A model generated the notes under the pieces. It saw nothing but the letters and a program-made list of their open reading frames with translations. It did no database searches and was not told the origin of the DNA. Shown piece after piece: positions 1 through 64,000 of a stretch of DNA of 64,000 nt. Numbering within the stretch: the first letter of the stretch is position 1; the number at the start of each line of letters is the position of its first letter. Source of the stretch: Ruminiclostridium sp. Lineage in GTDB: Bacteria > Bacillota > Clostridia > Oscillospirales > Ruminococcaceae. The stretch covers positions 6,193-70,192 of the forward strand of contig JAZSBN010000052.1 of the NCBI GenBank assembly GCA_045602405.1, in the 5' to 3' direction. Both the position numbers and the translations under genes were made by a program.

Positions 1-24
1 AACAGAAGCCTTAACATTTTTCAT
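1..24 (-). CDS. 5' end of a gene running off the window (MKNVKASV...)
   Basis: ATG at 24, GAAGGGA upstream, promoter TTGCAT-N17-TACAAT at 138-110; only 8 codons visible. Confidence 0.4.
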
Positions 25-212
25 TCATATCAATCCCTTCTTAAATTCGCTGTACCGCTCTGTGCAGTACAAATCACGGTCATCCCTGACCTGTTCTTAT
101 ATTTATTAAATTGTATCACAAAAAAGCTGAATATGCAATATTTTACAGTCGGATTTATTTACATTCATAATTTAAGCCCCGTATTTTTGTAAAACCTTAC
201 AATTTCCGCCGT

Positions 213-248
213 AAAAAATGCCCGTCACATAAGCTGTAACGGGCATTT
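213..248 (-). terminator. Intrinsic terminator
   Basis: 10-bp inverted repeat 216-225/239-248 plus short U-tract after the gene ending at 268. Confidence 0.7.
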
Positions 249-267
249 CCTGCAATTTATTCACATT

Positions 268-1821
268 TCAGACAAGCATTACTCCGCCGCCTACAATAAC
301 TATCGCCTGTATGTCGCAGACCTTGAATACCTTCGAGGCTTTGGTTGCCGAATCGGTATATACAAGATATACCGTACCCTCCGCTCTCGGGTCATCTCGC
401 TTAAGAGTAAGTATTCCGTTCTTATAGGAGCCTGAAGCCGCCTTTGACTTCTTGAAAACTACCTTTCCCTTTTCATCTATCGTGAGAGGAGTTTCCTTAT
501 CATCGGAAATGCATACGCTGACCTTATCGGTTATTTCCCCTTTTTCAACGCCGATCTCGGTAACTGCTATCTGTGTAGATTCGCCCTTCCACTGAAGCAG
601 GAGAGGCTGACCCTCTACTATAGCCGTGCTGATAGTCTGTACAGGATTTGTAACGGAAATGCTTACTGCCGCACTCTTTCCGCTCTGGTCGCAGACAACA
701 CTTACCTTGGCATTTACTACCTTTCCGTCGTTGGTCTTGAGTGCCTTGACGGTAAAACTGCCCGAGCCCTTATTATAGCTTACTGCAATATTTTCAGTAT
801 ACTTCTTATCAACAATTACCGAATATGTAGCATCTCTCGCTTCGGTTTTCTTATCCTTAAGGAAGCCCTTGAAGGTGAAGGTTTCGCTCTGTCCTGCCGC
901 AATACCTGTCTTTTTCACAGCCGCACCGCTCTTGTCATACACCGAGATGTTTGCCGCCGCCGCCTTAAGCTCAACATTAAAGCTGTTGTGATTCATAACC
1001 GTTCCGTCAGCCGCTACGTCGATAAGCCATACCTTTGCGCTTCCCGCGGAAGAAACGCCTGTAAGCTTTATTTCTCCGCCCTTCTTATAGGAAGCCTTGA
1101 CTATTTTTGACGCCTCGTCATCCTTAATGACCTTCTTGTTTTCATAAGGAAGCTTTGTAACATCGGTCTTTGTTACAGCCACAACAGTTTTTCCTGCCTT
1201 GGCAACCACCTTGCTGTCGAGAGGGTTCGGGTCCATAACAACAGGCTCAAAATCCGTATACACGGTTATATCCTTATAGTTAAGCTTTGTACCGTCCTCC
1301 TGCTTTACTGTACCGCCATTCGTCCAGAGACCCTGAACAGTACCTGTAAGGGGAGTTTTCTTTTCCTTGTCGGAATAGAATTTAAAAGGCTTGGCTGTAG
1401 GAGTCGTTCCCGTAACAGTTACGGTAATTTCCGCCTTTGCCTTTCCATAGGATACGGTAACAGGCACGACGCCCTGAGCTCCGGGAGTAATGGTTATAAC
1501 ATTACCGCTGTATTCAACCGCCGCAATAGCGGGAGTTTTACTTGATACCTTAACCGTGTCTCCCGATGCTCCGCCTGACGCTGTAACCGTAACCCTTTCG
1601 GGTGAGCCGCCCACGCTGAGATTTACGGCAGTCTTGCTGAGTGTTACTGAAGCATTTGAACTGGAAGAAGCAAGGGGCTTTACCGCTTCAATACTGCCTG
1701 TGTAAAGCGTATCCTCACTGCGGTATATCTCATTACCTGCCGCAAAGGATGTAAAAGCCGCGCATGAGCATACTGCCGCCGCAACAGCTATCGAAATAAC
1801 TCTTTTAACCATTCTTTTCAT
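268..1821 (-). CDS. Secreted/surface protein with probable Ig-like domains
   Basis: Signal peptide MKRMVKRVISIAVAAAVCSCAAFTSFAA; GGAGG at 1830-1834 favours start 1821 over 1851; V/T/S/K-rich beta-strand pattern. Confidence 0.75.
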   Translation of the reverse strand: MKRMVKRVISIAVAAAVCSCAAFTSFAAGNEIYRSEDTLYTGSIEAVKPLASSSSNASVTLSKTAVNLSVGGSPERVTVTASGGASGDTVKVSSKTPAIAAVEYSGNVITITPGAQGVVPVTVSYGKAKAEITVTVTGTTPTAKPFKFYSDKEKKTPLTGTVQGLWTNGGTVKQEDGTKLNYKDITVYTDFEPVVMDPNPLDSKVVAKAGKTVVAVTKTDVTKLPYENKKVIKDDEASKIVKASYKKGGEIKLTGVSSAGSAKVWLIDVAADGTVMNHNSFNVELKAAAANISVYDKSGAAVKKTGIAAGQSETFTFKGFLKDKKTEARDATYSVIVDKKYTENIAVSYNKGSGSFTVKALKTNDGKVVNAKVSVVCDQSGKSAAVSISVTNPVQTISTAIVEGQPLLLQWKGESTQIAVTEIGVEKGEITDKVSVCISDDKETPLTIDEKGKVVFKKSKAASGSYKNGILTLKRDDPRAEGTVYLVYTDSATKASKVFKVCDIQAIVIVGGGVMLV

Positions 1822-2043
1822 ATTTATTACCTCCGTATAAAACAAAATCACGGATAATTACAACTTTCCAATTTAAATTGTATCATAGAACCCATTTTTT
1901 GTCAACAAAAAGCTCTCTGAGACATTTCTGAATAAAGTACTGAAATGCCATTTAACTGTATTCCGCTATTGATTTAATGTAAAAATTGTGATATAATTGA
2001 TTAAATATATAATCTTTGAATATAAACAACGACGAGGAATAAC

Positions 2044-3135
2044 ATGAAAAAAATAATAATTCTGGGCGCCATAATAATTGTGGCGGTAATAAGCGGAATA
2101 CTCATTATCAACGGCATTACGTCTGATAATGATGATGAAAAACACCTGACGACCGTGGGACTTATCCTGAACGGAAGCTCCGATGACAAAAGCTGGAGCC
2201 AGTCCCATTACGAAGGTCTGAAAGAAACTGCCGAGACTCAGGATATAAAACTGCTCTGCAAGGAAAATATAAGCGACTCATATTTTGTTACGGCCGCCGA
2301 AGAGCTTATTTCTCAGGGAAGTGAAATAATTATCTGTAACTCCTTCGGCTACGGCGAATATCTTGATGAAATCACTGTAAGACATCCCGACGTCTATTTC
2401 TATCACGCCTCGGGAGTCAGCTACGGTAAAAATCTTACCACTTATTTCGGCAGAATGTATCAGATAAGATATCTCTGCGGAATTGTGGCAGGACTGCAGA
2501 CCGAGACGAACGAAATGGGTTATGTAGCCGCCTTCCCCATTTCCGAAGTAAACCGAGGTATAAACGCCTTTACCCTCGGCGCACGCGCAGTCAATCCCGA
2601 CGTTAAGGTTTATGTAAGCTGGACGGATTCATGGGTCGATGATGAAGCGGCAGAAGCGGCTTCAAAAAAGCTCATAGAAAACCACAACATTGATATACTT
2701 ACCATGCACACGGATTCCCTCGCTCCCCTCAAAGCGGCAGACGAAGCAGGAATACTCAGCATAGGCTATAATTACAATAACAGCGCAGAATATCCCGATT
2801 CTTATCTTACTGCGGCAGTATGGAACTGGAGCAGCTTCTATACACCCCATATTGAGGAATGTTTAAGCGGAAAGTTCAGAGCAAGAAACTACTGGAACGG
2901 TATTGATTCCGACATAGTATCCCTTGCCCCCTTAAGCAATAAGGCAAAGCCTGAAATTGCCGGAATAATCGAAACTGAAATTTCAAGAATGAAAAACGGA
3001 ACTTTTGATGTATTCTACGGCCCGATATACGACAACAGCGGAACGCTCCGCATTGGAGACGAAGAAAGCATGACGGACGACGCCATGCTCAACCGCTTCG
3101 ACTGGTATGTTGACGGAGTAATTTCCGAACAGTAA
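2044..3135 (+). CDS. BMP-family solute-binding protein (PnrA/Med-like)
   Basis: DDKSWSQSHYEG, YLCGIVAG, GYVAAFP, NAFTLGA motifs; N-terminal hydrophobic anchor. Confidence 0.85.
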   Translation: MKKIIILGAIIIVAVISGILIINGITSDNDDEKHLTTVGLILNGSSDDKSWSQSHYEGLKETAETQDIKLLCKENISDSYFVTAAEELISQGSEIIICNSFGYGEYLDEITVRHPDVYFYHASGVSYGKNLTTYFGRMYQIRYLCGIVAGLQTETNEMGYVAAFPISEVNRGINAFTLGARAVNPDVKVYVSWTDSWVDDEAAEAASKKLIENHNIDILTMHTDSLAPLKAADEAGILSIGYNYNNSAEYPDSYLTAAVWNWSSFYTPHIEECLSGKFRARNYWNGIDSDIVSLAPLSNKAKPEIAGIIETEISRMKNGTFDVFYGPIYDNSGTLRIGDEESMTDDAMLNRFDWYVDGVISEQ

Positions 3136-3176
3136 GCCTCAGCTTTGCCAATTACACTTAAAATGGGAGAATAAAA

Positions 3177-5699
3177 ATGTTTAAAAAGTTTTCGGGCAGT
3201 AATTTTAAATTCATGCTCTTGATATTTCTTTTCTATTTCGTTGTTATAGGTTTTGTCTGCGTTCTTCTTGTTACGAGAATAAATGTAGAAGTAGAAAACA
3301 ATGTTATTTCCGATGTAACGAACCGTGCAAAGATAATTGCCGAAGCCATAGACAAAAGAATAAAGGACGAGCTGACGAATCTTACTGGTATATCTGAAAT
3401 CGTAACTACCGAAGATAACAGTACGGAATATATCGAATATCTCAACTCTCACAATCCCGATAACGCCGTTTATGGAGTACTCAAGACCAACGGCGAAGCT
3501 CTGGTAGGCGAACCGCTTGTATTCAACGAATATCCCGGAATAGTAAAATCCTTCCACGGACACAGCAGTGTATGCTGGTCGGATAAGGATATGCTTCTTT
3601 TCACAGTTCCCGTATACAATGGCGAAAACGTTAAATATGTACTGTACAAGCTTTTCGACTGTGATACTGCGGCTATCATGTTCTATCGCAATATAGGTGC
3701 GGAAAGTTCAAGAATGATCGTATCCGACGTAAACGGACACACTATCCTCAGGCTTAGGGATTGGGATAAAGAGGCAGATTTCTTCGAAAAGCCCGAGCTT
3801 TCCGAAGCTATAAGCAGTATTACCGAAAAGCTTAAATCCCAGTCCTCAGCCACTTCATTTTTTACACTTGATCAGGAAAGGCATTGCCTTTTTGCGGCGG
3901 AAATAAACGATTTGGATTTTTATCTTATAGGAACCCTTAAATATTCCGAGGTAAGCGGAAGCTTCAGCCTTATTCAGGCTCTTGTCCTCTGGACCTTCGG
4001 ACTTCTCTCCATACTGCTTATTGCAATTACGGTATACCTCTTTACAGCAGAAAAGAAGGTAAAGGAAAGCGACGAGCTCCGTGAAGCGAAAATTATTGCC
4101 GAAAATGCCAACAGAGCAAAGAGCGACTTCCTGGCAAATATGTCCCATGAAATCCGTACTCCCATAAACGCCGTAATCGGCATGAACGAAATGATACTCA
4201 GGGAGAGCAGTAATAAAACCGTTCTGGGCTATGCCGACAATATAAAAAGCGCAAGCCACAGCCTTCTCGCTATAATAAACGATATTCTGGATTTCTCGAA
4301 GATTGAGTCGGGAAAAATGGAAATTATTGAACAGCCCTATCATCTCAGCGACGCTCTCCACAACGTAGTTAATATGATAAAGCTGAGGGCTGATAAAAAG
4401 AATCTTATATTTAAAACCACTATAAGCGAGAATATACCTAACTCCCTTACGGGCGATGACGTAAGAATTACCCAGATAATGCTGAATCTTCTCAATAATG
4501 CAGTAAAATACACACAGAGCGGTTATGTTGAGCTTAAGGTAAGCTCGGAAAAGCTTTCGGATGACCTCATAAAGCTTAATATCGCCGTTAAGGATACGGG
4601 CATCGGTATCAAGCAAGAAGATTTAGCCTCCCTCTTCGGAAATTTCAGCCGTGTAGATATGGTGAAGAACAGAAATATCGAGGGTACAGGTCTCGGACTT
4701 GCCATAACCCAGAGGCTTACCGAGCTTATGAAGGGCGAAATCAATGTAACCAGCGAATACGGAATAGGCTCAGAGTTCAGCGTTTCCCTGCCCCAGAGGG
4801 TGAACAGTGACGAGGTAATCGGAACCTTCACGGTAGTAAAGCCTGCAATCGAAATCAGCCAGTCCACTAAAACAGGCACCTTTACCGCTCCCGACGCCGA
4901 AGTTCTCGTAGTAGATGATAATGAAATTAACCTGGAAGTAGTAAAGAGTCTCCTTACCCGTACAGAAATGAATGTTACCGCATGCATGAGCGGTAAGGAA
5001 GCCCTTGAGCTCATGAAGGAAAAGCATTTCGATATAATCCTTCTTGACCACATGATGCCGGAAATGGACGGAATAGAAACCCTTAAGCGCTCCAGGGAAA
5101 TGGAAGACAACAAATCTGCAGGCTCGCCTGTTATTGCCCTTACCGCCAACGTTATTTCAGGCGCAAGGGAAATGTACATAAACGAAGGCTTCAACGATTA
5201 TATCGGAAAGCCTATAGATAATGTGAAATTTGAAGCCCTGCTCCAGAGATATCTCCCGCCTGAGAAGGTATACAGCATCACGGTAAAGGAAGCCCCCGCA
5301 ATTACCAAGGAAGCTTCAGCGACTTCGGGTATCGACACTGCCCTCGGACTGAGGTACTGCGGCGAAATAGAGGAGGTTTATCACCGTATTCTGAATACCT
5401 ACTGCAAGATGTACGGAAATACGAAAATGACTCTTGACAGCCTTCTTTCCGCAGAAAACTGGCAGGATTACTCCGTCAGAATCCATGCGCTTAAATCAAA
5501 CTCCCTCAACATAGGCGCCTCCGATTTTTCGAAGCGTTGTCTTGAACTGGAGCTTGCCGCTAAGGATGTTATTGCAGACAAGGACACCGACGCACAGATA
5601 AAATTCATTAAGAAAAACCACCCGATTATCATGGTGGAATACAACGAGGTAGTTACCGAGGGCGAAAAATACCTTTCGGAAAATACTCCTGTCAATTAA
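3177..5699 (+). CDS. Hybrid sensor histidine kinase (2 TM, extracellular sensor, HisKA, HATPase, REC, Hpt)
   Basis: H-box [33 protein letters not shown], receiver [11 protein letters not shown], Hpt IHALKS. Confidence 0.92.
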
Positions 5700-5703
5700 A
5701 AGT

Positions 5704-5746
5704 AATACCGTATGAAGGACTAAGGTCAGTCATACGGTATTTTTTA
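5704..5746. terminator. Probable bidirectional terminator
   Basis: 12-bp inverted repeat 5704-5715/5730-5741 between convergent genes. Confidence 0.75.
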
Positions 5747-6154
5747 TATCAGTATTCCGTCGCAGTGGTCAATTTCATGCTGGATAATCTGAGCGGTATA
5801 TCCGCTGTAGGTCTTTATTCTGACGCTGAAATCCTCGTTCAGATATCTCACCTTTATACTTTTGAAGCGTTTTGTCTTTCTTACTCCCGAAAGAGAGAGA
5901 CAGCCCTCCTGGGCTTCATACTCTCCGCTTTTCTTTATTATCTCGGGATTGAACATAACGGTATATTTTCCGTTGTCGTCAAAGATTATAGCTCTTTTTC
6001 TTACTCCTATCATATTGGCCGCCATTCCTACACAGCGTTCCTTATTTTCAGTAAGGGTATCCCTTAAATCCTCCGCAAGATATAAATCCTCTTTTACTGC
6101 GTCCTCAGATTTTACCGATAAAAATATAGGGTCGTGATTGATTTCCTTTATCAT
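5744..6154 (-). CDS. def: Peptide deformylase
   Basis: GMAANMIG, EGCLS, QHEIDH motifs. Confidence 0.92.
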   Translation of the reverse strand: MIKEINHDPIFLSVKSEDAVKEDLYLAEDLRDTLTENKERCVGMAANMIGVRKRAIIFDDNGKYTVMFNPEIIKKSGEYEAQEGCLSLSGVRKTKRFKSIKVRYLNEDFSVRIKTYSGYTAQIIQHEIDHCDGILI

Positions 6155-6280
6155 GATTTCCTCCTTGAAAAATACTGAAATAATTATAGCATATTTTTTC
6201 CTTCAGGTAAATAGTCACCCTTGCAATAAGATGTTATATATGTTATAATTATATGTGATTAACGCTACGGAGGTAAGAGG

Positions 6281-7096
6281 ATGAACTGCTACGAAATTTT
6301 CCGACGTTCTTTCCCTGATATCAGGATAACTGAGGATATGTTCCGAAGGCTTCTCGATATTGATAAATGCAGGATAAACGAATACCGTGAAAACGGCGTC
6401 CTTATGGGATTTACTGTTATTTCGGGAGCGGCTCTCCGTCTTATCTGCGTAGCCCCCGAGTACCGTAGAAAGGGTATCGGAAGAAGGCTTCTCAAGGAAG
6501 CCGAGGCTTACATAAAAAACTCAGGTCATGACAGCATTTTTATCGGCGGCGTTTCCTCACAGCTTTTCATCGGCGCACCCCATAAAGCGGAAGAGTTTTT
6601 CCTGAAACAAGGCTACGAAAACGCAGGCGGCTGTGAAGAGATGACTATTGATGTGCAGGCGTTCTCCTCGGAAAAGCACGAGCTTCCCGTACCCGATAAT
6701 GTAACCTTCGGCTGGTACAAGGGCGATTTTGAAAAGCTTAAGGAAGCGGTAGCCGACGTCGATGAGGAATGGGTACAGTATTTTTCCCCTGAGAGCAGAG
6801 TTTTCTGTGCCATGTCAGGCGATGAAATCGCAAGCTTCTGCGAGGTTGATTTCGATTCGGAATGTATTCTTTCCGACGGAAAAAATAAGGTGGGAGTAAT
6901 AGGCTGCGTGGGCACGATACATAAATTCAGAAAAAACGGAATAGGATTAAAAATGGTGGCTCTCGCTACCGATGAGCTGAGAAAAAATGGCTGCGACGAA
7001 TGCTTCATCCATTTTACGGGCGTTGCGTCATGGTACGCTAAAATAGGCTACAGAACATTTCTGAAGCTTGAATTCTTAAAGAAGAGACTGCAATAA
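6281..7096 (+). CDS. Tandem-GNAT acetyltransferase
   Basis: Two AcCoA-binding motifs: VAPEYRRKGIG and TIHKFRKNGIG. Confidence 0.8.
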   Translation: MNCYEIFRRSFPDIRITEDMFRRLLDIDKCRINEYRENGVLMGFTVISGAALRLICVAPEYRRKGIGRRLLKEAEAYIKNSGHDSIFIGGVSSQLFIGAPHKAEEFFLKQGYENAGGCEEMTIDVQAFSSEKHELPVPDNVTFGWYKGDFEKLKEAVADVDEEWVQYFSPESRVFCAMSGDEIASFCEVDFDSECILSDGKNKVGVIGCVGTIHKFRKNGIGLKMVALATDELRKNGCDECFIHFTGVASWYAKIGYRTFLKLEFLKKRLQ

Positions 7097-7121
7097 ATAT
7101 AATTTACGGGAAGGTGAAATT

Positions 7122-8294
7122 TTGAACAAGGATATAAAAGATACGGTAAGACCCTGTCCCTACAATAAAAAATGCGGAGGCTGTTCCCTCCAGAATCTCT
7201 CCTATAATGACCAGCTACGCCATAAGCAGGTAAAGCTTATACGGCTTCTCGGAAGCTTCGGCCATGTGGAAGAGATAATCGGCATGGAGGATCCTACCCA
7301 TTACCGCAACAAGGTTCAGGCTGTATTCACCATGAGGAACAGCAGGCTTGTTTCTGGAATCTACCAATCCTCTACGGGCAGTATCGTTCCTGTTGAAAGC
7401 TGTCTCATTGAGGATAAGGTTGCCGACTCGATAATTTCAACCTTATGTAGACTTTTCACAAGCTTCAAGATAAAGCCCTACGATAAATTAAGCGGACGGG
7501 GTTTTCTCCGCCATGTCCTTATAAAGCGAGGCTTTAAGAGCGGTCAGGTTATGGTAGTTATCGTAACCAAGGGCGGCGAACTGCCCTCAAGAAGATCCTT
7601 CGTAAACGCTCTCCTTAGCCGTCATCCCGAGATAACTACTATCGTAAGAAGCATAAACGAAAACAAGGATGGTCTTTTTCTGGGCGAAAATAATGAAATC
7701 CTCTTCGGCGGCGGATATATCGAAGAAGAACTCTGCGGTATGACCTTCAGAATAAGCCCCGCTTCATTCTATCAGGTCAATCCTACCCAGACGGAAAAGC
7801 TTTATAATAAAGCAATTGAGCTGGCAGGACTTACGGGAGAGGAAACTCTTATAGACGCCTACTGCGGCACGGGAACTATCGGTCTTATAATGTCAAGGGC
7901 TGTAAAAAAGGTAACGGGTATAGAGCTTAATAAAAATGCAGTAAACGACGCCTTCGCCAACGCAAGGCTCAATAACGTCCACAACATTTCCTTTATCTGC
8001 GGCGACGCAGGAAAATTCATGCATGAAGCGGCGAAGAACAGGGAAAGCGTGGATGTGGTAGTTACCGATCCGCCGAGAGCAGGCTGTTCAAGGCAGTTCC
8101 TTCAGAGTCTTGTCGCTCTTGCACCGAAAAAGGTGGTTTATATATCCTGCAATCCCGAAACTCTGGCGAGAGACCTGTTTTATCTCCGCCGCAAGGGCTA
8201 TCATATCGAGGTTATCCAGCCTGTGGATATGTTCCCTTATACGGGGCATGTGGAGACGGTAGTATTACTGAAAAGAAACGAAGAACAAGCATAA
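7122..8294 (+). CDS. rlmD: 23S rRNA m5U methyltransferase, RlmD/TrmA family
   Basis: CPYNKKCGGC Fe-S motif, SFYQVN, DAYCGTG, DPPRAG, YISCNP, DMFPYTGHVE; TTG start. Confidence 0.85.
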   Translation: MNKDIKDTVRPCPYNKKCGGCSLQNLSYNDQLRHKQVKLIRLLGSFGHVEEIIGMEDPTHYRNKVQAVFTMRNSRLVSGIYQSSTGSIVPVESCLIEDKVADSIISTLCRLFTSFKIKPYDKLSGRGFLRHVLIKRGFKSGQVMVVIVTKGGELPSRRSFVNALLSRHPEITTIVRSINENKDGLFLGENNEILFGGGYIEEELCGMTFRISPASFYQVNPTQTEKLYNKAIELAGLTGEETLIDAYCGTGTIGLIMSRAVKKVTGIELNKNAVNDAFANARLNNVHNISFICGDAGKFMHEAAKNRESVDVVVTDPPRAGCSRQFLQSLVALAPKKVVYISCNPETLARDLFYLRRKGYHIEVIQPVDMFPYTGHVETVVLLKRNEEQA

Positions 8295-8347
8295 ACAACA
8301 GTCCCATATAAATCGGACTGCCCCTTTAAGAAAGAAAGGAGAAAACT

Positions 8348-8803
8348 ATGACAAGAGGCGAAAAAGCGAAGGCTTTATTTGAAAAGGGCTATAACTGCTG
8401 TCAGGCGGTTACCCTTTCCTTTTCCGACGTTCTCGGACTTGAGGAGAAAACTCTCGCCGCTCTGGCAAGCGGCTTCGGCGGCGGCATGGGCCGTATGCGC
8501 GAGGTGTGCGGAGCGGTAAGCGGAATGTTTATAGTTGCCGACCTTCTCTGCGGCTATACAAGTCCTACCGACGACGAAAACAAGAAGAAAACCTACGCCA
8601 TGATACAGAAGCTGGCAGAGGATTTCAGAGAACAGAACGGAAGTATAATCTGCCGTGAGCTTCTCGGTCTCGATAAGCCCGAGGGTACTCATATTCCCGA
8701 AAAGCGTACCGAGCATTATTACAAAAAACGCCCCTGCAGTGAGATATGCCGTATTGCGGCGGATACCGCAGAGAAATATTTCACAGAAAACGGAATTCTG
8801 TAA
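8348..8803 (+). CDS. C_GCAxxG_C_C family putative redox protein
   Basis: YNCCQAV, GFGGGMG, VCGAVSG, CRELL pattern. Confidence 0.85.
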   Translation: MTRGEKAKALFEKGYNCCQAVTLSFSDVLGLEEKTLAALASGFGGGMGRMREVCGAVSGMFIVADLLCGYTSPTDDENKKKTYAMIQKLAEDFREQNGSIICRELLGLDKPEGTHIPEKRTEHYYKKRPCSEICRIAADTAEKYFTENGIL

Positions 8804-8831
8804 CGAAACATAAAAAGAAGGCAAAGGGATA

Positions 8832-9632
8832 ATGAAAAAGGGAACTAAAATATTATTCATACTGAATATAATAATAATCGTTGCGGCAGGAGCAGTCACA
8901 ATATGGCAGCTTTTCTTCGCCGAGGAAACCGACTTCAAGCTTCTTTCAAAGGCACTGGTGCTTTTCGTGGTTTATCTTTTAGCCGTTCTGGGAATAAGGC
9001 GGAAACGCTCGATAAATCCGCTTGTTTATAAACAGAAATATAAGGAACAGATAAGAAACGCCTTCAGCTCGGACGGCTTCAGTCTCCGCCGCTTATTGAA
9101 GGCAATCGCCCTTTATAACGAAAATAAGCCTGCGAAGGCTATTGCCGCTCTCGACAAAATTTATAAGAACTGTCTCTACGCCGATGATTTCTGTGCAGTC
9201 CTTCTCTTCAAGGCATTATGCCTTGAAGAACAGGGGAATTACTATGAAGCGGCTGAATGCTATAAGGAATTACTGGAGCACGACAAAACCCACTCTACCG
9301 CCTGGTCAAATCTGGGACTTGTATACCAGAATCTGGGCAGAGGTGCTGACAGTCTTGAAGCTTATAAAAATTCTGTTGAATACGACCCGTCGAATCCCAT
9401 TGCCTACAACAACCTTGCCTCCTACTATGTAAGAAACGGCCGACCCGAGGAAGGGCTGGAATGTGCCCTTAAGGGACTTGAGCTGAACTCAAAAATGTAT
9501 CAGTCCATGGGAGCGGCGGCGATGGCGTATAAAATGCTGGGCGATGATGAAAACGCCGAAAAATACCGCCTTATGTACAGCGCCAACGGCGGCGACGGAA
9601 AAAGCCTTAAGGCGGTACTTGATGATTTATAA
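8832..9632 (+). CDS. Membrane-anchored TPR protein
   Basis: Two N-terminal TM segments; TPR-like AWSNLGLVY and AYNNLASYY. Confidence 0.8.
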   Translation: MKKGTKILFILNIIIIVAAGAVTIWQLFFAEETDFKLLSKALVLFVVYLLAVLGIRRKRSINPLVYKQKYKEQIRNAFSSDGFSLRRLLKAIALYNENKPAKAIAALDKIYKNCLYADDFCAVLLFKALCLEEQGNYYEAAECYKELLEHDKTHSTAWSNLGLVYQNLGRGADSLEAYKNSVEYDPSNPIAYNNLASYYVRNGRPEEGLECALKGLELNSKMYQSMGAAAMAYKMLGDDENAEKYRLMYSANGGDGKSLKAVLDDL

Positions 9633-9703
9633 GGATATTGATTATACAGCAAAATGCGGAGAAGATATGACTCTTCTCCGCATTTTTATTATAATTTATA
9701 AAT

Positions 9704-10072
9704 TTACAACGCCTTCGCCGTCTTGTCTCCCCTCTTGAAAAGAAGGGCTACAAGCAGTCCTGCTATAACGGCGGCGGTTATACCTGCGGCACCCGATTGA
9801 AGCCCCCCCATAAAGGCACCGATCAGACCGTTTTCCGTTACCGCAATATGAACACCCTTCGCAAGAGTATAGCCGAAGCCTGTAAGAGGAATTGTCGCTC
9901 CCGCCCCTGCAAATTCCACAAGCGGCTCATACCAGCCGAGGCCGCCTATGATAACTCCTGCCACAACATAAATAACCAGTATTCTCGCAGGCGTCAGCTT
10001 CGTTAAATCAATAAGAAGCTGACCCACGGCACAAAGTGCGCCGCCCACAAGAAATGCCCATAAAAATTCCAT
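9704..10072 (-). CDS. spoVAE: Stage V sporulation protein AE (SpoVAEb-type)
   Basis: AFLVGGALCAVGQ, GAGATIPLTGFG; last gene of spoVA operon. Confidence 0.9.
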   Translation of the reverse strand: MEFLWAFLVGGALCAVGQLLIDLTKLTPARILVIYVVAGVIIGGLGWYEPLVEFAGAGATIPLTGFGYTLAKGVHIAVTENGLIGAFMGGLQSGAAGITAAVIAGLLVALLFKRGDKTAKAL

Positions 10073-10075
10073 AGC

Positions 10076-11092
10076 TTAATCCCTTTCTCCGCTTAAATGT
10101 ATAGCGTGTGAAATTCCGGGAATACTTTCCCCCTGCTGTACCAGCGTTGTTGACATAAGTGCGCCCGTAGCCGCAAACAACACATTTTTCAGCTCCCCGT
10201 TCCTTATCCTGTCAAGCACATGACCGCATAGTACCGAGGCACTGCAGCCACAGCCTGAGCCGCCTGCATGGACATCCTGTTTATCCCTGTCAAAAAGCAT
10301 CAATCCGCAGTCGTTGTAACGGTCTCCGAGGCTTACTCCATCCTGAAGAAAAAGATCGCGGAGAAGCTCTGCTCCTACTGCGCCAAGATCTCCTGTAAGT
10401 ATCAGGTCGTAATCCTCGGGAGAGGTTTTTGTGTTCTTGAAATGAAGCCTTATGGTGTCGTAGGCGGCAGGCGCCATAGCCGCTCCCATATTATTTGCGT
10501 CCTTTATACCCATGTCCTGAATCTTACCGAAGGTAACAGCTTTTATGAAGGGAGGCTTGTCCGACTTTCCCACAACAGCACAGCCGCTTGCTGTAGCCGT
10601 CCATTGAGCAGTAGGTGGTCTCTGTCCGCCATAGGTTTCGGGAAAACGGAACTGTCGTTCGGCGGAACAGAAGTGAGAGGAGGTCAGTGCAACGTTATAC
10701 TCTCCTATTCCGTTATCGGCGAATACTGCCGCCATACCAAGGCTTTCCGCCATAGTGGAGCAGGCTCCGTATAACCCGATAAAATGTGCTCCTATATCCC
10801 TTATGCTGTAGGCTGAGCCTGTACACTGATTGAGAAGGTCTCCTGCGAAAATAAAGCTTATTTCGCCCTCGGATATTCCTCCCTTTGAAAGAGCGTGCTC
10901 CACAGCGTGCTGCTGAAGCCTGCTCTCCGCCTTTTCCCAGGTGTTTTCCCCGAAGGTTGAATCCTCGCTTACATAGTCAAAGCAGCTTCCGAGAGGCCCT
11001 TCCCCCTCCATTCGTCCTACTGCCGAGCCGTAGGAGATAACCGAAGGGGTATTTTCTAAAATTACAGTACCGTGCTTGATATAACCGCTCAT
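10076..11092 (-). CDS. spoVAD: Stage V sporulation protein AD
   Basis: EGEGPL, WEKAES, GDLLNQ, YGACST, SSHFCSAERQFR, GGSGCGC. Confidence 0.95.
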   Translation of the reverse strand: MSGYIKHGTVILENTPSVISYGSAVGRMEGEGPLGSCFDYVSEDSTFGENTWEKAESRLQQHAVEHALSKGGISEGEISFIFAGDLLNQCTGSAYSIRDIGAHFIGLYGACSTMAESLGMAAVFADNGIGEYNVALTSSHFCSAERQFRFPETYGGQRPPTAQWTATASGCAVVGKSDKPPFIKAVTFGKIQDMGIKDANNMGAAMAPAAYDTIRLHFKNTKTSPEDYDLILTGDLGAVGAELLRDLFLQDGVSLGDRYNDCGLMLFDRDKQDVHAGGSGCGCSASVLCGHVLDRIRNGELKNVLFAATGALMSTTLVQQGESIPGISHAIHLSGERD

Positions 11093-11100
11093 TTTCCCTC

Positions 11101-11544
11101 CTAAGAAAGCCTCACAAGATAAAGAATAATCCCGTAGATGACCGACGCCGAAAGCCCGTAAACTATAACAGGTCCTGCAATAACGAAAAGCTTTGCTCCT
11201 ACGCCGAGAACATAGCCCTCTGTCTTGAATTCCAGTGCAGGAGACACAACAGCGTTAGCGAAGCCTGTAATCGGAACAAGGGTTCCTGCGCCGCCGAATT
11301 TTGCTATTTTATCGTAAAGTCCCAGACCTGTCAGAATTGCACTGAGGAAAATCATGGTGACCGAAGTGAGAACTCCTGCCTCGGTTTTCGACATTCCTGC
11401 AAGAGTATAGAGGTTTATAAAGGACTGACCGATACAGCATATCGTTCCGCCTATAAGAAAGGCCATAGGTACAGTTTTATAAAGCTTCGTATTGGGCGAA
11501 CGCTTTTTCGCAAGTCCGCCGTATTCGGTTTTTGTCATTCTCAT
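11101..11544 (-). CDS. spoVAC: Stage V sporulation protein AC
   Basis: AFLIGGTIC, GAGTLVPITGFAN, EFKTEG, IAGPVIVYG. Confidence 0.92.
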   Translation of the reverse strand: MRMTKTEYGGLAKKRSPNTKLYKTVPMAFLIGGTICCIGQSFINLYTLAGMSKTEAGVLTSVTMIFLSAILTGLGLYDKIAKFGGAGTLVPITGFANAVVSPALEFKTEGYVLGVGAKLFVIAGPVIVYGLSASVIYGIILYLVRLS

Positions 11545-11701
11545 AAAAATTCCCCTTCTTCCAATGTAGTAGTATTATATTTTACAAATTCCAGGTTTTT
11601 ATACCGGACATCTGTCTGATTTTTCTCATTTTGTCAAAATTGATTGACTATTTTTAAAAATTATGGTATAATTGACTAATCATATAGAATGGAGTATCCC
11701 A

Positions 11702-13969
11702 ATGGCAAAAAATAAATACAGCTACAGAAATACAGGCTCAATAAGAAAGCCTTTCATAATTATTCCTGCGCTTATTCTGGCGGCGCTTGGTATAACTATA
11801 GGCGTTATCGCCTTCAATACTGCGGAAGCCAATAAAATAGCGGCTCTTAAATACGAATTCAACCAGTTTTATCCCGATACATACGACACCGCCGAGCCTA
11901 TCGACCCTGATACGGATTATGATAAGGACGGACTAATCAATTCCGATGAAATAGCTCTTAAGACAAGCGGTACTCTCACCGATACCGACAGCGACGGAAT
12001 AATCGACGGTATGGAAAACAGCTATTCCACCGACCCTGTCTCAAAGGACAGCGACTTCGACGGTCTGACCGACGGCGTGGAAATTCTTGCCGGTCTCGAC
12101 CCCCTCAGTTCTTCTACTGACGGAAATGTTAACGATTACGAGAAGAAATTCACCACAACCATAAACTTCAATGAGGGCAAAGCAACTCTCAGCGGCGACG
12201 CAAATATTTTCGGCGCAACCGCAGAAAAGCTCACCCTTAACTCCGTATCATCCAATGCAGGCGCAGTAACTCTCCCTTATGAAATATACTGCAGTACTCC
12301 TTTCGAAAAGGGCACTATAAGCTTCAACTATAACAGCTCCCTCTATAACGCACTGGAGCTGAATACCGACTCTCTCAGGGTTTTCCGCTTTGACCCATAC
12401 ACAAAAAAATATACAGCTCTCGATTCTGTGGCTGACGCCGAAAAGGGTACTATCTCTGCGGAGATAACAGAAAACGGAGTGTATGTTCTGGGTGCTGACG
12501 AAATTATCCAGTCAGCCGCAATCACAGAGGACACAAACGTTAATATTCACCTTCTTATCGATAACTCGGGCTCCATGTATCCTAAGTCGGTTCTGGAAAG
12601 CTCCGAGGAAAACGACGTAAGCTTCAAGCGTCTCTCATTTGCTACGAATTTCGTATCCAAGCTGAGTGATAAGGCTAAGGTTGCTATTTCTGCATTCACC
12701 TACGAATTCAAACCCATGTGCGATTTTGAAACAAGAAAGGACCTGGTAGCCTCCTCTATCAATAAAATCAGAACTCTCGGTCCCGGCTTCGACGGAACAA
12801 GCGTAGAAAGAGCACTTATGCTTGGTCTTGAAAGCTTTACTCCCGAGATGAAAACTGAAAGAAATATCATTATCCTTCTTACCGACGGTATTTCCACAAG
12901 TAATGCAGGATATACTCTTGAGAAAATTTCTGCAACCGCCCACTCAAAGAACGTTACAATCATGACTATAAGTCTCGGCGACGAGTACGACAAGGAGCTT
13001 TTAAGCTCTATTGCCGATTATACAGGCGGTAAGTATTTCCAGATTTCCGAGGCGAATGCTCTGGAAAATCTTTACTCCACAATTCTCGCAACCATGGACG
13101 ACGATATTATTGACTCGGATATGGACGGCACTCCCGACAGCTATACCCTTTACGACACAGGCTTCAGAGCTGAGGAAAACGGCTTCAGCTTCGAAAATTT
13201 CAAGTCCAAGACAAATGATACTCTTGATTTCGGAATGGTTATGCTTGCGAGAGACTGGTTCAGAAACTCTGTTCCCAACAGTATTACTACTGAGGATGAA
13301 AGTACATCCTTCACCTTCGAAGGCACTACCATTGACCGTTCTCAGCCTCTCCGTAAGGTTATACTTAAGAGCATGCAGTCGGATTATCTTAATCCTGAAA
13401 CTTATCTCGACTTCTTAAGCCCTCCCGGAACTCTTAAGCTTACCAAGGAAGCGGAAAAGGATTCCGTAGAAATGGGCTGGATGAAAAAAACTGCCCCCTA
13501 TAACAGCACAAACGGCTCCTGGACGGAAACCGAATATCTTGCAATAAACCACACTATAGGAAAAATCCGTGTAAAGTACGGCGAGGATGATTTCCAGTTC
13601 ATCCGCGCTATCCATTACTACGAAACCTTCCGCAATACCGACAATGGATTTATCCTCAGCAGTGACAGCGACCTTAACTCCGTAAAGAAAATTCTTGCTA
13701 CGGGAACTCCTCTTATTATGAAGATGTCCTGGGAAGAAAACGGCGAATTTTTAAGCAGGTATGTTCTTCTCACCGCTCTCCGCCGTGACGTAAACGACCC
13801 CAATTCCCTCAACGGTAAAATCTACGACACAAACCACAATTCCAAGAACAATATCACCTTCAGCAGAACTCCCCGTATAATGGGAAAACAGAAGGGCGGC
13901 TACAGCTACAGTGCAAACTGGAACGGAAAACAGGTTTCGGTAACCTTCTATACTACGGAAGCGAAATAA
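11702..13969 (+). CDS. Membrane-anchored VWA-domain protein with DxDxDG Ca-binding repeats
   Basis: N-terminal TM; repeats DTDYDKDGL, DTDSDGI, DSDFDGL, DSDMDGT; MIDAS-like DNSGS and LTDG; GGAG before ATG 11702. Confidence 0.85.
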   Translation: MAKNKYSYRNTGSIRKPFIIIPALILAALGITIGVIAFNTAEANKIAALKYEFNQFYPDTYDTAEPIDPDTDYDKDGLINSDEIALKTSGTLTDTDSDGIIDGMENSYSTDPVSKDSDFDGLTDGVEILAGLDPLSSSTDGNVNDYEKKFTTTINFNEGKATLSGDANIFGATAEKLTLNSVSSNAGAVTLPYEIYCSTPFEKGTISFNYNSSLYNALELNTDSLRVFRFDPYTKKYTALDSVADAEKGTISAEITENGVYVLGADEIIQSAAITEDTNVNIHLLIDNSGSMYPKSVLESSEENDVSFKRLSFATNFVSKLSDKAKVAISAFTYEFKPMCDFETRKDLVASSINKIRTLGPGFDGTSVERALMLGLESFTPEMKTERNIIILLTDGISTSNAGYTLEKISATAHSKNVTIMTISLGDEYDKELLSSIADYTGGKYFQISEANALENLYSTILATMDDDIIDSDMDGTPDSYTLYDTGFRAEENGFSFENFKSKTNDTLDFGMVMLARDWFRNSVPNSITTEDESTSFTFEGTTIDRSQPLRKVILKSMQSDYLNPETYLDFLSPPGTLKLTKEAEKDSVEMGWMKKTAPYNSTNGSWTETEYLAINHTIGKIRVKYGEDDFQFIRAIHYYETFRNTDNGFILSSDSDLNSVKKILATGTPLIMKMSWEENGEFLSRYVLLTALRRDVNDPNSLNGKIYDTNHNSKNNITFSRTPRIMGKQKGGYSYSANWNGKQVSVTFYTTEAK

Positions 13970-13983
13970 TCAATCAACTAAAA

Positions 13984-14009
13984 AAGCCTGAGAAACAATT
14001 CTCAGGCTT
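13984..14009. terminator. Probable bidirectional terminator
   Basis: 11-bp inverted repeat between convergent genes. Confidence 0.75.
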
Positions 14010-14014
14010 AGTTT

Positions 14015-14470
14015 TTATTTACCATTGTATCTTTCGATATGATAAGCTTTTGCTTCAATATCAAAGCTTTCAATATAAGGTATTCCCTGTCGGTATACCC
14101 AGCGCTCAACGTATCTGGGTTTAAAGGCGAAAAGTCTTTCGTTTTTAAGGGCAGTATAAGCGTCGTATGAGCCCTTGAAGCATTTTCTGAAAATACTGCA
14201 GAATTCTTCATTTTCTGAAGTATGCCCCAGATTTTCACATACCCCCTCAATCTGTATGTTATCTATACATAGCGCCGCATTTGGATTAGCCGAAAGCTGG
14301 CGGTATTTTTTCAGCATGATATCAGTCTGAAAATAAAATATTCCCTTAAGCTGAACAACGCTCATCATTCTTGAAGAAACAACATCGTTTTCCGACGTGG
14401 AAAGAACCATTGTACGCCCCTCGCCGAAGTCAGAAAGAAAGGCTTCATACTGCTTTAAAAATTCATCCAT
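14015..14470 (-). CDS. Pyridoxamine 5'-phosphate oxidase-like (FMN-binding split barrel) protein
   Basis: MVLST, SRMMS, FYFQT, K..QL..NPNAALC pattern. Confidence 0.75.
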   Translation of the reverse strand: MDEFLKQYEAFLSDFGEGRTMVLSTSENDVVSSRMMSVVQLKGIFYFQTDIMLKKYRQLSANPNAALCIDNIQIEGVCENLGHTSENEEFCSIFRKCFKGSYDAYTALKNERLFAFKPRYVERWVYRQGIPYIESFDIEAKAYHIERYNGK

Positions 14471-14495
14471 ATTCTGTCCTGCCTTTAATTATGTA

Positions 14496-15140
14496 TCAGA
14501 GAAGCTCCCTGAAGCTTGTGATAAACCTGTCGGCGGCGGCAACTATCCTTTCACGGTCACGCTCCGAGGTAATATCAGCCACAGCAACTGTGCGGAAGCC
14601 GCCCGCCTCAGCGCCCGTTATTCCGAGAAGGATATCTTCGAAAACCACGCTGTCCTCAGCCTTCACGCCCATTTTTTCGCAGGCAAGCAGATATATATCG
14701 GGAAAGCCTTTTTTTCTTTCAACCTCGTTAACGTTGACTACTGCGTCGAACATGTCGGCTATTCCTGTGTGCTTTAAGGCGGGAATATACAGCTCTTCAT
14801 CGTTGGCGGTAGCAACCGCAAGCTTCACGCCTTTTTCCTTAAGCATTTTCAGATATTCGTAAGCTCCGTCCTTAAGCTCAACCTTGTTTTCATAAAAATC
14901 CATTGCCATAGCCTGCCACTCGGCAATCATTTCCTCAGGGGTATCGGGGAAGCCAAAACGCTTCGCCGTGTATACTGCAGTTTCATAGGCGCCCAGATGA
15001 GCTATCGCAAGAAGATAATCCTCGGGAACAGGGTCGATTCCCCTACCCTTCAGATATACCTCGTCAATCTCGCTCCAGAACCACATTGAGTCCATAAGAG
15101 TACCGTCGAGGTCAAATATTGCCGCTTTTATATTTTCCAT
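14496..15140 (-). CDS. HAD-family phosphatase
   Basis: FDLDGTL, VATAN, KK..PDIY, FEDIL.G. Confidence 0.92.
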   Translation of the reverse strand: MENIKAAIFDLDGTLMDSMWFWSEIDEVYLKGRGIDPVPEDYLLAIAHLGAYETAVYTAKRFGFPDTPEEMIAEWQAMAMDFYENKVELKDGAYEYLKMLKEKGVKLAVATANDEELYIPALKHTGIADMFDAVVNVNEVERKKGFPDIYLLACEKMGVKAEDSVVFEDILLGITGAEAGGFRTVAVADITSERDRERIVAAADRFITSFRELL

Positions 15141-15160
15141 AATATTACTCCAAATACTAA

Positions 15161-15182
15161 CCGCAGAAGCAAGCTTCTGCGG
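15161..15182 (-). terminator. Hairpin, probable terminator or processing stem after the cytidylate-kinase-like gene
   Basis: Perfect CCGCAGAAGC/GCTTCTGCGG; only a weak U-tract on the minus strand. Confidence 0.5.
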
Positions 15183-15497
15183 TCAGACTGTCGATAAACC
15201 CACACACCGTAAAAATGCGAATAAATGTGAGTTTGACACTTAAAATAAAAAATAAATACTAAGAAATTTTGCAGAGCCGCACAAACGGCTCTGCAAAAGC
15301 ATTTTTACTTACTTCGTCAAAAGCCGCTTACCGTATAAGCATACGCCTACAGCGGCTTTTTCCTTGCTGAGCCGCCAAGTGCCGCCAGTGGCGGATAAAA
15401 CGCAGGCGGCGAAGGCGTAGCGGTCGAAAAATCAAGCTATAAGCGTGGATTTTTCGGGATACCGCAAGTCGGGAAGCGTGCGCCTATCGAAGTCTGA
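15183..15497. mobile_element. Non-coding MITE/REP-like element with imperfect terminal inverted repeats
   Basis: Left end TCAGACTGTCGATA; right end reverse-complements to TCAGACTTCGATA; several internal hairpins; no ORF in the track. Confidence 0.55.
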
Positions 15498-15506
15498 CAG
15501 CTTGTC

Positions 15507-16097
15507 TTATTCTCCAATCTTAGCACGGATATAATCCACGATTATATCAACCGTTTTTTCAATTCCGATTTCCGAGCTTACGGAAATATCGTAGGTCTGA
15601 GCCTTACCCCACTGGTCATCGGCAAAGTAGTTGTAGTAGGCAACTCTGCTCTTATCCTTCTTCTGGACATAGGCCTTGTAATTTTCAGCCTTTTCCTGAT
15701 AAACGTCACGGACACGCTCCGCTCTCTTTTCAAGAGGAGCATGAATGAACACGTTGATTACATTCTCACATTCACGAAGCACATAATCAGCACATCTTCC
15801 TACGATAACACAGCTTTCCTTGTTATAGAGATCCTTGATAACCCTGGACTGTGCTATAAAAATCATATCTGACGCAGGAAGAATCTGGCTTCCGATATAG
15901 AGGTGATATAAAAGGCTCTGTGTGCGCTTCTGGTCGTTCTGGCGGATAAAATCCTCGGTATATCCGCTTTCCTTGGCTACAAGCGAAAGAAGCTCGCCGT
16001 CGTAATACTTGAATCCAAGCTTTTCGGCAACAAGCTTACCGATATCCCTACCGCCTGAACCGTATTCTCTCGAAATTGTGATAACTGTTTTTTTCAT
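15507..16097 (-). CDS. Cytidylate kinase-like family protein
   Basis: ITISREYGSGG P-loop variant, IVGRCAD. Confidence 0.85.
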   Translation of the reverse strand: MKKTVITISREYGSGGRDIGKLVAEKLGFKYYDGELLSLVAKESGYTEDFIRQNDQKRTQSLLYHLYIGSQILPASDMIFIAQSRVIKDLYNKESCVIVGRCADYVLRECENVINVFIHAPLEKRAERVRDVYQEKAENYKAYVQKKDKSRVAYYNYFADDQWGKAQTYDISVSSEIGIEKTVDIIVDYIRAKIGE

Positions 16098-16114
16098 CTG
16101 ACAAGCCCCCTTGA

Positions 16115-16768
16115 TTAAATTGTATAATAAACAGCAAGCGTTCCCTTTCTGACGGAAATTATTGCTGTCTTATCCGTAAATTCATTGCTTACGCCCAGCG
16201 GAAAGGTGTTCCTTAAGGTATAGTCGGAAAGCTCATATTTGAGCCCCTTTAAATCCACGCCCTCGGAAACGTCTGACAGAGAAAAAACCGAGACATATTC
16301 TCCCTTTTTTCCGCTAAGAGTTATTTTTCCGTCCTTTACGGCAGTAATCCCGTAGCCCTCGCCGAAGATTACACCGTCACAGCCTCTTTCCGCAAGAGAC
16401 GCTAAAAGCTGTATATTGGCAAGAGTATGGTCAAGCCTTCCGCCTGTACCGCCGTAGATGAAGAAGCTTTTACAGCCCTTCCTGATTCCTGCCTCCGCCG
16501 CCTCGTAAAGGTCGGTGGTATCCTTTTCACAAGGAAGAGTTACTACCTTTTCGGAAGCATTCTCGAAAGTATTGGCAGGACTTTCTCCGAGAGAATCGAA
16601 ATCCCCTATTACATAATCAGGGACTATCTGAAGCTCTCTGAGCCATCGGAGACCGCCGTCGGCGGCAATAACCATATCTCCCTCACAGGGCTTCTCATAA
16701 AGAGAGGTTTTTTCCCCTGCACCGAAGATAAAGCAGCTTTTTCCGATTGTATCCTCCAAGACTATCAC
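16115..16768 (-). CDS. thiN: Thiamine diphosphokinase
   Basis: AADGG, GDFDS, EKDTTD, GGRLDHTLAN, LGVSNE; own promoter TTGACA-N17-TATAAT near 16780-16810. Confidence 0.93.
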   Translation of the reverse strand: MIVLEDTIGKSCFIFGAGEKTSLYEKPCEGDMVIAADGGLRWLRELQIVPDYVIGDFDSLGESPANTFENASEKVVTLPCEKDTTDLYEAAEAGIRKGCKSFFIYGGTGGRLDHTLANIQLLASLAERGCDGVIFGEGYGITAVKDGKITLSGKKGEYVSVFSLSDVSEGVDLKGLKYELSDYTLRNTFPLGVSNEFTDKTAIISVRKGTLAVYYTI

Positions 16769-16821
16769 TTCCTTAACTTATTATACAATTTTATCCCGAT
16801 TTTGTCAATACCGCACAAAAA

Positions 16822-17454
16822 TTATAAAAAAGAAATTAGTTTTTCAGCAGTTATTTCCGATAATTCAACCTTGCCGTCAAACTCACACTTATATCCGCAA
16901 GCACTTATAAACCCGTTTTCACAGGTAAGGCATACTGCCTCGCCATTTTCAATAAGGCTGTCGGCGGAAAAAGCGGAAAAGCCCTCCTGAAAGCCCTTTC
17001 CTGTTAGCTTACCCCTGCTCTCCTTGATACACCAGAGACGGCATATCTCCCTATCCTTATCGTCACAGCTTCTTACACGCTCCATTTCTTCGGATGTACA
17101 GAATTTTTCCGCCGCACGAATTGTTATAGGGCGTATATGCTGGATGTCGATACCCGTTTCCTTCTCCGTAACCGTACACATCACTATATTCCCCGAATGG
17201 CTTATATTGAAGGATAAATCAATATTTTCCATAAAGGGCTTACCGTGACCCCTGAAGCTGAATACAGGACAAGCATCGATACCGTAATCCTTTTTCAGGA
17301 TATAACGCAGGACTGCATAGGAAAAAGCGGAGCAAAGCTTAGCGTTAAGGCTTTTCTTATCGTCACAGTAACAACGCCTCTGCTCCGAAAGCAAAGGCGT
17401 TATACGTTCATATTCTTCTTCGGAGCAGTTGAATTTCAACCAATAAATTTTCAT
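16822..17454 (-). CDS. Sfp-type 4'-phosphopantetheinyl transferase
   Basis: GKP, FNISHSG, GIDIQ, WCIKES. Confidence 0.88.
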   Translation of the reverse strand: MKIYWLKFNCSEEEYERITPLLSEQRRCYCDDKKSLNAKLCSAFSYAVLRYILKKDYGIDACPVFSFRGHGKPFMENIDLSFNISHSGNIVMCTVTEKETGIDIQHIRPITIRAAEKFCTSEEMERVRSCDDKDREICRLWCIKESRGKLTGKGFQEGFSAFSADSLIENGEAVCLTCENGFISACGYKCEFDGKVELSEITAEKLISFL

Positions 17455-18533
17455 TGCATCAGTATACGCTCGTCACAGTATTCACATTCAAGGACATCGC
17501 CCGAACGCTTGAAGCTGTGAGGGAGATAATGCTCGGTATTGGTTATACACTTAAGATTTGTACAGCAGATATCCTTATGCTCCTCGCCCTTAAGAATAGG
17601 CCTCGGCATAAGCTTATAGTCAAGCATACAGAGTATAAGTGCCATACGGACATACATACCGTAATTAGCCTGCTTGAAATAAAGGGCACGGGGGTCGTCG
17701 TCCACCTCTACTGCAATTTCGTCAACACGGGGCAGAGGATGAAGAACGATAAGCTCCTTTGACGCAAGCTTCATTTTCTTTGCATCGAGGCAGTATACAT
17801 CCTTCTGTGCCTCATATTCCTCGGGGGTAGCGAAACGCTCACGCTGAATACGGGTCATATAGAGTACGTCAAGCTTCGGAATAGCCTCCTCGAGAGTTCT
17901 GTACTCCTCGTAGGTCTTTCCGCTTGCGGAGATATAGTCCTTGATATAGGTGGGAACCTTAAGCTCCTCGGTGGAGATAAGTATGAAGTGATTTCCGTTA
18001 TAGCAGGACAGTGCCTTTAAGAGAGAATGTACGGTTCTGCCGTTTTTAAGGTCGCCGCAGAAGCCTACTGTAAGGTTTTCGAGACGTCCCTTTTCTTCCT
18101 TAAGAGTAAGAAGGTCGGTAAGGGTCTGTGTAGGATGAAGGTGACCGCCGTCTCCTGCGTTTATAACGGGGCAGTCAGCCGAAAGTGCCGCCGCCTTCGC
18201 CGCACCCTCAAGGGGATGACGCATTACAAGTATATCGGAATAGCCGCTTACTATTTTTGTTGTGTCCTTTAGGTTTTCACCCTTGGCTACTGAAGAAGAG
18301 GAAGGATTATCAAAGCCGATTATTCCTCCGCCGAGACGAAGCATAGCTGTCTGGAAGCTCATCTGTGTACGGGTAGAAGGCTCATAGAAAAGCGTACCCA
18401 TTATCTTACCGCGGCAGGCTCCTGCATAAACAAGAGGAGCAGTCATAATCTCATGAGCAAGATTCAGAATAGTGTTCCACTGGGACGGGGAGAAATCGTT
18501 AAGGTCGATAAGGTTGGAAATATTATCCTGCAT
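17451..18533 (-). CDS. pyrB: Aspartate carbamoyltransferase with C-terminal PyrI-like Zn domain
   Basis: FYEPSTRT, HPTQTL, GDLKNGRTVHS, YMTRIQRER, HPLPR; C-terminal CTNLKC...CEYC. Confidence 0.95.
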   Translation of the reverse strand: MQDNISNLIDLNDFSPSQWNTILNLAHEIMTAPLVYAGACRGKIMGTLFYEPSTRTQMSFQTAMLRLGGGIIGFDNPSSSSVAKGENLKDTTKIVSGYSDILVMRHPLEGAAKAAALSADCPVINAGDGGHLHPTQTLTDLLTLKEEKGRLENLTVGFCGDLKNGRTVHSLLKALSCYNGNHFILISTEELKVPTYIKDYISASGKTYEEYRTLEEAIPKLDVLYMTRIQRERFATPEEYEAQKDVYCLDAKKMKLASKELIVLHPLPRVDEIAVEVDDDPRALYFKQANYGMYVRMALILCMLDYKLMPRPILKGEEHKDICCTNLKCITNTEHYLPHSFKRSGDVLECEYCDERILMQ

Positions 18534-18569
18534 AAAACGTTAAATCCTTTCCTTTTTACATTTCTTTTA

Positions 18570-18598
18570 ATTATATCACCCGCTACGAAAAAAGTCAA
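18570..18598 (-). promoter_or_regulatory. Sigma-A promoter of pyrB
   Basis: TTGACT-N17-TATAAT. Confidence 0.7.
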
Positions 18599-18626
18599 TA
18601 AATCCCGATAATTTTACGGCTGTCTA

Positions 18627-18655
18627 TTGACAACAGTATATATATATGATAGAAT
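18627..18655 (+). promoter_or_regulatory. Sigma-A promoter of metK
   Basis: TTGACA-N17-TAGAAT with TG extension. Confidence 0.75.
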
Positions 18656-18675
18656 GTACTTGTTACAAAATAGTC

Positions 18676-18785
18676 CTTATCAAGAGCAGTGGAGGAACAG
18701 GTCCTGTGAAGCTGCGGCAACCCTTCGTTTTTACCTGTGTAATGCGAAAATGGTGCCAAATCCTGCGCCCATGGCGAAAGATGAG
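18676..18785 (+). ncRNA. SAM-I (S-box) riboswitch
   Basis: CTTATCAAGAG...GGAGG...GCAACC...GGTGCCAA.TCC...AAGATGAG directly upstream of metK. Confidence 0.95.
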
Positions 18786-18805
18786 GGAGTGGATATAAAA
18801 ATTTC

Positions 18806-18827
18806 GCTCCCAATAGGGAGCTTTTTT
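18806..18827 (+). terminator. Riboswitch-controlled terminator
   Basis: GCTCCC-AATA-GGGAGC-TTTTTT. Confidence 0.85.
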
Positions 18828-18865
18828 GTTTCATAAAATAAAAGTAAAGAAAGGAAAACAAGAAA

Positions 18866-20041
18866 ATGGCAAAGTTTTTATTTACATCCGAAAGCGTTAC
18901 CGAAGGACATCCCGATAAAATCTGTGACTGTATCTCCGATAGCGTACTTGACGCACTTTTAGCTCAGGACCCTATGTCCCGTGTAGCCTGTGAAACCTGT
19001 ACAACAACAGGTATGGTTATGGTTATGGGCGAAATTACAACAAAGGCAACAATCGACATTCCCTCTATCGTAAGAGAGGCTGTAAGAGAAATCGGCTATG
19101 ATAACGCTGAATACGGCTTCGACTGCAACACCTGTGCAGTTCTCACAACTCTCGACAAGCAGTCTCCCGACATCGCTATGGGCGTAGACAACGCTCTCGA
19201 GGGAAGAGAAGAAAACGCAATGGATACAGGTGCAGGCGACCAGGGTATGATGTTCGGTTACGCTTGTAACGAAACTAAGGAGCTTATGCCTCTTCCTATC
19301 TCCCTTGCGCAGAAGCTTGCAAAGAAGCTTACTGACGTAAGAAAGAGCGGAGAGCTCGATTATCTCCTTCCCGACGGAAAGTCTCAGGTTACTGTTGAAT
19401 ACGTTGACGGTAAGCCCAAGAGAGTTGACACAGTAGTTATCTCCTCCCAGCATAAGGCTTCCGCTACTCTCGAACAGATCCGTAAGGACGTTATCGAAAA
19501 GATTATAAAGACTACTATTCCTGCAGAATTACTCGACGATGAAACAAAGTATTTCGTAAACCCCACAGGACGCTTCGTAGTAGGCGGACCTCAGGGCGAC
19601 AGCGGTCTTACAGGACGTAAGATTATCGTTGATACATACGGCGGATACGCTCGTCACGGCGGCGGTGCATTCTCCGGTAAGGACCCGACAAAGGTTGACC
19701 GTTCGGCAGCTTACGCGGCAAGATATGTTGCAAAGAACATTGTTGCAGCAGGACTTGCTGACAAGTGTGAGGTTGAAATCGCATACGCTATCGGCGTAGC
19801 TAAGCCTGTTTCTGTTCTCGTAGATACCTTCGGTACAGGTAAGGTAAGCGACGAAAAGCTTTCCGACGCAGTAGCAGAAGTATTCGACCTTCGTCCCGCA
19901 GCTATCATTTCTACACTCGAGCTCAGAAAGCCCCAGTATAAGGCTCTCTCCGCTTACGGTCACATGGGCCGTGAGGATCTCGGCGTAGCATGGGAAAGAA
20001 CCGATAAGATTGACGCTTTAAAGGCGGCAGTAGCTAAGTAA
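18866..20041 (+). CDS. metK: S-adenosylmethionine synthetase
   Basis: [28 protein letters not shown]. Confidence 0.98.
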
Positions 20042-20063
20042 AAAGCTTTACAGAATAAGATGA

Positions 20064-20090
20064 AATCCCGCAGTCGGTGACTGCGGGATT
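20064..20090. terminator. Probable bidirectional terminator
   Basis: 12-bp inverted repeat between convergent genes. Confidence 0.75.
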
Positions 20091-20108
20091 ACTGTTTATT
20101 TGGATTTA

Positions 20109-20801
20109 TTATTCAGCGGCAATAAATATATCCATATAATTTTTTCCGTCGATAACGTACTCCTTTTCGAAGCAGGGAATTATTTTCTTATCCTCCTTAT
20201 GTCCGATTCCGTTCACATTCATATGGGTCATAAGAATCTTATAGGCATTAGGAATTATATTGAAGGGTGCGTCGGTATAATCCCTGACGGTAATAGCAAT
20301 ATATTTCTGCGTTTCCTGTCGGATAATCTCCATTCCCTCTCTGTCACAGGACAAGCCTTCGGGCAGTATCAACGCCGCCGCATAACCATGCATGTTGAAA
20401 ACGTTTATCTGCTCCTGAGAAAGCACGGGAAAATCCCAGCCGATTATTTCAGGCTCAGCTATACCGAGCCTTTCAGCCCACCTTTGTGCATGACAGATTG
20501 CGTCCTCCTCGGGTTCCCTGCTAATAACGGCATATCGGATATAGCTGAAGGCTTTAACCTGTTCAATCCGTATATCGGAACAGCAGTCGTCGCACAGACC
20601 CATATCGCCTCTTACGACCTCATCCATACTGCAGGAAAACAAGCCGCATATTTCTATCAGCTTATCAATTTCGGGATATACCGTATCAAGCTCCCATTTC
20701 GAAACAGTCTGACGGCTTACGCCGAGCTTTTCCGCCAGCTCCTCCTGAGTCATTCTGTTTCTCATTTTACGAAGAAACTGTAAATTCTGTCCAAAACTCA
20801 T
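20109..20801 (-). CDS. XRE-family HTH regulator with C-terminal GyrI-like effector domain
   Basis: MTQEELAEKLGVSRQTVSKWE; C-terminal domain assigned by pattern. Confidence 0.85.
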   Translation of the reverse strand: MSFGQNLQFLRKMRNRMTQEELAEKLGVSRQTVSKWELDTVYPEIDKLIEICGLFSCSMDEVVRGDMGLCDDCCSDIRIEQVKAFSYIRYAVISREPEEDAICHAQRWAERLGIAEPEIIGWDFPVLSQEQINVFNMHGYAAALILPEGLSCDREGMEIIRQETQKYIAITVRDYTDAPFNIIPNAYKILMTHMNVNGIGHKEDKKIIPCFEKEYVIDGKNYMDIFIAAE

Positions 20802-20912
20802 ATAATTAAGCCTCCTTGTATCTGATAAATGTATTTTAACACGGAGACAGTCGGTTTTCCACCAACAACAGAGTTCTTTTTTTACGGAAAAAGCAACTTA
20901 AAGGTGCATACA

Positions 20913-22775
20913 TTATCTTATTGTGATTACTGCATAATCAAAGGGAGAAACGCTTAATTTATCCTCGTTGAAATAACCGTGTTCAACCTTAACGGAGCCG
21001 TATACTCCAAGCTCAGCAAGGCTCTTTGTAACAGATTTCTTGGACTTGTTTACGATAACTATAGCCTTTTCGCCGATTTCCTTATCCTCGCGGCTGAATA
21101 CAGCATAATCGGAGGTTACTTCGATGAAGCGGATATTACCCTTAGCGAAGGCCTTTACATTCTTTCTTACCTTACCGAGAGTCTTTGTGTATTCGATAAG
21201 CTCTCTGTCGGGACTTGACCAGGGGTATGTGCGGCGGTTAAAGGGATCCTTATAGCCCTCCTGACCTGCCTCGTCGCCATAGTAAACCGAAGGAATACCG
21301 GGAAGGAAGAACTGTAACGCCATAGCACATCTCATAAGTGCCACACCGTAGGCATACTGGCTATCGGAGAGATAACGCTCAGCCTGCCATTCACGTCCAT
21401 TCCAGCCCACATCCTCACCTGCAAGTCTTGTTATTGCACGTTCGGTATCATGAGTAGAGAGGAAGTTCATGAGAACATCGGTAGAAGGCTTCGGATAATG
21501 GTCAACTATAGTCATGACCCCGTCCTCGAGAACTCTCGGGTCACCGAGCTTAACATAATTGAGGATTGCCTCCTTGAAGGGGTAGTTCATAACGCTGTCA
21601 AGCTGGTCGCCGATAAGATAGCGGCGGCGTACACCGTAGCTTTCCTTATTGGTAGCGTCCTCCCATACCTCGCCGTAGATTATCTTGTCATCACCCTTAG
21701 CCTTGACCGCCTTGTTGAGATTATCAATGAATTCGTCGGGGAGCTCGTCCGCAACATCGAGACGCCAGCCTGCCGCACCTAAATCAATCCATTTCTGTAA
21801 AATTCCGCCATCGCCGCAGATATAATTGGTATAAGCGGGATTATTCTCATTAACGTTAGGAAGGGTTGTAATTCCCCACCAGGATTCGTATACATCAGGA
21901 TAATTGCTGAAGCTGTACCATTCTCTGTAGGGGCTTTCGGGGTCACGGTATGCACCTACATTGTCACCGTAACGGCCTGTCTTGTTGAAATAAATTGAGT
22001 CTGCACCCGTGTGGGAGAAAACACCGTCAAGAATTATGCTTATGCCCTTTTCCTTTGCAGCCTTACAGAGATTCACAAAATCCTCCTCCGTACCTAAAAG
22101 AGGGTCAATTTTGGAATAGTCGGAGGTGCAGTAGCGGTGATTTTCCTGAGCCTCAAAAATAGGATTCAGGTATATTACCGTTACGCCTAATTCGGCAAGA
22201 TAACCGAGCTTTTCCTGAATTCCCTTAAGGTCGCCGCCGAAATAGTCGCTGTTTGTTATCTGACCTCTGCTGTCGGGACGCCAGTCGGGAGTGTCATTCC
22301 AGTTGGTATGAATCTTTCTGTCATAGGGAACGTCATTATGAGGAGCACCGCTCTTAGCGAAGCGGTCAGGGAAAATCTGGTACATTATACCGCCCTTGAT
22401 CCAGTCGGGAGTTGTCATACCCTCTTTATATACGGTAAGCTGGAAAAGGTCGCCGTTATCAATAACGCCCTCGCTTGCACCGTTCTTCTTGATATAATGG
22501 CGGTTTCTGTTGATAAGGAGAGAGAAGTAATAGAAATGAAGTCCTAAGTCGGCAGGAGTATAGCTGCAGCTATAAACAGCAAAGCCGTCCTTCACATCAA
22601 TCTTTTCAAGCTTTGTGAAGCGTTCCTTCTGACCGGGTCTGAAAACTACGAGAAGGGGCTCTTCAATAATCAAATCATCGGGAAATCTGAGGGTAAAAAC
22701 ACACTCGCTGTAGCGTTCTATAGCACCGAAGGGCTTTTTATAGTTCTCGTCAAAACAATCGTAAATCGGGATCAT
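20913..22775 (-). CDS. GH13 neopullulanase/amylopullulanase-like glycoside hydrolase
   Basis: YQIFPDRF, GWRLDVADE, GEVWE, FLSTHD. Confidence 0.92.
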   Translation of the reverse strand: MIPIYDCFDENYKKPFGAIERYSECVFTLRFPDDLIIEEPLLVVFRPGQKERFTKLEKIDVKDGFAVYSCSYTPADLGLHFYYFSLLINRNRHYIKKNGASEGVIDNGDLFQLTVYKEGMTTPDWIKGGIMYQIFPDRFAKSGAPHNDVPYDRKIHTNWNDTPDWRPDSRGQITNSDYFGGDLKGIQEKLGYLAELGVTVIYLNPIFEAQENHRYCTSDYSKIDPLLGTEEDFVNLCKAAKEKGISIILDGVFSHTGADSIYFNKTGRYGDNVGAYRDPESPYREWYSFSNYPDVYESWWGITTLPNVNENNPAYTNYICGDGGILQKWIDLGAAGWRLDVADELPDEFIDNLNKAVKAKGDDKIIYGEVWEDATNKESYGVRRRYLIGDQLDSVMNYPFKEAILNYVKLGDPRVLEDGVMTIVDHYPKPSTDVLMNFLSTHDTERAITRLAGEDVGWNGREWQAERYLSDSQYAYGVALMRCAMALQFFLPGIPSVYYGDEAGQEGYKDPFNRRTYPWSSPDRELIEYTKTLGKVRKNVKAFAKGNIRFIEVTSDYAVFSREDKEIGEKAIVIVNKSKKSVTKSLAELGVYGSVKVEHGYFNEDKLSVSPFDYAVITIR

Positions 22776-22835
22776 AGTTTCCTCCTATAAGCTAAGCCGC
22801 CGCACAGTATACTGCACGGCGGAATAAGTCTGAAA

Positions 22836-25232
22836 TTAGATAATGTGCCAGATATCTCTTGCGTAGTCTGTAACTGCACGGTCTGCAGAGAATACGCCTG
22901 CGCCGGAAATGTTGGCGAGGGACATCTTGTTCCACTTTTCGATATCCTTGTATACTTCTCTTGCCTTAGCCTGTGTATTGTGATAGCTGTCAAAGTCAGC
23001 AAGACACATATACTGGTCAACGTATCTGATAGCGTTGGCAACTTCGTCGAAGGTTGCACCGTTGAAGCCCTTGTACATAGAGTCGATAGCGGCTCTGATT
23101 GTGGGGTTATGGTCATAGTAGCCGTCGGGAGAATATCCGTTCTGCTTCATAACGTTAACCTCGGGAGTAGACATACCGAAGATAAAGATATTATCATCGC
23201 CAACCTGCTCGTGGATTTCAACGTTAGCACCGTCGTAGGTACCCATTGTAACAGCACCGTTGAGCATGAGCTTCATGTTACCTGTACCGCTTGCTTCTGT
23301 ACCTGCGAGAGAAATCTGTTCGGAAATTTCAGCGGCAGGCATGAGCATTTCGGAAAGAGTTACACGGTAGTCTTCAAGGAATACTACTGCAAGCTTTTCA
23401 TTAAGCTTGGGGTTCTTCTTGAGTTCTTCGCCGATACACCAGATAAGCTTGATGATCTGCTTAGCCATGTAGTAACCGGGAGCTGCCTTGGAGGCAAAGA
23501 TATAGGTCTTGGGAACAAAGTTAGCGTCGGGGTTATTAAGGAGATAGTTATACTCGGAAATAATGTTGAGAGCGTTGAGCTGCTGACGCTTATACTCGTG
23601 GAGACGCTTAACCTGTACGTCGAAAATACTGTCGAGGTTGAGCTTTGCGCCTGTTGTGTTGAGTACATACTTAGCGAAATCAGCCTTGTTCTGTCTCTTT
23701 ATATCAGCAAGCTTCTTAAGAACAGTGCTGTCGTTTTCGAAGAGTCTGAACTTTGAAAGATCCTGACCATTCTTCTTGAAGCCGTCTCCGATACATTCGG
23801 AAAGAAGCTTTGTAAGTCTGGGGTTGGACTGGAGGAGCCAACGACGGTAAGCGATACCGTTAGTTACATTTGTGAACTTTGTGGGCTTATCCTTGAATTC
23901 GTCGTTGAATACGCTGTCCTTGATAATCTCACTGTGGAGCTTGGAAACGCCGTTAACGGAATGAGAACCGTCAACACAGAGATTAGCCATTCTGATCTTG
24001 TTGTTGTTGAAGATAGACATACGTTCAACAACCTCGCCAGGAAGTCTGTTGGAAAGACCTTCACAGTAACGGCGGTTGATTTCACAGATGATAGAATAGA
24101 TTCTGGGGAGAATTCTTGCAATAAGATCCTTATCCCACTTTTCGAGAGCCTCCGCCATAACTGTATGGTTTGTATATGCAAAGGTATTGCATACGATATG
24201 CCATGACTTGGACCAGGAATATCCGCACTCGTCGAGGAGTATTCTCATAAGCTCGGGAATAGCAAGAGTAGGATGAGTATCGTTGATGTGGATAGCAACC
24301 TTATCGTGAAGGTTATCGAGAGTACCGTAGCAGTTCATGTGTCTCATTACGATATCGCCGATAGAAGCCGCACACATGAAATACTGCTGACGGAGACGGA
24401 GAGCCTTACCCTCAAGGTGGTTATCGTTAGGATAAAGAACCTTTGTAAGAGCGTGAGCGATGTTGTTTGCACCGAGAGCGTTAGCGTAGTCGCCTGCATT
24501 GAATGCACTCATATCGAAGGACATACTCTTTGCGCTCCAGAGACGAAGCTTGGAAACACCCTCGCTGTCGTAACCGGAAATATACATATCGTAAGGTACT
24601 GCAAGAACGGGTACATAGTTTACATGAGAAATATGGTGGTATTCATTATCCCAGTATTCCTTTACTTCGCCGTCGAAATGAACCTCAACAGCCTGTTCGG
24701 GAACGGGAGTAATCCAGGATTCGCCGCCGGGGAGCCAGTTATCGGGAAGCTCTGTCTGCCAGCCTTCCATGATCTTCTGCTTGAAGATACCGTATTCATA
24801 AAGGAGAGAGTAGCCTGTTGCAGGATATGCACAGGTAGCCATACCGTCCATATAGCAGGCGGCAAGACGACCGAGACCGCCGTTACCGAGACCTGCGTCA
24901 GGCTCTTCGTCATAGATTGTTTCAATCTTGATGTTATAATCGTCCTTAAGAACCTTTTCAACCTCTTCATTCATTTCGAGATTGTAGAGAGATGTCTTTA
25001 AGGAACGACCCATAAGGAATTCCATGGAGATGTAGTAAACCTGCTTCTTGCCTGTGGAATTACATTTTGTCATGAATGAGTGACGCTTTTCTTTAAGATA
25101 AGCAACAACAATGCTGGAAAGCGCTTTATAAATCTGAGTACTGTTAGCCGCTTCGGGATCAACTCTGAAATCAATTAAAAGCGTATCCTTTAACTTCTGA
25201 CTTAATTCTTTCGCCGTAAATGGTGAGTTCAT
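22836..25232 (-). CDS. glgP: Glycogen/starch phosphorylase
   Basis: GLGNGGLGRLAAC, HINDTHP, EASGTGNMKLMLNG. Confidence 0.97.
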   Translation of the reverse strand: MNSPFTAKELSQKLKDTLLIDFRVDPEAANSTQIYKALSSIVVAYLKEKRHSFMTKCNSTGKKQVYYISMEFLMGRSLKTSLYNLEMNEEVEKVLKDDYNIKIETIYDEEPDAGLGNGGLGRLAACYMDGMATCAYPATGYSLLYEYGIFKQKIMEGWQTELPDNWLPGGESWITPVPEQAVEVHFDGEVKEYWDNEYHHISHVNYVPVLAVPYDMYISGYDSEGVSKLRLWSAKSMSFDMSAFNAGDYANALGANNIAHALTKVLYPNDNHLEGKALRLRQQYFMCAASIGDIVMRHMNCYGTLDNLHDKVAIHINDTHPTLAIPELMRILLDECGYSWSKSWHIVCNTFAYTNHTVMAEALEKWDKDLIARILPRIYSIICEINRRYCEGLSNRLPGEVVERMSIFNNNKIRMANLCVDGSHSVNGVSKLHSEIIKDSVFNDEFKDKPTKFTNVTNGIAYRRWLLQSNPRLTKLLSECIGDGFKKNGQDLSKFRLFENDSTVLKKLADIKRQNKADFAKYVLNTTGAKLNLDSIFDVQVKRLHEYKRQQLNALNIISEYNYLLNNPDANFVPKTYIFASKAAPGYYMAKQIIKLIWCIGEELKKNPKLNEKLAVVFLEDYRVTLSEMLMPAAEISEQISLAGTEASGTGNMKLMLNGAVTMGTYDGANVEIHEQVGDDNIFIFGMSTPEVNVMKQNGYSPDGYYDHNPTIRAAIDSMYKGFNGATFDEVANAIRYVDQYMCLADFDSYHNTQAKAREVYKDIEKWNKMSLANISGAGVFSADRAVTDYARDIWHII

Positions 25233-25441
25233 TGTCTTTTTCCAACCCTTCTGATTTTATAAATATGCTTTTACAATTATAAACCAAAAAACTAAAAATT
25301 TCAATAGTTTTTCTTATTTCGCTGAAAATTTACACCTTATTTACAATAATTTTCGCATTTTCCGAAGCCAAATATGGCTATATGCATAATTTTTAACCCG
25401 ATTTTTTATAGAAAATAACGATATAATATTACAGTAAATCG

Positions 25442-26290
25442 CTAAAATTCCAGTTCTTCACCTGTCTGAAGGTACTGAATTCTGTCTCCAAGCTTGGATT
25501 TAAGTATACCGTAGCCTGTAAGCCCTGTACAGTGGCAGGTGTAAATTGTACCCGTCTCTATAGCTTTAAGCTCATTTATGGTTTTGTCGATATAATCTAT
25601 GCTGCAGCACAGCTTTTTTGTCGAGGAGCCCATAAGATGAAAGCCTCCGATAACGGAAAGTATCGGTACATCGGGAAATCTCATATTTACCGTTCTTAAA
25701 ACGTTCACAATGCCGCAGTGAGAACAGCTTGAAATAACCACACAGCCCTTATCGCGGCGCTTATCGGGGAAAAATACGAAAAACACCTCGTGGGAGAAGT
25801 CATCCCTTATGACCTGTCCGTCGCTTCGCATATACAGCCGCTTATCCTCGCAGTACATTGAATAATCAAGGTATTCGTTGGACATGGCGAAAACACCGCT
25901 GTCTATTTCCTGAAACCTGTTATAGAAAATGAAATTTTCCGAATGTTCTTCACGGAGATAGGAAATCTGACCTATCGGAACACGAAGAAAGCTCTGCTTT
26001 ATATAAAAATCATTATCCGCCGCCTTCTTTGCATAAATCTCAGCGTCGGGATTTATTTTGAGGAACGCCTCTATACCGCCTGTATGGTCGTAATGATTAT
26101 GTGAAATAAGAACCTTTGAAACCTCTTCTACAGGTACCCTCATTTTTTTTGCATTTGCAATAAACTTATCGGAAGCGCCTGTATCAATGAGATATTTTTC
26201 TCCTGCATTTTCAACATAAAGACAAAGGCCGTGCTCCGCCTTAAGCTTTTCGGCGGCACTTGTATTCTCAATAAGAGCAACTATTCTCAT
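25442..26290 (-). CDS. MBL-fold metallo-hydrolase
   Basis: SHNHYDHTGG, CSHCG, GGFHL, HCTG. Confidence 0.9.
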   Translation of the reverse strand: MRIVALIENTSAAEKLKAEHGLCLYVENAGEKYLIDTGASDKFIANAKKMRVPVEEVSKVLISHNHYDHTGGIEAFLKINPDAEIYAKKAADNDFYIKQSFLRVPIGQISYLREEHSENFIFYNRFQEIDSGVFAMSNEYLDYSMYCEDKRLYMRSDGQVIRDDFSHEVFFVFFPDKRRDKGCVVISSCSHCGIVNVLRTVNMRFPDVPILSVIGGFHLMGSSTKKLCCSIDYIDKTINELKAIETGTIYTCHCTGLTGYGILKSKLGDRIQYLQTGEELEF

Positions 26291-26291
26291 A

Positions 26292-27110
26292 TTACGCCTT
26301 CCCCTTTACATCAATAAATACAATTTCGGGACGATTGAACACCCTCGGAATAACTGCATTCAGTATATTTCTCTGAAGACCGCGGCTTACTATCATTTCA
26401 GTATTGTTTTCGGTGTATCTTCCTCCTGCATATTCAGGGAAAAGTCCCTGATTCGGAGCATATACACCGTTCAGAACAAAAGGAATCACAACCTGACCGC
26501 CGTGAGCGTGCCCCGAGAGTACAAGGTCAAAGCCTTTTCCCGAAACCTCGGGAAACTGCTCGGGATAATGATTTATAAGTACGTTGTAGCAGTCCTCCGA
26601 AACAGCGGAAAGAGCATTCTGATACTCCTCTGTACCGCTTATTCCCTCTATACCGATAAAACGCACCCTGTTCCCTTTTATCTCCATGTCGGAATATTCC
26701 CCGTCCAGAACAGTAACGCCTCTCTGAGCCATTTTCTGTTTAAGGCTTTCGCTGTCGCCGCGCCATATTTCGTGATTTCCTATGGAGTAGAAGCAGTCAT
26801 ACTCCGAAGCAAGCCTTTCCACCAGCAGGTCGGAATTACCATCACCCCAATGTTCATCATAAAGGTCGCCGCCGAAAATTACTGCGTCTGGATTATATTT
26901 CTTCACGGAATCAACCAGCTCGCACATATCCTTGCCGTATCTGCTGTTATGTACATCGGAAATGAAGGCCAGTCTTACTCCTTCCCCGACCTTTTCACTT
27001 TCAAGGGTATAGCTTACCTCGGAAAGTGCAGTACTGCACACAAAGGGATAAGCTATAAGAATAACCGCCGCCGCTATAGTCAGAATACGCTTTTTTCTTT
27101 CAGTCATCAC
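26292..27110 (-). CDS. Calcineurin-like metallophosphoesterase with N-terminal TM
   Basis: SDVH, GDLY, GNHE, GHAHGGQ. Confidence 0.9.
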   Translation of the reverse strand: MMTERKKRILTIAAAVILIAYPFVCSTALSEVSYTLESEKVGEGVRLAFISDVHNSRYGKDMCELVDSVKKYNPDAVIFGGDLYDEHWGDGNSDLLVERLASEYDCFYSIGNHEIWRGDSESLKQKMAQRGVTVLDGEYSDMEIKGNRVRFIGIEGISGTEEYQNALSAVSEDCYNVLINHYPEQFPEVSGKGFDLVLSGHAHGGQVVIPFVLNGVYAPNQGLFPEYAGGRYTENNTEMIVSRGLQRNILNAVIPRVFNRPEIVFIDVKGKA

Positions 27111-28111
27111 TTCAGTTCAACAAATCCGACCTTCTTATATACCTTCTGAAGGGTTCTTCTGGAAGCCTTATACGCCTTTTCGGCACCAAGCTTCATGCAA
27201 TCGTTGATGTATTTCTTGTCAGCGATTATCTTGTTGAATTCAGCCTGCATGGGAGCGAGCATATCGGCTGTCGCCTCACCTACAGCAAGCTTGAAATCGC
27301 CGTAGCCCTTACCCTTGAATTCCGCTTCTATTTCCTCGAAGGACTTATCGGTAACTGCGGAATAAATGGACATGAGGTTATTTATTCCGTCCTTACCCTC
27401 ACGGTAGCATACCTCTGTTTCGCTGTCGGTAACGGCTCTCTTGAATTTTCTTATAATTGTATCCTTATCGTCAAGGATAGAAACGCTCGCATTGGGATTC
27501 TCGTCGGACTTGCTCATTTTCTTTGCAGGATCCTGAAGGGACATGATTTTTGCAGTAGTCTTTGTGATGTAAGGCTCAGGCATCACGAAGGTCTCGCCGT
27601 AAACCTGATTGAAACGCTGTGCGATATTTCTCGTAAGCTCAAGATGCTGCTTCTGGTCAACGCCTACAGGAACAAGGTCAGCCTGATAAAGAAGAATATC
27701 CGCCGCCATAAGAACGGGATATGTGAAAAGACCTGCATTGATATTTTCTGGGTGCTTTTCGCTCTTATCCTTGAACTGAGTCATACGGGAAAGCTCACCG
27801 AACTGGGTATAACATGAAAGTACCCATGAAAGCTCAGCGTGTGCAGGATTATGTCCCTGTACAAAGGCGATAGACTTTTCGGGGTCTACGCCCATAGCGA
27901 GAAGAAGCGCATAGCTTTCTACAATCTGCTTTCTGAGCTTCTGGGGATCCTGTCTTACGGTTATGGAATGAAGGTCAACGATGCTATATGCACAGTCATA
28001 TTCATCCTGGAGCTTTATCCAGTTTGTGAGAGCTCCAAGATAGTTACCGAGATGAGGGGTATTCGTAGGCTGAATACCGCTGAAAATACGCTTTTTTCTT
28101 GTTTCTTCCAT
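27107..28111 (-). CDS. trpS: Tryptophan--tRNA ligase
   Basis: SGIQPT..HLGNY, YPVLMAADIL, VPVGVDQKQH, KMSKS. Confidence 0.97.
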   Translation of the reverse strand: MEETRKKRIFSGIQPTNTPHLGNYLGALTNWIKLQDEYDCAYSIVDLHSITVRQDPQKLRKQIVESYALLLAMGVDPEKSIAFVQGHNPAHAELSWVLSCYTQFGELSRMTQFKDKSEKHPENINAGLFTYPVLMAADILLYQADLVPVGVDQKQHLELTRNIAQRFNQVYGETFVMPEPYITKTTAKIMSLQDPAKKMSKSDENPNASVSILDDKDTIIRKFKRAVTDSETEVCYREGKDGINNLMSIYSAVTDKSFEEIEAEFKGKGYGDFKLAVGEATADMLAPMQAEFNKIIADKKYINDCMKLGAEKAYKASRRTLQKVYKKVGFVELK

Positions 28112-28141
28112 TTTATTTTACCAAACCTTTCTTATGTACTA

Positions 28142-29335
28142 TTATTTATATAATGTTTTCGCCGCCATGGCGAGTCTGTCCGTACCTTTTTCTATTTCCT
28201 CGTCGGAAACTCCCGTGTAATTTATACGGAAGGAGAGAGAAGGAATTCCTTCCTCCGGCACAAAGGCTGTCCCGGGGACAATAAGAACCTTATTATCGAG
28301 AGCCTTTCTGAAGAAATAATTTATATCGCCCTCGGGTACTGTTCCGTAAAGGAAGATACCGCCGTCAGGCTCCGTAAAGCTTACGGATGAAGGCATTTTA
28401 TATTTCAGGCAGTTCAGCATAAGATCCGACTTGCGGCGGTAAAGCTCACATATCTCATAAAGATATTCGTCGTAATCATACCTTGTCAGAAGCCTGTGTA
28501 TTATCCTCTGGGATAAAGTATCTGCGTGGAGCGTTGCTCCCTCAAGGAGACATACTGCACGGGGGATAATATTTCCCGAACAGCAGAGATAACCCACCGA
28601 AATTCCCGGAGCCACAGAAGCACAGTAGCTTCCCGCATAGAACACTATACCCTTCTTGTCCATTGAGCGGATAGAAGGAAGGTCTGTACCCGCGAAACGA
28701 ATATCGCTGAAGGAGGCGTCCTCAACTATGAGAACGTTATGCCTGTAGGCAATTTCAAGAATTTCCCTTCTTCTTTCCTCGCTCATCGTGATACCCGTGG
28801 GATCGGAAAAATCGGGGCATACATATATAAAGGCAGTCCTCTGGTTTTCAGTAAGCGCCTGTTCAAGATAAGCGGAGCTCATACCGTCGCTGTCCACGGG
28901 CACGCCCACAAGCCTTGCGCCATAACTGCGGAAGGTATTCATAAGCTCGGCAGGACAGGGATTAGGACAGATTACTGCGTCACCCTCGTTACAGATAAGC
29001 CTCGACAGGATATCGAGAGACTGATGAACTCCCGAGGTAATAATAACATCATCATCGTTCCAGTTCAATATGCCCTTTGAATAAAGCCTGTCCTTTATTA
29101 CGTCCCTTAAGGGCTTATAGCCCTCGGCAGGAGTATGTCCCAGCACGGAAAAGGCGTCGTTTTCAAGAAGCTCACAGGTTATCTCCCGTATGAACTCCGA
29201 AGGAAGAGCCTCCGCCGCAGGAGCCGAGCCTGCGAAGCTGATAAAGGAGGGATCCGTGGCATATTGCATTATCTCCCTTGTAAGAGAGGGCCGGATTTTC
29301 TGTATTCTGTAGGAAAAAGCATTCATATTCCTCAC
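28142..29335 (-). CDS. Class I/II aminotransferase-fold protein lacking the PLP lysine
   Basis: ISFAG, DPTG, IVED, APG..G.Y, FRINY; GSYCASVAPGISVGY in place of GSFSK..APGLRxG. Confidence 0.85.
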   Translation of the reverse strand: MRNMNAFSYRIQKIRPSLTREIMQYATDPSFISFAGSAPAAEALPSEFIREITCELLENDAFSVLGHTPAEGYKPLRDVIKDRLYSKGILNWNDDDVIITSGVHQSLDILSRLICNEGDAVICPNPCPAELMNTFRSYGARLVGVPVDSDGMSSAYLEQALTENQRTAFIYVCPDFSDPTGITMSEERRREILEIAYRHNVLIVEDASFSDIRFAGTDLPSIRSMDKKGIVFYAGSYCASVAPGISVGYLCCSGNIIPRAVCLLEGATLHADTLSQRIIHRLLTRYDYDEYLYEICELYRRKSDLMLNCLKYKMPSSVSFTEPDGGIFLYGTVPEGDINYFFRKALDNKVLIVPGTAFVPEEGIPSLSFRINYTGVSDEEIEKGTDRLAMAAKTLYK

Positions 29336-29564
29336 GGCCTTTCACAATAATATAATCATGATTATAATATCATATTTTTCAGAATATTGCAAGTATCGCA
29401 ATAAATTATGTAATTATTTATTTCCCTTGATAACGGCCTTCCGGACAAAATTGAGGCAAAAATGAAATTTTTATTTTAAAAAATTTCATAAAATACTTGA
29501 CAAATCGCTTAAAATGTATTAAATTCTTATTGTAAGTTTATTACTGAAAGAAAGGACAACCACT

Positions 29565-30248
29565 ATGGAAAAGATTTATACAGGTAAGACCAAGGACGTC
29601 TTCAAGCTTGATAACGGCAACGTTATGCTCAAGTTCAAGGATGACTGTACAGGTAAGGACGGCGTTTTCGATCCCGGCGAAAACTCGGTAGGACTTACTA
29701 TCGACGGTATCGGTAAAGCTAACTTAAAGACCTCCATCTACTACTTCGAGCTCCTTAAGAAGGCAGGCATCAAGACTCACTATGTAAGCGCTGACGTTGA
29801 AAACGCTACTATGGAAGTTCTTCCCGGAAAGGTATTCGGCCACGGTCTCGAGGTTATCTGCCGTTTAGTTGCGACAGGAAGCTTTATCCGCAGATACGGC
29901 GAATACATCAAGGATGGCACAGTTCTTGAAGGCGGTTACGTTGAATGTACATTCAAGAACGACGAAAAGGGCGATCCCCTCGTAACAAGCGAAGGTCTTG
30001 CTGCTTTAGGTGTTATGTCCGAAGAAATGTTCGAGAGCATGAAGGAACAGACCTTAAAGATCACAAAGATCGTTGCTGACGACCTTAAGACAATCGGTCT
30101 CGACTTATGGGATATCAAGTTTGAATTCGGCTACAACAATGACGAGGTTATCCTTATCGATGAAATTGCTTCCGGTAATATGCGTGTATACAAGGACGGA
30201 AAGATCGTAAACCCCGTAGACCTCACAAAGCTTATTCTTGAAAGATAA
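29565..30248 (+). CDS. purC: SAICAR synthetase
   Basis: GKTKDV, LEVICR, DIKFEFG, LIDEI. Confidence 0.93.
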
Positions 30249-30259
30249 ATTATATAAAA

Positions 30260-30285
30260 ACGCCGTCGTAACGACGGCGTGTTTT
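30260..30285 (+). terminator. Terminator after purC
   Basis: ACGCCGTCGT/ACGACGGCGT followed by GTTTT. Confidence 0.75.
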
Positions 30286-30386
30286 CTATGCACACTTCGC
30301 CAAATCAGCACGCTGTACTGTTGACAATTTTCTCAAAAAATGATAAAATGATAGAATAGATATTTATATTTTACGGAGAAAAAAAT

Positions 30387-32078
30387 ATGAAGAATAAATT
30401 AGCGAGCAAAATATTCAGGGATTTTTTCAATGATATCGAAAGAATTGAGCTTAAAATGAAGGATCTTGCCGAGCTTATAACCGAGAAAATTCCTGCCATA
30501 GCGGAAGAGGTAGCTATCGGAAGGCTTATCAGTCATTTCTACGCACCGCCTATGTTTACAGAAGAAGATAACCAGAACGTGTCCATAGAGTTCTATGCAA
30601 GCAAGGAAGGTCACGGAGCCGAAGCCCTCAACTATGAATATCTTACAGCCGAAGGCGGTAAGGTGTGCTTTTCTGTCTATCCCTTACCGGACCATGTATG
30701 GGATGAAGAGGATAAAGAAGAAATCCAGTTTTTATGCAGGAATTTATACATAATCTGCGGAAGGGCAAAGCTTCTCGCAGTAATAAAAAATTCTGTTACA
30801 AGAGACGGATATACGGGACTTCCCAATGCAGGCGGCTTCATACGAATGGGCAGCCGTCTCAGGGCGGAAGGAAAGCTCTGTAATTATACAGCGATGTATG
30901 TAAACCTTAAGAATTTCAAGTGTATAAACAGTCAGTTCGGAAATAAATCAGGCGATAAGGTTATAAGGGAATATGCCGATATCGTGAGACAGCTTGTCAA
31001 TAAGGACGAAATGGTAGCTCGTCTCGGCGGTGATAATTTTACCTTACTCGTAAAAAAAGAACACAGGGAAGAGATAATCAGATTCCTTTCAGATGTAAAA
31101 GTAACGCTTCACAGCGAATTCGGCGACCGTGTTATCAGCGTTCCTTCAAGAATAGGAGTTTATGATATAAAAGAAAAAGACCACATGCCTGTGGTCATGA
31201 ACTATATTTCTGCCGCTATAAGCTCCGCAAAGCATAGTCCTACGAAAAATGTAATCGAATTCAATCAGGAAATCATGCAGAGGCTCACAAGTCAGCAGCA
31301 GGTTACAGCAGACTTTCCCGACGCAATCAAAAACCGTGAATTTATTGTATACTACCAGCCTAAGGTCGATCTGAAAACAAATGAAATGTGCGGCTGTGAG
31401 GCTCTTGTACGCTGGAACAAGGACGGAAGAATTATTCCTCCGGGAGAGTTTATCTCCGTACTTGAACAGGACGGAAGCATCTGTACTCTTGATTTCTATA
31501 TGCTTGACAGCGTCTGTCAGGATATAAAAAGATGGAAGGAACAGGGGCTTGAGCCTGTAACTGTTTCAGTCAACTTCTCAAAGATTCATCTCCATAACCC
31601 CAATATAGCGGATGATATCCTCGGAATAATAAATAAATACGAAATCGAAAACCGTTATATCGAAATCGAGCTTACCGAAATGTCAGATTATAATGACTAT
31701 GACGCCTTCAAGAAACTTGTTACTAAAATGAAGGACAGCGGAGTAATGACCTCTATCGACGATTTCGGTACAGGCTATTCCTCCCTCAATCTCCTTACAG
31801 ATTTCATGTTCGACATAGTAAAGCTCGATAAATCCTTTATCGATAATATCATAAAGAACAACAGTGCTACTGATGAAATTGTTGTCCGTAACATTGTCAA
31901 TATGCTTAAGGAGCTTGATATGAAGGCGATTGCAGAAGGCGTGGAAACTACTGAACAGGCCCGCTTCCTTAAGGATATCGACTGTAATGTAGTACAGGGC
32001 TTCCTTTACGATAAGCCTCTTCCGCCCGAGGAATTCGAAAAGCGTCTTGCTGCAAGAAAATACAATCACAACATTTAA
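30387..32078 (+). CDS. GGDEF-EAL protein, likely c-di-GMP phosphodiesterase
   Basis: TGLPN, RLGGDNF, YQPK, EALVRW, DDFGTGYSSL, AEGVET. Confidence 0.9.
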   Translation: MKNKLASKIFRDFFNDIERIELKMKDLAELITEKIPAIAEEVAIGRLISHFYAPPMFTEEDNQNVSIEFYASKEGHGAEALNYEYLTAEGGKVCFSVYPLPDHVWDEEDKEEIQFLCRNLYIICGRAKLLAVIKNSVTRDGYTGLPNAGGFIRMGSRLRAEGKLCNYTAMYVNLKNFKCINSQFGNKSGDKVIREYADIVRQLVNKDEMVARLGGDNFTLLVKKEHREEIIRFLSDVKVTLHSEFGDRVISVPSRIGVYDIKEKDHMPVVMNYISAAISSAKHSPTKNVIEFNQEIMQRLTSQQQVTADFPDAIKNREFIVYYQPKVDLKTNEMCGCEALVRWNKDGRIIPPGEFISVLEQDGSICTLDFYMLDSVCQDIKRWKEQGLEPVTVSVNFSKIHLHNPNIADDILGIINKYEIENRYIEIELTEMSDYNDYDAFKKLVTKMKDSGVMTSIDDFGTGYSSLNLLTDFMFDIVKLDKSFIDNIIKNNSATDEIVVRNIVNMLKELDMKAIAEGVETTEQARFLKDIDCNVVQGFLYDKPLPPEEFEKRLAARKYNHNI

Positions 32079-32091
32079 CTCTATAAATAAC

Positions 32092-32120
32092 AAAACAGCC
32101 TGTGCAAAACAGGCTGTTTT
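32092..32120. terminator. Bidirectional terminator
   Basis: 12-bp inverted repeat with A/T tails. Confidence 0.8.
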
Positions 32121-32128
32121 CTTTTGCA

Positions 32129-33103
32129 TTATTCGCTGTAAATCCTTGTAATAATCATATCCATGGGAAGCTCCTTTACGGAAATATCCGTGAAATCAAC
32201 ACTGCTGCTCAGGGATTTAAGAAAATCGTTTATACTCTCCTTTTCGGTATCCACCTCAAGAGAAATATCAAGTCCGTTTTCCTCTCTGATTACCTTTACA
32301 CCCTCTATCTCGTCGCCTTCATAGGGCTTAGCGAGAGTAAGGGTTACAAGCTTTTTACTTCCGAGAGTATTTTTAAGGCTCGTAAGAGTATCGTCGAATA
32401 CCTTTTTACCGTGATTTATTATGATTACGTTGTGGGCAAGCTGTTCCACGTCCTCAAGGTCGTGGGTCGTCAGAATAAAGGTAGTCCCCTTTCGGTTCAT
32501 TTCAGCCACAACCTCGCGGATCTTGTTCTTGGCGATAACGTCAAGACCTATCGTGGGCTCGTCAAGAAAAACTATCTCGGGCTCATGAAGCATTGCCATA
32601 ATAAATTCACACTTCATTCTTTCCCCTAAGGAAAGTACTCGTGTAGGCTTATGGATTACCTCCGCCACATCGAAAAGCTCGGTCATTTCGCTGAGACGCC
32701 TGTCATAATCCTCGTCGGATATACCGTAGATAGCCTTATTCATAGCGAAGCTGTCAACGGGCGGAATATCCCAGATAAGCTGCGACTTCTGACCGAATAC
32801 CGCTCCTATCTTACGGACGTACTTTATTCTGTCCCGTGCAGGAGAATACCCCATAACGTCGATACTGCCGCTTGTGGGATAGAGCGCACCGCAGAGCATT
32901 TTTATCGCCGTGGATTTTCCTGCTCCGTTAGGGCCGAGTATTCCGCAGACGGTTCCCCTTTCTATTTCAAAGGAAATACCGTCGACAGCGTTTATTTTCA
33001 CCTTTTCACGCTTGAAGAAGCTTTTTATCGTTTCCTTAAAGCCGCTTCCTCTTTTATAGGTAGTATAGGATTTAACGAGATTTTCTACTTTTATTGCGTT
33101 CAT
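32129..33103 (-). CDS. ABC exporter ATP-binding subunit
   Basis: GPNGAGKST, LSLGERMK, FLDEPT, TTH. Confidence 0.93.
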   Translation of the reverse strand: MNAIKVENLVKSYTTYKRGSGFKETIKSFFKREKVKINAVDGISFEIERGTVCGILGPNGAGKSTAIKMLCGALYPTSGSIDVMGYSPARDRIKYVRKIGAVFGQKSQLIWDIPPVDSFAMNKAIYGISDEDYDRRLSEMTELFDVAEVIHKPTRVLSLGERMKCEFIMAMLHEPEIVFLDEPTIGLDVIAKNKIREVVAEMNRKGTTFILTTHDLEDVEQLAHNVIIINHGKKVFDDTLTSLKNTLGSKKLVTLTLAKPYEGDEIEGVKVIREENGLDISLEVDTEKESINDFLKSLSSSVDFTDISVKELPMDMIITRIYSE

Positions 33104-33104
33104 T

Positions 33105-33884
33105 TTATCCTCCCACCCCTTCGTATATTTTTATCATGCGGTTATAGAGCCATATTCCGAAAATAAGAAACAGTATACAGGGTATAACCGATATAAGAGC
33201 CATAGGCTGGAGCCTTCCGAGAAGTGCCGAGGCAGGAAAAAAGCCTACCACCGCTACGGGAATTATAATGGCGGAAAGTATCTGTACGCTTTTCGGGAAG
33301 ATAGCGAGAGGATATTTTCCGAATTCCTTTATACTGCCGAAAATTTCGGGTATTCTCGAATTACCAACCCATTTGAAGCTTATCGCCGCCATTATGAGAT
33401 CAAGTCCGCCCATTACCGCTATTCCCGAAATAAACAGGAGCAGGAAAAGAGGGATACCCTCTCCCGTAGATACTCCTGCCTGAAGGGCGGAAATAATCGT
33501 CATAACGAGAGAGCCGAGAAATAAACCGATACTCTCTGTGCTGAAATTTCCTGCAGTAATAAAAAACAGAGGCGAAAGAGGCTTAAGTAGTATCGTTTCA
33601 AAGCTTCCTGCCTGAATATTCTCCATAGTTACCCAGAGAATACTTCCGCTTACCATTGACGAAACCGCACCCGACATGGAAAATACCGACTGTATCAGCA
33701 GTACCTCCCACATACTCCATTCGGGAAAGGAGGCTCCGTTAGCGTAAATCAGCACCGTCACCAGCGGAAAAATTATATTTGACAGAAGAGTTATCAGGTT
33801 GCCGAGAATAAAATCCACACGGTAGGCCGCCACACAGGAAAAAGAAGTACGAAGGCAGGTAAGATATATTTTTATGTATTTCAT
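33105..33884 (-). CDS. ABC-2 family permease (DUF990-like)
   Basis: Multi-TM; LLKPLSP and KYPLAIFP patterns; operon context. Confidence 0.85.
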   Translation of the reverse strand: MKYIKIYLTCLRTSFSCVAAYRVDFILGNLITLLSNIIFPLVTVLIYANGASFPEWSMWEVLLIQSVFSMSGAVSSMVSGSILWVTMENIQAGSFETILLKPLSPLFFITAGNFSTESIGLFLGSLVMTIISALQAGVSTGEGIPLFLLLFISGIAVMGGLDLIMAAISFKWVGNSRIPEIFGSIKEFGKYPLAIFPKSVQILSAIIIPVAVVGFFPASALLGRLQPMALISVIPCILFLIFGIWLYNRMIKIYEGVGG

Positions 33885-33886
33885 GC

Positions 33887-34705
33887 TTATGCCCCCACTG
33901 CTGTAAATTTCTTGATTGAAAGGCGGTATATTATTTCGCTGAGAAGGGCTGTGACCGCCACGGCTATCCCCTGACAGAGCACCGCTTCGGGTATCGTAAG
34001 CCCGAGAGAGCCGATAGAATTGCTTCCCGTCCAGACCATTGCAGGAATGTAATTGGTGTACTGGAAGGGCAGAAACATCATTATCCGCTGAATTATATCG
34101 GGAAAGAAGCTGAGGGGTATTAGCGCACCAGCGAAAATGCTGTCGATAAGCTGATACACTACCCTTATACCGTTAGCACGGACAAAATAGAAGGCGGTCA
34201 TTCCGAGGCAGTAATTCACATAGAAATTCATAAGGAATGCCAGAGCGACCGATAGTATCGTCCAGCCGATTTCACGGGGGATAATATCTATCCTGAAAAG
34301 AAACAGGAATATCAGAAAACAGGGCAGAAATTCAAAGAAAAAACCGAGAACTCTGTGACCCAGCTTCTGTGACAGGGCGAAAAACCTGTGATGAACAGGG
34401 CGAAGAGTAAAGGTAAGGAATTTTCCCGTTCTTACAAGCATCTGTAAATTCCAGTCGGCAAAATCCATTGTAAGATAGCCGATAAGAGCCGATACTCCGA
34501 AGTAGCGGATAGTTTCCGTAAGCTCCATTCCCCCGAGATTTCCGCTTCCGCCGTAAACCGCTGTCCAGATGAAATACTGCACGATAAAGTACACGGGGCC
34601 TACAAAAACCGAAACGAGGGAATGGGTACGGTAAGCACTCCATTCCTTGTATGTGACGAAGGCTACCGCCTTGCATACCTGAAGCTTATGCTTTATATAG
34701 TTCAT
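33887..34705 (-). CDS. ABC-2 family permease
   Basis: Multi-TM; LRPV, GALIPLSFFP, LPFQ. Confidence 0.85.
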   Translation of the reverse strand: MNYIKHKLQVCKAVAFVTYKEWSAYRTHSLVSVFVGPVYFIVQYFIWTAVYGGSGNLGGMELTETIRYFGVSALIGYLTMDFADWNLQMLVRTGKFLTFTLRPVHHRFFALSQKLGHRVLGFFFEFLPCFLIFLFLFRIDIIPREIGWTILSVALAFLMNFYVNYCLGMTAFYFVRANGIRVVYQLIDSIFAGALIPLSFFPDIIQRIMMFLPFQYTNYIPAMVWTGSNSIGSLGLTIPEAVLCQGIAVAVTALLSEIIYRLSIKKFTAVGA

Positions 34706-35898
34706 CAGATAAGTCCTGACCAGATAATGTTCTGTACGTTATAAAGAGGCTCGGGAGACCAACCGTTTGCACCCACGTCAAAAGGCACGAACCACGCCGC
34801 AACAAGCCCTTCCTCAAGGTCGATATCCAGAGAGGAGGCTCCTGCACCCTCATGCATGATAGTCCTGTCGGAATAGCTGTAATCGAGGCCATGGCGGATA
34901 TCGAAGCCTATACCGTAAAGACGGTTGGGCTCGTTGGCATTCCAGCAGTAATCGGGCACTCCGTGAAGCTGGACGGTACTCATCTTTTCTACGGATTTAC
35001 GTCCGAGAATTCTTGCTCCCTCAAGCCTTCCGCCGTTTACATAAGCGTTTCCGAAGCGTACAAGGTCATAAACGGTGGAGCAGATGCCGCCGCCTGTGTT
35101 GGGTATCTTATCCCATACGCTTCCGTCGCCCTCACGGCCGCTTATTTCGCCTGATGCGATTTTATCGAGCCATTCCTTATGCTCAGCGTCATGATAGAAG
35201 TAACGCTTTGCCATTTCGGGAGTAATAGAAAAGCCTGTGTCGGTCATTCTGAGAGGCTTGATAATCTTCTGCTCGATATAATCGTGAACATCCATACCGC
35301 TTACTCTCGAAACTACCTCGCCGAGAATCGTAAAGCCGAAGGAAGAATACATCCATTCCTTTCCCACAGGGCGGCGAAGTCCCGAAGAGAGAGCGTGAGC
35401 TACCCAGTCAAATTCGCTTTTTCCGTCCCATTTTTCCGCCGCTTCTTCTATAAAGTCCCACTGACATTTTACAGTAGACTCATTGAAACAGCCGCCGTCG
35501 GGATACATTCCCGAGGTATGAGTAAGAAGATGCCACAGGGTAATATCATTGAAGGGCTTCTCCTTAAAGCAGGGGATAATATCACCAACATAGGTATTGA
35601 GACGGATATAGCCGTCCTCTATAAGCTGCATTATCGCTGTAGCGGTAAAGGTTTTGGTAATTGAAGCTATTCCGAAAACCGTGTCGGGCTTCATGGCTTC
35701 TTCAAAATTCATTGCGTTGTTTCTTCCGACAGCACCGTGGGCTATAACCCTTCCCTTGTGGGAAATGCAGTAGCTTGCACCATGGATGATTTTCTTCTCA
35801 ATCATCTCACCGAAACGCTTATTGAGCATTTCTACCCTGCTTTCGTCATAGCCTGTCTCAGCAGGACTGCAGTCGGTCTTACCATTGATTACGTTCAT
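34705..35898 (-). CDS. Serine hydrolase, beta-lactamase class C/PBP-like; no signal peptide
   Basis: ASITK (SxxK), LLTHTSG, YSS, GGGICST, HEGAG. Confidence 0.9.
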   Translation of the reverse strand: MNVINGKTDCSPAETGYDESRVEMLNKRFGEMIEKKIIHGASYCISHKGRVIAHGAVGRNNAMNFEEAMKPDTVFGIASITKTFTATAIMQLIEDGYIRLNTYVGDIIPCFKEKPFNDITLWHLLTHTSGMYPDGGCFNESTVKCQWDFIEEAAEKWDGKSEFDWVAHALSSGLRRPVGKEWMYSSFGFTILGEVVSRVSGMDVHDYIEQKIIKPLRMTDTGFSITPEMAKRYFYHDAEHKEWLDKIASGEISGREGDGSVWDKIPNTGGGICSTVYDLVRFGNAYVNGGRLEGARILGRKSVEKMSTVQLHGVPDYCWNANEPNRLYGIGFDIRHGLDYSYSDRTIMHEGAGASSLDIDLEEGLVAAWFVPFDVGANGWSPEPLYNVQNIIWSGLI

Positions 35899-35955
35899 AA
35901 ATTTTCCTCCTTTTTGTTTTTGCTTATTCGTGTTACGGCGGAGAGGTTGTCGCCA

Positions 35956-35996
35956 TAAAATAAAAAGCGTGCATTTCTCACGGGAAACGCACGCTT
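35956..35996 (-). terminator. Attenuator terminator upstream of the serine hydrolase
   Basis: AAGCGUGCGUUUC/GAAAUGCACGCUU stem with one G.U pair, then UUUAUUUUAU. Confidence 0.85.
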
Positions 35997-36006
35997 ACAC
36001 GCTTAT

Positions 36007-36096
36007 TCAGATAATCTCACGTCCGAGAGGCGTCAGATTCTTGTTTTCCGATGAAAATGATGTTATTAAGCTTATAGTAACGGTATGCTTTAACAT
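36007..36096 (-). CDS. 29-aa leader peptide MLKHTVTISLITSFSSENKNLTPLGREII (absent from ORF track)
   Basis: AAAGGAGG 9 nt upstream of ATG; lies between promoter and terminator. Confidence 0.7.
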   Translation of the reverse strand: MLKHTVTISLITSFSSENKNLTPLGREII

Positions 36097-36131
36097 ATTC
36101 TTCTGCCTCCTTTCTGTAAAATTATGGATTC

Positions 36132-36160
36132 AGTATAACACCATTTTCTCAATTTGTCAA
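36132..36160 (-). promoter_or_regulatory. Sigma-A promoter of the leader/serine hydrolase/ABC operon
   Basis: TTGACA-N17-TATACT with TG extension. Confidence 0.8.
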
Positions 36161-36198
36161 GCTGCCGCAGTATTTTTCAATCCTGCCCTTAAAAAGTC

Positions 36199-36225
36199 AA
36201 TCCCACAGCCTGTAGCTGTGGGATT
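36199..36225 (-). terminator. Terminator after the membrane EAL gene
   Basis: 11-bp inverted repeat AATCCCACAGC/GCTGTGGGATT. Confidence 0.7.
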
Positions 36226-36233
36226 AGTTGCTT

Positions 36234-38540
36234 TTATTCTGCAGTTACCTTGCTCTGAGCCTTCTGCTTACGGTAAAGCTCTTCGAAATCGCTTACGCTC
36301 ATAGGCTTAGCGAAATAGTAGCCCTGGAACATATCACAGCCCATTTCTGTAAGGAAGCGTACCTGCTCCTCGGTTTCAACGCCCTCGGTTATAACGGGCA
36401 TTTCAAGCTGTTTCGAGAGTCCGATAATCATCTGAAGAATCTTCTTGCTTCGCTCCTCGTCCTCGGCCTTTCTGAGGAATGCCATATCAATCTTAAGTAC
36501 GTCAACATGAATATCCTTAAGCATATTGAGGGAGGAATAACCGCTTCCGAAGTCGTCCATTTCAACGATAAAGCCGTTCTGGCGAAGTCTTGAAATAAGC
36601 TCAAGCTGACGGTTAAAGTCCATAACGATAGCGGTTTCGGTGATTTCAAGCTTAATACTGGAGGGGTCTATATCGTACTTTTTGACCATATCCGTAAAAA
36701 TCTGATAGATATTCAGGAAGTAGAAGTCTCTCGGCGATATGTTTACAGAAATGTATACGTCATTGATTCCCGCGTCCTTCCACTTTTTAAGCTGCTTGCA
36801 GGCCAGCTCCCAGATATACTTGTCAACCTCGGAAATAAGTCCGTTCTTTTCAAATACAGGAATAAACTCGCCGGGCAGTATCTGTCCCTTTTCGGGATGG
36901 AGCCAGCGGATAAGAGCCTCGGCTCCGAGAAGCTTTCCGTCACAGGACATCTGAGGCTGGAGGTACATTTTAAGCTGTTCCTCACAGATAGCCGCACCAA
37001 GCTCGGTAATAAGCTCCTGCTCATGGCGGATATTTTCTCTGAGAGCCTCGTCGTAATAAGCAACACGCTTGTGATAATCGCCCTTTATTGAGCCTATGGC
37101 GAGCCTTGCTCGGTCGCACATTACTGTTACGGGAAGATTACGGTCGGTAATCTCATACACACCCAGATAGTTCATCATGGGGAAAACAACTGTCTTATTC
37201 ATGCAGTAGGAGAAGGCGGTCTGGGACTCCTCAAGAAACAGCTTTTCATCAAAGCTTTCCTTGTTCATAAGCACACCGAAGATATCGTTTCCTATACGTC
37301 CGCTTATAAGTGCACCGCTTATGCGATTCTTAAGCATATCCGCAAAGCTTATAAGAACACAGTCGCCTACGGTTGTACCGAAAAAGTCGTTTACCATCTT
37401 GAAATCCTTGATGTCGGAGCAAATAAGTATAAGCTGTTCATCAGGGAATCTTTCTATATATTTCTTCACCTTTTCACAGAAATACGCCTTGTTGTATATT
37501 CCTGTAAGGGGGTCGTGGGTTGCGAGATATCTTTCCTTTTTCTGCTTGTTGTACTCCTCTGTGCAGTCCTGCATTACAAAGTAACCGCCCTGAAGAAGCT
37601 TTCTGTCGTCAATCATTCGCTGAAGCTGAATCTTCAGGATAAATTCATCCTCGTCACGGAAGAAATGGCGGTTCACCGTAAATTCATTATTCTGGTTAAG
37701 ATAGCTGTTCTTACACCATTCATGGAGAGTTTTTCCCTCGGCGTCAACGAGAGGTCTTTCCTTGTCGAAAAGCTCCTCGGCGAAGCTGTTGCTGTAAAGG
37801 TCGGAGCCTTCGGCGTCAACAACGAAAATACCAACCGACATATCTCGGGATACCTTGAAGAGCGTGGTGGAAAGAAGCCGCTGAGGGGTATAGACAAAGG
37901 CACAGTAATAAATACACGCACCCTCCGCAACAAAGCCCAGTACGGAAAAGTCAAAGGGGAAAAAGATACAGAAGGCGTTGAAGCTTGCGAGAACCATAAG
38001 AAGAATTGCTACCATAAGATACTTCTTACGGTAAAATACGGGAGCGTGATAGCTTCTGTAAATAAGGCTTATAAAACAGAATACCGCAATCATCGCAATT
38101 ATTGCATAATGGATGAAGAAGAACGGAGTAATCTCAATCATGTAATAGGTCTCACCGAGAAATTCCGTTGCCTTGATAGAAAACTGATGTCGGAAAATGC
38201 TGTTGAATAAAAGAGAAATACAATCCGCACAAAGCAACAGCCTCATTGCATTTACTTTAACATATTTAGCGAAGGCTTCGCCTATGTATTCCACAGAGAA
38301 GCGGAAAAGATAGTAAAGCATCCAGTCGGCGGCGACAAAGTACAAGCTATAGGAAATGAGGCTTACAAGCTCATAGTTGGTAAAAAGTATTACCGTATTG
38401 ACGAGCAGTATCGCATATCCCATACAAAGTAATTTACGGACAGTCTTTGCAAGCCTATGCTTTTCCTTGCTTGTTTTCAAGACAAAGAACATCATCATAA
38501 CCTGCCCCAATAAAAGTAATGTTCCTATTAAAATCTTCAT
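36234..38540 (-). CDS. Multi-TM (HisKA_7TM-like) degenerate-GGDEF/EAL protein
   Basis: About 7 N-terminal TM helices, HDPLTG, RIGNDIF, EALIRW, DDFGSGYSSL. Confidence 0.88.
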   Translation of the reverse strand: MKILIGTLLLLGQVMMMFFVLKTSKEKHRLAKTVRKLLCMGYAILLVNTVILFTNYELVSLISYSLYFVAADWMLYYLFRFSVEYIGEAFAKYVKVNAMRLLLCADCISLLFNSIFRHQFSIKATEFLGETYYMIEITPFFFIHYAIIAMIAVFCFISLIYRSYHAPVFYRKKYLMVAILLMVLASFNAFCIFFPFDFSVLGFVAEGACIYYCAFVYTPQRLLSTTLFKVSRDMSVGIFVVDAEGSDLYSNSFAEELFDKERPLVDAEGKTLHEWCKNSYLNQNNEFTVNRHFFRDEDEFILKIQLQRMIDDRKLLQGGYFVMQDCTEEYNKQKKERYLATHDPLTGIYNKAYFCEKVKKYIERFPDEQLILICSDIKDFKMVNDFFGTTVGDCVLISFADMLKNRISGALISGRIGNDIFGVLMNKESFDEKLFLEESQTAFSYCMNKTVVFPMMNYLGVYEITDRNLPVTVMCDRARLAIGSIKGDYHKRVAYYDEALRENIRHEQELITELGAAICEEQLKMYLQPQMSCDGKLLGAEALIRWLHPEKGQILPGEFIPVFEKNGLISEVDKYIWELACKQLKKWKDAGINDVYISVNISPRDFYFLNIYQIFTDMVKKYDIDPSSIKLEITETAIVMDFNRQLELISRLRQNGFIVEMDDFGSGYSSLNMLKDIHVDVLKIDMAFLRKAEDEERSKKILQMIIGLSKQLEMPVITEGVETEEQVRFLTEMGCDMFQGYYFAKPMSVSDFEELYRKQKAQSKVTAE

Positions 38541-38788
38541 TAAATCACCATAAACTTTATTTATAAATGTCTATTCAGCAGCATTATTTATAATGCAAAC
38601 GATACTTTATTACATACATTTTAGCATAATTTGACAAATATGTCAATAGTTTATCCCGTATGGTAACATTTTTAATGAATTTCAACAACTTATAATGTCG
38701 AGTTATGTAATTATATTACAGAAAGTTCTTAAGGAACAGGACATAAGCACCTCAGAAAATGCAATAATAACCAAATGGAGGTGTTTTT

Positions 38789-39745
38789 ATGTGTACAAGT
38801 ATAGCCATAAGAAAGAGCGGCTTCTGCTTCGGGAGAAATATGGATATAGACTATTCCTTCAATGAACAGGTTGTTGTTGCTCCTCGGAATTTCCCCCTCA
38901 TATTCAAAAAAATTCCGCTTCTTTCCCACCATTACGCCTTTATCGGAACAGCCGCAGTCAGGAACAGCATTCCCCTTTATGCAGAGGGAATGAACGAAAA
39001 GGGGCTTTGTATTGCCGCTCTTAAGTTTCCTGACAACGCTTTTTACCTCGAGAAAAGTAATCCCGAAAAGAATGCGGCGGCTCCCTACGAAATTATTCCC
39101 CTTATTCTCGGGAAATGCAGTTTCGTAAAGGAAGCCGCCGAGCTTCTTTCTGTAACTGATATAATAAATGAGCCTTTCGACAGCGATACTCCCCTTTCTC
39201 CCCTTCACTGGCATATTTCAGATAAGGAGAGCTCAATAACCGTAGAGCACACTCGCGAGGGCATGAAAATATACGATAATCCTTATGATATTCTTACAAA
39301 TAATCCGCCCTTTCCCTTTCATCGGGAAAATCTTTCGCTTTATCTGGGACTTACTGCCGCTCAGCCTGAAGCACAGAAGGAGCTGAAGCCTTTCGGACTG
39401 GGCTTCGGGGCAGTAGGCCTGCCCGGAGACTTTTCTCCTGCATCAAGATTTGTAAGGGGAAGCTTCCTGCTTAAAAATTCCCCGAGCGGTATAAATCCCG
39501 TAACACAGCTTTTCCATATTCTCGAGGGCGTTTCTATTCCGAAAGGAGCGGTAATAACCCCCGATGCAAAATTCCACTATACTACCTATACCTGCTGTAT
39601 GGAGGCGAAAACTCTTACCTATTATTATAAGACCTACCGAAGCGGAAGTATATGTGCAGTAAAAATGACAGAGAAAACGATGGAACGGAATGAGCTTATA
39701 CGCTTTCCTCAGATTAACGAACAGAAATTTATACTTCAGAACTGA
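38789..39745 (+). CDS. Choloylglycine hydrolase/penicillin V acylase family Ntn-hydrolase
   Basis: N-terminal MCT, GRNMD, MNEKGL, LTNNP, LPGDFSPASRF. Confidence 0.9.
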   Translation: MCTSIAIRKSGFCFGRNMDIDYSFNEQVVVAPRNFPLIFKKIPLLSHHYAFIGTAAVRNSIPLYAEGMNEKGLCIAALKFPDNAFYLEKSNPEKNAAAPYEIIPLILGKCSFVKEAAELLSVTDIINEPFDSDTPLSPLHWHISDKESSITVEHTREGMKIYDNPYDILTNNPPFPFHRENLSLYLGLTAAQPEAQKELKPFGLGFGAVGLPGDFSPASRFVRGSFLLKNSPSGINPVTQLFHILEGVSIPKGAVITPDAKFHYTTYTCCMEAKTLTYYYKTYRSGSICAVKMTEKTMERNELIRFPQINEQKFILQN

Positions 39746-40432
39746 CTATAAACCATATTTTATCCTTATCCGTTCAAGCTTGTCTCCGAAGGGCTTTCCC
39801 AGGAAGAACAGGAAGATAAAATTAGAAACGGAATAAAGTATGGTATAAGGAACAGCGGTAAGAAGCGACGATAGATAAAGTGTCATATTAAAGCCCCCGT
39901 CATACCACATCACCGACCATACGTCCATTACAAGAGAATAGACTATTCCTGCCATAACGCCATAAATCAGAAGTAAAGCCCTGTGCTTTTTAAGAGGAGC
40001 GGAAAGATAGCCCGCTATAAGCCCGATAAGCCCCCAGGCAAGCATCTGAAAGGGCGTCCATGGCCCCTGACCGAAATAAAAATTTGAAATAAGGGCGGAA
40101 AGTGAGCCCACGAGAAAGCCAGCTTCCTTTCCGAGATATACCGCCGCAATAACGGTAATAGCCGTCACAGGCTTAAAGAAGGGGATAAATCTGCCCACAA
40201 CGCAGAGTGCAATCATGACAGCCGCTATTACCATACGTCTTGAGCCGATGTTTTTATTTTCGACGCCTGCCGTAAAAAGAAACAGGCTGAAAACCGCCGC
40301 ACAGAGAGAAATAATAAGATGCCGCTTTTCCGCCATGGCAGTTGAGCCGATTACCGCAAGAAGCGGTATTATCACGAAGGGCACAAGTATTTTCAAAGCT
40401 CTTTTAAGCCCGTTATTTTTTATAACTATCAT
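39746..40432 (-). CDS. cbrT: ECF S component, CbrT-like (cobalamin)
   Basis: FKPVTA, SNFYFGQGPWTPFQM; in B12-riboswitch operon. Confidence 0.8.
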   Translation of the reverse strand: MIVIKNNGLKRALKILVPFVIIPLLAVIGSTAMAEKRHLIISLCAAVFSLFLFTAGVENKNIGSRRMVIAAVMIALCVVGRFIPFFKPVTAITVIAAVYLGKEAGFLVGSLSALISNFYFGQGPWTPFQMLAWGLIGLIAGYLSAPLKKHRALLLIYGVMAGIVYSLVMDVWSVMWYDGGFNMTLYLSSLLTAVPYTILYSVSNFIFLFFLGKPFGDKLERIRIKYGL

Positions 40433-42060
40433 ACTGCACTTCCCTTATTTTTTAGACAAAGAGCCTCGACCTCACCGAGAGTAACGGCATTATCATAATG
40501 ACCGCGGCTTATGCGGCTTGCGGCGGTGGTATAGAAATTATTGTCGGAGAAGAGCCTGTCGGGAGTATCCACGGAGGCGATACCGCCCCTGAAAAAAAGC
40601 CCGCACCTGTCGCCGCATTCCGCCGCAAATTCAGCGTCATGAGTAACGATTATTATTGTCATGCCGTCAGCCTTCAGCTTTTTTATTACATCAGAAAGAC
40701 GGTTTTTCGAGTCGGCGTCAAGTCCCTTTGTAGGCTCGTCCATGAGAAGAAGCCTCGGCTTTGCTCCGAGAGTTTTTGCGAGGGCGACAAGCTGCTGTTC
40801 GCCGCCCGAAAGGTCGTAGGGGTGCTTACTGTAAAGAGGCGATAAATCGAATGGCAGAAGCTCTTCCCCTGCCTTTGCCTCAGAAAGCTCCTCGGCTACG
40901 GTATTTTTCATGAATATCGTCTGTACGTCCTGAGGAAGCATGGCGAGACATTCGCTGTAAAGGCTTCTGTTGATATATTTTCTGAGTGGTTTTCCGAAAA
41001 CCTCGATCTTACCGCTATAGGGCTTTATAAGATCTGCCGCCGCCGATAAGGCAGTAGTTTTTCCCGACCCGTTTCCGCCGAGAATACAGAATATCTCTCC
41101 CTCGTATACCGAAAGGCTGAGTCCCTTCAGAATATCGGGAGAATTTTTTTCATACCTGAAATAAACATCCTTAAAGGAAAGGGCTGTTTTTTCAGAATGT
41201 ACATAGGTGGGTCTTTCACATAGTCTTATATCGTTACGGAAATTATTCAGGAGAAATTTCCGCCCCTCTCTTACATCAAGGGGACATTCTCCGCCGACGT
41301 TAAGGCTGTGATAGAGTCTTACTGCCGCAGGCATAGAAAAAAGAAGCTTTTGGTTCTCTCCGATTTCTCCTGTTACCTTCCGAGGGGTATCACAGCAAAT
41401 CATCCTTCCTTTTTCAATTACCATAAGCCTGTCGCTTAAGGGTATAACCTCTTCAAGCCTGTGCTCAACCATAATTACCGTAAGACCAAGCTCACGGTTA
41501 AGCTTTTTGACAGTACCGATAAATTCCGAAGCGGCTATGGGGTCAAGCTGTGCGGTTGGTTCATCGAGAATCAGCACCGAGGGATTCATAACCATTACAG
41601 CGGCAAGATTTAAAAGCTGCTTCTGACCGCCCGAAAGCTCGCTTACGTCCTTTTCAAACCATTCCTCGATACCGAAATAAGCCGCCATTTCGGCAATCCT
41701 GCTATGAATAGCGCTTCTTTCCGTTCCGAGATTTTCAAGCCCGAAGGAAAGCTCGTGCCATACTTTATCCGTCACAAGCTGTTGTTCAGGCTTCTGCATG
41801 ACGAAACCTATTTCTCCTGCGGAAGTTCTTTCATCAAGCTCCGAAAGCTTCTTTCCGCAGTAATATACCTCGCCATCCTTGTCGCCCTTAGGAGCAAGCT
41901 CACGCTTTAGCATTCTCAGAAGCGTGGATTTTCCGCAGCCCGTTGAGCCGCAGACAGAGATAAATTCGCCCTGTTCAACGGAAAAGGAGATATTTTCGAG
42001 AGCCTTACCTTCGCAAAGGGGATAGGTAAAGCTCAGATTTTCAACTCTGAAAATTTCCAA
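40429..42060 (-). CDS. ECF transporter fused double ATPase
   Basis: GSTGCGKS and GGNGSGKT, two LSGG signatures. Confidence 0.92.
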   Translation of the reverse strand: MEIFRVENLSFTYPLCEGKALENISFSVEQGEFISVCGSTGCGKSTLLRMLKRELAPKGDKDGEVYYCGKKLSELDERTSAGEIGFVMQKPEQQLVTDKVWHELSFGLENLGTERSAIHSRIAEMAAYFGIEEWFEKDVSELSGGQKQLLNLAAVMVMNPSVLILDEPTAQLDPIAASEFIGTVKKLNRELGLTVIMVEHRLEEVIPLSDRLMVIEKGRMICCDTPRKVTGEIGENQKLLFSMPAAVRLYHSLNVGGECPLDVREGRKFLLNNFRNDIRLCERPTYVHSEKTALSFKDVYFRYEKNSPDILKGLSLSVYEGEIFCILGGNGSGKTTALSAAADLIKPYSGKIEVFGKPLRKYINRSLYSECLAMLPQDVQTIFMKNTVAEELSEAKAGEELLPFDLSPLYSKHPYDLSGGEQQLVALAKTLGAKPRLLLMDEPTKGLDADSKNRLSDVIKKLKADGMTIIIVTHDAEFAAECGDRCGLFFRGGIASVDTPDRLFSDNNFYTTAASRISRGHYDNAVTLGEVEALCLKNKGSAV

Positions 42061-42905
42061 CGTAAAGCCTCCTTTATCTCGATAATTGAGGGTAGAAAAA
42101 CAAGTATTCCATAGGAAATGTATGCAGTTATACTTCCTGCGTCCGTCTCAGGAAAGGAAAAATAAGGATAGTATGAGCCGCCCGTCATGCTGTGGCCGAA
42201 AAGAGTAAGAGCAGTAAGCGCCAACGACGAAATAAGAAGCAGTATGTCTCGGCTTCTCCAGCGGAAAAGAGAATAGCTTGTGCGTTTTCCTGTACCGTAG
42301 CCCCTTGCAGTCATACTGTCAGCGGTTACTATTCCGTTTTCAAGCCCCCAGGTTATCAGTATGCTGAAAACCTGAAGCCTGCCCTTCATCCTGTCGATTA
42401 TATTGTCATCCTTATACAGTCCGAGGGCCTTTCGTGAATTCTCCGTCTTTTTAAGCTGTCGGCTGAATAATGGAACAAAGCGGAGCGCCATTGAAAGAAT
42501 AAGGGAAAGCGTAGGAGATAACGCACCGAAAATATAAAGAAGCTTATCGCTTGTCATTATCTCGGTAAAGCTTCTGAAGCGATAAAGCACGGATATTATC
42601 ATAAGAGCGGAAAATATACCGTAGATAAGAGCTTCAAGGGTAACAGGATTATCATTCATAATAAAAATTACCGTTACGCCGTTATGATTGAAAAGCGGAT
42701 TTACTGCTGACATTACTATAAAAAAGAGAAGCGAAAAAAGATGAAAGCCCTTATCCTTAAGGCCGTTCCTTATAAGGCAGTACACCAACGCACTCACAAA
42801 GGAAAGGGCAAGAATAACGGGATTCATCGAAAACATAGCTATCGCCGCACCGCCAAGAATACAGACGGTAACGGCTATAGGATTGTAACAGTCAAAGCTC
42901 CGCAT
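42033..42905 (-). CDS. ECF T component
   Basis: ALRFVP, SMTARGYG. Confidence 0.9.
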   Translation of the reverse strand: MRSFDCYNPIAVTVCILGGAAIAMFSMNPVILALSFVSALVYCLIRNGLKDKGFHLFSLLFFIVMSAVNPLFNHNGVTVIFIMNDNPVTLEALIYGIFSALMIISVLYRFRSFTEIMTSDKLLYIFGALSPTLSLILSMALRFVPLFSRQLKKTENSRKALGLYKDDNIIDRMKGRLQVFSILITWGLENGIVTADSMTARGYGTGKRTSYSLFRWRSRDILLLISSLALTALTLFGHSMTGGSYYPYFSFPETDAGSITAYISYGILVFLPSIIEIKEALRWKFSELKI

Positions 42906-42914
42906 AATTTCACC

Positions 42915-44537
42915 TTACTTAAGGTCATTACCCATTTCACAGGTATATAACCACTCAATTCTGTCTCCGTCAGAAAGCTTATAGTCAGCACAATTCACCG
43001 AGGCAGATTCGCCATTCACGAAATACATCCAGCCTGATAAATCTCCGAAGTCAAATTCGTACAGATAATTCATTCCCGATATATAGGGCATATCGGAAGA
43101 GCCTGTATATTCAAGCTGTATACCATGCTTTTTTACGGCCTCAACAAGAATATCGAAAACGCTTTCGCCTTCTTCGATTAAAAAGCTGTCCTCTATAATT
43201 TTTCCGTCAGAAGGAATATACTCCCCATCGGATTTTCCCGTAACAGTATGACATCTCACGGAAAGTGTTACCGTTCCCACAGGGTTTTCCTTGACGGTAC
43301 TTTCTCCGTAATACTCTGAAGGAGTGCTGAACTCCGTGAAGCTTACGAAAAGTATTGCTCCTGCCGCAATAACAGCTACTACTATAATATTCTTGATGCT
43401 TCTTCGCTTCGTAGCAAGAAGTATTATTACAATTATCAGCGCCAACACCGCTATACTGAGAGAAGCCCACAGCTTATAGCTTAAAGGCTCTTTCTCGGGT
43501 ACAGTATCATTTTCTTCCGCTTCCTCTGTTGCAGTAGTCTCCTGTGAAGGTGCGTCTGTAACAGCTTCCTCAGCAGAAGGCTCGTTCACACCAATGATAT
43601 AATAGGGCGCCTTCTCCTCGTTCATACGGATATAGGCAATAAGCGAAGAGAAAACCTGTACCGTAGCCATGTCGGAGTATTCCTCTTCATAGCCGTGGCT
43701 GTAGCCGCCATTTTCCTTCAGGAAAAGCTTCAACGCGTCAAAAACGGTATTTCCGTCCTTGATAAAACGCTCGTCGCTTACAGGGTCAATACCGATAGAT
43801 GACAACGCAATAATAACCTGCGCCGTACTTTCGGAATTCGGTACGCCGTAGCTTGAAAAGCTTCCATCCTGAAGCTGTCTTACAGAGAGTAATTCTACCG
43901 CACTGTCCACAACCTCTCTTACCTGTTCATCACTTTCGTAGTAAGGCGCAAGAGCTTGAACTGTCATAGCGGTTACGTCAACGTCTCCTGTATCTCCTCT
44001 TATCGCCCAGCCTCCGTCAGAGGTTTTCATGGATAACAGAGTTCCGATTACCTCGTCGGTGGTAAAGCGTGAGGAGGTATATCCGTTATTCATGATATGG
44101 AGCCCGTAGACCCAGCTCATTATTCCCTGTTCGCCTATAGCACCATCAAGAATTTCCGTGATCTTCTCCTCGTTTCCGCCTGAGGGAATAAGAAGAAGCC
44201 CGTATTTGAGCCGTGTAACGGCGGAGCGTATTTCGTTCTCCGAAATATATTTTCCCAGAGCCTTTCCGTAAGCGGTAAAATCATAACTACCGCTCTGGTT
44301 AAGAGCAAGCACATACCATTCCGAATTTTTTCCTGCATTTTCAGTAAGCTCGCCGTCTATCCATTCCTGAAGGCTGTCCGCCTCCCCGGAAGCAAGCTTT
44401 AAATCCAGTATACCGTCGGCAAGGCTCTTAGCCTCACCGACAGCATTACTGCCTTCCGCCGAAACGGTTACTCCGCCGAAAACAAGAACAAGTGAAAGAA
44501 AAAAGCTTACTGCAAATTTTAAAAGCTTATTTTTCAT
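42915..44537 (-). CDS. Secreted alpha-barrel (prenyltransferase/squalene-cyclase-like repeats) + TM hairpin + DUF4430 domain
   Basis: Signal peptide; repeats KTSDGGW, DVDVTAMTVQAL, QLQDGSF, NSESTAQVIIAL; C-terminal YLYEFDFGDLSGWMYFVNG. Confidence 0.8.
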   Translation of the reverse strand: MKNKLLKFAVSFFLSLVLVFGGVTVSAEGSNAVGEAKSLADGILDLKLASGEADSLQEWIDGELTENAGKNSEWYVLALNQSGSYDFTAYGKALGKYISENEIRSAVTRLKYGLLLIPSGGNEEKITEILDGAIGEQGIMSWVYGLHIMNNGYTSSRFTTDEVIGTLLSMKTSDGGWAIRGDTGDVDVTAMTVQALAPYYESDEQVREVVDSAVELLSVRQLQDGSFSSYGVPNSESTAQVIIALSSIGIDPVSDERFIKDGNTVFDALKLFLKENGGYSHGYEEEYSDMATVQVFSSLIAYIRMNEEKAPYYIIGVNEPSAEEAVTDAPSQETTATEEAEENDTVPEKEPLSYKLWASLSIAVLALIIVIILLATKRRSIKNIIVVAVIAAGAILFVSFTEFSTPSEYYGESTVKENPVGTVTLSVRCHTVTGKSDGEYIPSDGKIIEDSFLIEEGESVFDILVEAVKKHGIQLEYTGSSDMPYISGMNYLYEFDFGDLSGWMYFVNGESASVNCADYKLSDGDRIEWLYTCEMGNDLK

Positions 44538-45363
44538 TTTTTCTCATACTATTTCTTGCACAGTATACTGCACAAGCGGCAACCATGGCAAGTCCGCCGA
44601 AAACCGCAACAGATTCAACGCCTGTATCGGGGTTGTCCTTTGATACCTCTGCTGCTGTGTCGGAAGAAGCCTCCTTTGCGGAAATTTCCGCAATACAAAC
44701 AGGCGGAACAAGAGTCATAGCGTCGGATACCGCGCTTATAACTACCGAGCCTGCATTAGAAACTGTGATTTCCGCTTTACCCTCGCTGTCGGTAACATAT
44801 TCGGTAGCTTCGCCGTTAAAGGTGATTACTGCACCCTCTACGGGAAGGGTTATGGGAGCGAAGCTTTCATCATAGCCTGCGGCAGAAAGAGTAAGTGTAA
44901 TCTTCTCGCCCTGTTCGGCTTTCGCTGTGTCCGTGTCAAAGAAGCTGTAGGTATCCGACCATGCTGTTAAATCAGTGTAAATATATGCATAAACATGATC
45001 GCCGTCCCTAACGGTATCATTAAGGCTCATAGCCGAAGCGTTATTTACACAATAACCGTAGCTTCCGCCATTGTCCACGCCCCAGAGCTTCTTTATCGCT
45101 CTTCCGTAGTCTCCGTCATAGGCTTCATAGCCGTCCTCGCCATTGTAGCTTGCTTCATGAGCCGCAGAAAGTGCCTCGTCAATATCAAAAGCTCCGTCGC
45201 CGTTGATGTCAGTTACAGTAACCTTTTCCCTTGCCATAGCAAGCTTTCCGTTTTCGTCCGCTACAGAAACATAAACCTCTGCCGAAGCCTCCGCCGAAGC
45301 TGTTACAGCTAATGCGCCTGTCGCTAAAATTCCGCTTAATAAAACAGTTAATGTCTTTTTCAT
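44527..45363 (-). CDS. Cell-wall-anchored DUF4430-like protein
   Basis: Signal peptide; KLWGVDNGGSYGYCVNN; C-terminal NPDTG, hydrophobic stretch and basic tail. Confidence 0.75.
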   Translation of the reverse strand: MKKTLTVLLSGILATGALAVTASAEASAEVYVSVADENGKLAMAREKVTVTDINGDGAFDIDEALSAAHEASYNGEDGYEAYDGDYGRAIKKLWGVDNGGSYGYCVNNASAMSLNDTVRDGDHVYAYIYTDLTAWSDTYSFFDTDTAKAEQGEKITLTLSAAGYDESFAPITLPVEGAVITFNGEATEYVTDSEGKAEITVSNAGSVVISAVSDAMTLVPPVCIAEISAKEASSDTAAEVSKDNPDTGVESVAVFGGLAMVAACAVYCARNSMRKNEK

Positions 45364-45366
45364 TTT

Positions 45367-45624
45367 TTATACCTCGTTTTCATTTTTCGGGCTGTCGTTT
45401 TTACTGCTCTTTCGGGTAGGAGTACTGCCCGTTTCCTTCTCCTTACAGGATTTTCTTTCCTTTAGTCCTGCCGCCTCGAGAGCTCTTGGCCACGGCCCGA
45501 GAAATGCCTTTATACGGGATCTGGTAACTTCATCGAAATCATCCTTCTTAGGCATTCTTCCCAGCTCATGGCTCTTATTTCTTAAAAGTTCTACCGCCCA
45601 GCCCTTTTTTTCCTCTGAAATCAC
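45367..45624 (-). CDS. Small protein resembling the homing-endonuclease-associated repeat
   Basis: ELGRMP....LGPWPRALEAAGL; AAAAGGAGG favours GTG start at 45624. Confidence 0.7.
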   Translation of the reverse strand: MISEEKKGWAVELLRNKSHELGRMPKKDDFDEVTRSRIKAFLGPWPRALEAAGLKERKSCKEKETGSTPTRKSSKNDSPKNENEV

Positions 45625-45645
45625 ATTATCCCTCCTTTTCATGAA

Positions 45646-45678
45646 ATAAAAAGCTCCCCGAGCCTAAGGTCAGGGAGC
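45646..45678 (-). terminator. Riboswitch-controlled terminator
   Basis: GCTCCC/GGGAGC stem followed by UUUUUAUUU on the minus strand. Confidence 0.75.
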
Positions 45679-45803
45679 ACAACAGACTTATTGCACAGCA
45701 AATCAAAGCCCCCGAAAACGACAAATCGCACAGGAAGCTATAAGCTGTAAAATAAAATCGGTTGCACTCTTCTCACCAAAGCAGCGGTTAACCTTATAAA
45801 GCT

Positions 45804-45980
45804 ACGGCAGGTATCCTGACTTATGACGAAGCCTGCGGCTGCGGAAGGGGCCTTCTCAGGATTATCCCAATGGCTTTTCCCGTTCCTCTTGTCAATTACA
45901 GTAATGGCGGTTGTTCCGGATTCTGACCGGATTCCCTCTTGGCCTACTAAGCTTATGCCTTTCGGAACCGTAACCTCTTA
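45804..45980 (-). ncRNA. Cobalamin riboswitch
   Basis: GGGAATCCGGT..AATCCGG...ACTGTAA...GCCA.TG...GAAGG...AAGTCAGGATACCTGCC; promoter TTGAAA-N17-TATACT at 46027-46000. Confidence 0.93.
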
Positions 45981-46092
45981 TTTCATTTTTGATGTATACA
46001 GTATATCACATCGGCAATAATTTTTCAATAACAAAATTTTAAGATTATTTCCTCCCTGTGCTCCTGTTTTTATGCAGTATCATTAAAACAGG

Positions 46093-46133
46093 AAAAGCAG
46101 ATGCCCTGTATTACGGAAATACAGGGCGTCTGC
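46093..46133 (-). terminator. Terminator after the 58-aa gene
   Basis: 14-bp stem with one mismatch, then UUUU. Confidence 0.75.
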
Positions 46134-46167
46134 GTATAGAAAGAAAGTGAAGGGTGAAGAAATGAGC

Positions 46168-46344
46168 TTATCTGTACTTATGCTTGTTCTTGTCAATATA
46201 TTCCTGCTCCCAGGGTGACGGTTTGAATGCAGGATGACGAGCATAGAATCCTCCGGACTGATTGTACTTATGAGCCTTGTAGCTGTCAGAAATATTTTCC
46301 GTTACGCCGATTGCGATAGCTAATAATAACCAGAATAAGAACAT
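46168..46344 (-). CDS. 58-aa small protein (absent from ORF track)
   Basis: GGAGG 8 nt upstream of ATG; hydrophobic N-terminus; own terminator. Confidence 0.7.
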   Translation of the reverse strand: MFLFWLLLAIAIGVTENISDSYKAHKYNQSGGFYARHPAFKPSPWEQEYIDKNKHKYR

Positions 46345-46577
46345 AGTGTGTACCTCCGTCGCTGTATTTAAGTGTATTTGTTTTCCTTGATTACTATTAT
46401 ACTCGGTTTATGTCCCATAAAAAGGACTGAAACACAGTTTTTATATAATTTTACATATCATACAGAGGACAATAGTAATAATGTGTATGCTACATATCAT
46501 TCAGTTGACTTTTCTATTAAAATATGGTATCATTTCTCTTGTGTTTATTATAAATTGAACTATACGGAGGTACTGCT

Positions 46578-48203
46578 ATGGCATGGCATGATGAAGCAGT
46601 TTTTTATCACATATACCCCCTTGGAATGACAGGTGCACCCAAGGAAAACAGCTACGGCGAGCCTGTATCAAGGCTCAGCACACTTATTCCATGGATTTCT
46701 CATATTAAGAAGCACGGTTTTAACGCTTTATATATAGGTCCTCTTTTTGAATCGGTAGGTCACGGCTACGAAACAACCGATTACAAGAAGCTTGACAGCA
46801 GACTTGGCACAAACAAGGATCTCGCCGACTTTGTGGCTGAATGTCACAGGCAGGACGTAAGGGTTATTTTAGACGGCGTTTTCAATCACACAGGCAGAGA
46901 CTTTTTCGCATTTAAGGATATCAAGGAAAAAAGAGAAGCGTCACAGTACAAGGATTGGTACTGCAACGTTAATTTCGGCGGAAACAACGAATATAACGAC
47001 GGTTTTTCCTATGAAAACTGGGGCGGATATAATCTTCTCGCCAAGCTTAATCAGCACAATCAGGCGGTAAAGGATTATATCTGTGAGGTTATCCGCTTCT
47101 GGGTAAAGGAATTTGATATCGACGGTATACGTCTCGACGCCGCAGACGTCCTCGATTTTTCCTATATGCAGGCTCTCCGCAGAACTGCAAACGAGGTGAA
47201 GCCCGATTTCTGGCTTATGGGCGAGGTTATCCACGGCGACTACACACGCTGGGTAAACGAAGGAACTTTACATTCAGTTACAAACTACCAGCTTCACAAG
47301 GCACTCTATTCAGGTCACAACGACCACAATTATTTTGAAATAGCACATACTGTAAAAAGACTTTACGAGATGGGCGGAAACAAGCTTAAGCTTTATAATT
47401 TCGTGGATAACCACGATGTAGAACGTATTTACACAAAGCTTAACAACAAGAAGCATTTCACTCCCGTCCACATCCTTATGTACACTCTCCCCGGTGTACC
47501 CTCCGTTTATTATGGCTCTGAGTTCGGTATCGAGGGGGCTAAGGAAAAATACTCCGACGATTCCTTAAGACCCTTTATTGATATTGAAAGGTATATTGCC
47601 GATGCCGAAACCAATCCTTTTACAAGGCATATTTCTGCCTTAGGCGAAATCCGTCAGCAGACAAAGGCTCTTTCCTACGGCGATTACAAGGAGCTTATGC
47701 TTACAAACAGGCAGTACGCCTTTTCGAGAGGCAATGTAATTGTTTCGGTGAATAACGACGACAACGAAGCCGAAATTTCTCTCCCTGCAGTATGCATGGA
47801 ATATGTCGGTGCCCTTTCAGGCGAGAAGGTTACTGCAAGCGGCGGAAGAATCGCAGTCCGTATCAAGGCCTGCTCGGGCGAAATATGGGTTCCTACAGAG
47901 GACGGAAGAAATTACAAGCCTGTTGAAACAGTTATCGAGATGAAATCTCCCGAGCCTGAAATAAAGCAGGAGGACAAGAAGGAGGCTTTAGCCGAAATCA
48001 GGACAGAAGCCAAAGCCGAGACTGAAAAGGCTGTTGAAATTCCGAAGAATAAGTCCTACGAGGAAATGACCGTCGAGGAATTACAGCTCTGCATTATCGA
48101 AAAAATGAGGAAGAACGGACCCGTTACCGAGAGAATGGCGAAGGACGTTTATGAAAACAACCACCATGGCTCTCTTTTAAACTGGGTAAGAAGCTTCAAT
48201 TAA
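46578..48203 (+). CDS. GH13 alpha-amylase/maltodextrin glucosidase-like enzyme with C-terminal extension
   Basis: DGVFNH, GIRLDAAD, GEVIHGD, NFVDNHD. Confidence 0.9.
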   Translation: MAWHDEAVFYHIYPLGMTGAPKENSYGEPVSRLSTLIPWISHIKKHGFNALYIGPLFESVGHGYETTDYKKLDSRLGTNKDLADFVAECHRQDVRVILDGVFNHTGRDFFAFKDIKEKREASQYKDWYCNVNFGGNNEYNDGFSYENWGGYNLLAKLNQHNQAVKDYICEVIRFWVKEFDIDGIRLDAADVLDFSYMQALRRTANEVKPDFWLMGEVIHGDYTRWVNEGTLHSVTNYQLHKALYSGHNDHNYFEIAHTVKRLYEMGGNKLKLYNFVDNHDVERIYTKLNNKKHFTPVHILMYTLPGVPSVYYGSEFGIEGAKEKYSDDSLRPFIDIERYIADAETNPFTRHISALGEIRQQTKALSYGDYKELMLTNRQYAFSRGNVIVSVNNDDNEAEISLPAVCMEYVGALSGEKVTASGGRIAVRIKACSGEIWVPTEDGRNYKPVETVIEMKSPEPEIKQEDKKEALAEIRTEAKAETEKAVEIPKNKSYEEMTVEELQLCIIEKMRKNGPVTERMAKDVYENNHHGSLLNWVRSFN

Positions 48204-48224
48204 ATTTTTACTGCGGCATAGCTA

Positions 48225-48262
48225 AAGGGTATCATGTTTCGGCATGATACCCTTATTTTTTT
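48225..48262 (+). terminator. Terminator
   Basis: 12-bp inverted repeat followed by T-run. Confidence 0.8.
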
Positions 48263-48358
48263 CACTTTAACAATTCTTAAACATTTCAAAAACATCTTGA
48301 AAACACAAGGGCATTATAATAAAGTCATGATAAAACAAAAAACAAGGAGGACTTTATT

Positions 48359-48742
48359 ATGAACAGAAACGATACAGAATTTATGGTGCAGAAAATCCGT
48401 ACACAGTACATGGAAAAGGACAGCGGAGAGAAGAATCTCGACTTACTCCGTGAGCTTGACGCAGAAGTAAAACACCCTGCAAATCTCTTCGGTTATATTT
48501 TCGGAAGTATCGGCGCAATCGTAATGGGAGCAGGCATGAGCCTTATCATGACCGATATCGGCGCACAGATAGGCATCGAAAACACAATGCCTGTCGGAAT
48601 TATCGTAGGTATAATCGGTATGGTTATGGTGCTCATAAACTATCCGATATATAAGAATATCCTCTCTTCAAGAAAAGAAAAATATGCTGAAAGAATTCTT
48701 GCGCTCAGCGAGAAGATTATGGCTGACAACAAAAGCATCTGA
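48359..48742 (+). CDS. Small 2-TM membrane protein (paralog A)
   Basis: AAGGAGG RBS; homologous to 48785-49153. Confidence 0.8.
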   Translation: MNRNDTEFMVQKIRTQYMEKDSGEKNLDLLRELDAEVKHPANLFGYIFGSIGAIVMGAGMSLIMTDIGAQIGIENTMPVGIIVGIIGMVMVLINYPIYKNILSSRKEKYAERILALSEKIMADNKSI

Positions 48743-48755
48743 CGGATAACAGAAA

Positions 48756-48780
48756 ACCGTGCTGATTATTTCAGCACGGT
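48756..48780. terminator. Probable bidirectional terminator
   Basis: ACCGTGCTGA/TCAGCACGGT between convergent paralogs. Confidence 0.7.
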
Positions 48781-48784
48781 CTCT

Positions 48785-49153
48785 TTATTTCATAAGCTCA
48801 TCGGTAAGACGTATAATCTCGGGAGCGATTTTTTCACGCTCCTTTTTTGTAACATAGCTGTAAACCGGGTATGCCAGCGATACCGCCGCAATTCCGATTA
48901 CTCCCACGATAATTCCCGGAATAAACAGCTCCGTCCAGACCATACACATGGACATCCCAGTACCCATTACAAGGATACCTGCAATTCCGATAATAAGCGA
49001 AAGCGTTGCCCCCTTTTCGGTTACTCTTTTGTCAAGTCGCCTGAGCTGTTCCATTTTATCCGCTTCCTTAGGCAGGTATTTTTCACGTATCTTCTTAATC
49101 TCCTCCTGCTGTTTTGCAGAGTAGGTATAGCTGAAGGTTTCTTTATTCTGCAT
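48785..49153 (-). CDS. Small 2-TM membrane protein (paralog B)
   Basis: KIREKY, LRRLD..V, VMGTGMS, YPVY. Confidence 0.8.
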   Translation of the reverse strand: MQNKETFSYTYSAKQQEEIKKIREKYLPKEADKMEQLRRLDKRVTEKGATLSLIIGIAGILVMGTGMSMCMVWTELFIPGIIVGVIGIAAVSLAYPVYSYVTKKEREKIAPEIIRLTDELMK

Positions 49154-50051
49154 AATCTTTATTCTCCATAATTTTTCTGATTTCCTTTGAATTTTTCACA
49201 ATGCTGTATACTGACATGGTTACGATAACAATACTTACTCCCGCACCTGTCAGAGCTATGAAAAGCTTCTGATTTTCCAGGGACATTTCACCGCCAAACT
49301 CCGAAAACATTGCCGTTTCAAGAGACAGCATGGAAACAAGCGCCGCCGCCATGTTTATAATTTTCGACATTGACATCACGGGGCTTCCAAGCTTTCTGTA
49401 TTTTATGAGATTTATTATTGCAAGAGTAGTAATGTAGAATGTATACATCGCCATGACATAGATAAGTATTCCGTGGTATTCATAACCCTTATCACGGTAC
49501 AGAATCATCAGCACCGCGCCTGATAACGAAAGATTCACAAGCAGTAAAATATAACCGCAGAGCCTTGAACGGCGAAGCTCCCTGAAGCGGTTTTTCCCTA
49601 TTCCGATTCGGTTGGTGAAGCGTAAGAGGAGAAAACGCATTACTGCAAGAATAGTATAGTAAAAGGCAAGCACAAAGAACCAGACGCTGTGATAGCTGAA
49701 GCCCGACGCAACGTTCACAATTACATAAAGAATGTTTATTCCGAGGGAGCTGTAAAGAGAAACATGAGTACGGAATTTCATATCCGTCATGTAACGGTTT
49801 CCCACGGGATTTGAGTAGACCTTTTCCTTTGCAGTACGATACCGCTCAGGAACTACGGTTATACACCTCATGACAATGGCTGTAAGCGTATAGAATGAAA
49901 CCACATAAGCGACATAGGCGAGAGGATGATCCTCGTATCCATTCATGAAAATGAAAACAAGACATACCGTACATAAGGGCACAAGAAGGGCTATTATCCA
50001 TACAGGCGGATAAAGAAGCTTAATCAGTTTTTTCCAGTCCAACACTATCAC
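49143..50051 (-). CDS. Polytopic membrane protein of unknown function (start may be 50045 or 50042)
   Basis: About 8 TM segments; coupled to the upstream kinase. Confidence 0.8.
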   Translation of the reverse strand: MIVLDWKKLIKLLYPPVWIIALLVPLCTVCLVFIFMNGYEDHPLAYVAYVVSFYTLTAIVMRCITVVPERYRTAKEKVYSNPVGNRYMTDMKFRTHVSLYSSLGINILYVIVNVASGFSYHSVWFFVLAFYYTILAVMRFLLLRFTNRIGIGKNRFRELRRSRLCGYILLLVNLSLSGAVLMILYRDKGYEYHGILIYVMAMYTFYITTLAIINLIKYRKLGSPVMSMSKIINMAAALVSMLSLETAMFSEFGGEMSLENQKLFIALTGAGVSIVIVTMSVYSIVKNSKEIRKIMENKDYAE

Positions 50052-51108
50052 CTCTTCGTAGCTTTACCGTGAAAGTACTACCCTTTCCGACCTGGCTTTC
50101 CACAGCGATTTCTCCCTCCATAATATCAATTACACGCTTTACAAGAGCAAGTCCGAGACCGTTACCCTGCATGGCATGAGACGTATCGCCCTGATAGAAT
50201 TTTTCAAAAATATGCGCTCCCGTTTCTGCAGAAATACCACAGCCTGTATCGGAAATTTTTATAGTAGCATAATGTTCGTCGGCCGTAAGCGACAATGAAA
50301 CTCTGCCGCCTTTTTCTGTAAATTTGAATGCATTGGAAAGAAGGTTATTCCATACAAGTCCGAGCAGCTCCGAATCGGAGCTGATATATATTTCATCCTG
50401 AATTTCCGTTTCAATATCAATCTTCTTCTGCTCCCAGATATCCTCAAACTGCAGTAAAGCCTGACAAAGCTGTTCGCTTAAATCAAAGCTTTCTGATGCA
50501 GGAAAAATCTGCTGATTTTCAAGCTTATTCAGCTTTAAAATGTTGGTGATAAGGCTTGCGAGCCTTCGCGAATTTTCTGTAATGCCCTTGGCGTATTCAA
50601 TTCGCTTTTCCTCTGTCAGATCAGAAGCCTGAAGCATTGTTCCGTAATTCTGGATTACTGCAAGAGGGGTTTTCAGTTCATGGGAAACGTTGGCGATAAA
50701 ATCAGTCCGTAAGGTTTCAACGCTTCCAAGCTCCTCAGCCATTTTATTTATACATCCGATTATGCTGTTGAAGCTTTCATAGGCGTAGGTATCGTTAAGA
50801 GGCTCAACACGCACGGAAAAATCTCCGCCTGTGATTTTTTCTCCTGCTGAAACGATACGCTTTGTTGGACGGTCTACCATGAATTTCCTTCGTAAAGCGT
50901 CAATCACCGTGAAAAGAAGGCTTATCAGCAGAACGTTCCCGAAGGTGAGCTTAGCCGCCGTTGAAATACTCTCCTCCGTCAGCGTAAGCTCAAGAGTTCC
51001 CGACATTACCGTTATGAAAAGCGTCATACAGCAGGTTACCACAAAGGCCGCCAGAAGAAAGAAAACAAGCCAGCTGCTCAGGGCGTGAAGTATCTTTTTT
51101 ACACTCAC
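50020..51108 (-). CDS. Sensor histidine kinase (HAMP-HisKA-HATPase)
   Basis: VSHELKTPL, NLLSNAFKF, DTGCG, GNGLGL. Confidence 0.93.
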   Translation of the reverse strand: MSVKKILHALSSWLVFFLLAAFVVTCCMTLFITVMSGTLELTLTEESISTAAKLTFGNVLLISLLFTVIDALRRKFMVDRPTKRIVSAGEKITGGDFSVRVEPLNDTYAYESFNSIIGCINKMAEELGSVETLRTDFIANVSHELKTPLAVIQNYGTMLQASDLTEEKRIEYAKGITENSRRLASLITNILKLNKLENQQIFPASESFDLSEQLCQALLQFEDIWEQKKIDIETEIQDEIYISSDSELLGLVWNNLLSNAFKFTEKGGRVSLSLTADEHYATIKISDTGCGISAETGAHIFEKFYQGDTSHAMQGNGLGLALVKRVIDIMEGEIAVESQVGKGSTFTVKLRRGDSVGLEKTD

Positions 51109-51776
51109 TTTATCACCGCCTTATAGCCGAGACCGTGAACGGTTACAATTTCAAAATCCTTGCATTCAGAAAGCTTACTTCTCAGCTTCGTCATGTACAC
51201 GTCAACGGTACGGGGACCCGAGGCTGTGTCCGCATCCCAGAATTCATCCATAAGCTGTGTTCTTGTAAAGGTTTTTTTCGGATAGGAAAGAAGCTTATAA
51301 AGTATGGAAAATTCTCTTGTGGTCATAGAAATTTCCTCGTCGCCAAGATAAGCTGTATGCTCATCTGCATCCATTACGAAGCTTCCGATTTCAAGTTTCC
51401 TGCTGGAGGCAATTTTTGCACGACGTAAAAGCGCACCTATACGAAGAAAAAGCTCGTCAAGGTCAATCGGCTTCACCATATAATCGTCAATGCCTACACG
51501 ATAGCCTCTCTGCTTCGAGGCAAAATCGTCACGGGCAGTCATAAATAAAATCGGAATTTCATTATTAAGAGAGCGTACTATTTTAGCGAATTCAAAGCCG
51601 TCAATATCAGGCATCATTATATCCGACACGATAATATCAAACACATTCTCATACATAGCGTCGTAGGCTTCGTTTGCATTAAGACATCCTGTAGCCTCAT
51701 AGCCGCTGTTGTTCAGGAAGGCACACACCGTACGGTTAAGCTCACGGTCGTCCTCCACAACCAATATCCTGAACAT
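51105..51776 (-). CDS. OmpR-family response regulator
   Basis: ILVVEDD, VSDIMMP, KPID, C-terminal wHTH TVHGLGY; start at MFRIL. Confidence 0.93.
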   Translation of the reverse strand: MFRILVVEDDRELNRTVCAFLNNSGYEATGCLNANEAYDAMYENVFDIIVSDIMMPDIDGFEFAKIVRSLNNEIPILFMTARDDFASKQRGYRVGIDDYMVKPIDLDELFLRIGALLRRAKIASSRKLEIGSFVMDADEHTAYLGDEEISMTTREFSILYKLLSYPKKTFTRTQLMDEFWDADTASGPRTVDVYMTKLRSKLSECKDFEIVTVHGLGYKAVIK

Positions 51777-51905
51777 ATATCCACCCCCGTTTTTGGTATT
51801 GTAGCATATAAATGTTAAAGTTTTGTTAGCGTTTTCACTTCTGAAAAAAATTTTATCAGAAAAATTTGCACCTGTCAACGAAGTACAGAAACAATTAAAA
51901 CGAAA

Positions 51906-51942
51906 AACGCTCCTCTTATCATAGCTGATAAAAAGGAGCGTT
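51906..51942 (-). terminator. Terminator after the M28 peptidase
   Basis: AACGCTCCT/AGGAGCGTT with inner stem. Confidence 0.7.
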
Positions 51943-51952
51943 ATTGAATTGT

Positions 51953-54268
51953 TTATGAAAGTTTAAAATTCTTCTGAAGCCAGAGATTGAAATGAAGCTT
52001 TTCCTCGGAATCATAATTTTCGGGAATAAGGAGAGGATAGTCAACGATATATTCTGTGTAGAAAGCGTCTGCGCTTCCGCCGTTTACGGTAACTACACAA
52101 TCGCTGTGAAGATTTATATAGGCATAGCCATCCTTTGAGAAATCAAAGGTCTGTACCGTTGTTCCGTCGTCAACTGTAAAGGTTTTTGCGTCCTTTGTTT
52201 CAAGGGTCATATAAATCCGCGACCTGTCATCGGCAGGTTTTACATTCAGAGACTTTCCATCAGGAGCTGAAAGCACCGATATATCAAGAGGAAGTCTTTC
52301 CGTTTCACACATATATCCCCATTCATCCTCGCTGTACTGCATTTCGGGGGCATATTTTTTCAAGGCATTATAAGCACTCAGGTCATAAACACAGTAATAG
52401 CTGTAGCTTTCATTATCGGTAGAATAAATAAGAGCATCGTCGTCCATATTGCTGAAGCCCCAGCCCAGCTCAGCATGTGCATCGGGAGGAGTAAGGCTTA
52501 CAGCAAGGAAAATAACGAAGGATACGGCAATAATATGAACTGCACCCACCCAGCCCGGAACAGGCTTGCTCTTATCCTTTCTTATAAGGGCATTAACTGA
52601 GAAATATCCGCCTGCAGTAACCATATTACAGCTTACGCCGAATATCGTAAGAGCAAATAAAGTTCCGAAAATGTACACCATACTGAGACCGAGAGCGGAT
52701 ACAGCAAGAGTTATAATCGGTATTACAAGGGGGAGATACAACGCTGTCGCAAGAAGCTCGAAATGACAGCCTTCAAGCTTCGGGTTTAAGGTAACTGCGA
52801 CCTCGTTTATCATCAGCATTATTCCGCTGAACATAAAGAGATATCCTGCAGGAGGTAAAGCAAAGGTAAGAACTATTCCGAGAAGAACGTGGATGTAGGA
52901 AAAGACTCTTCTTATATCGCCTGCTTCAACCTTAAGCAGCTTGCTGCCGAGACAGGCGGAAAGAGAGGTTGTACCTACGGCAAGAATTGCGATACCTACA
53001 ACTATAGCGGTATTTGAATAATCCAGCTCCCCTATCAGGTGGAAATCGATAGTTCCCGATAATGCGGCGATAAGCTGGAACAGATAGTAACAGCCGAATG
53101 TAACTCCTGCGGTAAGCGCAAGTCCCACAATAATTATAGCTATTGATTTAATGGTTTTTACAAGCTGTTTTCTTTTATAAACGATGGAAAGAACTATATT
53201 GGCAATAAGAAGTAAAGCACCGATTACTGCAAGAACTACAGAAAAATCAAAACTATAGACCACATCGGCAATGTTCAGATACGAGAAGAAAATTGCATTT
53301 TCATCCGCCTCGTAAAGAAGGTCAAGGTCATAGCTTCCCAGCTTATCGAGAAGGTTGTTTATAATCTGCGCCTGCTGGGTCAGACAGCTTTCCTTTATAT
53401 TTTCAGGGCTGTCATTCTGAGTGTGGTAATTTTCACCCTCTCCGATATTCGCTATATTTACACCCTGATATAAATCCTTATAATTGGAAAAATCCGTACC
53501 ATTGGGCATCATGCCGTAAATCATAGTGGCAATGGAGCAGGTATAAAGATTGTTGTTTACCTCGCCGAAAAGCTTTACCGTGTTATAGTTATTGGCGGAG
53601 GTTTCGAACATTATCTGTGTACCTGCCGTGCCTCGTGCTTCGAGGTTGATTGCGAAATTTATACGCTCAACAAGCTTATCGAAGCCCTTAAACTCTTTTA
53701 TGAAGGCTTCCGACCCCAAAAGTCCGTATTCCTCGCCGTTCACAAAGCAGAAAACAAGGTCATTCGTTATGGTATAGCCGTTATTCATCCTGTCAAGATA
53801 ATAGCGTATCGCTTCCAGCATAGTACCACAGGCTAATGTATCGTCCGAAGCGCCCTGACCCGTGAAAACGGAATCAAAGTGAGCCATTGTCATTACCGCC
53901 TGATTAGTCTTTTCGGCAGCATTTGCAGGAATATGTACTATCACGTTATCGAGATAGAATGCCTGATATCTTCTTCTATCTGTGACAAAGCTCTGGACAA
54001 GATAGGCAGGAGCTTCCGTGGTATCGGAATTTACGATGCCAAGCTTTTCAAGCTCCGATATGATATATTCCTGTACCTTTTTATTCTCCTCCTCATTCAT
54101 GATGGAATGAGGGCCTGATTCGCTCATTCTTTCAACATGGGCACGGATATTATCGTGGTTGAAGGCCGAGGTTGTGGGAAATTCATTTACATCCAGAATC
54201 GATAATACAAATGAAAGGCACAGTATGACTGCAAAAGTTAGACTCAGTATTTTTCCTTTATTTTTCAT
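51953..54268 (-). CDS. Membrane-embedded M28-family metallopeptidase
   Basis: AHFDS, GASDD, GEEYGLLG, NLEARG, YHT; multi-TM central region; start at MKNKGK. Confidence 0.88.
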   Translation of the reverse strand: MKNKGKILSLTFAVILCLSFVLSILDVNEFPTTSAFNHDNIRAHVERMSESGPHSIMNEEENKKVQEYIISELEKLGIVNSDTTEAPAYLVQSFVTDRRRYQAFYLDNVIVHIPANAAEKTNQAVMTMAHFDSVFTGQGASDDTLACGTMLEAIRYYLDRMNNGYTITNDLVFCFVNGEEYGLLGSEAFIKEFKGFDKLVERINFAINLEARGTAGTQIMFETSANNYNTVKLFGEVNNNLYTCSIATMIYGMMPNGTDFSNYKDLYQGVNIANIGEGENYHTQNDSPENIKESCLTQQAQIINNLLDKLGSYDLDLLYEADENAIFFSYLNIADVVYSFDFSVVLAVIGALLLIANIVLSIVYKRKQLVKTIKSIAIIIVGLALTAGVTFGCYYLFQLIAALSGTIDFHLIGELDYSNTAIVVGIAILAVGTTSLSACLGSKLLKVEAGDIRRVFSYIHVLLGIVLTFALPPAGYLFMFSGIMLMINEVAVTLNPKLEGCHFELLATALYLPLVIPIITLAVSALGLSMVYIFGTLFALTIFGVSCNMVTAGGYFSVNALIRKDKSKPVPGWVGAVHIIAVSFVIFLAVSLTPPDAHAELGWGFSNMDDDALIYSTDNESYSYYCVYDLSAYNALKKYAPEMQYSEDEWGYMCETERLPLDISVLSAPDGKSLNVKPADDRSRIYMTLETKDAKTFTVDDGTTVQTFDFSKDGYAYINLHSDCVVTVNGGSADAFYTEYIVDYPLLIPENYDSEEKLHFNLWLQKNFKLS

Positions 54269-54338
54269 ATTTTCTCTCCTTTTGGTATTTGTAAAATTAT
54301 ACCATATCATAAAGCAGGTGTCAAACGCAATGAAAAAA

Positions 54339-54364
54339 TCCCTTCAGAGGTAAATCTGAAGGGA
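54339..54364 (-). terminator. Terminator after GH43
   Basis: TCCCTTCAGA/TCTGAAGGGA followed by U-tract. Confidence 0.75.
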
Positions 54365-54377
54365 TAAAATATACTTA

Positions 54378-55697
54378 TCATTTCATAAACACAAAGCCTT
54401 CCAGCTCAAAAAGATTTCTCTCCTTGTACCAGTCCACAAACCAGCCCGTGTAATTATGCTCGATCAGGAAAAATACCGAATGTCTTCCCGTAACATTTTT
54501 AACAACAGCGGAATATGTACCGTCTGCCGCGCCTACAACGCATTTTCCTATTTCCGTGCCGTCCTCGCCGTCAAGCATTATTCTTATTGTGGCATTACAA
54601 CCTGAGCCCTTCACCTTTACGGCGAATTCCATAGTTTCTGAGCCGTAATCCTCGCCAAAATCGAAATACTTGTAGCCGATAACACACTGGGGCTTTATGT
54701 TGGTGACTATTCTGGTGAAATAATCAAGCTCCGTCACGAAGCAGCCACCCTTAAGCACACAGGCTGTATCGGCAGGAGTTATCCTGTAAGGATTGAGAGA
54801 TTCCTCAAAGCCCAGAGAAGTCATTTCAACCTGAGGAATTGTTCCGTCGGGCAGTATCTCTATCCTTTCAACGCAGGCGCGCCTTGAGGTAATGGTGGCG
54901 TTGGTCATTCTGTGGTAGAAGATGTACCATTGTCCATTTATACAGCATATTGAGCCGTGATTGTTTCCTGCAGGATAATCAATACCGTTGTCGATTATAG
55001 TTCCCCTGTAGGTAAAGGGACCCGAGGGGGAAGCAGAGGTCATATATTCAAGGCGGTTACCCTTATTTGGTGAATAGATAAGATAGTATGTATCGCCCAC
55101 CTTACGCATTGAGCAGGCTTCAAAGAAACCCTTTTCGTCGCTCTTGTCGGCAGGAATTATATCGGGCTTATAGCTGTCGCTTATCAGCTCATACATATTG
55201 CTCTTAAGCTCCGCCATGTAGGATTTTTCAAAGCCACAGTAAATGTACACACGTCCGTCGTCATCCACCAATACGCCCGGGTCAACGAATACCCCGTCCT
55301 CAACATAATTATCGGGAAGGTCATACTTATATTTTGAAAGCAGTCTGAAAGGCCCCTCGGGTTTTTCGCTTACCGCAACACAGCCCTTATTCCAGAGGAT
55401 ATAGCAGTAGAGATAATACTTCCCGTCCTTTTCCACAACGTCAGGGGCATAAAGCGGATTATCTGTCCAGTCTGTATCGGAAGGGTGATCCCTGTCGGGT
55501 CTGGTATGGAAAATGTCGCCGTGACATACCCAGTTATTAAGGTCGTCAACAGGCGCAGACCATACCTTAAGCTTATAGTCGCAGAAGCTGTCCGAGCCTG
55601 CTCTGTCATGTGAGCCGTAAATATAAACTCTGTCGCCGAAAACTCTCGGCTCTCCGTCAGGGATATACTCCCAGCCGGGAAGAAATGGATTTGCCAT
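54378..55697 (-). CDS. GH43 glycoside hydrolase with C-terminal CBM6-like beta domain
   Basis: DGEPRVF, YAPDV, DPGVLVDDDG, FFEA, GNNHG. Confidence 0.88.
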   Translation of the reverse strand: MANPFLPGWEYIPDGEPRVFGDRVYIYGSHDRAGSDSFCDYKLKVWSAPVDDLNNWVCHGDIFHTRPDRDHPSDTDWTDNPLYAPDVVEKDGKYYLYCYILWNKGCVAVSEKPEGPFRLLSKYKYDLPDNYVEDGVFVDPGVLVDDDGRVYIYCGFEKSYMAELKSNMYELISDSYKPDIIPADKSDEKGFFEACSMRKVGDTYYLIYSPNKGNRLEYMTSASPSGPFTYRGTIIDNGIDYPAGNNHGSICCINGQWYIFYHRMTNATITSRRACVERIEILPDGTIPQVEMTSLGFEESLNPYRITPADTACVLKGGCFVTELDYFTRIVTNIKPQCVIGYKYFDFGEDYGSETMEFAVKVKGSGCNATIRIMLDGEDGTEIGKCVVGAADGTYSAVVKNVTGRHSVFFLIEHNYTGWFVDWYKERNLFELEGFVFMK

Positions 55698-55720
55698 TTT
55701 TATCTCCCTTCTAAGCTGTT

Positions 55721-56884
55721 TCAGCTATTGAATTCTTCAGAAAGTCTTAAGATGAGCTCCTTATCGGATTCTCTCTTTACCTGGCATATCATGCGGCTGT
55801 AGAAATTGTTGGTAGTATCCCAGAGTACGGGTACAAAGCCGTATTCGTTAAGCTTATCAAGCACTATTTCAAGACATTCCGTGCTGTTTGTATGTACTGC
55901 GTCGGGAGCAAAATTACTGTCGGGATAAATCGAAGTAGTTTCCCCTAAAAATACGGGTATACCCTTATCAGTAAAGGCTTTTTTAAGGAGCTCACACTGA
56001 TTGTCGATATAGTCAAGCCATTCCTGACCGCCTACCTTATTGCTCCAGTAAATCGCATTGTCAACGTAATGCACCGAAACCATTAGTCTATCGGAAACGG
56101 TATCTGTGGGAACGATAAATTCATCGGATGTGGTAAGGTCGATATTCGTCCAGTAGCCCGAAACGATAAGTACACGCTCAGCATTATTTCCGCCTGTTGC
56201 ACGGACTGCGTCAACGAAGGTCTGGTTAAGAGTATTCGCCATGTTGAAGGCGTCGGCTCTTTCGGGGTCAACAAGCTTACCACTTTCGTCAAACTGACTG
56301 CCGCCTAAGTATTCGTTATAGCCCTCGAAAACGAGAGTATATGGATAATCCCTGAACTCCTCCGCAATCTGTGTCCAGAGGTTGGTGAAGATTTTCTGGC
56401 ATTCCTCGAGAGAGTTTCTTCTTATGATAAATTCATCGAAATGATGAATATTTATTATCGTATAAAGTTCTGCGTTCTGTGCGTAATCAACGATTTCACG
56501 GACTCTTGCCATGTAATCGGAATTGATTGTATATGTGCCGTCATTTTCCATCATATTGCCCCAGAAAACAGGTATGCGTACCGTGTCAAAGCCTGCTGCC
56601 TTTATTCCGTCGATAGTTTCTTGGGTAGTTATGGAAGCACCCCACTGTTTTTCGTAGTCAAAGGGGGTGTTGCTTCCGCAGGTAGGAATCCATTCATATT
56701 CTATAGTTTCACAGCCGCCCGAATTATAGGCTTCCATTGTATTTCCGAGATTAAGACCTATTCCCATTTCTTCCGCCATTTCGGTTGCAGTTATCGCACC
56801 GTCGGAGGCAGGTGTCGCCGAAGAACAACCCGAAGCTACGAGCATTGCGGCAGTCATCACTAAGGATAAGATTTTCTTTTTCAT
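55721..56884 (-). CDS. GH5 endoglucanase/hemicellulase lipoprotein
   Basis: Lipobox ASGC; G.NLGN, VRIPV, INIHH, FEGYNE, SVHY, LGET. Confidence 0.9.
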   Translation of the reverse strand: MKKKILSLVMTAAMLVASGCSSATPASDGAITATEMAEEMGIGLNLGNTMEAYNSGGCETIEYEWIPTCGSNTPFDYEKQWGASITTQETIDGIKAAGFDTVRIPVFWGNMMENDGTYTINSDYMARVREIVDYAQNAELYTIINIHHFDEFIIRRNSLEECQKIFTNLWTQIAEEFRDYPYTLVFEGYNEYLGGSQFDESGKLVDPERADAFNMANTLNQTFVDAVRATGGNNAERVLIVSGYWTNIDLTTSDEFIVPTDTVSDRLMVSVHYVDNAIYWSNKVGGQEWLDYIDNQCELLKKAFTDKGIPVFLGETTSIYPDSNFAPDAVHTNSTECLEIVLDKLNEYGFVPVLWDTTNNFYSRMICQVKRESDKELILRLSEEFNS

Positions 56885-57057
56885 AAAAACTCCTTTCAGA
56901 ATCAAGGCAAATTTTCTGCTTTTATTATACAGAACATATTCTGTATACGCTAATCATATATTGCGGTATTTTTAATCATAAATTGCTGTTTTATCCTTGA
57001 AAAGCTGTAAAATCTGTGTTATAATACTGATATAACAGCAATTTTTGAAAAGAGGTT

Positions 57058-57906
57058 ATGAACTTGCAGGATAAACATACTACCGCCCCCGAAAATATCG
57101 AATATTATAAAACACCCTGTTTCCTTATTTACGACAGCCCCGAAGTCAAGGAATACCCCATGCACTGGCACAATGCAGTAGAAATACTTATGCCTACAGA
57201 AAATATTTTCCCTGTAATCTGCGGCGACAAGAAATATATCCTCAAAGAAAATGATATACTTATCATTCCGCCCGGAGAGCTTCATAATCTTAAGGCACAG
57301 GCAGGCAGACGCATAATAATGCTTTGCGACAACGACATGCTGAATGGTAATCCTGCATTAAAGGAGCTTAATTCGGTATTGTCGGAGCCTGTCTGGATAA
57401 ACAGCAGTTATGACGGCAATTTCGTTTCTTCTCTTAATGATATTATAATGGAAATGCTCAGAGTATTTGACAGCCCGCCCGTTTTCTGTGAAACGGTGCT
57501 GTATCAGAAGCTTATAACCCTGCTTCTGAAAATTGCGGAATATAAAAAGCAGACTGCAAAGGAAGAAAAAAACAAAAGCTCCGATAGAACGGAGCTTATA
57601 AGAAAATATATCGATAGCTTCTATATGAATCCCATAACCCTCGACTCTCTTTCCGAGGCTGTAGGCTACAGCAAATTCCACATTTCAAGAATACTCGGAA
57701 ACAGCGGCACCTCCTTCACCGATATGCTTAATGCGAGGCGCATTAAGGCGGCGGAAATCATGCTCAGGGACGACAGCTTTTCCGTGACTCAGGCGGCGTT
57801 AAGCTCAGGATTTCTGAGTATCACCACCTTCAATCGTGTGTTCAGGAAGATAAAGGGCTGTACGCCCACAGATTTCAGAAAAATGTATCGGGAGGGGAAT
57901 GTTTAA
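57058..57906 (+). CDS. AraC-family regulator
   Basis: Cupin HWH..EI; C-terminal HTH SGFLSITTFNRVFRKIKGCTP. Confidence 0.93.
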   Translation: MNLQDKHTTAPENIEYYKTPCFLIYDSPEVKEYPMHWHNAVEILMPTENIFPVICGDKKYILKENDILIIPPGELHNLKAQAGRRIIMLCDNDMLNGNPALKELNSVLSEPVWINSSYDGNFVSSLNDIIMEMLRVFDSPPVFCETVLYQKLITLLLKIAEYKKQTAKEEKNKSSDRTELIRKYIDSFYMNPITLDSLSEAVGYSKFHISRILGNSGTSFTDMLNARRIKAAEIMLRDDSFSVTQAALSSGFLSITTFNRVFRKIKGCTPTDFRKMYREGNV

Positions 57907-57925
57907 CGAACAGGAAGAACAAGCT

Positions 57926-59584
57926 TTAGTCCCAATTCTCCTTACCGTCCCTGTGCTGTTTAAGGGCGGCGAAACGAAGCAGCTGCTTGCGTGAGGAAAT
58001 ACCAAGCTTGCTGTAGATATTCTTGTTGTGATACTTAAGGGTGTTTTCGGTAATGTGAAGCTGTTCCGCAATCTCCTTACCACTCTTACCCGAAAGATAA
58101 AGCTCGTAGATTCTGTATTCCGAAGGTGTCAGCATACCGAGATTTTCCACAAAGAAATTGTATTCCTCGGGGACAATCTCTTCTTTCCGCTTTTCAGCGA
58201 GACGCTCAATTTCACTTTTGGCAAGTTCATATTTTTCAGAAGCCTTTTCATATTCTTCTCTTGCCTTCTGTGCCTCTTCTTCGGCAAATTTTCTGGCGTT
58301 TTCAAGGTCTTCCAGCTGTTTTTCGTAATAGTTATCCTTTTCCTCGAGAAAAGCGAAAAGGTCGTCTATTTCACGGATGCGAAGCTGTTCGCCGTAGTTC
58401 TCCTTTGCTTTGACCTGCTCTATCTTTTTCAGAATCGGAGATACATATTTCTTACTCATAAAGATACAGCAGACGGCGGCAAGAAGAGCCGCAATCAGAA
58501 AAATCAGAAGAATGTTAAGCTGTCCCTTACGCAGAAAGCTTTCATACTGGTTTTTCTGAAGCATAACGGAAGTATGGAAAATTTCGTTGCCAAGAACGAT
58601 TTCCTTCGTAATTCCCACACATGTTTCATCTCCGAAATCAAAAAGCTGTGAGCCGTTTCTGTCCCTGATAATCAGTTTGTTATCCGTATTATTATAACGT
58701 CCCGAGCTGAACTGACCCGAGTAAAATCCGTTGTTTTCATCCAGAAGTCCACAGGTTTCGGTGCCCCACTGACCGTTTACCGATTTATGGGAAAGCTGGA
58801 ACAGCAGGTCGGTTATCTCAAAGCCGCAGACGCCTATGATAGCGTCTTTATAATCCCGTATGGGAACGTAAATATATCTTGCTCTTTCCCAGGTATCGGG
58901 AATTGGTACGGCAGGACTTAAAACATAGTGGATTCCGTCGGAAAAAAGCTCATCACAGTTTCCGAAAAAATCGGTACTGCTTTCGTTTCTCCAGCCGCTG
59001 TGGAAGTTGATTCCTCTGCTTTTCCCTGTGGAGAAGGAGCCTCTGTAAATCGAGAAATCATTGTTTACGGTGTTCTCGGAATAAAGATTGATATATTTGA
59101 GATAAATTCCGCTGTAAAACGGGGTTTCAGAATTACTGTTTGCAGTAGTATCAAGAATGTAAAATGCGCCGCTTGCGGGAGCAACCTGCATATTCAGATA
59201 GACATAAGCATAAAGCTTGTTCTGTAAGGCGTCGAGAGCTTCGGAATTATTTTTCAGTTCATCAAAGCTGATATTATTTTCGGCAAGATAATCTTTGATT
59301 GACTGTTCAAGCTGTTCCGAGAAGGATATCGCACAGGCCGCAAGCTCATCACAGTCATGTTCAACCCTCTCTGAACAGGCTGAAAGATGTGCATTAAGGT
59401 CGTTCATAATCTGCCTGTCGGTAGGATTAAGAACGCCGAACAGATTCAGCAGGATTACAATAACTGCAAGGAACAGACAGACTACGGAAAAGACATAAAA
59501 AACAAATCTTCTCCGCATTGACAGACCCTCTGCTCTCAGCTGTTTCACAAAGCTTTTTATGTCAGGATATTTCAGTATTTTCAT
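57926..59584 (-). CDS. Membrane-spanning sensor with C-terminal LuxR HTH
   Basis: 2 TM flanking an extracellular domain; coiled coil; LTPSEYRI...TLKYHNKNIYSKLGI. Confidence 0.88.
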   Translation of the reverse strand: MKILKYPDIKSFVKQLRAEGLSMRRRFVFYVFSVVCLFLAVIVILLNLFGVLNPTDRQIMNDLNAHLSACSERVEHDCDELAACAISFSEQLEQSIKDYLAENNISFDELKNNSEALDALQNKLYAYVYLNMQVAPASGAFYILDTTANSNSETPFYSGIYLKYINLYSENTVNNDFSIYRGSFSTGKSRGINFHSGWRNESSTDFFGNCDELFSDGIHYVLSPAVPIPDTWERARYIYVPIRDYKDAIIGVCGFEITDLLFQLSHKSVNGQWGTETCGLLDENNGFYSGQFSSGRYNNTDNKLIIRDRNGSQLFDFGDETCVGITKEIVLGNEIFHTSVMLQKNQYESFLRKGQLNILLIFLIAALLAAVCCIFMSKKYVSPILKKIEQVKAKENYGEQLRIREIDDLFAFLEEKDNYYEKQLEDLENARKFAEEEAQKAREEYEKASEKYELAKSEIERLAEKRKEEIVPEEYNFFVENLGMLTPSEYRIYELYLSGKSGKEIAEQLHITENTLKYHNKNIYSKLGISSRKQLLRFAALKQHRDGKENWD

Positions 59585-59594
59585 GGTCGTTTCC

Positions 59595-60965
59595 TCACAT
59601 ATCCTTATCGCAAAGCTTTTTCAGCTCATCAAGGGAAGAAGCCGCCAGCTCGTTCAATACCGAAATCCCGTCCTCGCCCTTCGCTGTCCGTTCAATATAC
59701 TGATTATGCGCGTACTTCAGCACCAGCTTTACGTTCTGCTCAAACCTGCTCTGAATATCGGAAGCGTTGCTGTATAAAGGCAGTGGATAAAGCTCGTAGC
59801 TTTCCATCATGCCATCCATGATTTCGTATAAGTTACGATATTTTTCCTTTCCCACAACCTTCGTATCAGAAAAAAGCGTCTCAAAAGCTTCATCCGTAAC
59901 CGGCAGATAGCCTGTGCTTGTAACAAAGCTCAGGTTATTTTCTTTCTCGATAAGCCATTTCGCAAAAATATATGCACCGTAATTCTTCCTTTCATCCTCG
60001 CTTTTTACAGCGAAAAGTCCCCCGCCCCTGTGTACCACGGAAGGCTTATCCTGAACAAAAAGCGGATATGGCAGTGAAATCGAAGTAATGCTTTCGGTTG
60101 TATTATCGGGATAGAAAACCATTTCAGGCTGATAAAGAATATCTGCGGTTGAGCCTATATTGGAGATAATTTCCACAGTTTTCCAACGCGAAGCCGCATA
60201 TCCGTCGTCAAGGCATATTCCGCCGAAGATTGCCGCTTTGCTTAAAGGATTCCACACTTTTTCAAAGGTCTCATCGTTTAAATTAAGCTTACCATTAACG
60301 ATAAATTCACTGCCGTAGGCCTTCATTCCGATATATGCATAATTGTAGAAATCGTTTATCTGAGTAAAATTCTGGCCCTCTGACCAGATATAATAGCTAT
60401 TCGCCGCTTCTAAAAAGCCTTCGACGGTCTTAAGCTTATCCGTCGATATCCCTGTATCGGTACTGAATCTGTCGAACAGGGTCTTATTAAGAAACAGAGC
60501 CTCGGAGGATTTCGCAATAGGAAGCATAAGCAGATTATCTCCGAAATATCCCTCAGAGATAAACTCATCTCTGAAAAGGGAAAGATCTTCCTCCGAAAAA
60601 TATTCATTCCAGCAAAGAAGCTTATCCTCTCCCACGATTTCCGCAACACGGGGATAGGCGGTGAACAGATCCGGCAGACTTTCTGTGCCCGGCTCACCAT
60701 TGGCCGAAGCGGAAAGAGCCTTATCTATCGCCGAGGAGCTCGTTACCGACACAACGTTTACTGTAACGCCCTTTTCTCTCCCTTCGGTATTGTTGAATTC
60801 GTCTATTGCGTCATTGAGAGGAGATTTAGTCTGACTTCCGTAAACATGCCATATTGTAAGTGTAACAGGATTATCGGCGTCAGGTTTTGTTTTATCCGAA
60901 CAGCCCGACAAGCAGGCTATCATTACTGCAAAAGCCAGAATTAAAGAAGCTGTTTTTTTCATCAT
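59595..60965 (-). CDS. Extracellular solute-binding lipoprotein
   Basis: Lipobox LSGC; LTIWH, PDLF.AYP, PIAKS, TGYLP. Confidence 0.85.
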   Translation of the reverse strand: MMKKTASLILAFAVMIACLSGCSDKTKPDADNPVTLTIWHVYGSQTKSPLNDAIDEFNNTEGREKGVTVNVVSVTSSSAIDKALSASANGEPGTESLPDLFTAYPRVAEIVGEDKLLCWNEYFSEEDLSLFRDEFISEGYFGDNLLMLPIAKSSEALFLNKTLFDRFSTDTGISTDKLKTVEGFLEAANSYYIWSEGQNFTQINDFYNYAYIGMKAYGSEFIVNGKLNLNDETFEKVWNPLSKAAIFGGICLDDGYAASRWKTVEIISNIGSTADILYQPEMVFYPDNTTESITSISLPYPLFVQDKPSVVHRGGGLFAVKSEDERKNYGAYIFAKWLIEKENNLSFVTSTGYLPVTDEAFETLFSDTKVVGKEKYRNLYEIMDGMMESYELYPLPLYSNASDIQSRFEQNVKLVLKYAHNQYIERTAKGEDGISVLNELAASSLDELKKLCDKDM

Positions 60966-61249
60966 ATATTCCCTTCCTGTACGGGCGGACTACCCGTATA
61001 TCTACTCATTTATGCGTATTTTTTCAGTCTTCCTACCCGTTTTTTATAATTCGGGTAGTGTAAAAATATATAAAATACATTATTATAGTATCTGCAAGGA
61101 TAGAAGAGAGTATATATCCTGCCTCGTTTCAGGTACTCTTGATGTTCCTGTGGGTGCGCCAACAGTCACAGGAACCGCCTGTCTAATAATTTTAGCATAT
61201 TGACCCTTTTAAGTCAAGATTGCTAAAAATCCGACAAAGGAGAAGAATC

Positions 61250-61708
61250 ATGAACTATACAGGAAAATGGACGCTTCATTCCGTAATGACTTTCGATGAT
61301 GATAATATGCCTGTTTATCTTACTCCACAGGAATATCTCGACTCTCCCATGCCTTATGTTGACGAAACAGATGAGGAAGAAGTAGCACATGAAATTCAGG
61401 AACGCAGAAAGATGCTCGGCACGTTTATAAAAATCTGCGAGGACGGAAAGCTTTATATGCTGACAGCTTTACCCGAGGATATTCCACAGGAGGAAGTGGA
61501 CAAAGCAGTTTCAGCAGGCATTATAAAACTTGTTGACGGAGCAATTGCCGACGACCCTATGAGCTGGGAGCTCCGCGACGGAGAGCTCTGGTTCGATACA
61601 GGTATCGAAGGCGAGGTCTACGAGGAAAAGGTCGACAGCTGGATAAAGCCGATTGACGAAAACGGCTTCTTTAACTTTATGAATTTCAGATTTATCAAGG
61701 AGGACTGA
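61250..61708 (+). CDS. Hypothetical acidic protein
   Basis: AAAGGAG before ATG 61250; first gene of a three-gene run. Confidence 0.75.
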   Translation: MNYTGKWTLHSVMTFDDDNMPVYLTPQEYLDSPMPYVDETDEEEVAHEIQERRKMLGTFIKICEDGKLYMLTALPEDIPQEEVDKAVSAGIIKLVDGAIADDPMSWELRDGELWFDTGIEGEVYEEKVDSWIKPIDENGFFNFMNFRFIKED

Positions 61709-61712
61709 AAAA

Positions 61713-62312
61713 ATGGGTTTATTTGATTCACTTATGAAATCAGCAGGAAACGCTATCAAGGCCGAAACCACCAAGACGGTAAACAACGCTGTTTCTTCTG
61801 TAGGAAAGGGCAGAAATTATTCAGAAAGCTTCACTTTCGCTTCTCTTCCCACTAATCTTGCTGAATTACAGGCTATGCCCGAGGCTTCTCTCGATTCCGC
61901 TTTCAAGACAACAGCCCTCACTATCGCTGTACTCTGTTCTTATGAGAAGAATCCCGACGGCTGTATCGAAATGCTGAATTTCCTTAAGGGGCCTGCTGAC
62001 GTAAGTACATACGAAAAGGGCTTTATCAAGGAGCGTCTTAACGGAAAATTCTATAAGACATTTTCCTTCTTCGATGGAGCAACTCCCGAAAACGGCTATA
62101 AGCCGAATACTCCCTATGTTATCAAGGTAAGCGAAAACCCATATTCCTTTGACGAGGAAAACTGGGCTACGCTTTACGTTACGAGCGGCGGAGCAGATAA
62201 TCCCCGTCCCATAAAGCTCAGAAAAAAGCCATCAACAGGCCAGTGGTTCCTGAACGATATCCAGTGCCTTGCGGATATCCGTATTCCTGTTGAAGAAGAC
62301 CCCTGGGCATAA
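61713..62312 (+). CDS. Conserved hypothetical protein (DUF6935-like, from memory)
   Basis: EMLNFLKGP, SGGAD.PR, KPSTGQWFL, DPW. Confidence 0.7.
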   Translation: MGLFDSLMKSAGNAIKAETTKTVNNAVSSVGKGRNYSESFTFASLPTNLAELQAMPEASLDSAFKTTALTIAVLCSYEKNPDGCIEMLNFLKGPADVSTYEKGFIKERLNGKFYKTFSFFDGATPENGYKPNTPYVIKVSENPYSFDEENWATLYVTSGGADNPRPIKLRKKPSTGQWFLNDIQCLADIRIPVEEDPWA

Positions 62313-62331
62313 TTTCAGGGAGAAGAATGTT

Positions 62332-63744
62332 ATGAAATATAGAAGAAAATGGGCGGCAGTTATTCTTGTCGGAATAATAACTGCTTCAATGTCTTCCTGT
62401 GGAGGCGGCAAGGCAGCCGAAAACACAGAAAGCGCCACAGAGGACATAGCGGTTACCGAAAAAACCACAACTGCCGCCAACGAAACAACTACCGCCGATA
62501 CAACAGAATCGGCAGTAACAGATATACCCGATACCGAAAAAACGGATTCCGACAGCGTTATTGTCTATTACGGCTGGGATATTGACGATATGGATTGTAC
62601 TGCCGAAATTTACTGTCCCGAGGGAGCGAAATTCGGCGACTACACCACAGAGGTTCAGGCAAACGACGGCTGGGTGCTGTCGGCGGACGTTTCGGATGAT
62701 GTAAAGGGATATTCCGCCTCAAGCAACAGCTATTGGCACCGCGACGCATATACAGACGGTGCAAACAGTCTTTCCATTCTCCAGCAGCTTTATTTCGAAG
62801 GCGGAATAGACGCCCAGACAGCGGAAGAATACAGCGGCTGTTCACAGAAGGTTACTCCTCTCGGCTTTAAATGGAAGGACATGGAGGTAATCCTCGTGGA
62901 AACGACCTACACCTTCATGGATTATTCCGAACAGACCGACCTTTTTGTAGGTGTTGAATACGACCTTAACTACTGGACAGTTGAAGAAGGAACAGGCGAA
63001 ACCGTTGACCGCACAACCAAGGGACTATTCGGCTTTGATGTTTTCTCCTACAACTGGGAAAAGCTGACTCAGGACCAGTGTGCATGGATTGCAGGCGAAC
63101 TTTTCGGCGTGGATTCAGGCGTTGAAAATCCTTTCGCTGATAACGGGGGCAGTTCCGACAACATGCCTGCCGACCTTGACCCTTCCGCGCTTATCGGTAC
63201 ATGGTCCGATGAGGATGCCGGCTGGGGCGATACATATTTCTTCGACAGCAACGGTTATGGCAGCTATACAAGCGGCTTTGAAACTACCTTTTCATATAGT
63301 GTTGAGGGAAATATTCTTACTGTTTTTTATGCAGAAGACGATATCGACATTTTTACTGCAAGAATTGACGGTGAAACCCTTATTCTTATTGACGAATACG
63401 AAGACGAACAGCGCTTTGAAAAGCAGGCGGATAACGCAGAAAACGGCAACGACAGCGAAGATGATTCCAACCCAAATGCTGATGCCATTATCGGCACCTG
63501 GAAGGAAAGCGAAACGGAAAATAATGAAACCCTCACATTCAATGCCGACGGCACAGGATACTGCAGTCGTTTAAGCGCTGACGGAAATTACGAATGTGGT
63601 TTCAGCTATAACTTTTTCAGAAGTGACTTTGTGGATATTTACTATGACGACGGTAATATAGACGGTTTCCTGATTTCTATCGAAGGCGATACAATGATGG
63701 TTAAGAATGATTTTGTAGAAAATCTGGTTTATACACGTCAGTAA
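62332..63744 (+). CDS. Acidic lipoprotein with two lipocalin-like repeats
   Basis: Lipobox MSSC; T/E-rich linker; LIGTWS...F..NG.G and IIGTWK...F..DG.G. Confidence 0.8.
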   Translation: MKYRRKWAAVILVGIITASMSSCGGGKAAENTESATEDIAVTEKTTTAANETTTADTTESAVTDIPDTEKTDSDSVIVYYGWDIDDMDCTAEIYCPEGAKFGDYTTEVQANDGWVLSADVSDDVKGYSASSNSYWHRDAYTDGANSLSILQQLYFEGGIDAQTAEEYSGCSQKVTPLGFKWKDMEVILVETTYTFMDYSEQTDLFVGVEYDLNYWTVEEGTGETVDRTTKGLFGFDVFSYNWEKLTQDQCAWIAGELFGVDSGVENPFADNGGSSDNMPADLDPSALIGTWSDEDAGWGDTYFFDSNGYGSYTSGFETTFSYSVEGNILTVFYAEDDIDIFTARIDGETLILIDEYEDEQRFEKQADNAENGNDSEDDSNPNADAIIGTWKESETENNETLTFNADGTGYCSRLSADGNYECGFSYNFFRSDFVDIYYDDGNIDGFLISIEGDTMMVKNDFVENLVYTRQ

Positions 63745-63757
63745 GCGATTAAAACAA

Positions 63758-63798
63758 ACAGGAGCGAAAGAGTCTGTCTCTTCCGCTCTTGTCTTTTT
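63758..63798 (+). terminator. Terminator
   Basis: ACAGGAGCG/CGCTCTTGT stem followed by CTTTTT. Confidence 0.65.
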
Positions 63799-64000
63799 GC
63801 CCGCAAATTGCTTTTACGCCCTCTTCAGACAAAATAATAACACCGACAGCATTAAACCATCGGTGCTAAAAATTCCAAAATTATAGTTGCTATAGGAACT
63901 ATATGCATTTCATCTGTGTCATTTCTGTGCTGACATAAAGGTGAATTTGTGGGAGGTACACAGGACAGGCGCAGATTTCCGCCTGTCTGTATCGGTTGCT

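What the first reader, a model, noticed from the sequence alone, without database searches (positions are those of the whole stretch)
17451..17590. PyrB fused to only the zinc domain of the regulatory chain PyrI
Seen: after the ATCase core the ORF continues with ICCTNLKCITNTEHYLPHSFKRSGDVLECEYCDE (C-x4-C...C-x2-C). Established: this matches the PyrI Zn domain, which docks on the catalytic chain; the N-terminal PyrI domain binds CTP/ATP and dimerises. Known PyrBI fusions (Thermotoga, Treponema) include the allosteric domain, whereas here there is no room for it. No other pyr genes or PyrR attenuator are adjacent. Inference: a distinct ATCase class, a trimer with a built-in Zn module and possibly no nucleotide allostery.
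Basis: partly seen in the sequence, partly recalled or inferred. Interest (0 to 1): 0.7.

Follow-up and report, generated by a model that had tools for sequence, protein, structure and literature searches.

The report
ATCase with fused PyrI zinc domain
This gut bacterium's aspartate carbamoyltransferase carries, fused to its end, only the small zinc-binding half of the classic regulatory subunit and lacks the nucleotide-sensing half, a conserved but apparently unstudied layout of a textbook allosteric enzyme.

Summary
The ORF at 17451-18533 (minus strand, 360 aa) is a complete, catalytically intact PyrB. It scores 334 bits on TIGR00670. Its last ~40 residues match Pfam PyrI_C above the curated cut-off.

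The tail is 44% identical to the zinc domain of a clostridial PyrI. It starts at the PyrI interdomain linker. Folded alone, it matches only ATCase regulatory chains in the PDB. The nucleotide-binding PyrI domain is absent.

The layout is not an artefact:
- A pattern scan found it in 305 stretches of GTDB species-representative genomes, mostly gut and rumen Oscillospiraceae/Ruminococcus. Cultured Ruminococcus albus 8 also carries it.
- The four zinc-ligand Cys are invariant.
- Purifying selection on the tail equals that on the catalytic core.

The core belongs to the PyrI-associated (class B) lineage, so this looks like a pyrB-pyrI pair that lost PyrI residues 1-~90.

The window holds no other pyr gene, no pyrI and no PyrR leader.

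The likely mechanism is a built-in structural zinc module with no PyrI-type CTP/ATP control. That is inference. Three things are untested: oligomeric state, effector response, and whether a pyrI exists elsewhere in the genome.

I found no paper on this layout. I rate it a new variant of a known kind.

Related catalytically dead "PyrB-Zn" paralogs turned up elsewhere.

The parts
17451..18533 (-). Complete pyrB-Zn coding sequence (360 aa plus TGA stop)
   Evidence: ORF list; TIGR00670 at 333.6 bits, above its cut-off; Pfam OTCace_N + OTCace + PyrI_C.
17622..18533 (-). ATCase catalytic core, aa 1-304 (carbamoyl-phosphate and aspartate domains, ending with the C-terminal helix 285-304)
   Evidence: Pfam domains. 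292 bits to P. abyssi ATCase, 271 to E. coli and only 134 to B. subtilis. Catalytic residues S53 T54 R55 T56, S80, K84, R105, H133, Q136, R166, R228, Q230 and L267-P268-R269 are all present. AF2 model and Foldseek TM about 0.9 to solved ATCases.
17571..17621 (-). Linker, aa 305-321. R311-P312-I313-L314 aligns with the PyrI interdomain linker R96-P97-S98-L99
   Evidence: Alignment to E. coli PyrI residues 96-144. More relaxed selection than the flanks, pN/pS 0.30. G316 is invariant. pLDDT 79-86 with no regular secondary structure.
17454..17570 (-). PyrI-type zinc domain, aa 322-360
   Evidence: PF02748 at 30.3 bits against a 23.4 cut-off. 44% identity to clostridial PyrI residues 91-138. PDB profile hits are PyrI only. 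Fold of the tail alone matches regulatory chains. pN/pS 0.128, equal to the core.
17562..17564 (-). Codon of Cys324 (equivalent to E. coli PyrI Cys109), predicted zinc ligand
   Evidence: Codon TGT. Invariant in 121 homologues and 81 sequences. Alignment.
17547..17549 (-). Codon of Cys329 (equivalent to PyrI Cys114), predicted zinc ligand
17484..17486 (-). Codon of Cys350 (equivalent to PyrI Cys138), predicted zinc ligand
17475..17477 (-). Codon of Cys353 (equivalent to PyrI Cys141), predicted zinc ligand
18570..18598 (-). Promoter-like site TTGACT-17 nt-TATAAT with an extended -10 TG, about 35 nt upstream of the ATG. The leader is short and has no attenuator
   Evidence: Consensus scan, 11 of 12 matches; upstream sequence; no PyrR or other leader RNA on this strand. 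A consensus match only, not proof of function.
16822..17454 (-). Downstream 4'-phosphopantetheinyl transferase gene. Its ATG overlaps the pyrB-Zn stop (ATGA), so it is probably co-transcribed
   Evidence: ORF and Pfam ACPS hit; junction sequence. A metatranscriptome contig spans 17302-17560. The same neighbour occurs in 15 of 80 related loci.

Best explanation
The gene encodes a working aspartate carbamoyltransferase of the PyrI-associated (ATC II / class B) lineage. The regulatory chain has been reduced to its zinc domain and joined in frame to the C-terminus of the catalytic chain.

The most likely origin is a pyrB-pyrI pair that lost the pyrB stop codon and PyrI residues 1 to about 90.

Proposed mechanism (inferred):
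- The Cys4-Zn module folds as in PyrI and packs against a catalytic chain at the surface that the PyrI zinc domain normally covers, the region of the 130s loop next to the active site.
- There it acts as a permanent structural and kinetic module.
- The nucleotide-binding and dimerising domain is gone. The enzyme therefore cannot be bridged by regulatory dimers into the 2(c3):3(r2) dodecamer, and cannot receive CTP/UTP/ATP signals through PyrI.
- It is expected to be a (c-Zn)3 trimer, or possibly a pair of trimers.
- Pyrimidine control would then lie elsewhere in the pathway.

Shown: the architecture, its homology, the intact catalytic residues, conservation, purifying selection, and the absence of a nearby pyrI or PyrR leader.

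Inferred: zinc binding, the docking site, the oligomeric state, and the loss of nucleotide allostery.
For: Architecture and homology:
- Domain hits and family scores.
- The core is 58% identical to a clostridial PyrB that sits directly in front of a normal 145-aa pyrI. The tail is 44% identical to that PyrI's residues 91-138.
- The tail starts at the PyrI interdomain linker, R96-P97. P97 and P100 are named as linker residues in PMC13168310.
- The core is far closer to PyrI-associated ATCases (271-292 bits) than to B. subtilis class C (134 bits) or Aquifex class A (73 bits).

Function of the tail:
- The four Cys are invariant in 121 homologues and in 80 genome loci plus the window (81 sequences). 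N326, the equivalent of the interface residue N111r, is also invariant (residue roles from bioRxiv 10.1101/662718).
- pN/pS is 0.128 for the tail, 0.116 for the core and 0.30 for the linker.
- In the full-length AF2 model the tail and linker are confident (pLDDT 79-92, pTM 0.88). This argues for a docked rather than a floppy domain.
- The tail alone folds, and its structural matches are regulatory chains.

Catalysis:
- All catalytic residues are kept.

No allosteric domain nearby:
- A PyrI N-domain HMM finds nothing in the window or in 81 related loci, about 1.3 Mb in total. The best E-value is 5.5, against 1e-46 and 1e-48 for the positive controls.

Spread:
- 305 matching stretches in GTDB species-representative genomes, and R. 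albus 8.

Background:
- The zinc domain is the part of PyrI that binds the catalytic subunit. The other domain holds the allosteric site, and regulatory dimers tie the two trimers together (PMC13168310; PMC6022934).
Against: - No model coordinates were available, so where the tail docks was not checked. That includes whether it docks on its own chain, a neighbouring chain or the opposite trimer.
- A monomer prediction cannot distinguish cis from trans docking.
- A pyrI or a stand-alone allosteric domain elsewhere in these genomes is not excluded. Only +/-10 kb around the gene was examined in 81 genomes, plus the 64-kb window.
- Nucleotide control by another route is not excluded. Plant ATCase, for example, is inhibited by UMP at the active site (PMC7878868, abstract seen).
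- K143r, which stabilises the T state in E. coli, is Glu here. N113r is Lys/Arg/Asn. The interface is therefore not simply conserved.
- There are no biochemical data for any member.
Confidence: 0.7

Rival explanations
1. Trans-docking hexamer. The roughly 17-residue linker lets each zinc domain reach a catalytic chain of a second trimer, or touch it as the r1-c4 contact does in E. coli. The tails would then staple two trimers into a D3 hexamer that could show aspartate cooperativity without any nucleotide-binding domain.
For: - In class B enzymes the two trimers are held together through the regulatory chains whose zinc domains bind the catalytic chains (PMC13168310).
- The linker is conserved in length, with an invariant Gly316 and a PyrI-like R-P-x-L.
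- The tail is under the same constraint as the core.
Against: - The dimerising domain that actually bridges the trimers is missing.
- K143r, the T-state r1-c4 contact, is replaced by Glu (residue role).
- The only characterised fused enzyme, from Thermotoga, is reported as a trimer (my own recollection of Chen et al. 1998, cited in PMC6022934).
- The AF2 monomer model places the tail confidently on its own chain, although a monomer model cannot do otherwise.
Confidence: 0.17
2. Split regulator. The nucleotide-binding half of PyrI is encoded separately elsewhere in the genome and binds the fused zinc domain. Normal CTP/ATP control would then survive in two pieces. Alternatively, a complete second pyrI competes for the site.
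For: - Whole genomes were not searchable, so absence is unproven.
- pyr genes are scattered in these genomes. Neighbours of the gene are not conserved.
Against: - No PF01948-like ORF was found in 1.3 Mb around 81 copies of the gene, nor in the window.
- The tail stops about six residues after the last Cys. It lacks the C-terminal stretch (E. coli F145-N153) that, from my own knowledge, packs against the allosteric domain (alignment).
- The domain interface would have to be rebuilt between separate chains.
Confidence: 0.06
3. Zinc or redox switch. The Cys4-Zn site is kept mainly as a sensor. Oxidation or zinc shortage would unfold the tail and lower ATCase stability or activity, tying pyrimidine synthesis to redox or zinc status in these strict anaerobes. 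This is compatible with the structural-module idea, not exclusive of it.
For: - The Cys4 site is invariant.
- Dead paralogues of the same layout sit next to an FMN-reductase-like gene. In one lineage they also sit next to ZnuA-type zinc-uptake genes.
Against: - There is no direct evidence.
- The PyrI zinc site is regarded as purely structural in E. coli (my own knowledge).
- The window gene has no such neighbours.
Confidence: 0.05
4. Non-functional remnant or assembly/frameshift artefact.
For: Many fragmentary and chimeric sequences carrying this tail exist in metagenome-derived protein sets.
Against: - Full-length ~360-aa ORFs occur in all 80 related loci recovered from independent genomes.
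- A cultured isolate carries it.
- pN/pS for the tail is 0.128.
- The ligands are invariant.
- A metatranscriptome contig covers the tail.
Confidence: 0.02

Closest known systems
Class B ATCase, E. coli PyrB/PyrI type (2 c3 : 3 r2 dodecamer)
   Same: - The catalytic chain belongs to the same lineage, 271 bits to E. coli PyrB and 292 to P. abyssi.
- The tail is homologous to PyrI residues 96-144, with the same four Cys ligands and the N111r equivalent.
   Different: - PyrI residues 1 to about 95, the nucleotide-binding domain that forms the regulatory dimer, are absent.
- The zinc domain is covalently joined to the catalytic chain.
- There is a 3-residue deletion in the zinc-domain hairpin, and the PyrI C-terminal ~9 residues are missing.
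- The K143r equivalent is Glu.
- No pyrBI leader or attenuator is present.
Fused PyrBI of Thermotoga maritima / Treponema denticola (NCBIfam NF009916, ~525 aa)
   Same: The catalytic and regulatory parts lie on one polypeptide in the order PyrB then PyrI. Class B is described as having regulatory subunits 'fused or unfused' in PMC6022934.
   Different: - Those fusions keep the whole PyrI and remain allosteric (title of Chen et al. 1998, cited).
- The window protein is 360 aa. It scores 112 bits against the 800-bit cut-off, and only over the catalytic part.
- It is therefore not a member, and probably arose by an independent event.
Laboratory complex of the E. coli catalytic trimer with the isolated PyrI zinc-domain fragment (Markby, Zhou & Schachman, PNAS 1991; my own recollection, the paper could not be retrieved)
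   Same: The composition is the same: a catalytic chain plus the zinc domain only, at 1:1. As I recall, that complex was stable and had markedly altered, non-cooperative kinetics. That is the best available guide to what the natural fusion might do.
   Different: It is an artificial, non-covalent complex of E. coli parts. The natural protein is a covalent fusion in Clostridia and has never been assayed.
Class C ATCase (B. subtilis catalytic trimer without partner)
   Same: It is a Firmicute enzyme expected to lack PyrI-type nucleotide control, probably a trimer.
   Different: - The sequence lineage differs, only 134 bits.
- Class C has no zinc domain.

Membership tests
Aspartate carbamoyltransferase catalytic chain (TIGR00670 / Pfam OTCace_N + OTCace) | Score above the curated family cut-off over the full length | tested here: met
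   TIGR00670 scores 333.6 bits against 236.95. NF002032 scores 311 against 263. Both Pfam domains are present.
Aspartate carbamoyltransferase catalytic chain (TIGR00670 / Pfam OTCace_N + OTCace) | Catalytic and substrate-binding residues (E. coli S52 T53 R54 T55, S80, K84, R105, H134, Q137, R167, R229, Q231, L267) | tested here: met
   All are present in the window protein and in all 81 sequences compared (the window plus 80 related loci). The only change in the motif is R56 to Q, giving STRTQ, and it is invariant in the family.
Aspartate carbamoyltransferase catalytic chain (TIGR00670 / Pfam OTCace_N + OTCace) | Enzyme activity (carbamoyl phosphate + aspartate) | not testable with these tools
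   Requires an assay or complementation of a pyrB mutant.
PyrI zinc (metal-binding) domain, Pfam PF02748 | Score above the Pfam gathering threshold | tested here: met
   30.3 bits against 23.4, E 3.7e-7, covering profile positions 6-43 of 48.
PyrI zinc (metal-binding) domain, Pfam PF02748 | Four Cys ligands in C-x4-C ... C-x2-C spacing, aligned with PyrI C109/C114/C138/C141 | tested here: met
   C324/C329/C350/C353 align with these residues. They are invariant in 121 homologues and 81 sequences.
PyrI zinc (metal-binding) domain, Pfam PF02748 | Fold of the PyrI zinc domain | tested here: met
   In the AF2 model of the tail alone, residues 21-60 have block-mean pLDDT of about 90 or more. The top 20 Foldseek PDB matches are all ATCase regulatory chains, with rmsd 1.3-3.3 A over 35-41 columns. 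E-values are weak (0.09-0.8) because the domain is short. This is model-level evidence only.
PyrI zinc (metal-binding) domain, Pfam PF02748 | Binds zinc and docks on the catalytic chain | not testable with these tools
Metal analysis and a multimer structure are needed.
Complete regulatory chain PyrI (TIGR00240 / Pfam PF01948 + PF02748) | N-terminal nucleotide-binding (allosteric) domain PF01948 | tested here: not met
   There is no PF01948 hit. TIGR00240 scores 12.3 bits against 148.55. Only 17 residues separate the core from the zinc domain.
Bifunctional fused PyrBI (NCBIfam NF009916) | Full-length match (~525 aa) above the cut-off | tested here: not met
   111.9 bits against 800, and only aa 48-307 match.
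Class B ATCase quaternary type | Catalytic chain of the PyrI-associated lineage | tested here: met
   The best PDB relatives are the P. abyssi, Moritella, M. jannaschii and E. coli catalytic chains. The core is 58% identical to a clostridial PyrB encoded next to pyrI.
Class B ATCase quaternary type | Regulatory dimers that bridge two trimers and bind CTP/ATP | tested here: not met
   The domain that dimerises and binds nucleotides is absent from the protein. It was also not found within +/-10 kb in 81 genomes. The actual quaternary structure was not tested.
Class C ATCase (catalytic trimer only) | No associated or fused partner domain; B. subtilis-type sequence | tested here: not met
   A PyrI_C domain is fused. 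The score to B. subtilis ATCase is only 134 bits, against 271-292 for class B chains.

The most novel reading that the evidence does not exclude
PyrB-Zn would be a fourth natural quaternary and regulatory type of bacterial ATCase. In this reading, the class B catalytic chain has become dependent on the zinc domain, which is kept as a built-in clamp next to the 130s loop. The clamp would fix the enzyme in a high-affinity, non-cooperative state. Alternatively it would staple two trimers together, giving cooperativity without nucleotides.

This scaffold would then have been reused. A large sister family keeps the fold and the Cys4 tail but has lost every catalytic residue. That points to a zinc-domain-bearing pseudo-ATCase with a new, non-enzymatic role, linked to an FMN-reductase-like partner.
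Probability: 0.3. Interest if true: 0.75.

Novelty: new variant of a known kind. Interest (0 to 1): 0.55.

Why it matters
ATCase is the textbook model of allosteric regulation. Its regulatory chain has always been seen as two halves that work together. One half is a zinc domain that holds the catalytic chain. The other is a nucleotide domain that senses CTP/UTP/ATP and ties the two trimers together.

A widespread natural enzyme that keeps only the zinc half is a ready-made experiment on what that half does alone: stability, active-site tuning through the 130s loop, and assembly. Until now only engineered E. coli fragments addressed this.

It also bears on how abundant gut and rumen Oscillospiraceae and Ruminococcus control pyrimidine synthesis. 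They appear to have no PyrI, no PyrR leader and no pyr operon around this gene. Current annotation hides the difference, because every member is simply called 'aspartate carbamoyltransferase'.

Cultured R. albus carries the gene, so the questions can be tested directly.

Tried and rejected
- **Docking geometry.** The structure tool returns no coordinates, so I could not superpose the model on an E. coli holoenzyme. Foldseek works on single chains, and with the full-length model it only matched the catalytic part.
- **Separate pyrI in the same genome.** A search with a clostridial PyrI N-domain returned only Clostridium sensu stricto PyrI proteins and said nothing about Oscillospiraceae. I substituted an HMM scan of the window and all fetched loci, which was negative with valid controls.
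- **First genome scan.** It was redone with 8 tails, so the count of 305 covers only genomes with the exact peptide ECEYCDE and is a lower bound.
- **Representative-library search with the tail profile.** It was swamped by fragments and chimeric ORFs (for example P0151, P0122, P0126, P0229). It was useful only for spotting distant full-length fusions and the dead paralogues.
- **Literature.** Nine searches found no paper on a PyrB + zinc-domain-only enzyme. Markby et al. 1991, Eisenstein et al. 1989, Chen et al. 1998 and Lipscomb & Kantrowitz 2012 are not held. The EVcomplex paper lists ATCase only among its datasets.
- **Generic zinc ribbon.** Rejected: no other zinc-ribbon family appears in Pfam, and structural hits to ribosomal zinc ribbons have probability <=0.25, against 0.63-1.0 (19 of the 20 at 0.89 or higher) for PyrI chains.
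- **PyrR or other leader.** Rejected.
- **RNA evidence.** It is thin: one metatranscriptome contig, at about 96% identity, and DNA carry-over is possible.
Full report
**1. What is there**

The minus-strand ORF at 17451-18533 encodes 360 residues.

- Residues 7-302 carry the two carbamoyltransferase domains.
- The whole protein passes the curated cut-off for aspartate carbamoyltransferase, TIGR00670 at 333.6 bits against 237.
- Every residue that E. coli ATCase uses to bind carbamoyl phosphate and aspartate is present. The single motif change is STRTR to STRTQ, and it is invariant in the family.
- After the last PyrB helix (285-304) come 17 residues of linker, then residues 322-360.
- Residues 322-357 match Pfam PyrI_C above its gathering score, 30.3 against 23.4 bits.
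The ligand set is C324, C329, C350 and C353; the neighbouring C323 is not conserved.

**2. Is the tail really the PyrI zinc domain?**

Four independent lines agree.

- A single-sequence alignment places tail residues 311-356 on E. coli PyrI 96-144 without a gap up to the first Cys pair. This gives R311-P312 = R96-P97 (the interdomain linker), C324 = C109, N326 = N111, C329 = C114, C350 = C138 and C353 = C141.
- The tail is 44% identical (E 3e-10) to residues 91-138 of a 145-aa clostridial PyrI. That PyrI is encoded directly after a 306-aa pyrB, and the pyrB is 58% identical to the window's core.
- A profile of 24 tails finds only regulatory chains as its 11 best PDB hits.
- Folded alone, the tail gives a confident small beta domain. 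Its 20 best structural matches are all ATCase regulatory chains. Ribosomal and other zinc ribbons follow with low probability.

The nucleotide-binding domain PF01948 is absent.

**3. Real gene or accident?**

- The 120 best database homologues (70-99% identity, 326-405 aa) almost all carry the same three Pfam domains.
- A pattern scan of GTDB species-representative genomes found 305 matching stretches. The 80 loci kept all encode a full-length ~360-aa protein.
- They come almost entirely from gut and rumen MAGs named Oscillospiraceae, Ruminococcus or 'Ruminiclostridium sp.'.
- One 90% cluster includes the cultured Ruminococcus albus 8 (EGC03263.1, UniProt E9SBS7).
- More distant full-length fusions exist, down to 45-50% core identity. 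One is from a GC-rich organism, where the gene follows pyrF.
- The four Cys, G316, N326 and F341 are invariant or nearly so.
- Across 137 sequence pairs, pN/pS is 0.116 for the core, 0.128 for the zinc domain and 0.30 for the linker. The tail is thus as constrained as the enzyme itself.
- A gut metatranscriptome contig spans the tail and the start of the next gene. This is weak evidence.

**4. Lineage**

- The catalytic part is closest to ATCases that associate with PyrI: P. abyssi 292 bits, Moritella 283, M. jannaschii 279 and E. coli 271.
- It is far from the B. subtilis class C enzyme (134 bits) and the Aquifex class A enzyme (73 bits).
- It is not a member of the known full-length PyrBI fusions, scoring 112 bits against NF009916's 800-bit cut-off.
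- The simplest history is an in-frame loss of the pyrB stop and about 90 codons of pyrI from a clostridial-type pyrB-pyrI pair. In L088 those two genes are one base apart.

**5. Surroundings**

- A strong promoter-like site (TTGACT-17-TATAAT with an extended TG) lies about 35 nt before the ATG.
- The rest of the intergenic space belongs to the divergent metK, with its own promoter-like site, a SAM riboswitch at 18674-18787 and a terminator.
- No PyrR element is detected even at E<=10.
- The stop codon overlaps the ATG of a phosphopantetheinyl transferase gene. Thiamine pyrophosphokinase and a cytidylate-kinase-like gene follow.
- Pfam annotation of about 45 ORFs found no other pyrimidine gene in the 64 kb.
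- Across 80 related loci the neighbours are not conserved and include no pyr genes. The Ruminococcus and P0106 contexts show the same.
- An HMM of the PyrI N-domain finds nothing in the window or in 81 loci, about 1.3 Mb in total. Positive controls scored 1e-46 and 1e-48.

**6. How it probably works**

Established background:

- The PyrI zinc domain is the part that binds the catalytic subunit.
- The other PyrI domain holds the nucleotide site and forms the dimers that tie the two trimers together (PMC13168310; PMC6022934).
- Zinc-domain residues N111, N113, E142 and K143 belong to the hydrogen-bond network at the interface near the 130s loop and the active site (bioRxiv 10.1101/662718).

In the fusion:

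- N111 is kept as the invariant N326.
- E142 is kept as D354.
- N113 is Lys/Arg/Asn.
- K143, the T-state contact, is Glu.
- The 130s loop of the core is conserved.
- The full-length model gives the linker and tail pLDDT 79-92 and pTM 0.88. This fits a docked domain.

My inference is therefore a permanently attached structural and kinetic zinc module with no PyrI-type CTP/UTP/ATP control, in a trimer or a pair of trimers.

From my own recollection, a stable complex of the E. coli catalytic trimer with the isolated zinc-domain fragment had altered, non-cooperative kinetics (Markby et al. 1991, not retrievable here). The fused Thermotoga enzyme is a trimer (Chen et al. 1998). Both fit this picture.

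None of the following was tested: zinc content, docking site, oligomeric state, effector response, or the absence of pyrI genome-wide.

**7. Comparison and novelty**

- The protein works like a class B catalytic chain with its zinc-domain partner.
- It fails the class B definition for want of regulatory dimers.
- It fails the class C definition because a partner domain is fused and the lineage differs.
- It fails the PyrBI-fusion family test.
- Databases already show the domain combination, and every member is named simply 'aspartate carbamoyltransferase'.
- Nine full-text searches found no study of it. Subscription-only papers could not be checked.
- I rate it a new variant of a known kind, of moderate to good interest. 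The enzyme is a classic and a cultured host exists.

**8. Side finding**

The tail profile also recovered a large, diverse set of 346-374-aa proteins, mostly from Oscillospiraceae and Clostridia MAGs.

- They keep the PyrB fold and the Cys4 tail but have replaced nearly all catalytic residues, for example 'DRNAK' for 'STRTR'. They make up 76 of the 121 sequences checked, which were the 120 best clusters hit by P0180 plus P0145.
- One is annotated 'hypothetical protein' by NCBI.
- They share the 3-residue hairpin deletion of the live fusions.
- In all four such loci with annotated neighbours they are followed by a Flavodoxin_2/FMN_red gene. In one lineage a 535-aa gene with no Pfam hit and then ZnuA-type zinc-uptake genes follow that.
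- This looks like a pseudo-enzyme offshoot of the PyrB-Zn layout and deserves its own study.

Noticed in passing
Outside the window: proteins P0180, P0181, P0145, P0390-P0466 and others; loci L085, L089, L090, L091, L092: A large family of ~350-aa PyrB-fold proteins keeps the C-terminal Cys4 PyrI-type zinc domain. They have lost nearly all ATCase catalytic residues (the equivalents of S52, R54, T55, S80, K84, R105, H134, Q137, R167, R229, Q231). These look like pseudo-ATCases. In L089-L092 the downstream neighbour is a Flavodoxin_2/FMN_red gene (L085 has no Pfam data for its neighbours). In L091 and L092 a 535-aa gene with no Pfam hit and then ZnuA/ABC zinc-uptake genes follow. NCBI names one of them 'hypothetical protein'.
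   Followed up: partly
window 18363-18365 (Gln57 codon): The carbamoyl-phosphate motif is STRTQ instead of the usual STRTR (E. coli Arg56). Gln is invariant in all 81 sequences compared (the window plus 80 related loci). The consequence is unknown.
   Followed up: no
window 18627-18821 (+): The divergent metK (18866-20041) has a promoter-like site, a SAM-I riboswitch (18674-18787, 85.8 bits) and a terminator-like hairpin (18806-18821). The riboswitch and its promoter fill most of the intergenic space next to pyrB-Zn.
   Followed up: yes
window 39746-45987 (-): A cobalamin riboswitch (45789-45987, 97.5 bits) sits upstream of an operon. The operon holds a DUF4430 protein, a CbiQ-like permease, a double ABC ATPase and an ECF S-component. 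It is probably a B12-related uptake system.
   Followed up: no
window 15507-17454 (-): Behind pyrB-Zn lie a phosphopantetheinyl transferase (its start overlaps the pyrB-Zn stop), a thiamine pyrophosphokinase with its own perfect-consensus promoter-like site (16808-16780), and a cytidylate-kinase-like protein. A terminator-like hairpin follows at 15298-15267. The PPTase and TPK neighbours recur in 15 of 80 related loci, and the kinase-like gene in 8. No functional link to ATCase is evident.
   Followed up: partly
Loci L036, L059, L021: Genomes labelled Sodaliphilus, Prevotella and Roseburia carry near-typical Oscillospiraceae-type pyrB-Zn genes (about 70-81% identity to the window protein). This is probably MAG binning contamination rather than transfer. 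It was not checked.
   Followed up: no
Locus L084 (protein P0203): A GC-rich organism has a 394-aa PyrB-Zn with a long Ala/Pro-rich linker, encoded directly after pyrF. So the layout is not confined to Oscillospiraceae, and in some lineages it sits in a pyr cluster.
   Followed up: partly
window 38789-39742 (+) and 9704-11544 (-): A choloylglycine (bile salt) hydrolase family gene and a spoVAC-spoVAD-spoVAE operon are present. The host is thus a spore-forming gut Firmicute. Reads and contigs place it in bovine and other gut metagenomes.
   Followed up: no

What the first reader, a model, noticed from the sequence alone, without database searches (positions are those of the whole stretch)
28142..29335. 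Aminotransferase-fold pseudoenzyme heading the trpS operon
Seen: the PLP-attachment motif reads GSYCASVAPGISVGY, confirmed in the DNA (GCT at 28621-28619). Established consensus for LysN/MocR-type class I enzymes is GSFSK..APGLRxGW/Y. The Schiff-base Lys is therefore Ala and the phosphate-binding Arg is Ser. NPTG is DPTG, DxxY is DASF, and ExPxY is PNPCP. The C-terminal carboxylate-binding Arg (FRINY) and N-terminal ISFAG are retained. The ORF is full-length (397 aa), has no HTH, and lies 30 nt upstream of trpS, which is coupled to two hydrolases. Inference: coordinated loss of PLP contacts suggests a maintained non-catalytic amino-acid-binding or scaffold protein, possibly linked to Trp/TrpRS.
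Basis: partly seen in the sequence, partly recalled or inferred. Interest (0 to 1): 0.75.

Follow-up and report, generated by a model that had tools for sequence, protein, structure and literature searches.

The report
Dead aminotransferase kept beside trpS
The gene just upstream of the tryptophanyl-tRNA synthetase gene in this uncultured gut Clostridium encodes a full-length aminotransferase-fold protein that has lost the lysine and most other residues that hold the vitamin-B6 cofactor, yet has been kept under strong selection, so it most likely does a non-enzymatic job that is still unknown.

Summary
Ala replaces the Schiff-base Lys, Ser the phosphate Arg, Asp the O3' Asn, Pro the ring-stacking aromatic. 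This is not recent decay. All 34 full-length sequences of a two-branched clade (62-64% identical) share these replacements. dN/dS within each branch is 0.04-0.09. No compensating Lys appears in the sequence. The next relatives (at most 59% identical, 116 of 116) keep the full catalytic set. They sit in the same aminotransferase-trpS-metallophosphoesterase-MBL arrangement, so the synteny is ancestral. Relative to TrpRS, the Lys-less protein evolved much faster than catalytic orthologues and then stabilised. Four further Lys-less lineages (K to N, C, D, N) exist in the same family, three of them directly upstream of trpS; at least two losses are independent. Best reading: a selected pseudoenzyme with a catalysis-independent role tied to the trpS operon. 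The mechanism (ligand sensor, TrpRS or other protein partner, heterodimer subunit) is untested. It is a new variant of a known kind and of moderate interest.

The parts
28142..29326 (-). CDS of the Lys-less aminotransferase-fold protein (394 aa plus stop).
   Evidence: ORF. ATG at 29326 lies 5 nt after GAGG, and all homologues start MNAFS at 393-395 aa. PF00155 E=2e-25. AF2 pLDDT 95.1 and Foldseek TM 0.94 to 3aov.
28619..28621 (-). GCT = Ala236 at the position of the Schiff-base Lys (LysN K238)
   Evidence: The position is A or T in all 34 clade members and K in 116/116 nearest Lys-type homologues.
28598..28600 (-). Ser243 at the position of the phosphate-binding Arg (LysN R245)
   Evidence: It is S in 34/34 clade members and R in 116/116 Lys-type homologues.
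28802..28804 (-). Asp175 replacing the Asn that binds PLP O3' and the substrate carboxylate (LysN N174; SDPTG for QNPTG)
   Evidence: It is D in 34/34 clade members.
28952..28966 (-). PNPCP (residues 121-125) replacing E-x-P-S-F/Y. The ring-stacking aromatic is Pro, and Cys124 is new.
   Evidence: P121, C124 and P125 are invariant in 34/34 clade members.
28709..28720 (-). DASF (residues 203-206). Asp203 (pyridine N1 partner) is kept. N204, P205 and G207 are changed. Y206 is F or Y within the clade.
28226..28228 (-). Arg367, the alpha-carboxylate-binding Arg (LysN R368 equivalent), retained
   Evidence: It is retained in every Lys-less lineage found.
28112..28141 (-). 30-nt spacer between the aminotransferase-like gene and trpS, with no terminator-like site
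   Evidence: Spacers of 27-36 nt occur in relatives.
29364..29392 (-). Promoter-like site (TTGCAA, 17 nt, TATTAT with upstream TG) about 35 nt before the start codon. The leader is too short for a T-box.
   Evidence: consensus match only. No Rfam family found in 24000-31000.
27107..28111 (-). trpS (tryptophan--tRNA ligase, 334 aa)
   Evidence: TIGR00233 E=8e-105, above cutoff.
26292..27110 (-). YaeI-like calcineurin-type metallophosphoesterase; its start overlaps the trpS stop by 4 nt
25442..26290 (-). MBL-fold hydrolase, last gene of the conserved four-gene block
   Evidence: The same block occurs in L002, L003, L006 and L009-L012.

Best explanation
The gene encodes a selected pseudoenzyme. 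It is the positional orthologue of a LysN/KAT-II-type class I aminotransferase that, in many uncultured gut Clostridia, sits directly upstream of trpS.

Shown:
- In the lineage of this window the protein lost the Schiff-base Lys, the phosphate Arg, the O3' Asn and the ring-stacking aromatic.
- It went through a burst of amino-acid change centred on the former cofactor pocket.
- It has since been held nearly constant by purifying selection, with the fold, full length and operon position intact.

Inferred:
- It no longer binds PLP or transaminates.
- What selection preserves is a catalysis-independent function. Because Lys-less forms recur in this trpS-linked family, that function probably already existed as a second role of the catalytic ancestor.
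- My committed guess is a binding role exerted as a dimer on the products or regulation of the trpS operon. That would mean either a small-molecule sensor using the remodelled, more acidic pocket and the retained carboxylate Arg367, or a protein partner in the manner of MalY-MalT.

The specific partner or ligand is unknown. The confidence given (0.7) is for 'selected, non-catalytic pseudoenzyme'. For the specific binding or regulatory mechanism I would give about 0.25.
For: Fold: PF00155. The AF2 model has pLDDT 95.1 and pTM 0.93, with TM 0.92-0.94 to 3aov, 1wst and 2egy.

Loss of contacts: residue-by-residue alignment to solved enzymes.

Clade conservation: query plus 4 clusters, 34 full-length sequences, all with A/T236, S243, D175 and CP[ND]PCPAE. 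In contrast, 116/116 nearest homologues keep K, R, N and F.

Selection: dN/dS is 0.041-0.062 (window, L002, L009) and 0.067-0.085 (L001, L005, L013). One-sided Fisher test of pN<pS gives p<=3e-33. Lys-type pairs give 0.015-0.053.

Burst then constraint:
- 55 of 213 columns that are >=90% conserved in Lys-type homologues are changed in all five clade representatives, mostly to the same new residue.
- 9 of 14 changed pocket positions are fixed identically in both branches.

Acceleration: AT identity is 55-59% to Lys-type orthologues whose TrpRS is 82-91% identical. Lys-type pairs at the same TrpRS divergence have AT 82-91% identical. dN to outgroup L007 is 0.40-0.46, against 0.17-0.18 for Lys-type orthologues.

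Synteny: AT-trpS(-MPE-MBL) is present in Lys-less and Lys-type loci, even with a TrpRS of a different type. An AT lies upstream in 35 of 80 independent trpS loci.

Recurrence: P0121 (N), P0122 (C), P0123 (D) and P0130 (N) are each closest to Lys-type proteins. Three of them lie immediately upstream of trpS.

Transcription: the gene is present in two metatranscriptome assemblies at >=99% identity.
Against: There is no direct evidence on cofactor binding, activity, ligand or partner.
- Asp203 and Arg367 are retained, so non-covalent binding of some pyridine-type or carboxylate ligand is not excluded.
- Pocket residues diverge in different directions in the other Lys-less lineages. That argues against one common new ligand.
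- dN/dS is about 2-3 times higher than in catalytic orthologues, so constraint is somewhat relaxed.
- Whether the same genome holds an active paralogue could not be checked.
- The metatranscriptome signal may include DNA carry-over.
Confidence: 0.7

Rival explanations
1. It is a non-catalytic subunit that pairs with a catalytically active paralogous aminotransferase elsewhere in the genome. This would resemble the Lys-less LCB1 subunit of serine palmitoyltransferase pairing with LCB2. Fold-type I active sites lie at the dimer interface and use residues from both chains.
For: The fold and full length are preserved. Purifying selection is strong. In the second branch of the clade the cross-subunit Tyr (LysN Y70 equivalent) is kept. 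LCB1/LCB2 is established knowledge, not tested here.
Against: There is no second aminotransferase homologue in the 64-kb window or in the fetched flanks. The cross-subunit Tyr is His in the window's own branch. The positional orthologue in related genomes is itself the catalytic form, so there is no sign of a duplication.
Confidence: 0.12
2. It is still an enzyme with non-canonical chemistry. For example, it could use non-covalently bound PMP/PLP, as the Lys-less sugar dehydratases ColD and E1 do, or another cofactor or Cys124 in the remodelled pocket.
For: Asp203 and Arg367 are kept. New residues in the pocket are invariant across 34 sequences (C124, D172, S174, D175, E127), which suggests the pocket is still used. 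P0121 changes only the Lys. ColD/E1 is established knowledge.
Against: The phosphate Arg, the O3' Asn and the stacking aromatic are all lost together, and the phosphate-side Ser/Thr233 is Gly in the second branch. Position 236 itself varies between A and T. Other Lys-less lineages even lose Asp203 (C or N).
Confidence: 0.12
3. It is a decaying gene whose reading frame is kept open only to protect expression of the essential downstream trpS (promoter, translation, avoidance of polarity).
For: trpS lies 30 nt downstream with no terminator or obvious separate strong promoter. The protein evolves faster than its catalytic orthologues.
Against: Selection against stops alone would leave dN/dS near 1. 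Observed values are 0.04-0.09, with 17-64 non-synonymous against 71-143 synonymous differences per pair. There are no indels, and length is 394 aa in 34/34 sequences across lineages whose synonymous sites are near saturation (dS about 2).
Confidence: 0.03
4. The Lys-less state is an assembly, sequencing or annotation artefact, or a single recent mutation.
For: None beyond the fact that the data are MAG and metagenome assemblies.
Against: The same multi-residue pattern occurs in 34 sequences from NCBI, ENA and Logan assemblies of different samples, and in contigs of DNA and RNA runs laid on the window.
Confidence: 0.01

Closest known systems
LysN / kynurenine aminotransferase II / PH0207 / MsAT group of class I aminotransferases (PDB 2egy, 2r2n, 3aov, 1wst)
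   Same: Same fold and length, alignable end to end (E 1e-56 to 1e-64, TM 0.92-0.94). Asp to pyridine N1 and the alpha-carboxylate Arg are retained.
   Different: It lacks the Schiff-base Lys, the phosphate Arg, the O3' Asn and the stacking aromatic. The Gly-Gly-x-Pro carboxylate loop is altered. No NCBIfam enzyme model reaches its cutoff.
Its own catalytic orthologues: the uncharacterised 'PLP-dependent aminotransferase family protein' encoded upstream of trpS in related Clostridia MAGs (e.g. P0005, P0028, P0058)
   Same: Same operon position (AT-trpS-metallophosphoesterase-MBL), 49-59% identity, and the same N- and C-termini.
   Different: The orthologues keep all catalytic residues (116/116, and 35/35 in the metagenome survey) and evolve 2-3 times more slowly at the protein level.
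Aminotransferase-like effector domain of MocR/GabR/PdxR transcription factors
   Same: An aminotransferase fold of the same subgroup used for sensing rather than turnover. The best NCBIfam similarity is to PdxR (E 2e-59, below cutoff).
   Different: There is no N-terminal GntR-type HTH domain. Characterised MocR regulators keep the Lys and bind PLP (PMC6522883; established knowledge).
LCB1 subunit of serine palmitoyltransferase (fold-type I, lacks the PLP lysine; works only as a heterodimer with LCB2)
   Same: A Lys-less fold-type I protein kept under selection.
   Different: It belongs to a different subfamily (alpha-oxoamine synthases). A partner paralogue is known there, and none is seen here. 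The comparison comes from established knowledge and was not tested.
E. coli MalY (aminotransferase-fold C-S lyase that also represses the maltose regulon by binding MalT, independently of catalysis)
   Same: It is a precedent for an aminotransferase-fold protein with a second, protein-binding regulatory role that could survive loss of catalysis.
   Different: MalY is catalytically active, and no partner is identified here. This is an analogy only (established knowledge).

Membership tests
Class I/II aminotransferase fold (Pfam PF00155, fold-type I) | Sequence and fold match over the whole chain | tested here: met
   PF00155 E=2.2e-25 over residues 63-388. phmmer E=1.6e-64 to 1x0m. AF2 pLDDT 95.1, TM 0.94 to 3aov.
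Catalytically competent PLP-dependent aminotransferase | Schiff-base lysine after the S-x-S motif | tested here: not met
   Ala236 (GCT 28621-28619) aligns with K238 of LysN and the K of PH0207 and MsAT. No clade-wide Lys is gained elsewhere apart from K224, in a distant loop.
Catalytically competent PLP-dependent aminotransferase | Phosphate-binding Arg (LysN R245) and Ser/Thr contacts | tested here: not met
   The Arg is Ser in 34/34 clade members. S235 is Cys in the window. Residue 233 is Gly in the second branch.
Catalytically competent PLP-dependent aminotransferase | O3' contacts (Asn174, Tyr205 of LysN) and an aromatic residue stacking on the pyridine ring | tested here: not met
   N is replaced by D in 34/34. 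Y is F in the window (F or Y in the clade). F/Y125 is Pro in 34/34.
Catalytically competent PLP-dependent aminotransferase | Asp to pyridine N1 and Arg to the substrate alpha-carboxylate | tested here: met
   D203 and R367 are retained in 34/34 clade members.
Catalytically competent PLP-dependent aminotransferase | Binds PLP and transaminates | not testable with these tools
   This needs purified protein, spectra and assays.
MocR/GabR-type transcription factor | N-terminal GntR-family winged HTH domain fused to the aminotransferase-like domain | tested here: not met
   The protein is 394 aa and its N-terminus aligns with residues 9-70 of stand-alone enzymes. There is no HTH Pfam hit. PdxR model positions 87-447 only are matched, below cutoff.
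Pseudoenzyme (selected, catalytically disabled homologue of an enzyme) | Loss of essential catalytic residues conserved across a clade | tested here: met
   34 sequences in two branches 62-64% identical all lack them.
Pseudoenzyme (selected, catalytically disabled homologue of an enzyme) | Purifying selection on the protein after the loss | tested here: met
   dN/dS 0.04-0.09, Fisher p<=3e-33. No indels or stops.
Pseudoenzyme (selected, catalytically disabled homologue of an enzyme) | Expressed | tested here: inconclusive
   Contigs of two metatranscriptomic runs cover about 60% of the gene at >=99% identity, but DNA carry-over cannot be excluded.
trpS operon member | Same strand, short spacer, no terminator, conserved gene order | tested here: met
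   30-nt spacer. No terminator-like site in the spacer. The order is conserved in L001-L018 and in 35/80 surveyed trpS loci.
trpS operon member | Co-transcription on one mRNA | tested here: inconclusive
   RNA-run contigs cover both genes, but no contig clearly spans the junction.

The most novel reading that the evidence does not exclude
The aminotransferase-fold proteins encoded upstream of trpS in these Clostridia have a catalysis-independent function that acts on tryptophan charging. An example would be a tryptophan- or keto-acid-responsive regulator or partner of TrpRS or of trpS expression, standing in for the T-box control that is absent here. That function would explain why the gene pair persists across two TrpRS types, and why the protein survives repeated loss of its PLP chemistry.
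Probability: 0.2. Interest if true: 0.8.

Novelty: new variant of a known kind. Interest (0 to 1): 0.55.

Why it matters
Pseudoenzymes of the PLP fold are known mostly from eukaryotes (LCB1, antizyme inhibitor) or as domains of MocR regulators. A stand-alone bacterial aminotransferase that lost cofactor binding is less familiar, especially one that stays under strong selection in the operon of an essential aminoacyl-tRNA synthetase.

The case comes with natural controls. Catalytic orthologues sit in the same operon position in sister lineages, and there are several separate Lys-less lineages. That makes the hidden function experimentally approachable.

The finding also flags an uncharacterised, widespread aminotransferase-trpS gene pair in gut Clostridia that lack a T-box on trpS. 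Practically, it shows that the automatic label 'PLP-dependent aminotransferase family protein' is wrong for these proteins.

Tried and rejected
- **T-box or other riboswitch.** I searched upstream of the gene or of trpS and found none in the window (E<=1) or in nine related loci. The only weak hit (STnc430, below threshold) is a hairpin after purC.
- **Compensating Lys.** There is no clade-wide gained Lys apart from K224, in the loop before strand 228-233 and far from the site by topology. The Lys five residues downstream in one cluster (SAVVSKG) is not conserved, varying K/T/S/E/A.
- **Artefact or recent decay.** Rejected by 34 concordant sequences.
- **Frame kept open only for trpS polarity.** Rejected by dN/dS.
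- **Second aminotransferase in the window.** None found.
- **3D distances in the model.** Coordinates are not exposed to scripts, so pocket assignments rest on alignment to LysN numbering.
- **Metal site from the new cysteines (C124, C249).** By strand order they lie on non-adjacent strands, and I did not pursue it.
- **Single or multiple origins of the Lys-less state.** The aminotransferase NJ tree groups all Lys-less lineages, but that may be long-branch attraction. The TrpRS tree leaves the core group unresolved, with weak bootstraps. Only P0130/L018 is clearly separate.
- **Literature.** Searches for an aminotransferase-trpS operon or a Lys-less bacterial aminotransferase pseudoenzyme gave nothing relevant.
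- **Source record.** An exact look-up of the window's own protein found no record.

Full report
**What is there**

The minus-strand ORF 28142..29335 is real. All homologues are 393-395 aa and start MNAFS. An ATG at 29326 follows a GAGG by 5 nt, so the CDS is most likely 28142..29326, 394 aa. Residue numbers below use this 394-aa frame.

- Pfam finds only PF00155 (E=2e-25).
- No NCBIfam model reaches its cutoff. The nearest is the aminotransferase-like part of PdxR.
- The closest solved structures are PH0207/KAT (1x0m, 3aov), MsAT (1wst) and LysN (2egy), with E 1e-56 to 1e-64 over the full length.
- An AlphaFold2 model built on a 103-sequence alignment has pLDDT 95.1 and pTM 0.93. It superposes on those structures at TM 0.92-0.94.
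- There is no extra domain and no HTH.

**The active-site observation**

The alignment to LysN lets its numbering be transferred directly.

| Window residue | LysN equivalent | Role in LysN |
|---|---|---|
| Ala236 (GCT 28621-28619) | K238 | Schiff-base Lys |
| Ser243 | R245 | binds the phosphate |
| Asp175 | N174 | binds O3' and the carboxylate |
| Phe206 | Y205 | binds O3' |
| Pro125 | Y125 | stacks on the ring |
| His64 | Y70 | cross-subunit contact |
| Asp203 | D202 | retained |
| Arg367 | alpha-carboxylate Arg (R368) | retained |

The roles of these LysN residues come from established structural work on LysN and KAT II, not from a test here.

**Is it recent decay?**

It is not. A search of 5.8 billion proteins gave 120 listed homologues. 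Of these, 116 keep K, R, N, F/Y and Y. Only the four nearest clusters (96, 64, 63 and 62% identity) share the window's state.

Expanding those clusters gave 34 full-length sequences from NCBI, ENA and Logan assemblies. All are 394 aa, and all have A (twice T) at 236, S243, SDPTG and CP[N/D]PCPAE. The clade has two branches, only 62-64% identical.

Selection within each branch is strongly purifying:
- dN/dS is 0.041-0.062 within the first branch and 0.067-0.085 within the second. Lys-type pairs give 0.015-0.053.
- Per pair there are 17-64 non-synonymous against 71-143 synonymous differences (one-sided Fisher p<=3e-33).
- The protein is therefore under strong, if 2-3-fold relaxed, purifying selection.
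- This rules out a frame kept open only for the sake of trpS.

**Burst, then constraint**

- Of 213 columns that are >=90% conserved in the 116 Lys-type homologues, 55 are changed in all five clade representatives, mostly to the same new residue in both branches.
- Of 14 changed pocket positions, 9 are fixed identically in all 34 sequences: S34, P121, C124, P125, D172, S174, D175, A236, S243.
- The changes remove positive charge and add acidic residues around the former phosphate site. This is my inference from the sequence.
- No Lys is gained clade-wide except K224, in a loop at the far end of strand 228-233.

**Context**

The gene is followed after 30 nt by trpS (TIGR00233, above cutoff). 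trpS overlaps a YaeI-like metallophosphoesterase gene by 4 nt, and an MBL-fold hydrolase gene follows.

- A promoter-like site lies about 35 nt upstream of the start codon. The leader is too short for a T-box.
- No Rfam family is found in the window region or in nine related loci.
- The same four-gene block is present with Lys-type orthologues (L003, L006, L010-L012). A reduced block occurs with L007, where the TrpRS is of a different type, only 31% identical.
- In an independent survey of 80 metagenome loci chosen by their TrpRS (61-89% identity), 35 carry a homologous aminotransferase upstream, usually 13-114 nt away. All 35 have the complete catalytic set.

The linkage to trpS is therefore ancestral and widespread. 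The Lys-less state is the derived minority.

**Rate comparison**

| Pair | TrpRS identity | Aminotransferase identity |
|---|---|---|
| Window vs Lys-type L003 / L006 | 91% / 82% | 59% / 55% |
| Lys-type vs Lys-type at the same TrpRS divergence | 81-95% | 82-91% |
| The clade's two branches | 99.5% over 193 aa (dS 0.7) | 64% |

dN to the outgroup L007 is 0.40-0.46 for the Lys-less genes and 0.17-0.18 for the Lys-type genes.

**Other Lys-less lineages**

An exhaustive HMMER scan of 1.84 billion representatives showed that several of the nearest clusters also lack the Lys.

| Protein | Changes | Gene context |
|---|---|---|
| P0121 | K to N only | followed directly by the MBL gene |
| P0122 | K to C, D203 to C, N to D, R to K | immediately upstream of trpS |
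| P0123 | K to D, D203 to N, N to E, Y to M, R to N; seen on 4 contigs | immediately upstream of trpS |
| P0130 | K to N, R to K | immediately upstream of trpS |

Each protein is more similar to Lys-type proteins (40-53%) than to any other Lys-less lineage (32-41%). P0121 and P0123 have no close Lys-less relatives. Arg367 is the only substrate or cofactor contact kept by all of them.

The number of independent losses is not settled:
- In a TrpRS tree, L018 (P0130) falls in a different clade from the others, so there were at least two independent losses.
- The order within the core group is unresolved.
- Shared derived residues (C124, P121, E183) leave room for partly common ancestry.

**Expression**

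Contigs of two gut metatranscriptome runs match about 60% of the gene at >=99% identity, including the Ala236 codon. DNA carry-over cannot be excluded, and no contig clearly bridges to trpS.

**Interpretation**

Shown: this is a fold-intact, full-length, clade-conserved, selected derivative of a trpS-linked aminotransferase that lacks the residues defining PLP catalysis.

Inferred: it does not bind PLP, and it works non-catalytically. The protein survives loss of catalysis more than once in this family and stays in the trpS operon. The simplest account is that the family already had a second, catalysis-independent role. MalY-MalT is the precedent, and MocR domains show the same fold used as a sensor.

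Alternatives I could not exclude:
- a Lys-less subunit pairing with an active paralogue, as LCB1 does;
- a remodelled pocket with new chemistry.

A decaying gene and an artefact are both excluded.

**Organism**

The nearest genome record is a MAG labelled Ruminiclostridium sp. (JAZNMN010000076, 95% identity). The runs that hold the sequence are animal gut and faecal metagenomes.

**Verdict**

The specific function is open. This is a new variant of a known kind (a PLP-fold pseudoenzyme), of moderate interest, and it comes with natural controls that make experiments straightforward.

Noticed in passing
L003, L006, L007, L019-L087 (related loci); window 27107-29326: An uncharacterised but catalytically intact LysN/KAT-II-type aminotransferase lies directly upstream of trpS in 35 of 80 surveyed Clostridia loci. 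In L007 it does so next to a TrpRS of a different type (368 aa, 31% identical). This gene pair appears to be undescribed.
   Followed up: partly
window 28112-29564; L003, L006, L007, L009, L012, L014-L016, L018: No T-box or other known leader RNA precedes trpS or the aminotransferase gene in any of these loci. T-box control of trpS is usual in Firmicutes.
   Followed up: partly
window 27107-28111 versus L001, L002, L009, L013: TrpRS is 99.5-100% identical in protein between lineages whose trpS synonymous divergence is 0.4-0.7 (dN/dS 0.000-0.010). L005, whose aminotransferase is 89% identical to that of L001, has a TrpRS only 86-89% identical. This means unusually tight constraint, or recombination at trpS.
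   Followed up: partly
window 26292-27110 versus L009 10214-11029: The metallophosphoesterase is only 77% identical between the window and L009, where TrpRS is 100%, the aminotransferase-like protein 95% and the MBL protein 95% identical. It is a fast-evolving or recombined gene inside a conserved operon.
   Followed up: no
L014 1162-3203: In the P0121 lineage (Lys to Asn only) the aminotransferase-like gene is followed directly by the MBL-fold gene. trpS and the metallophosphoesterase gene are absent from that position.
   Followed up: no
window 17451-18533 (minus strand): A 360-aa protein combines both aspartate/ornithine carbamoyltransferase domains with a C-terminal PyrI zinc-domain match (PF02748). 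It looks like a catalytic chain fused to part of the regulatory chain.
   Followed up: no
window 30387-32078 (+) and 36234-38540 (-): Two GGDEF-EAL proteins lie within 8 kb. One of them carries a 7TM sensor-like N-terminus.
   Followed up: no
window 30249-30370 (minus strand): There is a weak, sub-threshold Rfam match (STnc430, 26 bits against a cutoff of 47). It consists essentially of a GC-rich hairpin followed by a U run between purC and the GGDEF-EAL gene. It is probably just a terminator.
   Followed up: no
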